Below are positions 1 through 64,000 of a stretch of 64,000 bases of DNA, piece after piece; position 1 is the first letter of the stretch; the number at the start of each line of letters is the position of its first letter. Made by a program: the position numbers and the translations under genes. The notes beneath the pieces are model-generated. The model saw only the letters and a list, made by a program, of their open reading frames with translations. It was not told where the DNA came from and searched no databases. Where the stretch lies: the NCBI GenBank assembly GCA_039680665.1, contig JBDKSM010000122.1, positions 6,832 through 70,831 of the forward strand. The letters run 5' to 3'. The DNA is from Syntrophaceae bacterium (GTDB lineage Bacteria; Desulfobacterota; Desulfomonilia; UBA1062).

Positions 1-897
1 TTCAAGGAGCAGAAGCTCATCGTGGTGGGCGATAAGGGCATGGCCGTATTCAACGATACGGCCGCCAAGGGCGATAAACTGCAGCTCTACCCCCACCATA
101 TCACCTGGCAGGACGGCATGCCGGTGCCGGACAAGCAGGAGGCCCGGAGCATCGCGGTCGATGACAAGGAACCGCTCAAGGCCGAGTGCGGGCATTTCCT
201 GGACTGCATCGCTTCGCGCAAGCGACCCATCACGGATGCCGCCGAGGGCATCGAGGTCCTGAAGATCCTGAAGGCCGGCCAGGATTCTCTCCTGAACAAC
301 GGCCGAAAGATCCAGATCCGGGAGGGGGAAGGCGAGGCGCCTTTTTCCGTACATGAATCCAGCTTCGTCGATGACGGGGTTCAGATCGGCTCCGGAACCA
401 AGATCTGGCATTTCAGCCATATCATCAAAGGCTCCCTGATCGGCAAGAGCTGCAGCATCGGCCAGAACGTGGTGATCGGCCCGGACGTCACGGTCGGCGA
501 CGGATGCAAGATCCAGAACAATGTCTCCCTGTACAAGGGCGTCACCCTTGAAGACTATGTGTTCTGCGGACCTTCCATGGTCTTCACCAACGTCTTCAAC
601 CCGCGCGCCCATATCCCGCGCATGGACGAGCTCAGACCGACCTTGGTGAAAAAAGGCGCCACCATCGGGGCCAACGCCACCATCGTGTGCGGGTATACGA
701 TCGGATCATATGCCTTTGTCGGCGCCGGCGCCGTGGTTACGCGCGGGGCCCCGGACCATGCCCTCATGGTAGGCAACCCAGCCCGTCAGATCGGCTGGAT
801 GTGCGAGTGCGGCAACCGTTTGGATGACGCGTTGACCTGTTCCCATTGCGGCAAAACCTTCAAGCGGACCGCCCAAGGGTTGCGCCCCAAAACCTGA
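1..897 (+). CDS. Partial CDS, 5' end outside the window. C-terminal Gfo/Idh/MocA oxidoreductase domain fused in frame to a left-handed-beta-helix (hexapeptide) sugar N-acetyltransferase (WbpD/PglD-like), ending in a CxxC...CxxC zinc ribbon.
   Basis: Frame 1 is open from base 1. Residues 1-100 resemble the C-terminal domain of WbpB-type UDP-sugar dehydrogenases. Residues 110-260 carry hexapeptide repeats ([49 protein letters not shown]). The tail has CECG...CSHCG. Confidence 0.6.
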
Positions 898-1014
898 AGC
901 TTTAAGCGGCATACACGCGAAGGGCATTGACTATTAGAGTGGAACTCAATATCATGACGGCGTGGTTTGCATCTGGGCGTTTTCATAAGACACTAGGCCT
1001 GAAAGGAGGGCTCC

Positions 1015-2964
1015 ATGCGTTGGCTTAAGAGGAAAAATCTCTTAGTCATCATTCCACTGGATGTCATCCTCATCTTCTTAAGCTATGGTTCGGCGTATTG
1101 GCTGCGTTACGAAGGGCACATCAACGCGTCAACCCACCGGCTCTTCGTCGAATCACTCGTCCCCCTGGTGGTCTGCAAGCTGTTCTGTTTCTATCTGTTC
1201 GATCTCTACCGGGGGATGTGGCGTTATACGAGCATCCGGGATCTGGTCAATGTCATCAAGGCCTCTTTTTCCGGATCGCTGCTCTTTATCGGCTATCTTT
1301 CCGTACGCTACCATTTCAAGGGATTTTCGCGCGCCGTCCTGATCGCCGACGCCGTCTTCACGGTCATGGCCATCGGCAGTATCAGGCTGTGTATACGGAT
1401 GTTCTACCAGCGCGGCCAGGGTCTCATGGGTGACCTGCCGTTTTTGAACAGGAACCGCCATGATGCCCACAAGGTGCTGATCATCGGCACCGGGCCTCTG
1501 GCCGAGAGGCTCCTGCGCGAGTTGTACGGCATAAGCAAGCAGCCCTATCAGGTGCTGGGCTTCATCGATGAGAAGTCCCTGCATAAGGGGATGAAGATCC
1601 ACGGTGTGCCGGTGGTGGGGAATCTGGAGGATATCCCGTATCTGGTGCGCTCCCATCAGGTCGATGATATCTTCATCGCCGACCCCGGACTCAAAGCGCA
1701 CCTGATCAAAGGCCTGATCGAGGAAAATGCCGGCAAAGGAGTGCGTTTCAAGGTGATCCCGTCGATCATGGAGCGGATTCAGGGCAGTGTCGCCCAGCAC
1801 CTGCGCGACATCAGGATCGAGGATCTGCTGGAACGGGCCCCGGTCAAGATCGATATGCAGATGGTGCAGGAAGAGATCGCCGGCAAGACCATCCTGATCA
1901 CCGGCGCCGGCGGATCGATCGGTTCCGAGCTGGCCAGGCAGATCATGATCTTTCAACCGGATTGCCTGATCCTGGTCGATAACGCCGAAACACCGCTGTA
2001 TCAGGTCGAGCTCGAATTGAACCGGAACGCGCACGGCACCAAGGTGGTCCCCTGCATCGGCGATGTGCGTCTGGTAAAGGGTCTGGAGCGCATCTTCCGG
2101 CAGTATCGGCCCCATGTCGTGTATCACGCCGCGGCCTACAAGCATGTCCCCATGATGGAAGCCCATCCCCTGGATGCCGTCCATACCAATATCATCGGGA
2201 CCTTCAACCTGGCCGGTGTCGCCTGTAAATACCACGTGGAGAAGTTCATCATGATCTCCACCGACAAGGCCGTGCGTCCGACATCCGTCATGGGAACCTC
2301 CAAGCGCGTGGCCGAGATGGTGGCGCAGACCATGGGCGGAAACGGCACGCGCTTCGCGGTGGTGAGGTTCGGCAACGTCCTGGGCAGCAACGGCAGCGTG
2401 GTGCCCTTGTTCGAACATCAGATCGCCTCCGGCGGGCCGGTGACGGTGACGCATTCCGAGGTCACCCGCTATTTCATGACCATACCCGAGGCCGTCATGC
2501 TGGTGTTGCAGGCGGGCGCCATCGGCAAGGGCGGCGAGGTCTTTCTGCTCGACATGGGCGAACCGGTCAAGATCGTTGATCTGGCCCGCAACATGATCCG
2601 TCTGGCGGGACTGGTTCCGGACAAGGATATCAAGATCGAGTACATCGGCCTGAGGCCGGGCGAGAAGCTCTACGAGGAGCTGCTTATCGCCGGCGAAGAC
2701 GTCATCGATACCGCTTATGAAAAGATCAAGATCTGCAAACATGCCATAAACATCGATGAGGGCATGCTTTATGACGGGATCGAGAAACTCAATCTGGTCG
2801 TGAGGGACTCCGGAGACTGCGCCGTGGCGGTCAGACTGCTCGAAAGACTCGTGCCGGCCTATACCAGGCAAGGTGGGGATATTTCCGGACGTCCTGCATC
2901 CATAACGCACGATGGATCGGGAGCAGACCACGCGAAAGAGCACAGGAAGGACATCGAGGTCTGA
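1015..2964 (+). CDS. pglF: Membrane-anchored UDP-N-acetylglucosamine 4,6-dehydratase / polysaccharide biosynthesis protein (CapD/WbpM/PglF family).
   Basis: 649 aa with N-terminal TM helices, a Rossmann motif LITGAGGSIGSEL, an YHAAAYKHVP active-site motif and a CapD-like C-terminus. RBS GGAGGG upstream. Confidence 0.85.
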   Translation: MRWLKRKNLLVIIPLDVILIFLSYGSAYWLRYEGHINASTHRLFVESLVPLVVCKLFCFYLFDLYRGMWRYTSIRDLVNVIKASFSGSLLFIGYLSVRYHFKGFSRAVLIADAVFTVMAIGSIRLCIRMFYQRGQGLMGDLPFLNRNRHDAHKVLIIGTGPLAERLLRELYGISKQPYQVLGFIDEKSLHKGMKIHGVPVVGNLEDIPYLVRSHQVDDIFIADPGLKAHLIKGLIEENAGKGVRFKVIPSIMERIQGSVAQHLRDIRIEDLLERAPVKIDMQMVQEEIAGKTILITGAGGSIGSELARQIMIFQPDCLILVDNAETPLYQVELELNRNAHGTKVVPCIGDVRLVKGLERIFRQYRPHVVYHAAAYKHVPMMEAHPLDAVHTNIIGTFNLAGVACKYHVEKFIMISTDKAVRPTSVMGTSKRVAEMVAQTMGGNGTRFAVVRFGNVLGSNGSVVPLFEHQIASGGPVTVTHSEVTRYFMTIPEAVMLVLQAGAIGKGGEVFLLDMGEPVKIVDLARNMIRLAGLVPDKDIKIEYIGLRPGEKLYEELLIAGEDVIDTAYEKIKICKHAINIDEGMLYDGIEKLNLVVRDSGDCAVAVRLLERLVPAYTRQGGDISGRPASITHDGSGADHAKEHRKDIEV

Positions 2965-3111
2965 AAAGGCCGCAGGAGGTCCACCGGTCCACCGGTATCA
3001 TGGGAGGTCGGACGTAAAAGGATTTCTCTTGCAATGGCAGGAGAAATCCTTTTCACTGTTCAGGACAAGCATCAGGATGCGTACGATGTGAGGTCGGGAG
3101 GAAGAAGAAAC

Positions 3112-3657
3112 ATGCCGTTTCGATTCAACCGTCTGGAAATACCGGATGTAATACTGATTGAACCCGTGATCTTCCCCGACGGCCGGGGCTTTTTCATGGA
3201 GACCTATAAACACTCCGATTTTTATGCCTTCGGCATCCGGGAGAATTTTGATCAGGATAACCATTCCTCATCCGCGCAAGGGGTTCTCAGGGGTCTGCAT
3301 TATCAGAAGGCCCCCATGGCCCAAGGCAAATTGATCCGTTGCATCCAGGGCGCGATCTTTGATGTCGCCGTGGATATCCGGCAAGATTCTCCAACGTTCG
3401 GCCGCTGGATCAGCGTGGAACTGAGCGCCGGAAACCGGCAAATGCTCTATGTGCCTCCCGGTTTCGCCCACGGTTTCATGGTCATAAGCGATATGGCCGA
3501 GATCCAGTACAAGTGCACGCGGGAATACTCCCCCCAGGACGAGGGGGGCATCATCTGGAACGATCCGGATATTGGGATCGCCTGGCCGCTGAAAGACCCG
3601 ATGCTCTCGGCCAAGGATAAGCTGTATCCGGGATTGAAGGAAGTACGCCTGGATTGA
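3112..3657 (+). CDS. rfbC: dTDP-4-dehydrorhamnose 3,5-epimerase.
   Basis: Motifs RGLHYQ, GxxRGLH and cupin-fold residues. The ORF track starts at 3034, but the ATG at 3112 has a GGAGG RBS 9 nt upstream and matches typical RfbC N-termini. Confidence 0.85.
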   Translation: MPFRFNRLEIPDVILIEPVIFPDGRGFFMETYKHSDFYAFGIRENFDQDNHSSSAQGVLRGLHYQKAPMAQGKLIRCIQGAIFDVAVDIRQDSPTFGRWISVELSAGNRQMLYVPPGFAHGFMVISDMAEIQYKCTREYSPQDEGGIIWNDPDIGIAWPLKDPMLSAKDKLYPGLKEVRLD

Positions 3658-3686
3658 TCTAGAATACGGATTTTAAAGGTGCGCAT

Positions 3687-4571
3687 ATGATTAAAAAAGG
3701 GATTATTCTGGCGGGCGGGTCCGGGACGCGATTGTATCCCATCACCAAGGCCGTAAGCAAACAACTGCTCCCCATCTATGACAAACCCATGATCTATTAC
3801 CCCTTGAGCGTACTGATGCTCGCGGGGGTGCGGGATATCCTCATCATCAACACCCCGCATGAGCAGCATCTTTTCCAGGGCCTCCTGGGTGATGGCAGCC
3901 AGTGGGGCATCAACTTGTCTTATGCCGTGCAGCCAAAGCCGGAGGGGATCGCTCAAGCGTTTCTCATCGGCAAACCGTTTATCGGCGCTGACGGGTGCGC
4001 GCTCATTCTCGGCGACAACATCTTCCACGGCCATGACCTGGTGCCGGGCTTGAAGACCTCCTCACGACAGGAGGCGGGGGCAACGGTCTTCGCCTACCGG
4101 GTCAAGGACCCCGAACGCTACGGAGTGGTGGAGTTCGACGCCCAGGGGAGGGCCTTATCGATCGAGGAGAAACCGGCCGAGCCCAGATCCCATTACGCCG
4201 TCACCGGCCTGTATTTCTATGATAACAGCGTGGTCGAGATCACGGAAAACCTCAAGCCCTCGGCGCGCGGCGAACTGGAAATCACGGACGTGAACCGCGT
4301 GTATCTAGAGCGCGGACGGCTCAAGGTGGTGACGCTGGGGCGAGGGTTTGCCTGGCTGGATACCGGGACCTATGAGTCGCTGCTCCAGGCCTCCGAGTTC
4401 ATCGGCACCATACAGGAACGTCAGGGCCTAATGGTGGCTTGCCCGGAAGAGATCGCCTTTTCCAACGGCTGGATCGACGCCGAACAGGTCGCCCGGCTCG
4501 CCAAACCGTTGGAGAAGAACAGCTATGGGCGGTATCTGCTGAGCATGATCGCCGCGCCCGCCGCAAAATGA
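3687..4571 (+). CDS. rfbA: Glucose-1-phosphate thymidylyltransferase.
   Basis: N-terminus [20 protein letters not shown], with full-length similarity to RmlA. Confidence 0.9.
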
Positions 4572-4599
4572 GCCGCATGCATTAAACACGGTAGTCCAG

Positions 4600-5889
4600 A
4601 TGGTGTACGGGGAGATCCTGATGGTGGGCATCATCCTGCTGACGGTCGTCATCATACCCGTCACGGTGTCTGCCGCATGGCGGTTGACGGCGGTCGTCTG
4701 GCTGGCGACCTTCCAGATATATCTGTATCCCGTGCATGACTTTTATCCCTCGCTGGCCTTTCTCTGCTCGATCGGACTCTGGCCTGAGCTCGTCAAACAC
4801 GGCCGGGAACTCCTGCGCTGGAGGGTCACCCAATGCTATTTCCTGCTGATGGCCGTCCAGGTCGTCAGTCTGGCCTGGTCGCCGGATATCGGCCAGGGTG
4901 TGCGTCTGATCATCTTGATGATCCCCTTCGTATTCATCCTGGCCGCCACGATCGAGGTGATCGGACGCCGGGAAGACTTGGTGCGGAGGCTTGCGTACGG
5001 CGTCCTGGCCGGCGCCGCCGTGGAGGCGGCCCTGGTGATCGCCTTCCATCTTCAGCCCGTTTGGGAAAAATGGTTCATTTCATCATCCATCGCGCCCCTA
5101 TTCATCAATCCCAACGCCCTGACGCCCGGTCACATGGATGTCAAACGCTGGAGCGCCTTTCTACTCAATTCCAATACCGCCGCAGGGTATTTGGGCATCT
5201 GCTCGCTGTTGGCCTACGCCGTCGCGTGGCGCTACCGAAGGTGGTGGCCGGCCCTGATCGGCGCTTTCCTGGCTGTTGGAATTTTTTTCACAGGGTCAAA
5301 AGGCGGCATGCTCCTGCTCGTCTTACTCTATATGACCGGTTGCTGTATGCTTGCCTGGCCAAAACTGAACCGGTGGACAAAGTACATCCTGCTCTTGGTC
5401 ATCGCTGTCTTCGGCGTGCTCCTGGTTTTGAACCTCGATATAATCGCACAGGCCATCGGAAGGTCGTGGGCGGTGCGCGAGAAGATCTGGAGCTTCGGCC
5501 GGTTGAGCTTTTTCGCACACCCCGTGCGAGGGCTTGGTTTCGGCGGATGGGAGGTTGCGATCGCGGAGTACGCAAACCAGGTGGGGTTAAAGAAAGCCTA
5601 TGCGCCGCACAATACCATTATCGGCCTCTGGTCGCAGAGCGGTCTGGCGGCCGCCATCCTCGGCATACTCTTCATCGTGGGGGTACTATCCTTCGCCTGG
5701 CGTTCGAGAACCACGCCCAAGTGGCGCGAATTCATGGTTTGCGCGACCCTGGCCCTGGCCTGGTATTTTATCCACCAGCAGGTCGACAACTGGGGACTGG
5801 TGAACGAGCGGCATATCATGCCGATCGTGGCCATGCTGATCGGGATCATATACGTGGTTGCACGCCCCTTGGCCTCAAGGATACCATGA
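4600..5889 (+). CDS. O-antigen ligase/polymerase-family membrane protein (Wzy_C-like).
   Basis: Multi-TM protein with a periplasmic loop after the FTGSKGG motif, typical of WaaL/Wzy_C-family proteins. Start uncertain (4600 or 4621). Confidence 0.6.
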   Translation: MVYGEILMVGIILLTVVIIPVTVSAAWRLTAVVWLATFQIYLYPVHDFYPSLAFLCSIGLWPELVKHGRELLRWRVTQCYFLLMAVQVVSLAWSPDIGQGVRLIILMIPFVFILAATIEVIGRREDLVRRLAYGVLAGAAVEAALVIAFHLQPVWEKWFISSSIAPLFINPNALTPGHMDVKRWSAFLLNSNTAAGYLGICSLLAYAVAWRYRRWWPALIGAFLAVGIFFTGSKGGMLLLVLLYMTGCCMLAWPKLNRWTKYILLLVIAVFGVLLVLNLDIIAQAIGRSWAVREKIWSFGRLSFFAHPVRGLGFGGWEVAIAEYANQVGLKKAYAPHNTIIGLWSQSGLAAAILGILFIVGVLSFAWRSRTTPKWREFMVCATLALAWYFIHQQVDNWGLVNERHIMPIVAMLIGIIYVVARPLASRIP

Positions 5890-7013
5890 TGCCCCATATC
5901 GTCATCTATCGCCATCAGTTGTTCCAGCCGTCCGAGGTGTTCATTACCCGGCAGTCCGGCGCGCTGAAGTCCTTCACCCCCGTGTATTGCGGCCGCACCA
6001 GCCACGGTGCGCCGCCCGAGAGCCGGGAGGTCCTGACGCTTCCCAAGTCTCAGCCCTGGGTATACCTTACGCAGGCGCTCTTCCGCAATCAGAAGACCCT
6101 GGTCGATCGGCTGCGGCCTTTCAACCCGGTCCTGATTCATGCCCAATTCGGGGTGGAAGGCGTCTATGCCCTGCCCATGGCTCAAGCCCTGAAAATACCG
6201 CTCGTCACCACCTTCCGGGGGTTCGACGCCACCTACACGACCGCCGCGCTCTTGACGGCCGGCAAGGTCTCCTGGATCAATTACGCCCTGCATAGGTCGG
6301 AATTGGCCCGGAGCGGGGACCTGTTTCTGTGCGTCTCGGATTTCCTGCGCGATCAGGTCCTTAAACGGGGGTTCCCCGCAGACAGGACCGTCACGCACTA
6401 TACCGGCATTGATGTTGAGGCCATCGAACCGCATTATGAGCGTGACTCATCGGCCATCCTGCATGTCGCCAGGCTGGTCGAAAAGAAGGGTACCCGCTAT
6501 CTGCTGCAGGCCTTTGTCCGGGTGAGGCAGGCCGTGCCCGCCGCGGAGCTGGTGATCATCGGCGACGGACCGCTGCGCCGTGAACTTGAGTCCTTGGCCG
6601 AGCGTCTGGGGATCGCGGGGCGGGTCAAGTTCTTGGGGACGCAACCTAATCCGGTCGTCATGCAGTGGATGCACGAGGCCCGTATCTTCTGCCTGCCCAG
6701 CGTGACGGCGCATTCCGGTGACGCCGAAGGGCTGCCCACATCGCATCAGGAGGCCGGCGCGGCGGGACTTCCCATCGTCGCCACCCGGCACAGCGGGAAC
6801 CCGGAGCTGATCCGCGACGGCGTGAACGGATATCTCGTGCCGGAGAAAGACACGCAAGCCCTGGCCGGGCGGCTGATCGAGCTCCTGAAAGATCCCGAAC
6901 GCTGCCGCTCCATGGGCTTAGCCGGTCGCCGGGAGATCGAAGCGCGCTTCAATATCAGAAAGCAGAACCGGCGCTTGGAAGAATTGTATCTGGGATTGTT
7001 AAATCGATCGTAA
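5886..7013 (+). CDS. Glycosyltransferase family 1 (GT4-type).
   Basis: C-terminal GT1 signature (EGLPTSHQEAGAAGLPIVATRHSGNPELI). The ORF track extends the frame to 4833, but the ATG at 5886 (MMPHIV) overlaps the upstream stop as ATGA, so the 5' extension is an artifact. Confidence 0.75.
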   Translation: MMPHIVIYRHQLFQPSEVFITRQSGALKSFTPVYCGRTSHGAPPESREVLTLPKSQPWVYLTQALFRNQKTLVDRLRPFNPVLIHAQFGVEGVYALPMAQALKIPLVTTFRGFDATYTTAALLTAGKVSWINYALHRSELARSGDLFLCVSDFLRDQVLKRGFPADRTVTHYTGIDVEAIEPHYERDSSAILHVARLVEKKGTRYLLQAFVRVRQAVPAAELVIIGDGPLRRELESLAERLGIAGRVKFLGTQPNPVVMQWMHEARIFCLPSVTAHSGDAEGLPTSHQEAGAAGLPIVATRHSGNPELIRDGVNGYLVPEKDTQALAGRLIELLKDPERCRSMGLAGRREIEARFNIRKQNRRLEELYLGLLNRS

Positions 7014-7057
7014 TACGCTACGGGTCACGGAGAGGATAAGGAAAGGTGATCTGAAGA

Positions 7058-8584
7058 ATGATGAACAATGCCCCCCGAAACAAGACCTCCCCGCCCGTGC
7101 TTGCAATCGCCCACAGGCTGTTTGCCGAGCTCGAAGAGCGCCGGGTGCGCTATTGCCATTGGAAGAGCAACCAGCATCTGGACGCCGCCTTGGCGGGACG
7201 CACCGATATCGATATCCTGGTCGCGCGCGAAGACGCCGCCCTGTTCGTGAGCATCATCACCTCGCTGGGCTTCAAAAGGTTCCTCTCGCCGTCCTGGAAG
7301 ACCTATGCGGAGATCGAAGACTACCTGGGCTTTGATGAGAAGAGCGGCGCGCTGTTCCATCTGCACGTCCACTATGCGCTCATGGTCGGCCGGCAGTATG
7401 TCAAGGCCCATCATATTCCCTGGGAAAAGCTTATTCTGGACACGGCCGTCTATTATGAGGGCGCCCAAGTGAAGATCATCGACCCGCACCTCGAATTGCT
7501 CCTGCTCTGGATCAGATCGGCCGTCAAGCTCAGGCTCAAGGATCTGCTCAAGGCCCTGAAAAACGGCCCTGCGATCGACAAAGCCGTGCGGCTCGAGTTC
7601 CGGTATCTCGAAGATCGGGTCACGCCCGATCGTATGCGCTCCCACATGGTGGATCTGCTCGGCCCCAAAGGCGCCCAGCGCCTCTGGCCGATCATGGCCC
7701 GCAAGAACGGCGCGGACTTGCCGGGCCTCATACGATACCGGCTGGGCTTAAGAGGTGTTGCCGATCAGTGGCGCATCTACAGCGCGCCCGGCGAGGTCGC
7801 GCGCGCGTACGGGAAATTTTTGCAAAAGACGGCCTGCCGCCTGGCGGCGTCCGTTCTGGGTCTGCCCATCGGCATGTCCAAACGCGCTTCTCACGGCGGG
7901 GCGCTGGTGGCGTTTATCGGTCCGGACGGGTCGGGGAAATCGACCGTGGCTACACACCTCGAGGACTGGCTTTCCTGGAAGATCGATACGCACCGGCTCT
8001 ATTTCGGCAGCGGTGACGGTTCGGTCAACCTGATCTTCAGGATGCGCAAGCGCCTGAAACAGCTCCTGGTGTCGATCGGGGTGCTCAAGGACAGGCCGCA
8101 TAAAGAGGGTGAAGCCAAGCCGCGCAGGACCTCATGGCTGAAGGACCTGTTCGACGGCGTTACCCTGCTGTCGCTGGCCAGGGACAAGCTTGCCAATCTC
8201 AAGAAAGCGCGCAGGCTGACGGCTTTAGGCTCCGTGGTTATCGCCGATCGCTATCCCCAGAACGAGGTGCGCCACATCAATGACGGCCCCAAGATCGGTC
8301 TTGGCGATCAGGACTCCTGGATCAGACAGTATTTCTCCCGCAAAGAGCTGGCGCTCTACCGCACCATGGCCCGCCTGCCGGCCGATCTGATCGTGAAGCT
8401 GATGGTTTCGGTCGAGGTGGCCCTGGCGCGCAAGCCTGACCATCAACGGGGCGAGATCGAAAGGAAGGTGGGCATCGTAAGAGACCTGCGCTTCGAAGGG
8501 TCCAGGATCGTCGCCGTCGATGCCGATCAGCCTCTGGAGCAGGTGCTGCTGGAGGCCAAGCGCGCGGTATGGGAAGCCCTTTGA
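7058..8584 (+). CDS. Two-domain protein: N-terminal polymerase-beta-like nucleotidyltransferase-type domain and C-terminal P-loop kinase domain of thymidylate-kinase type (Walker A GPDGSGKST, DRY motif).
   Basis: KSNQHLDAALAGRTDIDILV resembles the NTase hG[GS]x9-13DxD signature. The C-terminal half has FIGPDGSGKSTVA and ADRYPQNE, as in the dTMP kinase family. Function within the cluster is unknown. Confidence 0.5.
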   Translation: MMNNAPRNKTSPPVLAIAHRLFAELEERRVRYCHWKSNQHLDAALAGRTDIDILVAREDAALFVSIITSLGFKRFLSPSWKTYAEIEDYLGFDEKSGALFHLHVHYALMVGRQYVKAHHIPWEKLILDTAVYYEGAQVKIIDPHLELLLLWIRSAVKLRLKDLLKALKNGPAIDKAVRLEFRYLEDRVTPDRMRSHMVDLLGPKGAQRLWPIMARKNGADLPGLIRYRLGLRGVADQWRIYSAPGEVARAYGKFLQKTACRLAASVLGLPIGMSKRASHGGALVAFIGPDGSGKSTVATHLEDWLSWKIDTHRLYFGSGDGSVNLIFRMRKRLKQLLVSIGVLKDRPHKEGEAKPRRTSWLKDLFDGVTLLSLARDKLANLKKARRLTALGSVVIADRYPQNEVRHINDGPKIGLGDQDSWIRQYFSRKELALYRTMARLPADLIVKLMVSVEVALARKPDHQRGEIERKVGIVRDLRFEGSRIVAVDADQPLEQVLLEAKRAVWEAL

Positions 8585-9321
8585 AGCCGGATAGGCCATG
8601 CATCGTCGAGTTCGTCGGTCTGCCGGGGTCGGGCAAGACAACCATTGTCACAAGGCTTTGTGAAAGTGGAGGCATGCCGGGCTTTCTTGACGGACAGGCT
8701 TACGGCGCTCGGTTAGCCTGCCGCGGCGAAGGGCGGGGGCCGCGCCTGAGAAGGCCTCTGCTTGCGCTGATCAAGGCCGTGCTCGCCATGGGCTGGATCG
8801 GCATGCATCCCAAGGCCTTTTACGCCCTTCTCAGGCACACCATAGCCTTGAATCGCCAGCCCCTGGCGCTTGCCTGGAAGCGTTTGAAGCAGTTCTTCTC
8901 CTGCCTTGCGCATCTGACATGGATCAATATCTACCGATGTTTCGCGGCCATGCCGGCGGAATACCTCCTGCTCGATCAGGGCCTGCTGCAGGCGATCGTC
9001 AGTCTGGATCTGGGAAACAGCAGCTTCCCGTCCGCGGTGCTCACGGCGATACCCCTTCCGGATGTCGTTATCTATCTGGATGTCGGCGCCGGCGTGGCTT
9101 CCCAGAGGCTTTTCTCAAGGACCGGCGGCACCAGCCGGCTGGATCGCATGCACGCAAGCGATGCCTCCCGGTTGATGGGCGATCTGGAGAAGTCCTTCAC
9201 GCTGTTTATCGATGCCCTGCAAAGGCTCACCCCGGTCAGGGTCATCAGGATATCCAGCCGCCGGGAGGATACCCCCGAGCATGTCGCGCGCGCCATTGCA
9301 AAGGAGTTGGCATGTCTATGA
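8569..9321 (+). CDS. Hypothetical P-loop NTPase/kinase-like protein.
   Basis: N-terminal Walker A FVGLPGSGKTTIV, with later hhhhD motifs (LLLDQG, VVIYLDV). Overlaps the upstream gene by 16 nt. No precise family assignment is possible from sequence alone. Confidence 0.45.
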   Translation: MGSPLKPDRPCIVEFVGLPGSGKTTIVTRLCESGGMPGFLDGQAYGARLACRGEGRGPRLRRPLLALIKAVLAMGWIGMHPKAFYALLRHTIALNRQPLALAWKRLKQFFSCLAHLTWINIYRCFAAMPAEYLLLDQGLLQAIVSLDLGNSSFPSAVLTAIPLPDVVIYLDVGAGVASQRLFSRTGGTSRLDRMHASDASRLMGDLEKSFTLFIDALQRLTPVRVIRISSRREDTPEHVARAIAKELACL

Positions 9322-9333
9322 GGCGTTGCCACT

Positions 9334-10827
9334 ATGAGTAACCGATCCCTTACCTCGCGCACTTTGGGCGGACTGTTGTGGATCAGCTCAGGCAGCGCGG
9401 CGCATGCCGTGCTGAGCACGATCATCATGATCGTTCAGGCCCGCTTCCTGACCCCTACCGAATTCGGCATCGTGGGGGCGGCCATGATCGTGATCGGATT
9501 TTCCCAGATCTTCAGCCAGCTGGGCATCGGACCGGCCATCGTGCAGCGCAGCGATCTTGCCGCCGGGCATATCCGCGTGGGCTTCACGGTCTCATTCATC
9601 CTGGGCTGTCTGGTCGGGGTCTTGTTCTATGTGCTGGCGCATGCCCTGGCGGTATTTTTTCGCATGGAAGACCTTGCGCCCGTGATAAAGGTGATGGCCC
9701 TGATCTTTCCGATCACCGGCCTGTCGGTGACCGGCCAGTCGCTGCTGCAGCGCACCATGCAGTTCAAGACCCTGGCCCTGATCGATGTCTTCAGCTATGC
9801 GCTGTTCTACGGCGCCCTGGGCATCGTCCTGGCGGTGACAGGCTGGGGGGTGTGGGCGCTGGTGTTTGCGCAGATCGGCCAGGCCGCGTGCACGGCGCTG
9901 ATCATGCTCGTTATGCACCATAAAAAGCTTGGTTTCAGATTCAACGCTTCCGAGATGGGCGAGCTCATGAATTACGGCCTGGGCTTTTCCCTGGCGCGCA
10001 TCGCCAATTATGCGGCGACCCAGGCGGACAACCTGGTGGTCGGCCGCTGGATGGGACCGGCCGCGCTGGGGATCTACGGCCGCGCTTACCAGTTTCTGAT
10101 GATGCCGGCCACCCAGCTGGGCACGGTGGCGGATAAGGTGCTGTTCCCGGTCATGTCGGCGGTGCAGCAGGACAAGCCGCGGCTGGCGCGGGCCTATACC
10201 ACCGGGGTGGCCTTTATCGCGATGATGACCATGCCCTTAAGCGGCGTGCTGATCGTGCTGGCGCCCGAGATTATTTACGTGCTGCTCGGCAAGGCGTGGA
10301 TGGCCGTGGCGCCGCCGTTTCAGCTGCTTGCCCTGGCCCTGGTCTTTCGGACCAGCTATAAGATGAGCGATTCCCTGGCGCGCGCCACGGGCGCGGTTTA
10401 CCGCCGCGCCTGGCGTCAGTGGGTATATGCCGCGGCGGTTTTCTCCGGCGCCTGGATCGGGCAGTTCTGGGGCTTGAGCGCCGTCGCTTTCGGCGTGGCC
10501 CTGGCCATCCTCGTGAACTTCCTGCTTATGTTTCACTTGACCGCCAGCATCGTGAGGATTTCCTGGCGCGAGCTGGGCATTATCCACCTGCGCCACTTCG
10601 TGGTGGCGTGCGTGGTGAGCGGGGCGGCCCTGGCGGTCAAGATGGCGCTGCTTTCCTTAGGCGCGCATCCGGCGGTGATCCTCGCCGCTGCGCTTATCGC
10701 GGCCGCTCTTATGTTCCTGGGCCTGTGGTTCGGCTGCCGTTCCATCTTCGGCGACGAAGGCCGCTGGGCGCATGAGCTTGCCAAACGCTCTGCCGCGGGT
10801 CTGCTCAAGCCGCTTGGGCTTCGGTAA
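9334..10827 (+). CDS. wzx: Oligosaccharide-unit flippase (Wzx / polysaccharide biosynthesis protein, MOP superfamily).
   Basis: 497 aa with about 12-14 TM segments. The N-terminus LLWISSGSAAHAVLSTIIMIVQARFL is typical of the PST family. Confidence 0.8.
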   Translation: MSNRSLTSRTLGGLLWISSGSAAHAVLSTIIMIVQARFLTPTEFGIVGAAMIVIGFSQIFSQLGIGPAIVQRSDLAAGHIRVGFTVSFILGCLVGVLFYVLAHALAVFFRMEDLAPVIKVMALIFPITGLSVTGQSLLQRTMQFKTLALIDVFSYALFYGALGIVLAVTGWGVWALVFAQIGQAACTALIMLVMHHKKLGFRFNASEMGELMNYGLGFSLARIANYAATQADNLVVGRWMGPAALGIYGRAYQFLMMPATQLGTVADKVLFPVMSAVQQDKPRLARAYTTGVAFIAMMTMPLSGVLIVLAPEIIYVLLGKAWMAVAPPFQLLALALVFRTSYKMSDSLARATGAVYRRAWRQWVYAAAVFSGAWIGQFWGLSAVAFGVALAILVNFLLMFHLTASIVRISWRELGIIHLRHFVVACVVSGAALAVKMALLSLGAHPAVILAAALIAAALMFLGLWFGCRSIFGDEGRWAHELAKRSAAGLLKPLGLR

Positions 10828-10909
10828 TACCCGACCTTGACTGCCATGAGGTCGCTTCCCGTGTTTAGGGTGACTTCTGGGGTAATAAACTGGGTGAGGT
10901 GCCATCAGC

Positions 10910-12127
10910 ATGCATGATATCGTTTTACTCTCCACCGCGGACTGGGACAACCCCTTCTGGACCAACAAGCAGCACATGGCCGTGAACCTGGCCGCCCTTG
11001 GGTATCGGGTGCTCTATATCGATTCGTTGGGCCTCAGGCGGCCCAGCCTGCAGGCGCAGGATACGTCCCGCATGGCCAGGCGTCTGCGGCGTGGTTTGCG
11101 GGCGCCGCGCAAGGTTCGTGAAAATATATGGGTGTTATCGCCCTTAGTCCTTCCCTGGCATCAGAGAACGATCATCCGGCGCTTCAACAAGATCTGGCTC
11201 ACGCTCTGCATCGCCCTGGCGCGGGCCTATCTGGGGATGAAACCGGATATGCTCTGGACCTATAACCCGTTGACACTGGACCTCCTGGATGTGCGCTCTT
11301 TCAAACACCTGGTCTATCATTGCGTGGACGATATCAAGGCCCAGCCGGGCATGCCGGTGGAGACGATCGGGGAGGCCGAACCGCGGCTCATAGCGGCAGC
11401 TGACTGCGTCTTCTGCAGCGCCCCCAAGCTCGCTGAGTACTGTAGCGAATTCAACGCCCGGACGTATTTTTTCCCCAATGTAGCCGATTACGACCACTTT
11501 TCGAAGGCCCTGGCCGAGGATACCGTTATCCCCGAGGACCTGGCGCGTATACATAAGCCTCGCATCGGCTTTATCGGCGCCTTGAGCGCCTATAAGGTCG
11601 ACTTCAACCTCCTGCGGCACCTGGCGATCGCCCGGCCGGAATGGTCGATCGTGCTGATCGGCAAGATCGGGGAGGGCGATCCCTGGACCGATCCGAGCTT
11701 GCTTGAGGGCCTGAAGAACCTGACCGTCCTGGGTCCCAGGGACTATGGTATGCTGCCGCAGTACCTCAAGGGTATCGACGTGGCCCTGCTGCCCAATATG
11801 ATCAATCAGTATACGGCCGGGATGTTCCCCATGAAGTTCTTCGAATACCTGGCCGCCGGCAAACCGGTGGTGGCCACCGACCTGCCGGCCTTGCGGGACT
11901 ATCGGGATCTCGTCCATATCGGGGTTTCGCCGGAAGATTTCATGGAGAAGATCGAGCAGGCCCTGGCCGAGGACGGAGAGCAAATACGCTCGCGTCTGGA
12001 AGCGGCGCGGGAGCATACCTATGCCAAACGCCTTGAGAAGATGATGGACATTGTCGAGGGCCTGGAAGGGCGTCTGAAAAGAATGGATGCGAAGTCGTCC
12101 AAGAAAGCCTCTGGAATCCGAGGTTAA
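10910..12127 (+). CDS. Glycosyltransferase (family 1, TuaH/WcaI-like).
   Basis: The N-terminal STADWDNPFWTNKQH motif is characteristic of TuaH-like GT4 proteins. C-terminal GT-B fold motifs (FFEYLAAGKPVVATD). Confidence 0.7.
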   Translation: MHDIVLLSTADWDNPFWTNKQHMAVNLAALGYRVLYIDSLGLRRPSLQAQDTSRMARRLRRGLRAPRKVRENIWVLSPLVLPWHQRTIIRRFNKIWLTLCIALARAYLGMKPDMLWTYNPLTLDLLDVRSFKHLVYHCVDDIKAQPGMPVETIGEAEPRLIAAADCVFCSAPKLAEYCSEFNARTYFFPNVADYDHFSKALAEDTVIPEDLARIHKPRIGFIGALSAYKVDFNLLRHLAIARPEWSIVLIGKIGEGDPWTDPSLLEGLKNLTVLGPRDYGMLPQYLKGIDVALLPNMINQYTAGMFPMKFFEYLAAGKPVVATDLPALRDYRDLVHIGVSPEDFMEKIEQALAEDGEQIRSRLEAAREHTYAKRLEKMMDIVEGLEGRLKRMDAKSSKKASGIRG

Positions 12128-12147
12128 TCTATTGTAAGGTTATCGCC

Positions 12148-13260
12148 ATGAAGATCGCTATCGTACATGATTGGCTCACCGGCATGCGCGGTGGAGAGAA
12201 ATGTCTTGAGTGCTTCTGCGAGCTCTTCCCCCAGGCCGATTTGTATACCCTCATCCATACCCGCGGGTCGTGTTCGCCAATAATCGAATCCATGCGCATC
12301 ACGCGCTCCTTCGTGGACAAGCTGCCCGGCAAGGACCGCTACTACCGCCACATGCTGCCCCTTTTCCCCGTGGCCATCGAGCGCTTCATCCTGAAGGATT
12401 ACGATCTGATCCTCAGCTCGAGCCACTGCGTGGCCAAGGGCATCATTCCCGGACCGAACTCGGTGCACGTCTCTTACATGCACTCGCCCATGCGCTATGT
12501 GTGGGATATGTACGACGACTATTTCGGACCCGACAAGGTGAGTGTCCCGGTCGGCATGATCGTGCCCTTCTTCGCCACCTATCTCAGAACCTGGGACGTC
12601 GCCTCATCGGCGCGCGTCGACTATTTCATCGCCAATTCGGGCCATGTCGCCAAGCGCATCGAGAAGTTCTACCGCAGGCCGGCCAGCGTGATCCATCCCC
12701 CGGTGGATTTAAGCCGCTTCAATCCCGTGGCGGATATCGGGGACTACTACCTGATGGTCTCGGCCTTCGCCCCCTACAAACGCGTCGATCTGGCCATCGA
12801 GGCCTTCGGCGAGCTCGGATACCCGCTCAAGATCGTGGGCACGGGCCAGGAAGACGCGCGTTTAAGGCGTTTGGCCGGGTCCAACATCGAGTTCCTGGGC
12901 TGGCAGCCGGACGAAGCCCTGCCGGGACTGTACGCGCGCTGCAAGGCCTTCATCTTCCCGGGCGAGGAAGACTTCGGGATCACCCCCTTAGAGGCCATGG
13001 CCTCCGGACGACCGGTCATCGCCTATGCCAAAGGCGGCGCCCTGGAAACCGTACGGGGCGATGAGCATGACGACCCGACCGGGGTGTTCTTTGCCTCTCA
13101 GACCCGCGATGATTTGATCCGCGCGGTTCAGCGCTTCGAGGCGCAATTCAAGCGTTTCGATCCGGAACGGATCCGGCGGCACGCCGCCGGCTGGTCGCGG
13201 GAGCGCTTCATGCAGGACATGCAGGGCGCCCTGGAGAACTTTACGAAAAGGGCGCCATGA
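12148..13260 (+). CDS. Glycosyltransferase family 4.
   Basis: N-terminus MKIAIVHDWLTGMRGGEK and the E-x7-E region GEEDFGITPLEAMASGRPVIA. Confidence 0.8.
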   Translation: MKIAIVHDWLTGMRGGEKCLECFCELFPQADLYTLIHTRGSCSPIIESMRITRSFVDKLPGKDRYYRHMLPLFPVAIERFILKDYDLILSSSHCVAKGIIPGPNSVHVSYMHSPMRYVWDMYDDYFGPDKVSVPVGMIVPFFATYLRTWDVASSARVDYFIANSGHVAKRIEKFYRRPASVIHPPVDLSRFNPVADIGDYYLMVSAFAPYKRVDLAIEAFGELGYPLKIVGTGQEDARLRRLAGSNIEFLGWQPDEALPGLYARCKAFIFPGEEDFGITPLEAMASGRPVIAYAKGGALETVRGDEHDDPTGVFFASQTRDDLIRAVQRFEAQFKRFDPERIRRHAAGWSRERFMQDMQGALENFTKRAP

Positions 13261-14690
13261 TCCGGGCCACCTACACCTTCCTCAAACGCCTGAGCGCCGG
13301 CGTGCTGCTGGCCGGCGCCGACATCGCGGCCATCATGCTTTGCTTCGCCCTGAGTTATTACATCAGGGCCGTGGTCCTGGTGGATATAATCCCGCTCTTT
13401 TCACACATGCGGCACACCTTTGAGCTCTATGCCGCCATGTGGCCGGTTCTTTCACTGTGGCTGCTGCTCTTCGCCTATGAAGGCCTGTACCCCTCCATCG
13501 GCATGAGCTACTGGGAAGAGACCTCCGGGGTGCTCAAGGCCAACCTTATCGCCTTCATCATCGTGATCCTCTTGAGCTTTGTCACGCGCACCTCGGTGCA
13601 GTACTCCCGGCCCGTGATCTTGATCGCCTTCCTGCTCTCCATCCTGGCTCTGCCGATTATGCGCGCCGTCATGCGCGCCTTTCTGAGAAAGGCCGGCCTG
13701 TGGTCGAAAGAGGTCGTACTGATCGGATCGGAAAAGCTGGTCCGAGAGGTCGTCTGCAACCTCAAGAAGCACCCGGATTTCGGACTTGCCCCGGCCGGAA
13801 TCTTCCTGGACAAACCCGAGGGGCATAGCGAGATCGGCGGCATCAGGGTCCTGGGCGCGATTCAGGATCTGCCGTCCCCGACGCGGTCCGACGAGGTCAT
13901 CGTGGCCATGCCCGAGCTTTCGGGCGCGGCCTTAGTCGAGATCGTGGAACAGGCCACGCGCATCGCTCCGGTGGTACATGTGGTGCCAGACCTATACGGT
14001 CTGATCTCCCTGGGCGTCCAGACCCATGACCTGGACGGGCTGTTGCTGCTCGAGATGGAAGACCGGCTGGCGCGCAAGCGCAACCGGGCCATGAAACGCG
14101 TTTTCGACGGGATGAGTTCCCTGGCGGCCATGCTCATGCTGGCCCCCATCTTTCTGATCGTTATCGTCCTAATCAAGATTGATTCCAAGGGGCCGGCCTT
14201 TTTCGGGCACAACCGTATCGGCAGGGGCGGCAGGCAATTTACGTGCTTCAAGTTCCGCACCATGGTGGTCAACGCCCAGGAGGTGCTGGAGGATATGCTG
14301 GCCCATGACGCGAGGGCCCGCGCCGAATGGGACAAGGACTTCAAGCTCAAGCACGACCCGCGCATTACCCGCATCGGGAATTTTCTGAGGCGCACCAGCT
14401 TAGACGAGCTGCCCCAGCTCTTCAATGTGCTCAAGGGCGAGATGAGCCTGGTGGGCCCAAGGCCCATCATCAGCGAAGAGGTGCCCAAATACGGAGACAA
14501 GGCGCGCTACTTCTTCAAGGTCACGCCGGGCATCACCGGTCTGTGGCAGGTCTCGGGCCGCAACGATCTTACCTATGACGAGCGCGTGCTGCTGGACGAG
14601 TATTACGCCAAGAACTGGTCGCTGTGGCTCGATATCGAGATCATCATCCGCACCTTCGGGGCTGTGTTCAAAAGGCAGGGGGCGTACTAA
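13257..14690 (+). CDS. wbaP: Undecaprenyl-phosphate sugar phosphotransferase (initiating transferase of the WbaP/exopolysaccharide polyprenyl glycosylphosphotransferase family).
   Basis: C-terminal bacterial sugar-transferase domain with LDELPQLFNVLKGEMSLVGPRP and N-terminal TM helices. ATGA overlap with the upstream GT. Confidence 0.85.
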   Translation: MIRATYTFLKRLSAGVLLAGADIAAIMLCFALSYYIRAVVLVDIIPLFSHMRHTFELYAAMWPVLSLWLLLFAYEGLYPSIGMSYWEETSGVLKANLIAFIIVILLSFVTRTSVQYSRPVILIAFLLSILALPIMRAVMRAFLRKAGLWSKEVVLIGSEKLVREVVCNLKKHPDFGLAPAGIFLDKPEGHSEIGGIRVLGAIQDLPSPTRSDEVIVAMPELSGAALVEIVEQATRIAPVVHVVPDLYGLISLGVQTHDLDGLLLLEMEDRLARKRNRAMKRVFDGMSSLAAMLMLAPIFLIVIVLIKIDSKGPAFFGHNRIGRGGRQFTCFKFRTMVVNAQEVLEDMLAHDARARAEWDKDFKLKHDPRITRIGNFLRRTSLDELPQLFNVLKGEMSLVGPRPIISEEVPKYGDKARYFFKVTPGITGLWQVSGRNDLTYDERVLLDEYYAKNWSLWLDIEIIIRTFGAVFKRQGAY

Positions 14691-14695
14691 AGGGC

Positions 14696-16036
14696 ATGAT
14701 GGCCGAAGACCGGCGCGCGTTTTCGATTGCCCTGCTCATCATCCTGGCATCCGGCCTTGCCCTGCTGCCGTCCTGGCTTCACTACGACATCATTGCCAAT
14801 GACGGCGCCTTCCAGTATATCCCCGTGGCCGAACTCTTCCTTCAGGGCCGTTTCCATGACGCCTTCCTGACCCCCCAACTGCCGCTCTTTCCGCTTGCCA
14901 TCGCCGGTATGAGCGCGCTGACCGGGATGGACCCCGAGCTCTCCGGCCGCATGGTCGCGGCGATCGCCTTTATCATCGCCGCCCTCGGTCTCTATAGGAT
15001 CGGCATGCTCACGACCAGGCGGCGCTGGGTTGCGCTCCTGGCGGTTCTGTTCCTGATCACCAATCGTGATCTGGTAGACAACTCGGTCGACTGCCTCAAG
15101 GAATCTCTGCTTCTGGCCTTCATACTCTGGGGCAATTTTTTTATCCTGCGCTGGATTGAGGAGCGCCGGCCGTGGCAGCTCTTAGCCGCTATGCTCTTGC
15201 TGCTCTCGGGCGCTCTGCTGCGCAGCACGGCCTTATTTTTCATCGGCGCCTGGGTGATCCCGTGGGCCTTCTACCAGCGCCGGGGCATGGCGCTCAGGGT
15301 GGGGCTCATCGCCTCTCCGGTGGCGGCGGTTCTGTTGTTGTGGTTCATCGATCCGACCCTGCCCATTTTCATCCGCAGCTACAACCTGGGGCTGATCTTC
15401 AAGCCGGAGCACACCCCGTTGTTCCTCCTCACCGCGGCCGGCAAAACGATCAATGAGTTTCTGGCCACCGGCAACCCGGTTGTCATACTCTTTGCTTTTG
15501 CCGGGTTGTACCGGATGCGCGCCACCCTGTATGCCCGTCATGCGATGGCGGTCCTGCTGATATATCTCCTGATTATGATGATGTGGGGTCATGTCTTCTC
15601 GGGCAGGTATCTGTTGGCGCCGATTGCCTGGGTGTATCCCCTGGCGGCTTACTCCGTGCATGAGGCCTGGAGGTCCCGCCGCATGATCTGGAAAACCTGC
15701 GCCGCCATGGCCGTGATCTCCTGCGTGGCCTTATGGACCTACCAAGCCCGGATTCCGCCGGACCCTGACAAGCTGGCGCGCCGGCAGGCCGGTCAATGGA
15801 TTCTTGCGCAAATCGGGCCGGGTAAGGAGATCATGAGCAATCGTATGCGCCTGGTGTTTTATGCCAAAGGCACTTCGTCCCACCTGGCGGACATTGATGC
15901 GCACCGGCCGCATCCCTGCATCGCCGTGGATGTCGACACCGAAGAAGGCAAGCGCTTCAAGGCGCACTACGATCAGGCGGGGTTACGGTATGATGCGGTC
16001 TTCCGGACCATCCAAGTATATCTCCCGAAGTCTTGA
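14696..16036 (+). CDS. GT-C-fold membrane glycosyltransferase-like protein (GT39/83, ArnT/PMT-like).
   Basis: Multi-TM protein, hydrophobic throughout. The ORF track starts at 14624, overlapping wbaP by 67 nt. The ATGATG at 14696 lies just after the wbaP stop and is the likelier start. Confidence 0.5.
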   Translation: MMAEDRRAFSIALLIILASGLALLPSWLHYDIIANDGAFQYIPVAELFLQGRFHDAFLTPQLPLFPLAIAGMSALTGMDPELSGRMVAAIAFIIAALGLYRIGMLTTRRRWVALLAVLFLITNRDLVDNSVDCLKESLLLAFILWGNFFILRWIEERRPWQLLAAMLLLLSGALLRSTALFFIGAWVIPWAFYQRRGMALRVGLIASPVAAVLLLWFIDPTLPIFIRSYNLGLIFKPEHTPLFLLTAAGKTINEFLATGNPVVILFAFAGLYRMRATLYARHAMAVLLIYLLIMMMWGHVFSGRYLLAPIAWVYPLAAYSVHEAWRSRRMIWKTCAAMAVISCVALWTYQARIPPDPDKLARRQAGQWILAQIGPGKEIMSNRMRLVFYAKGTSSHLADIDAHRPHPCIAVDVDTEEGKRFKAHYDQAGLRYDAVFRTIQVYLPKS

Positions 16037-16048
16037 CTAAACCAGGAC

Positions 16049-16506
16049 ATGATGATACATCCAAATACTGCCGATAGCTCTTTGATGGAAATCGCCTTGG
16101 AAGAGGCTGAAAAGGCGAGACAACATGAGGAAGTCCCGGTAGGGGCGGTACTAATTGTACAGTCACGGATGTTCCGGGGGCACAACCGGGTAATTATGGA
16201 CTCTGACCCGAGCGCGCATGCCGAGATGGTCGTCATACGGGAAGCGGCCCGGTCGTTGGGGAATTACCGGCTCTTGGGCAGCCGTCTCGTCGTGACCCTG
16301 GAACCCTGCCTGATGTGCGCCGGGGCAATCATTCAGGCCCGCATTGGCAAGGTCGTGTTCGGCGCCCGGGATGAACGCTACGGCGCTTCAGGCTCGCTCG
16401 TAGATGCCTTTGCGCTGGGACTGAATCATACCCCCGAGGTTGTTGGGGGGGTGTTGAAAGAACAATGTAGCACCGTGCTGAAGGACTTCTTTCAGGCACG
16501 GCGTTA

Positions 16507-16507
<1 letters not shown>
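16049..16507 (+). CDS. tadA: tRNA adenosine(34) deaminase.
   Basis: HAEMVVIREA and LEPCLMCAGAI zinc-binding motifs (CDA fold). Confidence 0.85.
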
Positions 16508-16600
<93 letters not shown>

Positions 16601-16616
16601 TACCGATGTTTTGTTG

Positions 16617-16709
16617 GGAGAGATGCCCGAGAGGCTGAAGGGGCACGATTGGAAATCGTGTGTACCGTTAATAGCGGTATCGAGGGTTCGAATCCCTCTC
16701 TCTCCGCCA
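16617..16709 (+). tRNA. tRNA-Ser (anticodon GGA).
   Basis: Acceptor stem GGAGAGA/TCTCTCC, encoded CCA, anticodon loop TTGGAAA, long variable arm, T-arm GGTTCGAATCC. Confidence 0.8.
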
Positions 16710-16726
16710 CCCAAGGCCTGGTAAGA

Positions 16727-16824
16727 GGCCGGGTCTCATGCAATACGGCGCTGCGAACCCCGTCAGGTCCGGAAGGAAGCAGCGGTAAGCGGTACGTCGT
16801 ATGTGCGTGGTAAGGCCCGGCCCC
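16727..16824 (+). ncRNA. ffs: Signal recognition particle RNA (4.5S RNA, ffs), small bacterial type.
   Basis: Contains the conserved domain-IV motif GTCAGGTCCGGAAGGAAGCAGC. The 5' GGCCGGG pairs with the 3' CCCGGCC. It is followed by a GC hairpin plus TTTCGTTT, and sits upstream of dnaX as in many bacteria. Confidence 0.65.
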
Positions 16825-16904
16825 TTATCGGGCCTTTCGTTTATGTCCGGCCGTAGGGCATGGAAACCGTTGCCGCTTACTAAAAATTGGGATATGACGG
16901 GACC

Positions 16905-18446
16905 ATGTACCAGGTCATCGCACGCAAATTCCGGCCGCAATGCTTTGAGGATGTCATCGGTCAGGGGCATGTCACCACGGTCATCAAGAACGCCATCGAC
17001 CAGGGCAAGATACCGCATGCCTTCGTATTCTCGGGGCCGCGGGGCGTGGGCAAGACCACGGTGGCCCGGATCCTGGCCAAGGCGCTGAACTGCGGCCAGG
17101 GCCTGTCCAGCTCACCCTGCAATGTGTGCGGCATCTGCCAGGACATCACCGCCTCGCGCGCCGTGGACGTCTTCGAGATCGATGCCGCCAGCCATACCGG
17201 CGTGGACAACATCCGCGATCTGATCGAGAACTCGCGCTATGCCCCGAGCATCGCGCGCTACAAGACCTTCATCATCGACGAGGCGCACATGCTCTCGCGC
17301 AGCGCCTTCAACGCCCTGCTCAAGACCCTGGAGGAACCGCCGGCGCACGTGGTTTTCATCCTGGCCACCACCGAGCTCGGCAAGATACCGCTCACCGTGG
17401 TCTCCCGCTGTCAGCGTTATGATTTCCGGCGCATCGGCGTACCCGAGATCGTCCGGCAGCTTGCCTGCGTGGCCGACGCGGAAGGGGTGGATATCGCCGA
17501 AGACGCCCTGATGCTCATCGCCCTGCAGGCCGACGGCAGCATGCGCGACGCGCAGGGCATGCTCGAGCGCGTCGCCGCGGCCGGTGTGGGCGGGATAACC
17601 CCGCAGACGGTCGAGGCCGCCTTGGGCCTGGTCGGACGTTCCACCCTCCATGACCTGCTGACGGCGCTTTTGAACAAGGATGCCCCGAGCATGCTGGCTA
17701 TCATCGACGAGGTCTATCGCTACGGTTATGACTTAAGCCAGCTCTACCGCGCCCTGATCGAAGAGTTCCGCAACGTCCTGGTGCTGAAGTCCGGCTATGA
17801 GGACCTGGCCGTTCCCCGGGAGGAGAAGGCCTTCCTCAAGGATATCGGCGCCGGGGTGGCGCTGCATGACATTCACCGCTACGTAAGCGTCCTGATCAGG
17901 TCCGAAGAAGACTTCAAATACGCCGGTCTGCCCAAGATCACCCTGGAGGTCATCCTTTTGCGGATCATCGCGGCCCCCGACCTGGTGGACATCCAGCAGC
18001 TCATCCAGGGCACGGCGGGAAGGGGGGTTCCGCAAGCCTTGGCGCCCAAGCATGCGGAGAACGACCTGGCGGCGTACCAGCGTCCGCCCTCCACCATCCC
18101 CCGCTCATGGGAAGGATTCATCGCCTACTTAAGGGACCACGACCAACTGCTGCATGCCATCATATCCAAGGCCGGCAGGGTGCGCGAGGAAGGCAACCGT
18201 ATCGTACTCGAGGTCCCGAGCGCGTTTCTGGCCGAGCAGGTGCAACAGGGGCGCAAGGAGATCGAGAAGAAGGCCGCGGCCTTTCTGCAGCGCGAGGTCT
18301 CCCTGGGGGTCGAAGTCCTGGCCGACACGACCGCCCCCAGCATCAAGCCCTCGGAACTCCGCGCACAGGCCCTGAAGTCTCCGCTGGTCAAGGAGCTCAT
18401 CACCGAATTCAACGGACAGGTCAAGGATGTCAGGCCCAAGGAATAA
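16905..18446 (+). CDS. dnaX: DNA polymerase III subunits gamma/tau.
   Basis: MYQVIARKFRPQCFEDVIGQ, Walker A GPRGVGKTT and the zinc module CGQGLSSSPCNVCGIC. The ORF track begins at a TTG at 16887; the first ATG at 16905 matches the canonical N-terminus. Confidence 0.9.
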   Translation: MYQVIARKFRPQCFEDVIGQGHVTTVIKNAIDQGKIPHAFVFSGPRGVGKTTVARILAKALNCGQGLSSSPCNVCGICQDITASRAVDVFEIDAASHTGVDNIRDLIENSRYAPSIARYKTFIIDEAHMLSRSAFNALLKTLEEPPAHVVFILATTELGKIPLTVVSRCQRYDFRRIGVPEIVRQLACVADAEGVDIAEDALMLIALQADGSMRDAQGMLERVAAAGVGGITPQTVEAALGLVGRSTLHDLLTALLNKDAPSMLAIIDEVYRYGYDLSQLYRALIEEFRNVLVLKSGYEDLAVPREEKAFLKDIGAGVALHDIHRYVSVLIRSEEDFKYAGLPKITLEVILLRIIAAPDLVDIQQLIQGTAGRGVPQALAPKHAENDLAAYQRPPSTIPRSWEGFIAYLRDHDQLLHAIISKAGRVREEGNRIVLEVPSAFLAEQVQQGRKEIEKKAAAFLQREVSLGVEVLADTTAPSIKPSELRAQALKSPLVKELITEFNGQVKDVRPKE

Positions 18447-19413
18447 TACCCTGACCGGTGTCCCGGGCGTGAGGGTCGGCCATGCCACGGATTCGGAAGG
18501 CGGTACGGGCTTAAGCGTCATTATCTTTGATCAACCGGCGCTCGGCGCGGCCGACCTTTCCGGCATGGCCACCTCCACGCGTCAGTTCGACTCGCTTACG
18601 CTGATGCACCCCGGTTCCAGCGTGCATGCCGTTTGTCTCACCGGAGGCAGCGCCTTCGGGCTGGATGCCTCGGCCGGCGTCGTGAGCTTCCTGGAGGAAC
18701 AAGGCCACGGCCTGGATCTGTTCGTGGCCCGCCTCCCGGTGGTGCCGACCGCCGCGCTGTTCGATCTGTCGTTCATGGACGCGCATGCGCGCCCCACGCC
18801 GGCGATGGCCTATGCCGCCTGCCGGGACGCCTCGTCGGACCCGGTGCAGCAGGGCTGCGTGGGGGCCGGGACGGGCGCCACCTGCGGCAAGCTCAGGGGG
18901 GTGCAAGGCGCCACCAAGACCGGCCTCGGGTCCAGTCTGATGGAAGGGGCCCAAGGCGTCAAAGTAGGCGCCCTGGTGGTCGCCAATCCCTTCGGCGATA
19001 TCCTTGACGAAAAGGGGGTGATCATCGCCGGCGCCCGCGAGGGGCAAGGGTTTCTCGACTCAAGCCGCGCCATTGCCTCAGGTGAGGTGCGCACCCGCAT
19101 GGGCGCGCCCTCGAATACGACCCTGTGCGTGATTGTCACCGATGCGCGCTTGGATAAGATCGCGGCCATACAAGTGGCCCGCATGGCGGGTCAGGGGCTG
19201 GCCCGCCATATCTCGCCCTATAACACGCCCTTTGATGGTGATATGGTCTTGTGCTTCTCGGTCGGTGAGCGGAAGGCCCATACCTTGCATCTGGGCGTCA
19301 TGGCCGCTCAGGCCGCCGGCCAGGCCTTATTGAATGCCGTGCAGCACGCGAACAGTATGGGCGGTATCCCGGCCTCTCCCCAGGCATCTGACAACTTAAC
19401 ACTTAAAACTTAA
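18427..19413 (+). CDS. Peptidase family S58 (DmpA/L-aminopeptidase D-Ala-esterase, P1 family).
   Basis: Motifs GVRVGHATD...GTGLSVII...CLTGGSAFGLDA. Overlaps the dnaX end by 20 nt. The last 8 codons (SDNLTLKT) are encoded by the 14-bp tandem repeat. Confidence 0.75.
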   Translation: MSGPRNNTLTGVPGVRVGHATDSEGGTGLSVIIFDQPALGAADLSGMATSTRQFDSLTLMHPGSSVHAVCLTGGSAFGLDASAGVVSFLEEQGHGLDLFVARLPVVPTAALFDLSFMDAHARPTPAMAYAACRDASSDPVQQGCVGAGTGATCGKLRGVQGATKTGLGSSLMEGAQGVKVGALVVANPFGDILDEKGVIIAGAREGQGFLDSSRAIASGEVRTRMGAPSNTTLCVIVTDARLDKIAAIQVARMAGQGLARHISPYNTPFDGDMVLCFSVGERKAHTLHLGVMAAQAAGQALLNAVQHANSMGGIPASPQASDNLTLKT

Positions 19414-19438
19414 CACTTAAAACTTAACACTTAAAACT
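19393..19438. repeat. Perfect tandem repeat: 3.3 copies of the 14-mer AACTTAACACTTAA.
   Basis: Read directly: (AACTTAACACTTAA)x3 followed by AACT. Related copies lie at 39551-39576 (inverted) and 39676-39704 (direct). Confidence 0.95.
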
Positions 19439-19439
19439 A

Positions 19440-30094: not shown

Positions 30095-32095
30095 TTGAAG
30101 GAGGAGGCATTGGAAGATGTGCTCATGAAAGAATTGGCCATTCTGCGCAAGGTCAATCTGGCACTCTCCTATGCCCCGGATGTCGAGGCCGTGGCCGGCG
30201 CCATTCTGGACATCGTCATCGACGAGACCGTGGCCGAGAACGCCTCTTTAATGATGCCTTCCTCCGACGGCAAAAGCTTGGAAATCAGGGCCGCCAAAGG
30301 CATCGGCGATGAGATATCGCGCTATTCCGAAAAATCGCTCGGTCAGACCTTCCCCATCGGCGAAGGCATCGCGGGCCTGGTGGCCCAGACCCTGGAGCCT
30401 ATTATCATCAAGGACGCCATGAACGAACCCATGGTGCAGCTCAGGGACATGAAGGTCAAGATCGGCTCCATGATGAGCCTGCCGTTGGCCTACGGCAGGG
30501 GCGAGCTCGTCGGCGTCCTGCACCTGAGCCATTCCAAGCGCGGGGCCTTCACGCGCGAGGATCTGGCCCTCATGAACATGCTCCTGGCGCCCGCGGCCCT
30601 GGCCTTGCGCAATGTCAGGCTCATGCGCGACGTCGAGGACATGAACCGTACGCTCAAGGAAGAGCTCTGCATGACGGACCGGGCCCTGGAAGAGTTCGGC
30701 AAGCATGCCATCAAGGTCTTCAACTACATGTCCATCGGCGTGCTCACCACCGACCCCGGCGGATTTATCACCACCATGAACCGCAAGGCGGTCGAGTTGC
30801 TCGGACTGGGCACGGGCGATACTATCGCCGGGATCATCGGTCCGGAGGTCATCAAGCGTTTTGCCATCGATATGCCCGAGATCGTCATGGATAGGCCACT
30901 GGGCAAGCGCGTACTCAATCTGGAGCTTTCGGTGCTGCCGGTCAAGCCCAGCCTGCAGGTGCTGGTCTGCGTACGGGACGTGACCCTGGAGCGCTTCAAG
31001 GAACGCGATCTCATGCGGGTCCAGGATCAGTACCGCGATCTGATCGAGAACGCCATCGACGCCATGTACATCTTGCGCGACGGCCGGTTCATGCTCATCA
31101 ACAAGAAACTGCAGGACCTCCTGGGCTATGAGGCCGAGGATCTGATCGACCGGCATATCCGGCATTTCCTGGTGCGGGAATCCATGCGCATCCTGGCTAC
31201 TGCGCTCAGACCCTCGCAGGAACATGTCTTCATCCCCAACCTGGAGATCCTGGCCAAGCGTAAAGACGGCCAGATCATCACCATCGAGATCTCGATCGGC
31301 AGGGTCATGGTCGGCCAGGACCAGTGCTATGTCGGGGTGGTCAGGGATATCACCAGCAAAAAGGAGCTCCTGGCCCTCAAAACGCGTTTTCTGCATGTGG
31401 CTTCGCATGAAATCAGGGTCCCCCTGACCGTGATCCGGGGGTATGCGCGCATGCTGGCCAAGGATGCCAAGGCGTGTTTGAACGAGGGCCAGCAGGACTG
31501 TGTGCAGGAGATCGAGAAGCACTGCGAGAAGCTCCTGAATTTCTCCAATGCCCTGCTCGACTTCGCGCGCATCAATTCAGGGCGCTTGACGCTGACCCGG
31601 CAAAAGGTGGACCTTGTCGATCTCATCCGCCATGTGACGCAGGACATGCAGATCAAGGCCGACGAAAAAGGGGTGGTGATCCATATTGAGGCCGAGGACT
31701 ATCGCCCTCAGGCCTATATCGACCCCTTAAGGATCGAGCAGGCCTTCAACAACATCATCGACAACGCCCTCAAGCATTCTCCCGAGCAAGGCGTGGTGAC
31801 GGTCAGACTCGCCATGGGATCCCAGGGTCCGGAGGGCATCCACAAGATTCTGAACCAGGAGTACGCGCAGATTTCCATACTCGATCAGGGGCCGGGGGTC
31901 AAACCGGAAGAGGCCAAGGACCTTTTCAACGAATTCTTCGTGGGCATGAGCGGCAAGTCCAAGCGCGGCATCGGGCTGGGCCTGGCTATCACCAAGGAGA
32001 TCATCCACGCGCATGGCGGCCGTATCGAGGCCATCCCTGCCGACACCGGCGGACTCTTTCAGATAACAATTCCCTTGAATAGCCACCCTGATTGA
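30095..32095 (+). CDS. Cytoplasmic sensor histidine kinase with GAF, two PAS, HisKA and HATPase_c domains.
   Basis: H-box HEIRVPLTVIRGY; N, G1 and G2 boxes (NALKHSP, DQGPGV, GIGLGLAI). Start uncertain: TTG at 30095, GTG at 30119 or ATG at 30125. Confidence 0.8.
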   Translation: MKEEALEDVLMKELAILRKVNLALSYAPDVEAVAGAILDIVIDETVAENASLMMPSSDGKSLEIRAAKGIGDEISRYSEKSLGQTFPIGEGIAGLVAQTLEPIIIKDAMNEPMVQLRDMKVKIGSMMSLPLAYGRGELVGVLHLSHSKRGAFTREDLALMNMLLAPAALALRNVRLMRDVEDMNRTLKEELCMTDRALEEFGKHAIKVFNYMSIGVLTTDPGGFITTMNRKAVELLGLGTGDTIAGIIGPEVIKRFAIDMPEIVMDRPLGKRVLNLELSVLPVKPSLQVLVCVRDVTLERFKERDLMRVQDQYRDLIENAIDAMYILRDGRFMLINKKLQDLLGYEAEDLIDRHIRHFLVRESMRILATALRPSQEHVFIPNLEILAKRKDGQIITIEISIGRVMVGQDQCYVGVVRDITSKKELLALKTRFLHVASHEIRVPLTVIRGYARMLAKDAKACLNEGQQDCVQEIEKHCEKLLNFSNALLDFARINSGRLTLTRQKVDLVDLIRHVTQDMQIKADEKGVVIHIEAEDYRPQAYIDPLRIEQAFNNIIDNALKHSPEQGVVTVRLAMGSQGPEGIHKILNQEYAQISILDQGPGVKPEEAKDLFNEFFVGMSGKSKRGIGLGLAITKEIIHAHGGRIEAIPADTGGLFQITIPLNSHPD

Positions 32096-32117
32096 TGTAT
32101 TTCAAAATGTTATTATA

Positions 32118-33554
32118 ATGGGAAGTTACATGGGGACCGAAAAGCTCAAAATCTTAGTGGTTGACGACGACGATAGTATCCGTGGCTATGTCGCTAGGCT
32201 CTTGTCCATGAGCGGCTTCGACGCGGTGACTTCCGCGAACGGCAGGGACGCACTTAATCAGATCAAAGCCCATCCGGACATATCTCTGGTCCTGCTCGAT
32301 ATCCTGATGCCTGAAATGGACGGACTCGAGACCCTGACCGAGATCAAGAAGACGGTTAAGGACATGCCGGTGATCATGCTCAGCGCTTTAGGGCAGACCA
32401 ATATCATCGTCAAGGCCATGAAGTCGGGCGCCAGCGATTATCTGGTCAAGCCGTTCGAGGAAGAGGAGCTGGAGCTGGCCATCGCCAAGTCCATCGAGAA
32501 GAAGCGCCTCCTGGCCGAGATCACGAGCCTGAAGAAGAAGCTCAGGGTCGATGAGCTCAAAGGCGAATTCATCTTCGCTTCGCCCAAGATGCAGAAGGTC
32601 AAGGATATCATCGAGCAGGTGGCCGACACGGACGTAAGCGTCCTGATCGAAGGGGAAAGCGGCACCGGCAAGGAACTCGTGGCGCGCTCGCTGCATTATC
32701 GTTCCAATCTCAAGGAAAAGCCCTTTATCAAGGTCAATTGCGCGGCCCTGCCGCATGAGCTTTTGGAGTCGGAGCTCTTCGGGTATGAACGCGGAGCCTT
32801 CACCGGCGCCTACAAGTCCAAGGCGGGCAAATTCGAACTGGCCAACAACGGTACGATCTTCTTGGATGAGATCGGCGAGATCGATATGGCCATCCAGTCC
32901 AAGCTGCTGCAGGTGCTGCAGGAGGGGAGCTTCTCCCGTCTGGGTGGCAAACAGGATGTACGGGTGAATGTGCGCGTGATCGCCGCCACCAACCGTGATC
33001 TCAGGAAGGCTATCGATGAAGGGCGCTTCCGCGAGGACATCTATTACCGGCTCAATGTCGTCAACATCCATATACCAGGATTGGGAGAACGGGTTGAGGA
33101 TATCCCCTACCTGTTTGAATATTTTCTTGAAACCTATAATGAAAAGTACGCCAAGCATATCAATCTGGACAAGGAAGAGGTTTATCCCCTCCTGCTTAGG
33201 TATCCCTGGCCGGGCAATGTGCGCGAGCTCAAGAACCTGGTAAAACGCATGGTGATCCTCGGCAATGTGGATGATCTCATGCGCTACTTATCCGAAGGCG
33301 CCGCGAACTCCATGGATCGGCATGATGGCAAGGATTACGCGCTCAGGAGCAGGGATGGTGGCGCTACGGCCGGAGATCTCCCGATCATGCCTTTGAAGGA
33401 TGTCGCCAAAGAGGCGTCCATCAAGGCCGAACGGGACATGATCCTGCGGGCGCTCAAGGGTACGAACTGGAACAAGAAGAAGGCCGCCGACATGCTGCAG
33501 ATCAGTTATAAGGCCCTTCTCTATAAAATTAAGGAGTGTGGGATAGAAAAATGA
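32118..33554 (+). CDS. Sigma-54-dependent response regulator (receiver, AAA+ sigma-54 activation and Fis-type HTH domains; NtrC family).
   Basis: Receiver domain VLLDILMP (phospho-acceptor Asp), AAA+ motifs GESGTGKELVARSLH, the GAFTGA motif, and a C-terminal HTH. Its stop overlaps the next start as ATGA. Confidence 0.85.
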   Translation: MGSYMGTEKLKILVVDDDDSIRGYVARLLSMSGFDAVTSANGRDALNQIKAHPDISLVLLDILMPEMDGLETLTEIKKTVKDMPVIMLSALGQTNIIVKAMKSGASDYLVKPFEEEELELAIAKSIEKKRLLAEITSLKKKLRVDELKGEFIFASPKMQKVKDIIEQVADTDVSVLIEGESGTGKELVARSLHYRSNLKEKPFIKVNCAALPHELLESELFGYERGAFTGAYKSKAGKFELANNGTIFLDEIGEIDMAIQSKLLQVLQEGSFSRLGGKQDVRVNVRVIAATNRDLRKAIDEGRFREDIYYRLNVVNIHIPGLGERVEDIPYLFEYFLETYNEKYAKHINLDKEEVYPLLLRYPWPGNVRELKNLVKRMVILGNVDDLMRYLSEGAANSMDRHDGKDYALRSRDGGATAGDLPIMPLKDVAKEASIKAERDMILRALKGTNWNKKKAADMLQISYKALLYKIKECGIEK

Positions 33555-34186
33555 AAAAGATATCCTTGATCCTGAGTATCTTTGTGCTTGTCCTGGCCTC
33601 GGCAACCTGTGCCGCCCCGGAAGGACCGATAGGAGATGCGAAGAAAGCCGCCGGCACCAAGGAGGCGCCGGCCGTCGCCGCGCCTGGGCCTCCCTCGGAG
33701 GTCGAGGGCGTCCCCTACCTGATCGGGTATTCGGACCTGCTGGAAATTTCGGTCTGGGGCGAAGCCGCACTCTCCCGGCAGGTGACCGTAAGAACCGATG
33801 GTTTCATTTCGCTGCCGCTGGTGGGTGATGTCGCCGCCGTGGGAAAATCGCCGGTCCAGCTGCAAAAGAACATCGAAGCCTCCCTGACGAGATTCATCAA
33901 GGATCCTCACTGCGCGGTCATCGTGGTTGAACCGCGCAGCAAGCGTTTCTATATGGAGGGCCAAGTCAACCGTCCGGGATTTTTCCTGCTTGACCGGGAC
34001 CTGAATCTTACCCAGGCCATCTCGCTGGCCGGCGGCTTTACGCAGTGGGCAGACAAGAACGGTATCGTCATCCTGCGCACCGTGGACGGCAGACAGATGC
34101 GCATCAAGGCCGATTACAGCAGAATCATGAAGGGTAAAGACAGGAACATAGCGGTTCGCGCGGGTGATACCATTATAATCCCGTGA
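33551..34186 (+). CDS. Periplasmic polysaccharide export protein (Poly_export plus SLBB domains; short EpsA/Wza-N type).
   Basis: Signal peptide, the PxYxIGxGDxL-like motif (YLIGYSDLLEISVWGE) and an SLBB region. Confidence 0.7.
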   Translation: MKKISLILSIFVLVLASATCAAPEGPIGDAKKAAGTKEAPAVAAPGPPSEVEGVPYLIGYSDLLEISVWGEAALSRQVTVRTDGFISLPLVGDVAAVGKSPVQLQKNIEASLTRFIKDPHCAVIVVEPRSKRFYMEGQVNRPGFFLLDRDLNLTQAISLAGGFTQWADKNGIVILRTVDGRQMRIKADYSRIMKGKDRNIAVRAGDTIIIP

Positions 34187-35643
34187 GACATATCTCCTCC
34201 TATGGATGCTGCATTCTGCTGGCGGTGCTGTGCTACGCCGGCGAGGCGTGGAGCGCTACGTGGGAATTTCACCCCGGCGTCTATGCTTCCTATCTTTACA
34301 CCGATAACTACGAAGGCACGGCCGAGGACAAGAAAAGCGAGAACATCTATGCCGTAGGCCCAAGCATGGCGTTATCCTGCACCACCCAACATTTCCAGTG
34401 GAGCGTGGTCGGGCATGTCGCCAAAAATTGGCATCAGGACCATGACGAAGACGACACGACCGAGGGCAGTGCCGCTACATATGCGCAAATCAATGGGCAG
34501 AAACAATCTCTGGGGCTTGCTTATAATTATCATGAAACCAGAGAACGTGAAACCCTGGACCAGCCCCTGGGAGTTTACCGCTACCATGTCGGGTCGCTGA
34601 CCTATAACCGGATCCTGTCGCCTGGCATATCTTTATCCATGGGATACAACCGGGGCATGGAGTATGCCCCCGATCCGGACGAAGATGTCGTATCCGACGG
34701 CGGGACAATCACTCTGAGCGATCAGGTGACACCCAAGACGTTGCTCGATCTTACCGCAGCATATAATATCTATCATTATGAGTTTAGTCCGAATGCCCAG
34801 GTTGCACAGGGCTCAATGCGATGGCTGTATACGATCTCCCCGAAGTTGAGACTGGGGCCGCAACTCAGCTTTGAACGCCATACCTACGATGAACCCGCAG
34901 ATCTGCCGGCGGAATATGCGGCGGAATATGCTGATGTATATGCTGAGGAATATACTGGTGAGACGGATGTGGATATCTATACGGCGGCAATTTTCATGGA
35001 CTACTCCTTTTCGCCTTATACCGTCATTACCGCCTCGGCCGGAGGAAGCTGGCTGGAACCCGAGGATGAAAAGAGCCAGTATACGACAAACGGGCGGTTG
35101 GTATTCAACCGGAATACTCGCGAAAACAATATCATGGCAGAGTTCTTCCATGGGTATGCGTACGAGTATGATTCCCAACATGACTATGAGATTTATCAGA
35201 CCACCATGGTTGACACGTCGTGGGATCATTTCTTCACCCCGTCCGTTTTGAGCACCTTGGGCTATCAGGTTACCTTGCGGACATCGACCATGACGGAAGA
35301 AGACGAGGACAGCCGGGACTACACCTATCGGGTGGGCATGACGTACCGAACAGCTGTCGGTAAGGTTTTCGGCGGCATATCGGACCTCGTTTCAAACGAT
35401 GATGATTCCGGGAGTCTCGGCCCAACGGATTCCACCCCGTCATCGCAGGCGCACATGGTTCCCGCGGAAGCCGCCTTAACCCCATCGATATATGAATCCA
35501 TATCAAACTCCCCGCTGATAACCCATTGGCCGCGGGGGACATTCGAAGTCCGCGCCCTCTATGAACATCTTGAACATGCATATGAGGATTCAGATTCTAT
35601 CAGGGAAAACCGATACAGTATATCCATAGAGGTGCGCTATTGA
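34183..35643 (+). CDS. Predicted outer-membrane beta-barrel protein associated with the EPS export module (resembles exosortase/PEP-CTERM-locus outer-membrane proteins).
   Basis: Signal peptide, alternating amphipathic strands rich in Y/G/T/S/N, and a C-terminal aromatic residue (VRY). Lower GC than the flanking genes. Family assignment is inference. Confidence 0.45.
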   Translation: MRHISSYGCCILLAVLCYAGEAWSATWEFHPGVYASYLYTDNYEGTAEDKKSENIYAVGPSMALSCTTQHFQWSVVGHVAKNWHQDHDEDDTTEGSAATYAQINGQKQSLGLAYNYHETRERETLDQPLGVYRYHVGSLTYNRILSPGISLSMGYNRGMEYAPDPDEDVVSDGGTITLSDQVTPKTLLDLTAAYNIYHYEFSPNAQVAQGSMRWLYTISPKLRLGPQLSFERHTYDEPADLPAEYAAEYADVYAEEYTGETDVDIYTAAIFMDYSFSPYTVITASAGGSWLEPEDEKSQYTTNGRLVFNRNTRENNIMAEFFHGYAYEYDSQHDYEIYQTTMVDTSWDHFFTPSVLSTLGYQVTLRTSTMTEEDEDSRDYTYRVGMTYRTAVGKVFGGISDLVSNDDDSGSLGPTDSTPSSQAHMVPAEAALTPSIYESISNSPLITHWPRGTFEVRALYEHLEHAYEDSDSIRENRYSISIEVRY

Positions 35644-37178
35644 GTGAAGAAAAGAAGATCAATCTGGAAGACCTGCTCGATGTCGTCCAGAAGAAGTGGT
35701 ACTGGATCACTATACCTTTCTTCTTTTTCGTGTGTCTGGGCGCCTGGCTGTTCGTCGTCCTGCCGCGCGAATACGAGGCCACGACCGTCATCCTTATTCA
35801 GCCGCAGGAGATACCCCAGGCCTATGTCGTAGCCACGGTGAGTTCCGGCCTGGCGAACCGGGTCAGAACGTTGAGCCAGGAGGTCATGAGCCGGTCGAAT
35901 CTCGAGAAGATTATCCTGGAGATGGATCTGTACCGGAAGGAAAGGGCTCAAGGCATGCCCATGGACATTTTAGTGGCGGGGATGCGTAAGCATATCGTTT
36001 TAGATGTATCCGGAGGAGGCGGGGGTTCCAGCATCAGTTCCTTTACCCTGGGATTCAGGGGCAGAGAACCCAAGCAGTTGGCGGACGTAACCAATCGTCT
36101 GGCCTCGCTCTTCATTCAAAGCAATTTATCGACCAGGGCCCGCCAGGCCTCCGAAACAACGGAATTCCTTGAAAAACAGCTTACTGATCTGCGGGGCCTG
36201 CTCGAAGGTTATGAGAAGAAAGTGCAGGAGTTCCGTAATTCTCATATGGGTGCTTTACCCGAGCAACTTCCAAGCAATACGGCGACGTTATCCAACCTCC
36301 AGAGCAACCTGGAAAGCGTGCAGAGGAGTTTGGCCGATGCCCGCAATCGCAAGATAATCATTCAAAACCAGCTCTCTCAATTTGAAGGCGGCACGCTCCA
36401 AATCAGAGCTCCCCAGAGAAGCCAGCGCCTTGCCGAGCTGCGGCAGCGGCTTCAGGATATGAAGGCCAACTATACACCGGAATATCCTGAGATCAAGCGC
36501 CTGCAAGAACAGATCAAGGAAATTGAAAACCAACCGCGAGAAGTTGTCCAGAGCTCAACCGATCCCCGGGTATTGGAGCTGCAAAGCCAGCTGCGTGCCA
36601 TAAGCACAGAGATCGCATCGCTGGAAAGCGATTCCAGTCGCATCAAGCAACGCATTAATTCGTATCAACAACGAGTGGAAAGTACACCGAAAACCGAACA
36701 GGAGATTACCACCCTGCTCAGAGATTACCAGATCACGAAGGATAATTATCAGAAGGTCCTGGATCGGCTCTACGAAGCCAGACGTGCCGAGAGTCTGGAA
36801 AAGCGCCAACAGGGCGAACAGTTCCGCATCCTCGATCTGGCCCAGGTGCCGCAAACCCCCGCGAGACCGAGACTCATACGCCTGGTTTTGGTTTTCCTGG
36901 TATTGGGGCTCGGGTCAGGGGGCGGGCTGCTGTTGATGATTGAACTTCTGGACAATACGGTCAAAGGGATACAGCAGGTGGAAGAGCTTTCCGGCAATAT
37001 CCCCTGCATCTCCGCCGTCCCGTTGGCCATGACCGAGGCAGACAAGAACCGCAGCCGCAGAAAGACCATGAACCTTATCGCGGCCAATATCCTGGTCGTG
37101 ATCCTGGGTTCGGTGATCGTGGTGGCTTCCAGGCTCGTGCATCTGACGGTCGAACCGCCTTTCAATCTGCCGTTTTAG
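35640..37178 (+). CDS. Polysaccharide chain-length determinant protein (Wzz/GumC-like PCP-2a without a kinase domain).
   Basis: N-terminal TM helix after the Wzz motif, a long coiled-coil periplasmic region, a Pro/Gly-rich segment and a second TM helix. TTG start overlapping the upstream stop. Confidence 0.7.
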   Translation: MSEEKKINLEDLLDVVQKKWYWITIPFFFFVCLGAWLFVVLPREYEATTVILIQPQEIPQAYVVATVSSGLANRVRTLSQEVMSRSNLEKIILEMDLYRKERAQGMPMDILVAGMRKHIVLDVSGGGGGSSISSFTLGFRGREPKQLADVTNRLASLFIQSNLSTRARQASETTEFLEKQLTDLRGLLEGYEKKVQEFRNSHMGALPEQLPSNTATLSNLQSNLESVQRSLADARNRKIIIQNQLSQFEGGTLQIRAPQRSQRLAELRQRLQDMKANYTPEYPEIKRLQEQIKEIENQPREVVQSSTDPRVLELQSQLRAISTEIASLESDSSRIKQRINSYQQRVESTPKTEQEITTLLRDYQITKDNYQKVLDRLYEARRAESLEKRQQGEQFRILDLAQVPQTPARPRLIRLVLVFLVLGLGSGGGLLLMIELLDNTVKGIQQVEELSGNIPCISAVPLAMTEADKNRSRRKTMNLIAANILVVILGSVIVVASRLVHLTVEPPFNLPF

Positions 37179-37187
37179 GGGAATGCG

Positions 37188-38768
37188 ATGTATACTGAGT
37201 TTTTCGGACTCAAGATCAAACCTTTTACCATAACCCCGGACCCACGCTTTCTCTACATGAGCCAGGTGCATAAGGAAGCCCTGGCGCATCTGGTATACGG
37301 CGTGCGCGAGAAAAGCGGCTTCGTGGTCATTACGGGTGATGTCGGCACCGGCAAGACCACGTTGCTCAATGCCCTGCTGCAGAAACTACCCCCCGGCATG
37401 CCTAAGGTGGTGATCAAGAACCCCAATGTCAAACAGGAAAACATCTATTTCCTGCTGGGCGAGGCCATCGGACTGCCGGACGAGAATCGCGCGCGCGATT
37501 ATCTCAATCTGTACGAGAGCCGGCTCAAGGAGATCGGCGGCGCGGCCCTGATCGTGGACGAGGCGCAGGGGTTGTCGATCGAGATGCTGGAGGAGATTCG
37601 TCTGCTCTCCAACCTTGAAACCCCCAATGAGAAACTGGTGCACATCATCCTGCTCGGCCAGCCGGAGCTCAATGCCACGCTGCGCAGTCCGAATCTGCGC
37701 CAGCTCAAACAGCGCATCGGTGTGAAATTCACCATATCACCGCTTTCCCAGGCCGAGACCATGGAGTACATCAAACACCGCCTGAGGGTGGCGGGTTACG
37801 AGCCCATGGAGAGGCCGATATTTTCTCCGGCCGCCATGCAGGTCATCTATCAGCGCACCAGGGGGTATCCCCGAGTCATCAACATCCTCTGCGACAATGC
37901 CATGCTGGCCGCTTATACCGAAGATACCCGCGAGGTGACGCCGCGCATCATCAAACAGGTGGCCAGCGAAATCGAGGGCACCTATGTCCAGGGATCGCGC
38001 ATCCCCCTGCCCAAGGCCGGGATAGTTGCCGCGGCCGTCATCGCCGTTGCGGCGGGGGCGGCGCTCTGGTATGGGCTCTCACGCGACACGGACAGACCTC
38101 AGCCGCCTCCCGTGATTGAGCGCTCAGCTCAGAATGCGCCTGAGAAAATAATCCCCGTAGCACCCCCTCCGGCGGTGGTCATGACGCCCAAGGCGCCGAA
38201 GGCGGTGCCGTCGGCACCGTTCCAGACCGGTCTGGAGATACCGCCGTCCCAGACAGCGGCAGCGAAAAATGCCCCCGCCGCCACGATGGACACGGCGCCT
38301 CCCGCGGCCGCTTCACTTCCGCCAATGCTTACGCAAACCCAATCGCTGGGCGGATACGTGAAAGCCAGGGAAGGAGATTCCCTGGCATCGCTGACCATCC
38401 GCCATTACGGACGCATCGACGGCGACCTTCTCAAGTCCGTGCGGGAAGCAAACGCCGATGTGGGCAACCTGGAAAGGCTTTCCAAAGGCCAGAGGATCTT
38501 TATGCCCGATATCTCCAAGGGCGAGATCTTCAGCGTCGGTATAGCCTGGTATCATTCCGAGCCCGAGGCCATGGCCGTGACAGGCGATCTGAAAGCGGCC
38601 GGCTATGATCCGGCCGTATACCCGTTGTTGGATCCTCAGAAACGCCTGTGGTTCATGGTCGCCCTTGGGCGCTTCGCCACGCGTGAAGAGGCCGGCAAGC
38701 GTGCTCAGGAGCTCAACGGCAAGGGATTCCTGTACGCCAAAACAATCAAGATCAGCATGGGGAACTAG
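37188..38768 (+). CDS. ExeA/GspA-like AAA ATPase with C-terminal LysM-like and SPOR (peptidoglycan-binding) domains.
   Basis: N-terminus FGLKIKPFTITPDPRFLYMSQVHKEALAHL plus Walker A GDVGTGKTT, typical of the ExeA family. C-terminal SPOR-like block with GRFATREEA. Confidence 0.75.
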   Translation: MYTEFFGLKIKPFTITPDPRFLYMSQVHKEALAHLVYGVREKSGFVVITGDVGTGKTTLLNALLQKLPPGMPKVVIKNPNVKQENIYFLLGEAIGLPDENRARDYLNLYESRLKEIGGAALIVDEAQGLSIEMLEEIRLLSNLETPNEKLVHIILLGQPELNATLRSPNLRQLKQRIGVKFTISPLSQAETMEYIKHRLRVAGYEPMERPIFSPAAMQVIYQRTRGYPRVINILCDNAMLAAYTEDTREVTPRIIKQVASEIEGTYVQGSRIPLPKAGIVAAAVIAVAAGAALWYGLSRDTDRPQPPPVIERSAQNAPEKIIPVAPPPAVVMTPKAPKAVPSAPFQTGLEIPPSQTAAAKNAPAATMDTAPPAAASLPPMLTQTQSLGGYVKAREGDSLASLTIRHYGRIDGDLLKSVREANADVGNLERLSKGQRIFMPDISKGEIFSVGIAWYHSEPEAMAVTGDLKAAGYDPAVYPLLDPQKRLWFMVALGRFATREEAGKRAQELNGKGFLYAKTIKISMGN

Positions 38769-39539
38769 ATGGTCGACATATCCAAGGCATTCGAGAAAGA
38801 ACATTTTGAAAAAGAGAACCTTGCACCCACCGAGGCAGGTATTACCGGAGTCCTGGACGACCACCTGTATATGTATCACATGCCCTATTCCTATACCGCC
38901 GAGCAGATTCGCAAGATCCGTACCCACATTTTCCATATGCCCAACGGCAATCGCAAGCGTATCATCATGGTCACAAGCGCCCTGCCTTCCGAAGGCAAGT
39001 CCTTGATCGCCTCCAATCTGGCCATCGCCATCGCCAAGGGCGAAGACCAGCATGTGCTCTTGGTGGAATGCGACCTACGGCGACCCGCCCTGCATGAGCT
39101 CTTCCATTACCCGCCTACGCCGGGTTTGAGCGAGATCATCCAGGGCAAGCGCAGCATCGCGGATTGCCTGATCAAAACCCCTATCGACAAGCTCACGATC
39201 CTGTCATCGGCCAAAGAGGCGCCCGCCAATCCCTCCGAGCTCCTGGAATCGAAAAGTTTGGGCGTCCTTATCGACGAACTGGCGCAGCGTTACCCGGACC
39301 GCTTTGTCATCATCGACACCCCGCCCGTCCAGGCCACGGTTGATCCCAAAATTATCGCCGACCATGTGGAGGGCATAATCTTCATTGCCCGCTACCGCTA
39401 CACCCGCGCCAGCGATTTAAAGATGTCGCTCAATACATTGCCGCGCGAGAAGATCATAGGGATCGTGCTGAATGCCGTGGATGTCATGCCGGCGCAGAAG
39501 TTCAAATATCGCAAGTACAGCTATCATAAGTATTATTAG
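38769..39539 (+). CDS. BY-kinase (CpsD/CapB-family tyrosine autokinase, cytoplasmic type).
   Basis: Walker A' SALPSEGKSLIASNLA and Walker B VIIDTPP. C-terminal Tyr cluster (YRKYSYHKYY). Confidence 0.75.
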   Translation: MVDISKAFEKEHFEKENLAPTEAGITGVLDDHLYMYHMPYSYTAEQIRKIRTHIFHMPNGNRKRIIMVTSALPSEGKSLIASNLAIAIAKGEDQHVLLVECDLRRPALHELFHYPPTPGLSEIIQGKRSIADCLIKTPIDKLTILSSAKEAPANPSELLESKSLGVLIDELAQRYPDRFVIIDTPPVQATVDPKIIADHVEGIIFIARYRYTRASDLKMSLNTLPREKIIGIVLNAVDVMPAQKFKYRKYSYHKYY

Positions 39540-39550
39540 AAGACAGATTC

Positions 39551-39576
39551 TTAAGTTTTAAGTGTTAAGTTTTAAG
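39551..39576. repeat. Inverted copy (about 1.9 units) of the 14-bp repeat: TTAAGTTTTAAGTGTTAAGTTTTAAG.
   Basis: It is the reverse complement of CTTAAAACTTAACACTTAAAACTTAA. Together with 39676-39704 it forms a near-perfect inverted pair around a 99-bp core. Confidence 0.9.
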
Positions 39577-39675
39577 CAAAAGCTGGATTATTGGCGGCAT
39601 GGTGTCCCTGTACAGTTTCCTCACTGGGCTTACCTGAATTTCGATCAGCCCTGGTGAATCCGGTCCCTGTATTTG

Positions 39676-39704
39676 CTTAACACTTAAAACTTAACACTTA
39701 AAAC
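39676..39704. repeat. Direct copy (2 units) of the 14-bp repeat, CTTAACACTTAAAACTTAACACTTAAAAC, ending 1 nt before the comF-like start codon.
   Basis: A 32-bp identity (CTTAACACTTAAAACTTAACACTTAAAACTAT) with 19409-19440. Confidence 0.9.
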
Positions 39705-39705
39705 T

Positions 39706-40386
39706 ATGTTTAATGCATTGCTTGACACTATCCTACCGCCCCGCTGTCTGGCGTGCGGATCGTCCGACCGGATTGTCATGGGGGTGTGCGCCCCCTGTAC
39801 GGATCGGTTACGCACAATAGCCGGGCCCCTCTGCGATATCTGCGGGGTAGAGCTCGGCACGCCGGGGACTTGCCTGGCCTGTTCGCAAACCAGGCCGCCC
39901 TATGATATGCTCAGGGGCGTCTATCGTTTCGAAGGTCTCCTGGTTGACTTGATTCATGCCTTCAAGTATGGGAGAGCAACCACCCTGAAACGGTTTCTGG
40001 GATGGACGCTGGCCGAGGCTGTGGCGCAGTGGGGAGTACACGCGGATATCATTACCTTTGTCCCGATGCACTGGACAAAGGTGGTCGAGAGAGGCTATAA
40101 CCAATCGGCGTTGCTGGCCAAAGAGGTCTGTGCGCGCCGAGGGGTGACCCTGTCCGGCGATGTACTCCGTAAGACACGCAGGACCGCCGCGCAGGCCGGA
40201 CTGGCGCGCAAAGGGAGGCAGAGGAATGTGGCAGGCGCATTTGCGGCCACCGGGATGCGGGATAAGTCCGTTATGGTTGTCGATGATGTCATCACTACCG
40301 CCTCTACGGCCTACGAGGTGGCCGTGGCCTGCAAAAAGGCCGGCGCGGCATCGGTGGCTTTTGTGGGGTTGGGGAGAGTGCTCTGA
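39706..40386 (+). CDS. comF: ComF-family protein (double zinc-ribbon plus phosphoribosyltransferase domain).
   Basis: N-terminal CLACG...CAPC...CDICG...CLAC and a C-terminal PRTase motif VMVVDDVITTASTA. Confidence 0.75.
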   Translation: MFNALLDTILPPRCLACGSSDRIVMGVCAPCTDRLRTIAGPLCDICGVELGTPGTCLACSQTRPPYDMLRGVYRFEGLLVDLIHAFKYGRATTLKRFLGWTLAEAVAQWGVHADIITFVPMHWTKVVERGYNQSALLAKEVCARRGVTLSGDVLRKTRRTAAQAGLARKGRQRNVAGAFAATGMRDKSVMVVDDVITTASTAYEVAVACKKAGAASVAFVGLGRVL

Positions 40387-41282
40387 TGCCGAACCGTCGT
40401 AAAAAGGATCTGCAATATCTCGAGGAGATACGCATCAGCGATGATCCCATGCCTTGGGAGCAGGGCAGGGAAATCTTATCCGACACCGGTCTGTTTCTCG
40501 GTCGCTTCACCGAAGACGACCTCCGGCATCTTATGGAGCGGGTCGGCCTCATGGAATTGATGCGCTCCAAAGGCTATACCGACCTTATCTTCACCCTCAC
40601 CCGGCAGGATTTTACGTCGCGACTGTATGTGAACTATGGAAGGTCGGGCAAGGAAACGCGCCTGATCGAGCTTATCTTGAGAGAAGGGATCTTCAGGCCC
40701 AAGAAGACCTTTATCGAGCGCTATGATTTCCAGGAGGGCCTGACCATGATCCTGGTCGAATGGCTGGCTTTGCAGAATCCCAAAGGCGCCTTCACCCCCG
40801 AACGGCCGAAGCTGCCGGGCCAGTCCCATCCCGGGTTGGGGGGGCTGCGCAACATGCAGGAGATGCTCTACACCTTCGGTGAAAAATGCCGCAAGGATGC
40901 CATTGTGGACGTGCCGCAGCACTACCATGCCGCCGTCATCTATTCCCGTCTCTACACCAGTATCTACGCGCGTATGTACTCGTTCTTTTCGCCCGTGGAC
41001 GCCGGTCTTTTCAAGGCCTTGACCCGTGATCTGGATGGCTGGCCGCTGGCTCAAGTTTCGCAGGCCATTGGGCTGGGATGCCTATTCAATACCGTCACCG
41101 GTCTCCATGAAACCTGGCGTCCCTCGGAGCAGATCTATCCGGTCACCAAGCGTCTGCACGCCTATTTCGAATCACCCGAGTACCAGGCCATCGTGGAACG
41201 CACGGCCGCCAAGGCGAAGTACGCCATCGATTGGGAAAAGTATCAGGGCATGCTGGAACAGGGTGTCCCGGATGATGTCTGA
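40386..41282 (+). CDS. Hypothetical protein of unknown function.
   Basis: 298-aa ORF translationally coupled to comF (TGATG) and overlapping the next gene. I recognise no motif. Confidence 0.5.
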   Translation: MPNRRKKDLQYLEEIRISDDPMPWEQGREILSDTGLFLGRFTEDDLRHLMERVGLMELMRSKGYTDLIFTLTRQDFTSRLYVNYGRSGKETRLIELILREGIFRPKKTFIERYDFQEGLTMILVEWLALQNPKGAFTPERPKLPGQSHPGLGGLRNMQEMLYTFGEKCRKDAIVDVPQHYHAAVIYSRLYTSIYARMYSFFSPVDAGLFKALTRDLDGWPLAQVSQAIGLGCLFNTVTGLHETWRPSEQIYPVTKRLHAYFESPEYQAIVERTAAKAKYAIDWEKYQGMLEQGVPDDV

Positions 41283-42549
41283 ATTCGCTGTGATCGGCCA
41301 TGGTAAGGTCGGCGGCGCCCTGCTGTCGATCCTGACGCACGCAGGTTTCACGCCCGCCTGGGTGGTGAGTTCCAAGACGTTGCGCGGCAATAGATATCAG
41401 GTGCATACCGCGCTTCCCGCACAACCGGAGAATGCCCGCATCGTCTTCATCACCGTTCCGGACGGCCGCATAGAACCCATCGCCCGTGCAATGGCCAGAC
41501 TCTGGGGTGAGAAGGCCAGCGGCCTTATCGTCTATCACTTAAGCGGCCTATTGACCTCCGAGGCCTTGGGGGACCTGGCCGAAAAAGGGGCCGCCGTGGC
41601 CAGCCTGCACCCCCTGCAGTCCATTCTCGATCCCCGCAAGGCCCGCGCGGCCTTCAAAGGCAGCATCTTCACCGTGGAAGGCGATCCCCGCGCCGTGCTG
41701 CAGGCGCGTTCGATTGTCGATGCCCTGGGCGGCGAGCTGATGAGCATCGGCAAAGAGGATAAGGTGGTCTATCACACCGCGGCCGCGATTGCCTCGAACT
41801 ACCTCGTCAGTCTCTTGACCCAATCCGAAACCCTGATGCAGTCCATCGGCCTTGAGCGGCGTCATATCCTGCCCCTGGTAAAGGGGACGCTCGCCAATAT
41901 CGCGTCCCATGGGAGATCCGCCCTGACCGGCCCGATCAGCAGGGCGGACTGGTCCACGGTGGCCAGGCACGTAAAGGCCCTGGAAGGCGCCTTTCCCGAC
42001 ATCCTGCCTTCTTACATGGCCCTGGGCCGCTATACCTCCAAGCTGGCCGCGCAGCACTGGCCGGCCGATCTGGGGGTAACATCTAAGCTTCTGGACGGGG
42101 ACGAGCTCGCCCGCAAGGCAGCGCTCATGAAACGGCGCGGTTTGAAAATCGTTTTTACCAACGGCTGCTTCGACATCCTGCATGCCGGCCACGTGGCCTA
42201 TCTCGCCCAGGCCCGGTCGCTGGGCGACTGCCTGATTCTGGGCCTCAACGCCGACGCTTCGGTGGCGCGCCTCAAAGGGCCCGGGCGGCCGGTCAACGAC
42301 CAGGCCTCCCGCGCCGCGGTCCTGGCCGGACTTGAGAGCATCGACTATATCAGCATATTCGAGGAAGACACCCCCTACAACCTCATCGCGCGCGTGCGGC
42401 CGGATATCCTGGTCAAGGGTGGCGACTGGCGGGTGGAGGATATCGTGGGCGCCGATATCGTTAAGACCGGGGGCGGACACGTTTTGAGCCTGCCTTTCAA
42501 GGACGGCCACTCCACGACCTCGATCATCGAAAAGCTCAAGGAATCCTAA
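41272..42549 (+). CDS. Fusion protein: N-terminal Rossmann-like DUF2520/NADP-oxidoreductase-like domain and C-terminal D-glycero-beta-D-manno-heptose-1-phosphate adenylyltransferase (RfaE/HldE domain II, cytidylyltransferase fold).
   Basis: N-terminus VIGHGKVGGAL (GxGxxG). The C-terminal 150 aa contain GCFDILHAGHVAYLAQAR (HxGH nucleotidyltransferase motif) and ISIFEED. The ORF track's upstream extension to 41026 is an artifact. Confidence 0.7.
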   Translation: MMSEFAVIGHGKVGGALLSILTHAGFTPAWVVSSKTLRGNRYQVHTALPAQPENARIVFITVPDGRIEPIARAMARLWGEKASGLIVYHLSGLLTSEALGDLAEKGAAVASLHPLQSILDPRKARAAFKGSIFTVEGDPRAVLQARSIVDALGGELMSIGKEDKVVYHTAAAIASNYLVSLLTQSETLMQSIGLERRHILPLVKGTLANIASHGRSALTGPISRADWSTVARHVKALEGAFPDILPSYMALGRYTSKLAAQHWPADLGVTSKLLDGDELARKAALMKRRGLKIVFTNGCFDILHAGHVAYLAQARSLGDCLILGLNADASVARLKGPGRPVNDQASRAAVLAGLESIDYISIFEEDTPYNLIARVRPDILVKGGDWRVEDIVGADIVKTGGGHVLSLPFKDGHSTTSIIEKLKES

Positions 42550-42654
42550 TCAGACGGACGCCGGGATTTCCCCAATCTTTTTAGAATTCCGGCCTCAAGA
42601 CCTCGCGATACATCCCCCAGAGAGCCGCCTTGTGCGCTTTGTTAGCGCCGGTTC

Positions 42655-43539
42655 TTAACCGGCCGCCGGGCTTATGCGTTCCAGAAACCCATCAATGAGT
42701 GCGGCAGTCGTCTGCGGCTGTTCCATGGGTATGAGGTGCCCGGCGCCTTGAACCAACGTATAGCTCCCTTGCGGGAACAGGGTGGTGGCCTTTTTGAGAT
42801 CGATATAGTGCCGGTTCTCGCTGGCCCCGCCCTCTACGACCAGTACCGGACACGGGACGTTCGCAAGGATAGGCCAGGGATCATACAGCATGCCGCCCAT
42901 GAAGAGGGCCGCCTCGCGCTCGGGCGAACAGGTCAGATTGAGCCCGCCGGTCTGCACTTCCCGCAAGCCATAGCGCACATACAGGTCCAGCATCTCACTA
43001 TCCCAGTTCTTGAAGAGCGACCTGGATTTCAGATAGGCCAGGGCCTCTTCGCCGCTGTCCCAGTGGTTGCGCCGTTTGATCGACTTGGAGGCCAGGGGAT
43101 GTTGATCCACGCTCAGCTGGACGCCGTAGAAATCCTCGGGCAGGAAGATGGGCTCGATCAGGATCATGCCGCTGGCTTTCAGGCCGAACGCGCCGGCCGC
43201 CAGGGTGATGACCGTGGCGCCCATGGAATGCCCGACCATGAGTGGAGCTTGAAGACCGAGCCGCTCGCAGAAAACCTTGAGGTCCTGGGCCAGGATCATC
43301 CAGTTCACGCCGCCCTTGTCCGGCTCGTTCAGGCGATGATCGCAGAAGTAGGGGGCGATCACCCGGTGTGCGGCCGCCAGCTTAAGCGCGATGGGATGCC
43401 ACAGCCAGGGCAGGAAGCCCGTGGCATGCAGGAGTACGATGGGCGTGCTCTCCGCCAACCCGTCGTACTGGAGATAGGGCAGCTCCACCTCGCCGATGTC
43501 CAGAACCAGAACCTGCGGTTGTACGTCTCCAAGCGTCAT
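42655..43539 (-). CDS. Alpha/beta-fold hydrolase.
   Basis: Nucleophile elbow GHSMG, an HG oxyanion region (LLHATGF) and a C-terminal GAGH. The start at 43539 has GGAG 8 nt upstream; the ORF track's alternative is 43602. Confidence 0.7.
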   Translation of the reverse strand: MTLGDVQPQVLVLDIGEVELPYLQYDGLAESTPIVLLHATGFLPWLWHPIALKLAAAHRVIAPYFCDHRLNEPDKGGVNWMILAQDLKVFCERLGLQAPLMVGHSMGATVITLAAGAFGLKASGMILIEPIFLPEDFYGVQLSVDQHPLASKSIKRRNHWDSGEEALAYLKSRSLFKNWDSEMLDLYVRYGLREVQTGGLNLTCSPEREAALFMGGMLYDPWPILANVPCPVLVVEGGASENRHYIDLKKATTLFPQGSYTLVQGAGHLIPMEQPQTTAALIDGFLERISPAAG

Positions 43540-43692
43540 TCCAAAAACTCCATCGCTGATGGGATACATCATCTGATCTAACAGAAAATACGGTGAAAGC
43601 ATACCATAAGCATGGCATGATAAAAAGAACCTATCCTAAGCATGATTTTTTATATTGTTGACTCTTTTCGTAGGCGCTAGGATTGTGACGAT

Positions 43693-44943
43693 ATGGCACA
43701 ACGACCCGGGCTCATAACCCTGTTGCGGGCGCTCAACCACCGCAATTACCGTCTCTACTTCGGAGGCCAGGCCGTATCCCTGATCGGCACCTGGATGCAG
43801 CAGGTGGCCATGAGCTGGCTGGTCTACCGCCTGACGAATTCAACCATGCTCTTAGGCGTGGTCGGGTTTGCCGCTCAGTTGCCGATTTTCCTCTTTGCCT
43901 CTTTGGCCGGTGTGTTCGCGGACCGTCACAACCGTCACCGCATTTTGATCGTCACCCAGTTTTCCTCCATGCTGCAGGGTTTGGCACTGGCCGTGCTCAC
44001 CTTATCAGGTGTGATCCATGTCTGGCATATCATTTTTTTAAGTATCGTCCTGGGCATGATCAATGCCTTTGACATGCCGGCGCGTCAGTCGTTCATCATC
44101 GATATCGTAGAAGACAAGCAAGACCTGGGCAATGCCATTGCATTGAATTCCTTCATATTCAACGGCGCGCGCCTGATCGGCCCATCCATTGCCGGCGTGC
44201 TCATCGCACTGGTGGGCGAGGGGCTCTGTTTCCTCATCAACGCAATCAGTTACGCGGCCATTATCGCGGCCTTGCTGGCCATGATCATACCGGCCAAGGT
44301 GCGCGCGCAGGAGCAGTCCTCATTCCTCAAAGGATTGTTGGAGGGTTATCGTTATGCCTTACACACCGCGCCCATCCGTTCCATCCTCCTGCACCTGGCG
44401 CTCATGAGCTTCATGGGCATGCCCTATGGCGTTCTGATGCCGTACTTCGCCCGCGATGTCCTGCACGGCGGTCCGCATACCCTGGGATTTCTCATGGCCG
44501 CCTCCGGCCTCGGCGCCTTAGCGGGGGCGGTTTACCTTGCGTCCCGCCTTTCCATCCGCGGTTTGGACCGGGTGATCGTTTTCGCTTCCATCGTCTTCGG
44601 TTTGGGCGCCATCGCCTTCTCTTTTTCGCAGCTCCTGATCCTCTCCATGGTCATGCTGCTTTTCATGGGTTTCGGCCTGATCGTCCAGATGGCCTCCTCC
44701 AACACCATCCTGCAAACAATTGTGTCTGAAGACAAACGCGGCCGCGTCATGAGCCTCTACGCCATGGCATTTGCCGGCATGGCGCCTTTCGGCAGCCTCT
44801 TCGGCGGATTTTTATCCGCGCATATCGGCCCGCCGCATACCTTGATCATCTGCGGTCTCGCCTGCACGCTGGGCGCGCTTTACTTCGCCTACACTTTCCG
44901 GATATCGGGCGCCGCGCCAGGCTTGGGTAAAGAGCAGGCCTGA
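43693..44943 (+). CDS. MFS transporter (EntS/YbdA-like family).
   Basis: Twelve predicted TM helices and the N-terminal pattern RNYRLYFGGQAVSLIGTWM. Confidence 0.8.
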   Translation: MAQRPGLITLLRALNHRNYRLYFGGQAVSLIGTWMQQVAMSWLVYRLTNSTMLLGVVGFAAQLPIFLFASLAGVFADRHNRHRILIVTQFSSMLQGLALAVLTLSGVIHVWHIIFLSIVLGMINAFDMPARQSFIIDIVEDKQDLGNAIALNSFIFNGARLIGPSIAGVLIALVGEGLCFLINAISYAAIIAALLAMIIPAKVRAQEQSSFLKGLLEGYRYALHTAPIRSILLHLALMSFMGMPYGVLMPYFARDVLHGGPHTLGFLMAASGLGALAGAVYLASRLSIRGLDRVIVFASIVFGLGAIAFSFSQLLILSMVMLLFMGFGLIVQMASSNTILQTIVSEDKRGRVMSLYAMAFAGMAPFGSLFGGFLSAHIGPPHTLIICGLACTLGALYFAYTFRISGAAPGLGKEQA

Positions 44944-44977
44944 TGCCATTGCTCAATCAGGCCTGCCGTGGAGTTCT

Positions 44978-45466
44978 TCAGGCTGAGGGCTGGATATACT
45001 GTACGAGTCTTGCCCGCCAACCCTCCACAATCGAGCGGTTGGAGGCCCCGGGAAAGAAGCGTCCCGGAGCGAAAAGCGGATATTTCTTGCCGTTTCTGAG
45101 CTCTAAGACCAGGGAATAGAAGTTGGCGAGGTTGGACTTTTTCCCCAGATACCCGACGCTCACCTGCATGATATCACTAAAAGCGATGATATGTCGCTTG
45201 GTCCCGAAAAGGGTCTTATCCGTAATGCTGATGCGCCGGGTGGCAGGGTCGACGATTACGGTCTGACTGCCCTGCAGCACGACGCCGAGCACGCCGATGA
45301 CCAGCAGCAGGATGCCTAAGAGAAACCCGGACAGGCTGTTGGTCGGGCCCGGGCCCGTGAAATCATGAAAACCGATTGCCAAGGCCAAACCAACCACCGC
45401 GCACCCTACCGCGGAGGCGATCTGCCTGCCGGATTGGCTTTTTGAAATCCATTTTTCCATCTTCAT
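44978..45466 (-). CDS. Hypothetical small membrane protein.
   Basis: 162-aa ORF with two hydrophobic helices. No recognisable motif. Could be spurious. Confidence 0.3.
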   Translation of the reverse strand: MKMEKWISKSQSGRQIASAVGCAVVGLALAIGFHDFTGPGPTNSLSGFLLGILLLVIGVLGVVLQGSQTVIVDPATRRISITDKTLFGTKRHIIAFSDIMQVSVGYLGKKSNLANFYSLVLELRNGKKYPLFAPGRFFPGASNRSIVEGWRARLVQYIQPSA

Positions 45467-45818
45467 TCTCCCGGAGGGACGTTCCTCATATCTTGCATAT
45501 GGACCCCACCAAGGGATCTTATCGGCACGCCTGCCGAACCTGCCTTAAGGCCTTGGGAAGGAATCGTCCCGGGCCGGGTCCGGAAAGGTCTCGCCCGCGA
45601 TCATGTTGCGGCGTGAATCATTGATGCATAAATGTCAAGGGCCTTTAGTTTCGAAGAGAGCTCTTGGACAAGAGCCGCTCATTGGAGAGGGAGGGTGGCA
45701 TGGCATTCGAGCATGGCGGCGAGCTCCGGCGCCACCAATGCATACCGTTCACCGTTTCTCACCCATGCCGCCCACGCGGTATACGGATTCTTGGAGCGGT
45801 TTCTCTGATGTTCAAGAT

Positions 45819-46349
45819 TCATGATCGCCCTTTCGTTTTCCTAAAGAACTCGATCATCCCTAACATCATGAACGCTCTGGTTAGCAATGAAAAAAAAACG
45901 ACATAGGAGATGAGCAGCGGAATTTCAGCATAGAGTTTCCGAGGGTCACCGCTTCCCCATCCCCAGGCTTGCCAGGCATATTCACCATAGACCTGATGGA
46001 GAACAAGATAGACGAGGAGCGAGAGGATGCCTGTTCCGAAGCAGAGCCAGGCACTCCTAAGCATAGTGCGCCGTTTCCTTAGGCTTTGGAATTGATCGCG
46101 GCCGATGAAGGTAACCAGGATTACGAAGAGGGTCACTATCGTTGCCATGGTGGTGATCAGATCCGGGGTAAGCTTGTCAAATACGCCACCATCAGTCCCG
46201 TATGAACCCATTGGGATCGCATTAAGCAGCATGTTGGAAAGGGGGAAGAAAGCCGAAAAGCCCGCCAGGATACCCCACAGGCTCTTCAAAAAGCTCAGAA
46301 ACTCTCTGAGTTCCTTTAAAGAGCCCTTGTCGGAATCAGGAACGTTCAT
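45819..46349 (-). CDS. Hypothetical integral membrane protein.
   Basis: 176 aa with 4 predicted TM helices. Lower GC. Confidence 0.35.
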   Translation of the reverse strand: MNVPDSDKGSLKELREFLSFLKSLWGILAGFSAFFPLSNMLLNAIPMGSYGTDGGVFDKLTPDLITTMATIVTLFVILVTFIGRDQFQSLRKRRTMLRSAWLCFGTGILSLLVYLVLHQVYGEYAWQAWGWGSGDPRKLYAEIPLLISYVVFFSLLTRAFMMLGMIEFFRKTKGRS

Positions 46350-46487
46350 ACCCTTGTCTGCCTTGCGCTCGTACGGTTGGTCGCACCGTCTAACACCAAT
46401 ATATGTCTCGTTGCCGCGCAGTCAAGAGACCAACGCGCAGGCGTGGTGTATTTTTTCGAGATGGTATGCTAGGGTGGAAGGCAGCTG

Positions 46488-47819
46488 ATGAACACTATAT
46501 CCAGGCAAACCATCATCATCCTCCTGCTGATCGTGGTCAACGGCATCTTCGCGCTGGCCGAGGTGGCGGTGGTGGCCTCGCGCAAGACCCGGCTCAAGCA
46601 GCTGGCCGAGGATGGCGACTCCAAGGCCCGGACCGCCCTTGAGCTGGCTGAGTCGCCCAATCGTTTTTTGTCGACCGTGCAGGTCGGGATCACGCTGATC
46701 GGGGTCCTGGCCGGGGCCTTCGGCGGCGCGACCCTGTCCGAGGAGATCGCCGTATATATGCGCAGGGTTCCCGTCTTGTCCGGCCATGCCGATTCCATCA
46801 GCTTAGGTATCGTGGTGTTCGCCATCACCTACCTGTCTTTGGTCATCGGCGAGCTCGTGCCCAAGCGAATCGCCCTGCACAACCCGGAACGCGTCGCCGC
46901 GCTCATCGCCGCGCCCATGCAGAGGCTTTCCCGACTGGCCGCTCCCCTTGTGGCCGTGCTCAGCTACTCGACCGACGCGGTGCTCGGTCTCATCGGACTG
47001 CGGACCTTAAAGGAGCCGTTGATAACCGAGCGGGAGATCACGGGCATGATCGAGCAGGGCGCCTTAGCCGGGATCTTCGCCCCGGCCGAGCATACCATGG
47101 TCAAGCGCGTGTTCCGTCTGGGGGACCGCACCGTGGGTTCGCTCATGACCCTCAGGCAGGATATCATGTGGCTCGATCTGGACGACGCCCAAGAGGACAA
47201 CCTGAAGAAACTGTCTTTGAGCGCCTACTCGCGCGTACCGGTGTGCCGGGGGGCTCTGGACAACGTGGCCGGGATCCTGAGGGTCAAGGACCTCTTGCGG
47301 CAACACCTGGCCTGCGCCCAACCGGATATCGAGGGCCTGATGCTGGAACCCGTGTTCGTGCCGGAAAGCCTGCCGGCCCTGAAGCTCTTGGAAAAGCTCA
47401 AGGAGGAGCGCACCCACATCGTCATCGTGGTCGATGAGTACGGCAGCGTCAAAGGCCTCGTGACGCTCAACGACATCCTGGAGGCCATCGTGGGAGAGCT
47501 GCCCTCCCTGGACGAGTCCGACGAAACGTACGCGGTGCGCCGTGAGGACGGCTCCTGGCTGCTCGACGGGATGCTGCCCATGGACGAGTTCAAGGATCTG
47601 CTCGGTCTCGGAGGGTTTAAGGAGGAGGAATCGGGGAGATTCCTCACCTTGAGCGGCTACGTCTTCACGAAAATGGGTCGCATCCCCGCGGCCGGAGATC
47701 GGTTCGAGAGTGACGGACTGCGGTTCGAGATCATGGATATGGACGGCAACCGTATCGACAAGATCCTGGTTTCGCCGCTGGCACCGGGAAATGATAATCA
47801 TAAGGACGGGCATGCATAG
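46488..47819 (+). CDS. Hemolysin/CNNM-family protein (DUF21 TM domain, CBS pair and CorC_HlyC domain).
   Basis: N-terminus IFALAEVAVVASRKTRL, a CBS pair and a C-terminal transporter-associated domain. Confidence 0.85.
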   Translation: MNTISRQTIIILLLIVVNGIFALAEVAVVASRKTRLKQLAEDGDSKARTALELAESPNRFLSTVQVGITLIGVLAGAFGGATLSEEIAVYMRRVPVLSGHADSISLGIVVFAITYLSLVIGELVPKRIALHNPERVAALIAAPMQRLSRLAAPLVAVLSYSTDAVLGLIGLRTLKEPLITEREITGMIEQGALAGIFAPAEHTMVKRVFRLGDRTVGSLMTLRQDIMWLDLDDAQEDNLKKLSLSAYSRVPVCRGALDNVAGILRVKDLLRQHLACAQPDIEGLMLEPVFVPESLPALKLLEKLKEERTHIVIVVDEYGSVKGLVTLNDILEAIVGELPSLDESDETYAVRREDGSWLLDGMLPMDEFKDLLGLGGFKEEESGRFLTLSGYVFTKMGRIPAAGDRFESDGLRFEIMDMDGNRIDKILVSPLAPGNDNHKDGHA

Positions 47820-47851
47820 GCCCCTCATTCGATGCCATGAAAGGAGACCGT

Positions 47852-48394
47852 ATGGCTGTAAGGATGCCATTGCCGGAGATCGAGAGTCTGACCCCCGAGG
47901 TCAGAGACACGCTCAAGGCCTTCCCGCTCAACGTTTTTCTCATGGCGGCCAATGCCCCGGCGAGCCTCAAGGGTCTGGCACAATTGGCCCGCTCGATCCT
48001 GTTCGAGAGCGCGTTTGACCCTAAAAAACGTGAAATCGCCGTACTGCGCGTGGCCCACGTGACGCATGCGCTCTACGAATGGACGCACCATGTCGAGCTG
48101 GCCACGTTTCTAGGGCTTACGGAGCAGGAGATCGAATGCATCAGGTTCGAGGACCCGGTGAGTTCACTGGGCGAAGAGGGCAACCTCCTGTGCCGGGTGG
48201 CCGATGAAATCAGCCGGGACGTGAGATTGAGCGACGAGGCGTTCGGGCTCGTGCTTAAGCGCTACGGGGCGCACCAGGCCACCGAACTCATCCTGTGCGT
48301 CAGCTATTTCAACTTCTTAAGCCGCTTCCTGGAATCCACGCGCGTGGAGCTCGAAGACCAGGCCGCCTACGAGCGGCTCAGAAAGATCACTTGA
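47852..48394 (+). CDS. Carboxymuconolactone decarboxylase-family (AhpD-like) protein.
   Basis: CMD-fold helices. AAGGAG lies 6 nt upstream of the ATG at 47852; the ORF track begins at 47837. Confidence 0.7.
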   Translation: MAVRMPLPEIESLTPEVRDTLKAFPLNVFLMAANAPASLKGLAQLARSILFESAFDPKKREIAVLRVAHVTHALYEWTHHVELATFLGLTEQEIECIRFEDPVSSLGEEGNLLCRVADEISRDVRLSDEAFGLVLKRYGAHQATELILCVSYFNFLSRFLESTRVELEDQAAYERLRKIT

Positions 48395-48493
48395 AAACGG
48401 AACGGCCGCGACATCCGCCAGGGGAGTTCGAACAGCGCTTGCATGCACCGAGCCCCCGCGCTATAGGAAAAAAAACGCTCGACAGGAGGTAGC

Positions 48494-49462
48494 ATGTTCC
48501 CTGAAAACAGGCCCAGAAGGCTCAGACGCACCGCCGGCCTACGCCGCATGGTGCGCGAAACGATAGTGGCGCCGGATGACCTGATCTACCCGCTCTTCAT
48601 CAGGGAAGGCCGTTCCATCAAGGAGACGCTTGCCGCCATGCCGGGCCAGATGCGCTACTCGCCCGACACGGTGGCGGCCGCCGCCAGCCAGATTGCGGCG
48701 TTAGGCATCCCGGCCGTGCTGCTCTTCGGCATCCCGGAGAAGAAGGATGCCTTCGGTACCCAGGCGCACCGCCGCGACGGCGTGGTGCAGCGCGCCGTGC
48801 AGGAGATCAAGCGTGCCTGTCCGGACCTGATCGTGATTACGGATGTGTGTCTGTGCGAATATACCGACCATGGCCACTGCGGCATCTTGGATGAGACCGG
48901 GCGGGTGTCCAACGACGACACCCTGGAGGTGCTCGCCAAGGTGGCTGTTTCGCATGCCAAGTCCGGGGCCGACATGGTGGCGCCCTCGGACATGATGGAC
49001 GGCCGGGTAGGGATTATCCGCGAGGCCCTGGACGAGGGCGGCTACGAACAGACCCCCATCCTGAGCTATGCCGTGAAGTATGCCTCGGCCTTTTACGGGC
49101 CTTTCCGCGAAGCGGCCGGTTCGACCCCGTCCTTCGGCGACCGCAAGGCCTACCAGATGGACCCGGCCAACGTGCGCGAGGCCCTACGCGAGGCCGCGCT
49201 GGATGTCGAGGAGGGCGCGGACATCATCATGGTCAAGCCGGCGCTGCCGTACCTGGATGTCATCCGCACCTTGGCCGATGAGTTCGACGAGCCCCTGTGC
49301 GCTTATCAGGTTTCGGGCGAATACGCCATGATCAAGGCCGCCGCGGCCGCGGGATGGCTGGACGAGGACCGTGCTATCCTGGAGAGCATCACGGCCGTCA
49401 AGCGCGCCGGCGCCGACATGATCATCAGCTACTTTGCCCCGCGCATCGTCGAGCTCTTATGA
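48494..49462 (+). CDS. hemB: Porphobilinogen synthase (delta-aminolevulinic acid dehydratase).
   Basis: N-terminus [17 protein letters not shown], active-site lysines and the CxCxYTxHGHCG zinc site. Confidence 0.9.
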
Positions 49463-50463
49463 TGAAGGCCCCCTTCATCCTGGCTTGGGAGCTGACCAGG
49501 GCCTGCAACCTGGAGTGCCTGCACTGCCGCGCAGTGGCCACGCCCGAGCGCGACCCGGCCGAGCTGACCACGGACCAGGGTCGCCGGCTCTTAGGCGACC
49601 TGGCCGCCCTGGGCACCAAGATGGTGATCCTCTCGGGGGGCGAGGCCCTGATGCGGCCTGACGTCCTGGATCTGGCACGCTACGGGGCACAGGCGGGACT
49701 GCGCATGACCCTGGCCACCAACGGCGCCTTGGCCACACCCGAGGTTGCACGCGCGATTGAAGCCTCCGGCATCGTGCGGGTATCGGTCAGCCTCGACGGA
49801 GTTACGCCCGAGGTGCATGATACGCTGCGCGGGCGGCCGGGCGCGTTCGAGCTGGCCTTATCCGGCATCGAAAACCTCATCCGCGCCGGGGTCCAGGTGC
49901 AGGTCAACACCACCGTGGCGGCCATGAACGTCGATCAGATGGAGGCCTTCCCGGCCTTCATCAAGTCGCTCAAGGCCATGGCCTGGCACGTGTTCTTCCT
50001 GGTGCCCACCGGCCGGGGACATGACCTGGCGCCCGCTACGATCCAGGAGTATCGTGCCATGTTGGAGGGTTTCCATAAGCTCTATGCCCAGGGCGGCATC
50101 GAATGCAAGGCCACCTGCGCGCCCCAGTTCTACCGCATGCTCTCCGAGGCCGGACAACCGGTCAGGACCAAGGGCTGCCTGGCGGGCGACGGTTTCGGGT
50201 TCGTATCATCGATCGGCGAGGTCCAGCCCTGCGGTTTCCTGGCGCTTGCCTGCGGGAATGTGAAGGAACAACCGTTCGAGGAGATCTGGAGAACTGCGCC
50301 GGATTTGGTACGGCTGCGGCAGGCCAAGGATTTGAGCGGCAAATGCGGCCGTTGCACCTATCAAGCCGTGTGCGGCGGCTGCCGGGCGCGGGCCTTCGAG
50401 ATTCTGGGCGACAGCATGGCGACCGACCCGATCTGCTGGTTTGGCGATGGACAAGCACGATAA
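49459..50463 (+). CDS. Radical SAM/SPASM protein of the alternative heme biosynthesis pathway (AhbC/AhbD, NirJ-like).
   Basis: CNLECLHC radical-SAM cluster motif. C-terminal SPASM cysteines ([18 protein letters not shown]). ATGA coupling with hemB. Lies next to a siroheme-decarboxylase-like gene. Confidence 0.7.
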
Positions 50464-50899
50464 GGCGATTCTAACCAGGGTGAGCGCGGCCTTCCCTCTT
50501 GTACCCAGGCCGTATGCGCTCCTGGCCGGTGAGCTGGGTTTAAGCGAGGACGAGGTGATCGCGCGGGTGCGGGCCTTAAAGGGCGGCGGGACGATCCGCC
50601 GTATCGGGGCCACCATCGACCCGCGGGCCGTGGCGTGGTACTCGACGCTGTGCGCCGTAAACGTGCCCGAATCCCGGATTGAAGAGTATGCGCAGGTAGT
50701 GAATGCCTTTGAGGAAGTGACCCACAACTATGTGCGCTCGGGCGTCCCCAATTGCTGGTTCACCATCATTGCGCCGGATAAGGCGCGGGCGGATGAGATC
50801 ATGGGTTTGATCCGATCCGCCCTGGATTTGCCCGTCCTCGAACTCCCGGCCACCCGGGTGTTCAAGATCGGGGTGCGTTTCAGCCTGTCTGACGACTAG
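50441..50899 (+). CDS. Siroheme decarboxylase subunit (AhbA/AhbB; NirD/L/G/H-like Lrp/AsnC-fold protein).
   Basis: 152 aa. N-terminal HTH ([33 protein letters not shown]) plus a C-terminal ACT-like domain, as in NirDL/AhbAB. Confidence 0.65.
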   Translation: MAMDKHDKAILTRVSAAFPLVPRPYALLAGELGLSEDEVIARVRALKGGGTIRRIGATIDPRAVAWYSTLCAVNVPESRIEEYAQVVNAFEEVTHNYVRSGVPNCWFTIIAPDKARADEIMGLIRSALDLPVLELPATRVFKIGVRFSLSDD

Positions 50900-51391
50900 T
50901 TATTTCTTTTTGAAGAGCTTAGAGAAGATCCCTTCCTCGCCGCGGTTTTTGATGTCCTTGGCAAGCTCTTCCTCATACCCCACCGTGGCGGCCAGGATGG
51001 CCCGGTCGAAGAACAGCACGATGCGGTTGTTCAGCTCCAGGCTTTTTGAGAGCTCATAGGAAGAATCCAGGAAGTGCTTCTCGAGCAGGTAGAGCCAGAG
51101 GTGCCGCTTGATCAACATCAGGAACATGATCACCTCGTGCAGCGGGATCTCGTCATGAAAACGCCGGCGGCCGAGGTCGGTGTAGAACTTGGACGTCTCG
51201 TCCTTGGGGGTGGCCCGATCGAGCCAGTGGCTCAATCCGCGGTACACATCCAAGACGCGTTCATGCAGGAATTCTTCACTGAACTTCTTGTGGTACTCGG
51301 TCTCGCCCCTTTTGAGAAGGTCTTTGACCACGCGTTTTGACAGCTCATCCGCATCCGTCTTGATCAGCTCCATAATTTTCAGGTATATCAT
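50900..51391 (-). CDS. Hypothetical protein, about 163 aa.
   Basis: ATG at 51391 preceded by GGAGGAAGGAG. Helical and K/E-rich. No recognised motif. Confidence 0.4.
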   Translation of the reverse strand: MIYLKIMELIKTDADELSKRVVKDLLKRGETEYHKKFSEEFLHERVLDVYRGLSHWLDRATPKDETSKFYTDLGRRRFHDEIPLHEVIMFLMLIKRHLWLYLLEKHFLDSSYELSKSLELNNRIVLFFDRAILAATVGYEEELAKDIKNRGEEGIFSKLFKKK

Positions 51392-51583
51392 AGCAATTCG
51401 CTCCTTCCTCATGAGTTTGCGTAGCATTGAGGCTGGACCCCACATATATACTATAATGATTTTGATGCATGAGCGCAATATAAAGTTCCGCCCGTTCCCG
51501 TGAAGATAAAAAATTGACACCGCCAAAAGGCTATGGCACATGCAGGTAAGCATCTGGTCAAATCATAACACGTGGGGTGAGGT

Positions 51584-52000
51584 ATGTCGGAGATCGTACG
51601 CTTCGGGGTTTCGCTCGATAATCGCCTGTTGGACAAGTTCGACCGACTGATCGAGAAACGCAGCTACACCAACCGCTCCGAGGCCCTGCGCGATCTCATC
51701 CGCCAGGAGCTGGTCAAGGAGGAATGGGAGCAGGGCCAGACGGTGGCCGGGGCCATCACCTATATCTACGATCACCACCAGCGCGATCTCTTGAACAAGC
51801 TGACCGGGCTTCAACATGATCATCAAGAAATCATCCTTTCCACCCAGCACATCCACCTCGACCACGACAACTGTCTGGAGATCGTGGCGGTCAAGGGCAT
51901 GGCCAAAGCGGTGCAGGACCTGGCCTTTGCCTTGCGCTCCATCAAAGGCGTGCGCCACGGCACGCTCAGTATGACCAGCACGGGCAAGGACATCGAGTAG
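51584..52000 (+). CDS. nikR: Nickel-responsive transcriptional regulator NikR.
   Basis: N-terminal ribbon-helix-helix (VRFGVSLDNRLLDKFDRLIEKRSYTNRSEALRDLI) and C-terminal nickel-binding ACT-like domain with H...HxxC/H ligands (HDHQE, HIHLDHDNCLE). Confidence 0.8.
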   Translation: MSEIVRFGVSLDNRLLDKFDRLIEKRSYTNRSEALRDLIRQELVKEEWEQGQTVAGAITYIYDHHQRDLLNKLTGLQHDHQEIILSTQHIHLDHDNCLEIVAVKGMAKAVQDLAFALRSIKGVRHGTLSMTSTGKDIE

Positions 52001-52148
52001 ACCGAGCGCCGGCTTAAGCCCTTGCAAATGGCGCTTACGCCAAAACCGGCCCTGGTTTCATCGTAACACGCGCGGATATATTATAATTTGAGAATGGCAT
52101 AATAATGGTAAATGTGCTACTGTCGTCTCCATAAAGGAGGACGACACT

Positions 52149-52835
52149 ATGCATATCCCGGATGGTTATCTGTCTCCGCAGACCTATGTGCCCTTTTACG
52201 CGGTTATCATTCCCTATCTGGGTTTTGCCGCCCGCAAGGTGAGTAAATCCATCCGTTCCCGACAGGTCCCGCTCTTGGCATTGGGCGCGGCCTTCTCATT
52301 CGTGATTATGATGTTTAATGTGCCCATCCCGGGTGGCACGACTGGACACGCCGTGGGCGGGGTCATTGTCGCCATTCTGTTGGGGCCCTGGGCCGCCAGC
52401 ATTGCCGTCTCCATTGCGCTCATTGTCCAGGCCCTCCTCTTCGGAGATGGCGGCATAACCGCCATCGGCGCCAACTGTTTCAATATGGGCGTGGTTATCC
52501 CCTTTGTCGGGTACTATGTCTACCAACTCATTTCCGGCAATTCCGCCATTTCCTCCGCGCGACGCTGGGTGGCGGGTGCCGTTGCCGGTTATGTGGGCCT
52601 GAATGTGGCCGCCGTTATTGCCGGAATTGAATTCGGTATCCAACCATTGATCGCCCACGCCCAGGACGGCCATCCGCTCTATGCCCCTTATTCTCTTTCG
52701 GTGGCTGTCCCGGCCATGGCGATTGAACACCTGATCCTTTTCGGCCTGGTCGAGGCATTGGTCACGGCCCTGATCATAAAATATCTCCAGAAGGCCGACC
52801 CTGATCTCTTGGCTGCTTACGGAGGTGCCAAATGA
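52149..52835 (+). CDS. nikM: ECF-type nickel/cobalt transporter substrate-capture component (CbiM/NikM).
   Basis: Invariant N-terminus MHIPDGYLS and 7 TM helices. Adjacent to nikR. Confidence 0.85.
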   Translation: MHIPDGYLSPQTYVPFYAVIIPYLGFAARKVSKSIRSRQVPLLALGAAFSFVIMMFNVPIPGGTTGHAVGGVIVAILLGPWAASIAVSIALIVQALLFGDGGITAIGANCFNMGVVIPFVGYYVYQLISGNSAISSARRWVAGAVAGYVGLNVAAVIAGIEFGIQPLIAHAQDGHPLYAPYSLSVAVPAMAIEHLILFGLVEALVTALIIKYLQKADPDLLAAYGGAK

Positions 52836-53176
52836 GCAAAGAAATGTCCACGATCAATAAATTGTGGCTGGGACTGTGTGTGCTTGCCCTCCTATCTCCC
52901 ATCGGCCTCATCCTGCCGGATAAGTTCAAGGCGGGTTCCGCCTGGGGCGAATGGGGGTCGGAAGAGATTCAAGCCATGGTGGGGTACATCCCCCAGGGTA
53001 TGCAGAAAGTGGCCGATCTCTGGCACGCTCCCTTGCCCGATTATGCCTTCCAGGGCTGGGACCAAATGGGTCTGGGCATGCTCAGCCTGGCCTATATCGT
53101 TTCGGCCGTGCTAGGAATTGCCATTATCGTTGCCGTAACTATGCTTTTGGGCAAACTCGTGCGGCAGAAGGATTAA
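52832..53176 (+). CDS. Small ECF-transporter accessory component (CbiN/NikN- or NikL-like).
   Basis: 114 aa with two TM helices flanking a periplasmic loop. ATGA-coupled to nikM. Confidence 0.55.
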   Translation: MSKEMSTINKLWLGLCVLALLSPIGLILPDKFKAGSAWGEWGSEEIQAMVGYIPQGMQKVADLWHAPLPDYAFQGWDQMGLGMLSLAYIVSAVLGIAIIVAVTMLLGKLVRQKD

Positions 53177-54112
53177 ATGATTCCTGATTGGCTCACACAG
53201 GAAGCGATCTCGATTCCGGGTCCGGTTGCATCGCACGTGGGCCGGCCTGGTTTTGTGGATAGGACCATCGATCATGCCGCGCATATTCTGAGGGATACGC
53301 TCATCTCCGAGGCGGTTGCAAAACGCCGCGGTCTCTTGCAGGCCTTGGACCCTCGCATAAAACTGATCAGCATCCTGGCCTTGATTGTCTGCGTAAGCAT
53401 CCTGCGATCTCCCGTGACCATCTGGGGGGTATATGGTTGTACGCTTCTGCTGGCCGGGGCTTCGTGCGTGCCGCTGCTCTTTTTCATCAAACGCGTCTGG
53501 CTTTTTATCCCCTTGTTTTCGGCCGTCATCGTCATCCCGGCCCTGTTCAATCTGGTCACCCCCGGCGAACCGCTGTGCACGGTATTCCATTTGGCGCGCA
53601 GCTATGACTACGGCCCCTATCATATACCCGCTACCATTACCGTTACCCGGCAGGGTGTGCTGTGCGCCGTAACGTTCATTGGTCGGGTGTCGGCTTCGGT
53701 CTCCTTGGCGGTCCTGCTCACCCTGACAACCCTATGGAGCACGCTGCTCCAGGCCCTTGGCGTTCTGCGTGTGCCCCAGATCTTTATCCTTATCCTGGGT
53801 ATGGCGTACCGCTACATAATCCTGCTGGTGAATACCGTACGTGACATTCATATCGCCCGCAAAAGCAGGACGGTCCGTTACGGTTCCACCACATTCGAAC
53901 AGCGCTGGGTCGCCTCGCGTATGGGATATGTCTTTAAGAAAACCTACACCATGAGTCAGGATGTACACAACGCCATGTTATCCCGTGGATTTTCGGGGCA
54001 GGCCAAGACACTCATGGTTTTTAAAACCCACGACTACGATTACGCCTGGTGTTTCCTGGTAGCCGTCTTCTGTACGGGATCAATCATTATCGACCATATC
54101 ATGCTGAGGTAG
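53177..54112 (+). CDS. ECF transporter transmembrane (T) component (CbiQ/NikQ).
   Basis: Multi-TM protein with a C-terminal ARxxR-like motif (IARKSRTVRYG). Confidence 0.75.
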   Translation: MIPDWLTQEAISIPGPVASHVGRPGFVDRTIDHAAHILRDTLISEAVAKRRGLLQALDPRIKLISILALIVCVSILRSPVTIWGVYGCTLLLAGASCVPLLFFIKRVWLFIPLFSAVIVIPALFNLVTPGEPLCTVFHLARSYDYGPYHIPATITVTRQGVLCAVTFIGRVSASVSLAVLLTLTTLWSTLLQALGVLRVPQIFILILGMAYRYIILLVNTVRDIHIARKSRTVRYGSTTFEQRWVASRMGYVFKKTYTMSQDVHNAMLSRGFSGQAKTLMVFKTHDYDYAWCFLVAVFCTGSIIIDHIMLR

Positions 54113-54144
54113 GGCTGCTTGCAAGCATGGTGAATGAGGCACAT

Positions 54145-54987
54145 ATGCATTCCATCTACCAACTCTCGGATGTCGGCTATAGGTACCATGCCTCTATCCC
54201 GGCCCTCTCAAAGATCAACCTCACGATCCAACCCGGCGAGTCACTGTCTATATTGGGGGCCAACGGTTCCGGTAAATCAACCCTCCTGCATCTCCTGGAC
54301 GGTCTGATATTCCCTACCGCAGGGACCATGACGGCCTTTGGCGAAGTTTTGACCGAAGAGAAACTTGAAACAAATGCTTTTCGCCGTTTTTTCAGAAGCA
54401 GGGTAGGCTTCGTTTTCCAGAACCCCGACATTCAACTCTTCTGTCCGACCGTCTTCGATGAGGTCGCTTTTGGTCCCTTACAGCTCGATCTGCCGGCGGG
54501 AGAAGTTCTGCGCCGGGTGGATGATGTCCTCAATATGCTCGGGATCACGGCCCTGAAGGATCGGACCCCCAGTCAACTCTCAGGCGGGGAGAAGAAGCGC
54601 GTGGCCATTGCCTCAGTTCTATCGCTCAATCCCCAGGTGTTGCTCCTGGATGAGCCGACCAATTCCTTGGACCTGCGCACGCGCCACTGGTTGATCGGAC
54701 TGATCAGTGAACTCAAGCAGGCTGGTAAGACCATTATTACCACCACGCATGATATCTCCATTATTGATAAGATCTCCGCACGCGTACTGGTCATGGATGA
54801 GGACCATACCCTGGCCGCTGACGGAGATCCAGCGGCGATTATTAGCAATCATGAACTTTTGCACCGGGCGAATATCATCCACGAACATGAAACCGGATTA
54901 CCCGGACATGCCCACCTCCAGGATGAGGCCAATCACGGGAAAAAGGTTGTCAATTTGGCGCTGGCCTCAAAGCACGATAAAAAATAA
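54145..54987 (+). CDS. ECF transporter ATPase component (CbiO/NikO).
   Basis: Walker A GANGSGKST, ABC signature LSGGEKKR, Walker B LLLDEPT. Start chosen at 54145 (GAGG 5 nt upstream); the ORF track extends to 54049 and 54127 is also possible. Confidence 0.85.
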   Translation: MHSIYQLSDVGYRYHASIPALSKINLTIQPGESLSILGANGSGKSTLLHLLDGLIFPTAGTMTAFGEVLTEEKLETNAFRRFFRSRVGFVFQNPDIQLFCPTVFDEVAFGPLQLDLPAGEVLRRVDDVLNMLGITALKDRTPSQLSGGEKKRVAIASVLSLNPQVLLLDEPTNSLDLRTRHWLIGLISELKQAGKTIITTTHDISIIDKISARVLVMDEDHTLAADGDPAAIISNHELLHRANIIHEHETGLPGHAHLQDEANHGKKVVNLALASKHDKK

Positions 54988-55261
54988 AGTCTGTTCTTTA
55001 TGCCGCCTTAGAGATCTGGTCAGAAACCCGGATGGTAGAATACCACTGATCGGCTTTGGGCTGAGGCGAGAGAGCGTTCGGCAATTGTGGCCGCATTGAG
55101 TTGACGAAAGTCTTGACCAGTCCGTGCGGAATGACATGGGAAAAATCCACAGCCCCCGATCGGCCGCAAGTCGCCGTTGGACCAAGCCGCGAGATCTTTG
55201 CCGATGAGCGGCCTCTGCTGGACAACTATCTTGGAGAGCCTTTGTTGCGTAGGCAGGGCGT

Positions 55262-55684
55262 TCAGAACGACGCGGATGTGACTCTGAACCCGAGGGCCGC
55301 CAAGTCGGGTTCGGTTGAGCAGTCATGCCCCCTTTGTTCTAAGGGCGGGATGATCGCGTGGCCGGTTATGGGCCGAGAGACGAAGAGCGGGAATTGGTGC
55401 TGCAGCGCGTTGACGATTTGTTTCACCACTTCGCGTTTATCGGGCGCCAGGGAGTAATAAACCTTGTGCCCCTGCCTCCTGCAGGCCAGGATTCCGGCCC
55501 GCCGGAGGTCCGCTAGGGCATGCGAGGTGTCCGATTGCCGCAGGTGGAGCTTCTCGACCATTTGAGAAACGCAGAGTTCTTCGTGACGGGTCAGGAGCAC
55601 CACAATGTGCAACCGTCGATATTCCGCCAGCACCCTTAAAAAATCCAGAGATCGATGCATGCAGGGGGCCTCGTATCTTTGCAT
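55262..55684 (-). CDS. ArsR/SmtB-family metalloregulatory transcription factor.
   Basis: Winged-HTH region LDFLRVLAEYRRLHIVVLLTRHEELCVSQMVEKLHLRQSDTSHALADLRRAGIL. Last gene of the hydA-hydB-cytb operon. Confidence 0.7.
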   Translation of the reverse strand: MQRYEAPCMHRSLDFLRVLAEYRRLHIVVLLTRHEELCVSQMVEKLHLRQSDTSHALADLRRAGILACRRQGHKVYYSLAPDKREVVKQIVNALQHQFPLFVSRPITGHAIIPPLEQRGHDCSTEPDLAALGFRVTSASF

Positions 55685-55687
55685 TGA

Positions 55688-56344
55688 TCAACTCCGATCG
55701 GTGAGGGCGACAATCTCACCCTGGACCCACAAGGGCGCAACCTCGGCCGCCTCCTCGTAGGGGATGCGGCCGTGCAGGAACATGGCCTTGAAATCATCGA
55801 ACATATAGATGCCCAGGAAGATGTGCACCAGCAGGAACAGGGTCAAGAAGAGGCCCGCGATCAGGTGGATATCGCCGAAGGCCTTGGCCAGGGCGTGCGG
55901 GATGACATGCGGAAACAGCCACAGGCTCAGGCCCGTTCCGATCAGCAGGATGCCGCCGACCAGGATGCAGGCGCCGAAGAGCTTCTGCCCGGAATTGTAT
56001 TTGCCCATGGGCGGCACCGGCACCTTCTTGCGCAGCAGAAACTTCTGCGGGTACCCGCCCAGGACCGCGAACCATTTGACATCGTTCAGGCCGAAGGTGA
56101 AGGCGCGCTTGGTAAACAGCACCACGCGGTCCAGGGCCAAGACGAAGAACGCCGCGGCGTCCAGCGTCAGGACCATCCCGGCGATTACGTGCACGCGCAT
56201 CAGCAGATTCATGGCTGCTTCGCTGAAGGGTTTTAGAAACAACGCGACCCCGGTGGCCGCCAGGGGGATAAAGCTTAAGACCAGAAAGTAATGGAACATC
56301 CTGACCCGCAAGGGGTGTTTCAAGATAGCGGCATGTGTGGACAT
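55688..56344 (-). CDS. Membrane di-heme cytochrome b (FdoI/HyaC-like gamma subunit, PF01292).
   Basis: Four TM helices with conserved His, and the KYNSGQKL motif characteristic of formate-dehydrogenase and hydrogenase b-type cytochromes. AGGAG RBS. Confidence 0.7.
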   Translation of the reverse strand: MSTHAAILKHPLRVRMFHYFLVLSFIPLAATGVALFLKPFSEAAMNLLMRVHVIAGMVLTLDAAAFFVLALDRVVLFTKRAFTFGLNDVKWFAVLGGYPQKFLLRKKVPVPPMGKYNSGQKLFGACILVGGILLIGTGLSLWLFPHVIPHALAKAFGDIHLIAGLFLTLFLLVHIFLGIYMFDDFKAMFLHGRIPYEEAAEVAPLWVQGEIVALTDRS

Positions 56345-56366
56345 AGAACGATCTCCTTTGCTATCA

Positions 56367-56687
56367 TCAGGCCATGGCCCGGCTGCGATCGATGTAACGG
56401 GTGTGCAGCAGTTCTTCCGAGACCTCGCTCAACGGGTTCCCCAGGAAGTCTTGATACAGTCTCGATACGCCCTGGTTGGCGTGGCTGACGCGAACCTTGG
56501 CGTTGGTATCGTCTTTGTACAACCCAGCCGTGCGGGCGCGGATGTAATCGTTGCGTTTGACCGCCATGCGTCTGACCACCGCCGCCGGCAGGGCGGTCAA
56601 GGCGATGAGCGCCCCGCTGATGGACAGAAACTCGCGGCGCGACACGCTCATGGGATTTTCAATGTATTGATACTCTTCGGCACTCAT
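56367..56687 (-). CDS. hydB: Periplasmic [FeFe]-hydrogenase small subunit (HydB) with twin-arginine signal peptide.
   Basis: Tat motif SRREFL. LYQDFLGNPLSEVSEELLHTRYIDRS is close to Desulfovibrio HydB ([26 protein letters not shown]). ATG at 56687 with AGGAGA RBS. The ORF track's longer N-terminus is an artifact. Confidence 0.75.
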   Translation of the reverse strand: MSAEEYQYIENPMSVSRREFLSISGALIALTALPAAVVRRMAVKRNDYIRARTAGLYKDDTNAKVRVSHANQGVSRLYQDFLGNPLSEVSEELLHTRYIDRSRAMA

Positions 56688-56719
56688 GGTTTTCTCCTCT
56701 CTATTTGCGAAGACGATCG

Positions 56720-58000
56720 TTATTTCCAGGCCAGCAGGGGCGACATGGCGCCCAGCCATCCGCTGCCGACGGCCGGGATGGGCTGGCCGCCGCCGTTGAT
56801 GCACCCGCCCGGGCAGTTCATGACCTCGATGAAATGGTAGGGCGAACGCCCGGACAGGATCTCATCCAGCACGGGCGTGATGTTTTCGCGCAGCCCGTGG
56901 ACGACCGCCACATTGACGGTGGCCTCCTTTTTGAACTTCGTGTCCAGAAGGGTTACCGAGGCGGTCTTCACGCCTTTCAAGCCGCGTACCGGCTTGAATT
57001 CCAGCGGCGCAAGCTCCTCGCCGGTCAGCACGGCGTGCACGGTGCGCACGGCCGCCTCCATCACGCCGCCGGTATTGCCGAAGATCGTGCCCGCGCCGCT
57101 GTACTGGGCCAGGATGCTCTCGTCGGCCGCCTCCGGCGTCTTGGCCAGATCGATGCCCATCTCCTTGAGCAATCGGGCCAGGTCGCGCGTGGTCAGTACC
57201 GCGTCGATATCGGGGTAGGGCGTGCCGGAACCGGCTCCCTGCTCTTTGCTTGCATGGGCAAAGGCGCTGCGGAACTCGGGGCGGCTGGCCTCGAACTTCT
57301 TAGCCGTGCAGGGCATGACGCCCACGGTGTAGACGTTTGCGGGCCTCACGCTCCAAACCTTGGCGGCGCCGTAGGTTTTGGCCACGGCGCCGGCCATCTG
57401 CTGCGGCGATTTGGCCGAGGAAAGATGGGGGATCAGCGACGGGTAATTGAGCTCGACATATCGCACCCAGGCCGGGCAACAGGAGGTGAACTGAGGCAGG
57501 GGTCCGGGCTTGTGTCCGGGAATCTCATCGCCGAACACCGCGGCGCGGACGCGGTGAATGAACTCCGTGCCCTCCTCCATGATGGTCAGGTCGGCGGCAT
57601 AGTTGTTGTCGAAGATCATGAACCCGGCCTTGTGCATGGCCCCGTACATGCGCCGCGTCGCCAAAGAACCGGGGGGCATGCCGAATTCCTCGCCGATGGC
57701 AACCCGTACGGCCGGGGCGATGATGCCCACCACCGTCGTGTTGGGGTCTTTGAGCTTGGATACCACGGTGTTCACGGCATCCACCATCTCGTACGGGGCG
57801 CCGAAGGGGCAGTTGATCAGGCACTGCCCGCAATTAATGCACTTGGCGGCATCGATCGTATGCACGGCCCCGAACATGCCGGAGATGGCCTTGGTGGCGC
57901 AATGGCGCTTGCAGGTATCGCAGCCCTTGCAGCGGTGCGCGTCAATGATGATGATGCCCGGGACCTCGCCTGCCTGAAAGGTTTTTGTGATCTGTTCCAA
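56720..58000 (-). CDS. hydA: [FeFe]-hydrogenase large (catalytic) subunit (HydA), Desulfovibrio periplasmic type.
   Basis: Two N-terminal ferredoxin-like 4Fe-4S motifs (CKGCDTCKRHC, CINCGQCLINCP) and H-cluster motifs TSCCPAW, MPCTAKK and a C-terminal CPGGC. TTG start with GGAGG 8 nt upstream. Confidence 0.85.
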   Translation of the reverse strand: MEQITKTFQAGEVPGIIIIDAHRCKGCDTCKRHCATKAISGMFGAVHTIDAAKCINCGQCLINCPFGAPYEMVDAVNTVVSKLKDPNTTVVGIIAPAVRVAIGEEFGMPPGSLATRRMYGAMHKAGFMIFDNNYAADLTIMEEGTEFIHRVRAAVFGDEIPGHKPGPLPQFTSCCPAWVRYVELNYPSLIPHLSSAKSPQQMAGAVAKTYGAAKVWSVRPANVYTVGVMPCTAKKFEASRPEFRSAFAHASKEQGAGSGTPYPDIDAVLTTRDLARLLKEMGIDLAKTPEAADESILAQYSGAGTIFGNTGGVMEAAVRTVHAVLTGEELAPLEFKPVRGLKGVKTASVTLLDTKFKKEATVNVAVVHGLRENITPVLDEILSGRSPYHFIEVMNCPGGCINGGGQPIPAVGSGWLGAMSPLLAWK

Positions 58001-58050
58001 TGACCCTACCTCCTCGAGTTAAATCTCTCCATCGGAGAATAGGTCATAAA

Positions 58051-58077
58051 GTAGCACTAAATAAAAAAACGTGCTAC
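58051..58077. promoter_or_regulatory. Palindromic operator candidate GTAGCAC-N13-GTGCTAC, 51-77 bp upstream of the hydA start.
   Basis: Exact 7-bp inverted half-sites with an AT-rich 13-bp spacer (TAAATAAAAAAAC). Confidence 0.55.
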
Positions 58078-58084
58078 AAAAAAA
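58058..58084. other. Coordinate error: the second palindrome copy is at 58358-58384, not here; the true interval is the next feature.
   Basis: Retained only to flag the correction. Confidence 0.
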
Positions 58085-58117
58085 TAACTCCTTTGAGTTT
58101 TTAATTCCTTGCAATGC

Positions 58118-58309
58118 TTATACCTGAGTCTTGAACGCCCCCAGTTGTCTGTCGGATGCTTCCGGAGAGGCATCCCAGTGGATGTTTTTCTTTTTCAGGT
58201 ATTCAATAAGATCGGCCTCGTGGTCGTGCGTGTGCGGCGTCTCCTCTTCCCTGCCGCAGCAGCACTCGATGCCGATCTGCACCAGCCTGGTGTCCGATCC
58301 AATACACAT
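58118..58309 (-). CDS. Small (63 aa) Cys/His-rich hypothetical protein, candidate metal-binding protein.
   Basis: ATG at 58309 with AGGAGG 6 nt upstream. Sequence MCIGSDTRLVQIGIECCCGREEETPHTHDHEADLIEYLKK, with a CCC triplet and an HTHDHE cluster. Confidence 0.4.
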   Translation of the reverse strand: MCIGSDTRLVQIGIECCCGREEETPHTHDHEADLIEYLKKKNIHWDASPEASDRQLGAFKTQV

Positions 58310-58357
58310 ATGCAACCTCCTTTCTCAATATTTTCTGCATCGCGGAATGCGGTGGTA

Positions 58358-58384
58358 ATAGCACAATAAATATATACGTGCTAC
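58358..58384. promoter_or_regulatory. Second copy of the palindromic operator, ATAGCAC-N13-GTGCTAC, about 50 bp upstream of the small Cys/His-rich ORF.
   Basis: Half-sites ATAGCAC / GTGCTAC with the 13-bp AT-rich spacer AATAAATATATAC, 300 bp from the first copy. Confidence 0.55.
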
Positions 58385-58462
58385 CATATACCGCGGGCAT
58401 GTCTTCGAAGTACGTCTTCTAAATAATATGTCTCCGAAAAATATTGACCTCGTTTTAACGTG

Positions 58463-58491
58463 TTGACGGATGAGCGGATATCGGCTTAAAT
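58463..58491 (+). promoter_or_regulatory. Candidate sigma-70 promoter, TTGACG-N17-TTAAAT, for the riboswitch-metE transcript.
   Basis: Read directly: TTGACGgatgagcggatatcggcTTAAAT, about 10 bp upstream of the riboswitch. Confidence 0.4.
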
Positions 58492-58496
58492 AAAAA

Positions 58497-58670
58497 ATGC
58501 GCTTCAAGAAACGGAAGACGGTGCAAATCCGTCGCGGACGCGCCACTGTAACCGACGCATACCTGCCGTAACCACTGCGGTAACCCCGCGGGAAGGTCCG
58601 GCGCCACAGGGTCGGAAGCCAGGAGACGCCTTGAAAGCGCGGGGCACGACTGTCTCGCGGTCAGACAGGC
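58497..58670 (+). ncRNA. Cobalamin (B12) riboswitch in the metE leader.
   Basis: Conserved blocks GGTGCAAATCC, GCCACTG and a B12-box-like AGCCAGGAGACGCC. A structured GC-rich expression platform runs to the metE RBS (AAGGAG at 58781). Confidence 0.6.
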
Positions 58671-58795
58671 ATGCGGAGTGGTGGGTATACCTGCGGACTT
58701 TTGCCGGAAAGCGCCGGGTCATCCCCTCTGTTTGTCACCCTTGCGAGCCGTCTCTGCCAAAAATAAACGCGAAGGCAAGAAAGGAGTGACAAAAA

Positions 58796-64000: not shown

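Follow-up and report, generated by a model that had tools for sequence, protein, structure and literature searches.

Which regulator acts on the paired palindromes that stand before an [FeFe] hydrogenase operon and a tiny cysteine- and histidine-rich gene in a Syntrophaceae bacterium, and what signal would it bring to them? The window, meaning the whole stretch of 64,000 nucleotides that was analyzed, encodes two proteins that come readily to mind, namely a nickel-responsive NikR and an ArsR/SmtB-family regulator, and the palindromes themselves recall a heat-shock operator and might in principle also act as RNA. In light of the evidence set out below, the two palindromes are most probably operators for the NikR encoded at 51584-52000, a reading to which we give a probability of roughly 0.8 on the strength of sequence comparison.

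The exact motif TAGCAC-N13-GTGCTA occurs twice in the window, at 58052-58076 and 58359-58383, and not once in 100 dinucleotide-preserving shuffles (mean 0.00, maximum 0), so that a chance origin of the pair can be dismissed. Both copies are thus present where the original prediction had placed them, upstream of hydA and of a small open reading frame (ORF). With arms of 7 bp, the first (58051-58077, minus strand; GTAGCACgtttttttatttaGTGCTAC in gene orientation) reads GTAGCAC/GTGCTAC without a mismatch, and is the candidate NikR operator of the hydA-hydB-cytb-arsR operon. The second (58358-58384, minus strand; GTAGCACgtatatatttattGTGCTAT in gene orientation), the candidate NikR operator of the small ORF, reads ATAGCAC/GTGCTAC with one outer mismatch; the description of both as perfect 7-bp half-sites consequently holds for the first and not for the second. 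In each, a 13-bp AT-rich spacer places the half-site centers 20 bp from one another, a distance of two helical turns, and each stands in AT-rich DNA between genes, just upstream of a minus-strand gene. Measured from the TTG start of hydA at 58000, the first site lies 51-77 bp upstream, exactly as proposed; measured from the ATG of the small ORF at 58309, which is preceded by a GGAGG ribosome-binding site, the second lies 49-75 bp upstream, in keeping with the proposed distance of about 50 bp. A consensus promoter scan of positions 57900-58800 returned no sigma-70-like match, and the case for an overlap of operator and promoter is therefore carried by one conserved -10-like block, described below. 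About 65 bp separate the second site from a cobalamin riboswitch (58450-58647), which lies ahead of metE on the opposite strand.

The gene inventory agrees with what had been proposed for this neighborhood. nikR (51584-52000, plus strand), some 6 kb away, encodes a ribbon-helix-helix regulator of 138 amino acids with Pfam matches to RHH_1 (2.6e-07) and NikR_C (4.4e-32), and its closest solved NikRs are those of Pyrococcus horikoshii (1.4e-42) and Escherichia coli (1.1e-28). Three histidines and a cysteine align opposite H76, H87, H89, and C95, which we take to be the high-affinity nickel ligands of E. coli NikR; with both domains and these positions kept, the protein looks functional. Downstream, at 52149-54987 on the plus strand, lies the expected nickel/cobalt importer, an ECF transporter of the nikMNQO type with CbiM, PDGLE, CbiQ, and ABC ATPase components by Pfam. 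The hydrogenase operon occupies the minus strand. Its first gene, hydA (56720-58000), encodes a large subunit of 426 amino acids with Fe_hyd_lg_C (3.3e-81) and Fer4 domains; its homologues carry the names group A or periplasmic [Fe] hydrogenase, and the closest named relatives, from Syntrophales and Smithella metagenome-assembled genomes (MAGs), share about 70% identity with it. hydB (56367-56804, minus strand) encodes the small subunit (Fe_hyd_SSU, 2.7e-21) with a Tat-type signal whose TAT_signal match is weak (0.00098, below Pfam's cutoff), and its true start probably lies downstream of the listed GTG. A cytochrome b subunit of the Ni_hydr_CYTB family by Pfam (55688-56344, minus strand) is the probable membrane anchor, and the ArsR/SmtB-family gene (55262-55684, minus strand), found where an ArsR-family protein had been reported, closes the operon with an HTH_5 domain and matches to SmtB (5.6e-10), HlyU, PagR, and CzrA. 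The small ORF (58118-58309, minus strand) encodes a putative metal-binding protein of 63 amino acids in which both a C-x-C and a P-H-T-H-x-H motif are invariant; a Pfam search of it gave no match. No nickel enzyme was found by Pfam among ten other large ORFs of the window, and no hrcA was seen among the Pfam-annotated ORFs, which cover part of it.

The form of the palindromes is the first argument for NikR. The NikR box of delta-proteobacteria is a dyad of 27-28 bp, GTGTTAC-[N13/14]-GTAACAC, and a reversed box, GTAACAC-[N13]-GTGTTAC, precedes Desulfotalea psychrophila nikMLKQO and an unnamed gene cluster as well as Desulfovibrio vulgaris nikK (Rodionov et al. 2004, PMC545781). The canonical box is absent from the window at up to three mismatches, and the 7-N13-7 geometry of the two palindromes, with half-sites close to those of the reversed box, fits the proposal of a NikR-type operator linking nickel to the [FeFe] hydrogenase operon. 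Moreover, GTAGCAC/GTGCTAC and GTAACAC/GTGTTAC replace one another at orthologous sites, both beside nikR and before hydA. The delta-proteobacterial box is itself a prediction from comparative genomics (PMC545781), and the literature searched yielded no experimental validation of it, control of [FeFe] hydrogenase by NikR included.

A second argument comes from nikR loci in metagenomes. A scan with the window's NikR gave 80 loci (designated L with a number here) at 63-100% protein identity; one of them, L096, is the nearest relative and almost the same organism (NikR 100%, HydA 99%), although its nik cassette differs, and leaving it out gives 79 independent loci at 63-93%. Across these 79 loci, the pattern TARCAC-N13/14-GTGYTA with at most one mismatch matches 23 times in the -150/+250 bp interval around nikR and twice elsewhere, compared with a mean of 0.40 (maximum 3) in shuffled near-nikR regions of the same set. 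With L096 included, the counts are 23 sites in about 31 kb near nikR and four in 593 kb elsewhere, two of the four being the hydA and small-ORF sites of L096 itself. Bases that the pattern leaves free also agree with those of the window sites: counted by eye from the listing, a G precedes TARCAC in about 19 of the 23 near-nikR sites, and a G follows CAC, in the distal arm only, likewise in about 19 of the 23. The genes downstream include nikM, those for ExbB/ExbD/TonB, and those for TonB-dependent receptors, which are typical nickel-uptake targets. When either half-site orientation is admitted, a site is found in 52 of 83 nikR loci, of which 28 have the classical form, 14 the reversed form, and 10 both. 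The beta-strand of NikR, RFG(V/I)SL, stays essentially constant across the loci. When perfect 6-mer palindromes near nikR were counted de novo, the top words were mixed (TGGCAC, GTCAAG, TAGCAC, TGTTAC), and such a count is informative only with both orientations and one mismatch allowed. The half-site words are thus concentrated beside nikR, as a NikR-type operator would lead one to expect.

The same loci bear upon the ArsR/SmtB-family protein, which had been put forward beside NikR as a possible binder. If it were the binder, the palindromes would serve its own autoregulation through the hyd-arsR operon together with control of the small ORF, a metal or thiol signal being a possible trigger. 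The protein does belong to the ArsR/SmtB family (SmtB, 5.6e-10), and wherever a lineage has this regulator, the motif stands before the operon that contains its gene, irrespective of which other genes the operon includes. In the window and in L091-L095, hydB-cytb-arsR converges with nikOQM and nikR, and the full hydAB-cytb-arsR arrangement is found in the window, L096, and L176; in L082 and L084-L090, by contrast with respect to partner genes, the ArsR-like gene comes directly after a homologue of the small ORF, and GTAGCACGT-N10-TGTGCTAT precedes the pair. Nevertheless, this gene, always behind the motif in its operon, is also always adjoining nikR, and the reverse dependence fails: no ArsR-like homologue was detected in L097-L175 (E<=1e-3, up to 10 kb), so that the motif travels with nikR and not with arsR, and in L177 and L178, two nikR loci in which no such homologue was detected either (E<=1e-3, up to 10 kb), it precedes hydA. 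The geometry likewise argues against this protein. ArsR/SmtB dimers recognize closely spaced inverted repeats of the 12-2-12 type, whereas a spacing of 20 bp between half-site centers fits a NikR tetramer. With half-sites 20 bp apart, center to center, and a 13-bp AT-rich spacer, the palindromes are not such a repeat. Further, the cysteine of the ELCVSQM segment is missing from the L082 homologue (ELTIAEM), and the alpha5 D-x-H metal site is absent by our own reading of the sequence. Binding by the ArsR-like protein is thus disfavored and appears unlikely; the protein is better regarded as a regulated member of the operon than as the preferred binder, and possibly forms a second regulatory tier.

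Given that nikM is the canonical target of NikR, its promoter deserves separate attention. The nikR-nikM spacer holds a weaker candidate operator, ATGGCATaataatggtaaatGTGCTAC (52094-52120, plus strand), 29-55 bp upstream of the nikM ATG, which reads ATGGCAT-N13-GTGCTAC with mismatches at 3 of 14 positions, its proximal half-site being perfect and its distal one degenerate. The window contains three matches of this type against 1.35 expected, which is not significant in isolation. Relatives lend it weight: the position and the proximal half (GTGCTAY/GTGTTAT) are kept in L084, L091-93, L096, L097, and L176-L178, and the distal half varies among relatives (TTGCTAC, TTGCCAC, TTGTCAC, TGGCAC). The weak half-site noted before nikM in the original prediction accordingly stands as a conserved position with a conserved proximal half, and fails as a statistically distinct match at 52094-52120 by itself. 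About 25 nt farther upstream lies an isolated GTAACAC(G) half-site (52063-52069, plus strand), whose counterparts occupy the same place in all relatives as GTAACACG, GGAACACG, GTGGCACG, GTAGCACG, or GTGTCACG; GTRRCACG is the form that the half-site about 25 nt upstream of the nikM site takes in relatives. This half-site is probably part of a half-site array, which is what the nikM promoter looks like. A counterpoint to NikR must be acknowledged here, namely that the best sites are those of hydA and the small ORF, whereas the site before nikM is degenerate.

The hydA promoters of relatives provide a third argument. The site is kept in five other lineages whose HydA shares 80-99% identity (L096, L179, L176, L177, and L178), in the forms GTAGCACgattatattatttGTGCTAC, GTAGCACgttttttatatttGTGCTAC, GTGGCACgattattttttttGTGTTAC, and GTAGCACgattgttatttatGTGTTAT, and in all five it lies at an equal distance from a conserved ribosome-binding site and TTG start. 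It is the main conserved block of the leader, the DNA farther upstream having diverged beyond alignment. A -10-like block (TATTCT/TATCCT/TACTAT) is conserved 8-9 bp downstream of it, an arrangement that suggests that the -35/spacer region falls within the operator. The hydAB-cytb genes of L177 and L178 come immediately after nikR-nikMNQO and are read from the same strand, with no ArsR-like gene present; the unknown genes downstream of cytb in both have no Pfam match. A hydA site kept across five lineages and a nikM promoter with a conserved weaker version both favor NikR. Among genome loci centered on HydA (L001-L080, up to 69% identity), no motif was found upstream of hydA, and the predicted control of hydA by NikR is therefore restricted to a close clade with HydA identity of at least 80%. 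The Smithella locus L001 has a different gene upstream.

It may also be asked whether the repeats act as sense-strand RNA hairpins instead, as a leader or attenuator or, between the small ORF and hydA, as a weak terminator. Both repeats do fold, with energies of -11.5 kcal/mol (z = -5.2) for one and -19.7 kcal/mol (z = -3.7) for the other, and by inspection G-U pairs would survive the arm transitions seen in L177 and L178. Folding, however, is expected of any palindrome; the loops are AT-rich, 13 nt long, fixed in length and variable in sequence; and no U-tract terminator was detected in 57900-58800. The nikM versions, TTGCTAC...GTGCTAC and TGGCAT...GTGCTA, keep the half-site words and cannot pair, and the same words stand beside nikR in both relative orientations. 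A function as RNA is therefore most improbable.

The palindromes also resemble CIRCE, the element bound by HrcA. TAGCAC-N13-GTGCTA is the exact core of CIRCE, TTAGCACTC-N9-GAGTGCTAA, an identity that the original prediction overlooked, as it did the 2004 prediction for Desulfovibrio desulfuricans G20 discussed below. On this basis the two sites might be divergent CIRCE elements, with the hydrogenase and the small ORF as members of a heat-shock regulon, and in an unrelated Clostridiales MAG (L056) the search pattern did catch true CIRCE elements, which lie upstream of genes that we take, from their N-terminal sequences, to be htpG and hrcA. Outside the core the likeness fades: by our own count the two sites match CIRCE at 13 and 12 of its 18 positions, and no site in the window comes within three mismatches of the consensus. 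The flanks differ alike in all lineages, with G and not T at position 1, CACGT/CACGA and not CACTC, and TT/TA and not GA; moreover, the variants seen at orthologous sites, namely GTGGCAC, GTGTTAC, and TAACAC, are words of the NikR box and not of CIRCE. The genes downstream are hydA and the small Cys/His-rich ORF, and homologous sites precede nik and TonB genes, not chaperone genes. The CIRCE sites of delta-proteobacteria, for their part, are near-perfect (PMC545781, Table 8). That HrcA should bind the two palindromes is very hard to credit.

Supposing, then, that NikR is the binder, the following mechanism can be proposed by analogy with NikR proteins already characterized; in it, binding by NikR, its dependence on nickel, a repressing and not an activating effect, and the benefit of sparing nickel are all inferred. 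A NikR tetramer, with one ribbon-helix-helix dimer at each end, would contact the half-sites GTAGCAC and GTGCTAC, and would thereby occlude the -35/spacer region against RNA polymerase. Under plentiful nickel, Ni-NikR would repress three units, namely the hydA-hydB-cytb-arsR operon for the periplasmic [FeFe] hydrogenase with its cytochrome b link, the 63-amino-acid Cys/His-rich protein, and the nikMNQO importer, the last through a weaker site of more degenerate sequence. Under scarce nickel, all three units would be derepressed, and the cell would gain a hydrogenase that does without nickel, greater uptake, and a protein that probably handles metal.

The small protein and the ArsR-like regulator are both rare, with only three close homologues of the former among 5.8 billion sequences and seven of the latter. 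In L176, L081, and L083 the small protein stands at the end of a TonB-receptor/BtuFCD-like operon, a context consistent with a role in metal handling. More speculatively, NikR in this lineage might head a nickel-sparing regulon that reaches beyond uptake to the [FeFe] hydrogenase and to a module not described before, a metal-binding protein of about 50-67 amino acids with a CxC...PHTHxH signature and its dedicated ArsR regulator, forming a two-tier cascade from NikR to ArsR in which the small protein would be a nickel/cobalt chaperone or buffer linked to TonB-dependent or ECF uptake. This larger scheme is tentative, and we consider it rather doubtful as a whole.

If the NikR reading is correct, a nickel sensor that turns on a nickel-free [FeFe] hydrogenase at nickel shortage would be a case of metal-sparing isoenzyme control, and the setting would be that of syntrophic anaerobes, which depend on hydrogen cycling for their energy metabolism. 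Both the type of element and the link between nickel and [FeFe] hydrogenase were already predicted computationally in 2004 (PMC545781). New here are the instance in an uncultured Syntrophales-like lineage, the half-site variant, the unusually perfect sites, and two new candidate members of the regulon. The placement of nikR, nikMNQO, and hydAB within 6 kb, and on one strand in two relatives, strengthens the 2004 prediction. A regulatory context is also given to a tiny, almost unknown family of Cys/His-rich proteins and to its companion ArsR-like regulator. For annotation, the lesson is that CIRCE profile searches can take this variant of the NikR box for a heat-shock operator. Finally, the perfect operators offer a compact system for electrophoretic mobility shift and reporter tests.

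Among known systems, the CIRCE/HrcA operator shares with the window sites an identical 6-N13-6 core, TAGCAC...GTGCTA, and differs in flanks, allowed variants, target genes, and associated regulator gene alike; the resemblance appears coincidental. The NikR of E. coli, among whose matches PDB 2HZV is listed (presumably a NikR-DNA complex), has the same ribbon-helix-helix and NikR_C architecture as the protein of the window, and its presumed nickel ligands align. Binding of the E. coli protein represses nickel uptake, and its operator, too, is a dyad in which about two helical turns separate the half-sites. The half-site sequences, however, are unrelated, the enterobacterial consensus for the nikABCDE operator being GTATGAT-[N13/14]-ATCATAC (PMC545781); the beta-strand reads RVTITL in E. 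coli and RFGVSL in the window, and the transporter is NikABCDE in the one and an ECF-type NikMNQO in the other.

The reversed box of D. psychrophila comes closer. It and the window sites are alike in their 7-bp half-sites, 13-bp spacer, and relative orientation, and 6 of 7 bases agree in each half-site, the exception being a symmetric transition at position 4 (GTAGCAC/GTGCTAC here, GTAACAC/GTGTTAC there). In both systems sites lie upstream of nik transporter genes that adjoin nikR, and a promoter with two sites has been described for the reversed-box system as well (PMC545781). The two differ in that the best sites of the window stand before the hydrogenase operon and before the small ORF, not before the transporter, and in the host, which here belongs to a Syntrophales-like lineage. 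For the idea as such, the closest precedent is the hydAB of D. desulfuricans G20, which encodes a periplasmic Fe-only hydrogenase and has a predicted NikR site, GTaTTAC-[N13]-GTAACAC, at -83 (PMC545781, Table 4); it was also proposed that excess nickel represses the nickel-independent hydrogenase isoenzyme (PMC545781). Control by NikR of a nickel-independent periplasmic [FeFe] hydrogenase is thus the common idea, a prediction in either case, and the distance of the site from the start codon is similar. The half-sites nonetheless point the opposite way, and the hyd operon of the window, unlike hydAB of G20, includes genes for a cytochrome b and an ArsR-family regulator and is physically linked to nikR-nikMNQO.

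At the comparison loci L097-L178, NikR orthologues that share the beta-strand RFGVSL have candidate operators of either relative half-site orientation in the nikR flanks; at 10 of these loci both orientations are present in arrays that overlap. Either orientation may be permitted by the pseudo-symmetry of the GTnnnAC half-site. Within the window itself, the heptamer GTGCTAC occurs 9 times against 3.3 expected; the copies outside the three candidate operators (16467, 22504, 34230, 38157, and 60721) are probably incidental, as none is paired with a second half-site across a 13-14 nt spacer. Control of the hydrogenase seems to differ in the lineage of the Smithella MAG L001 (HydA 69%), in which a small gene, presumably ModE-like as judged by eye, precedes hydA and an everted GTGCTA-N15-TAGCAC lies farther upstream of hydA than this gene (L001 positions 9301-9327 and 9436-9789).

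L096 is a near-identical relative (NikR 100%, HydA 99%), but its nik transporter cassette (10415-13200, versus 52030-54987 in the window) is a different one, of the fused CbiM-PDGLE type, with a NikM just 34% identical. Because the two sequences diverge directly after the conserved GTAACACG half-site, the comparison suggests that recombination replaced the cassette between these lineages. The [FeFe] hydrogenase operon (55688-58000, minus strand) combines a small subunit weakly matching a Tat signal with a cytochrome b of the family that usually accompanies [NiFe] hydrogenases, and the two together imply an enzyme that would be periplasmic, membrane-anchored, and quinone-linked. Its hydA TTG start (CATTGGAA) is kept in six lineages.

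The small Cys/His-rich ORF of the window (58118-58309, minus strand) belongs to a very rare family: among 5.8 billion sequences it has three close homologues. Members at other comparison loci (L082, 1637-1840; L084, 4664-4816; L176, 9693-9860; also L081 and L083) share its conserved C-x-C and P-H-T-H-x-H motifs. The gene is found either with its own candidate NikR box in front and an ArsR-like gene alongside, or preceded by an unannotated gene of 211-214 aa as the terminal gene of a TonB-receptor/BtuFCD-like ABC operon. In L176, a further hydA lineage, the small ORF is the final gene of a TonB-dependent receptor/Peripla_BP_2/FecCD/ABC operon, and TGCCAC-N13-GTGTTA (3873-3897) lies ~225 bp upstream. 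NikR may control this uptake system as well, and its role may relate to nickel instead of B12.

Elsewhere in the window, Rfam identifies two tRNA genes followed by the small SRP RNA (16507-16825, plus strand), and an SRP54/Ffh gene lies at 28620-30086. The candidate NikR site in front of the small ORF (58358-58384) shares a divergent intergenic region with a cobalamin riboswitch (58450-58647, plus strand; Rfam RF00174, 74.7 bits). Downstream of the riboswitch lies metE, encoding cobalamin-independent methionine synthase (58796-61072, plus strand), a textbook arrangement in which B12 turns metE off.
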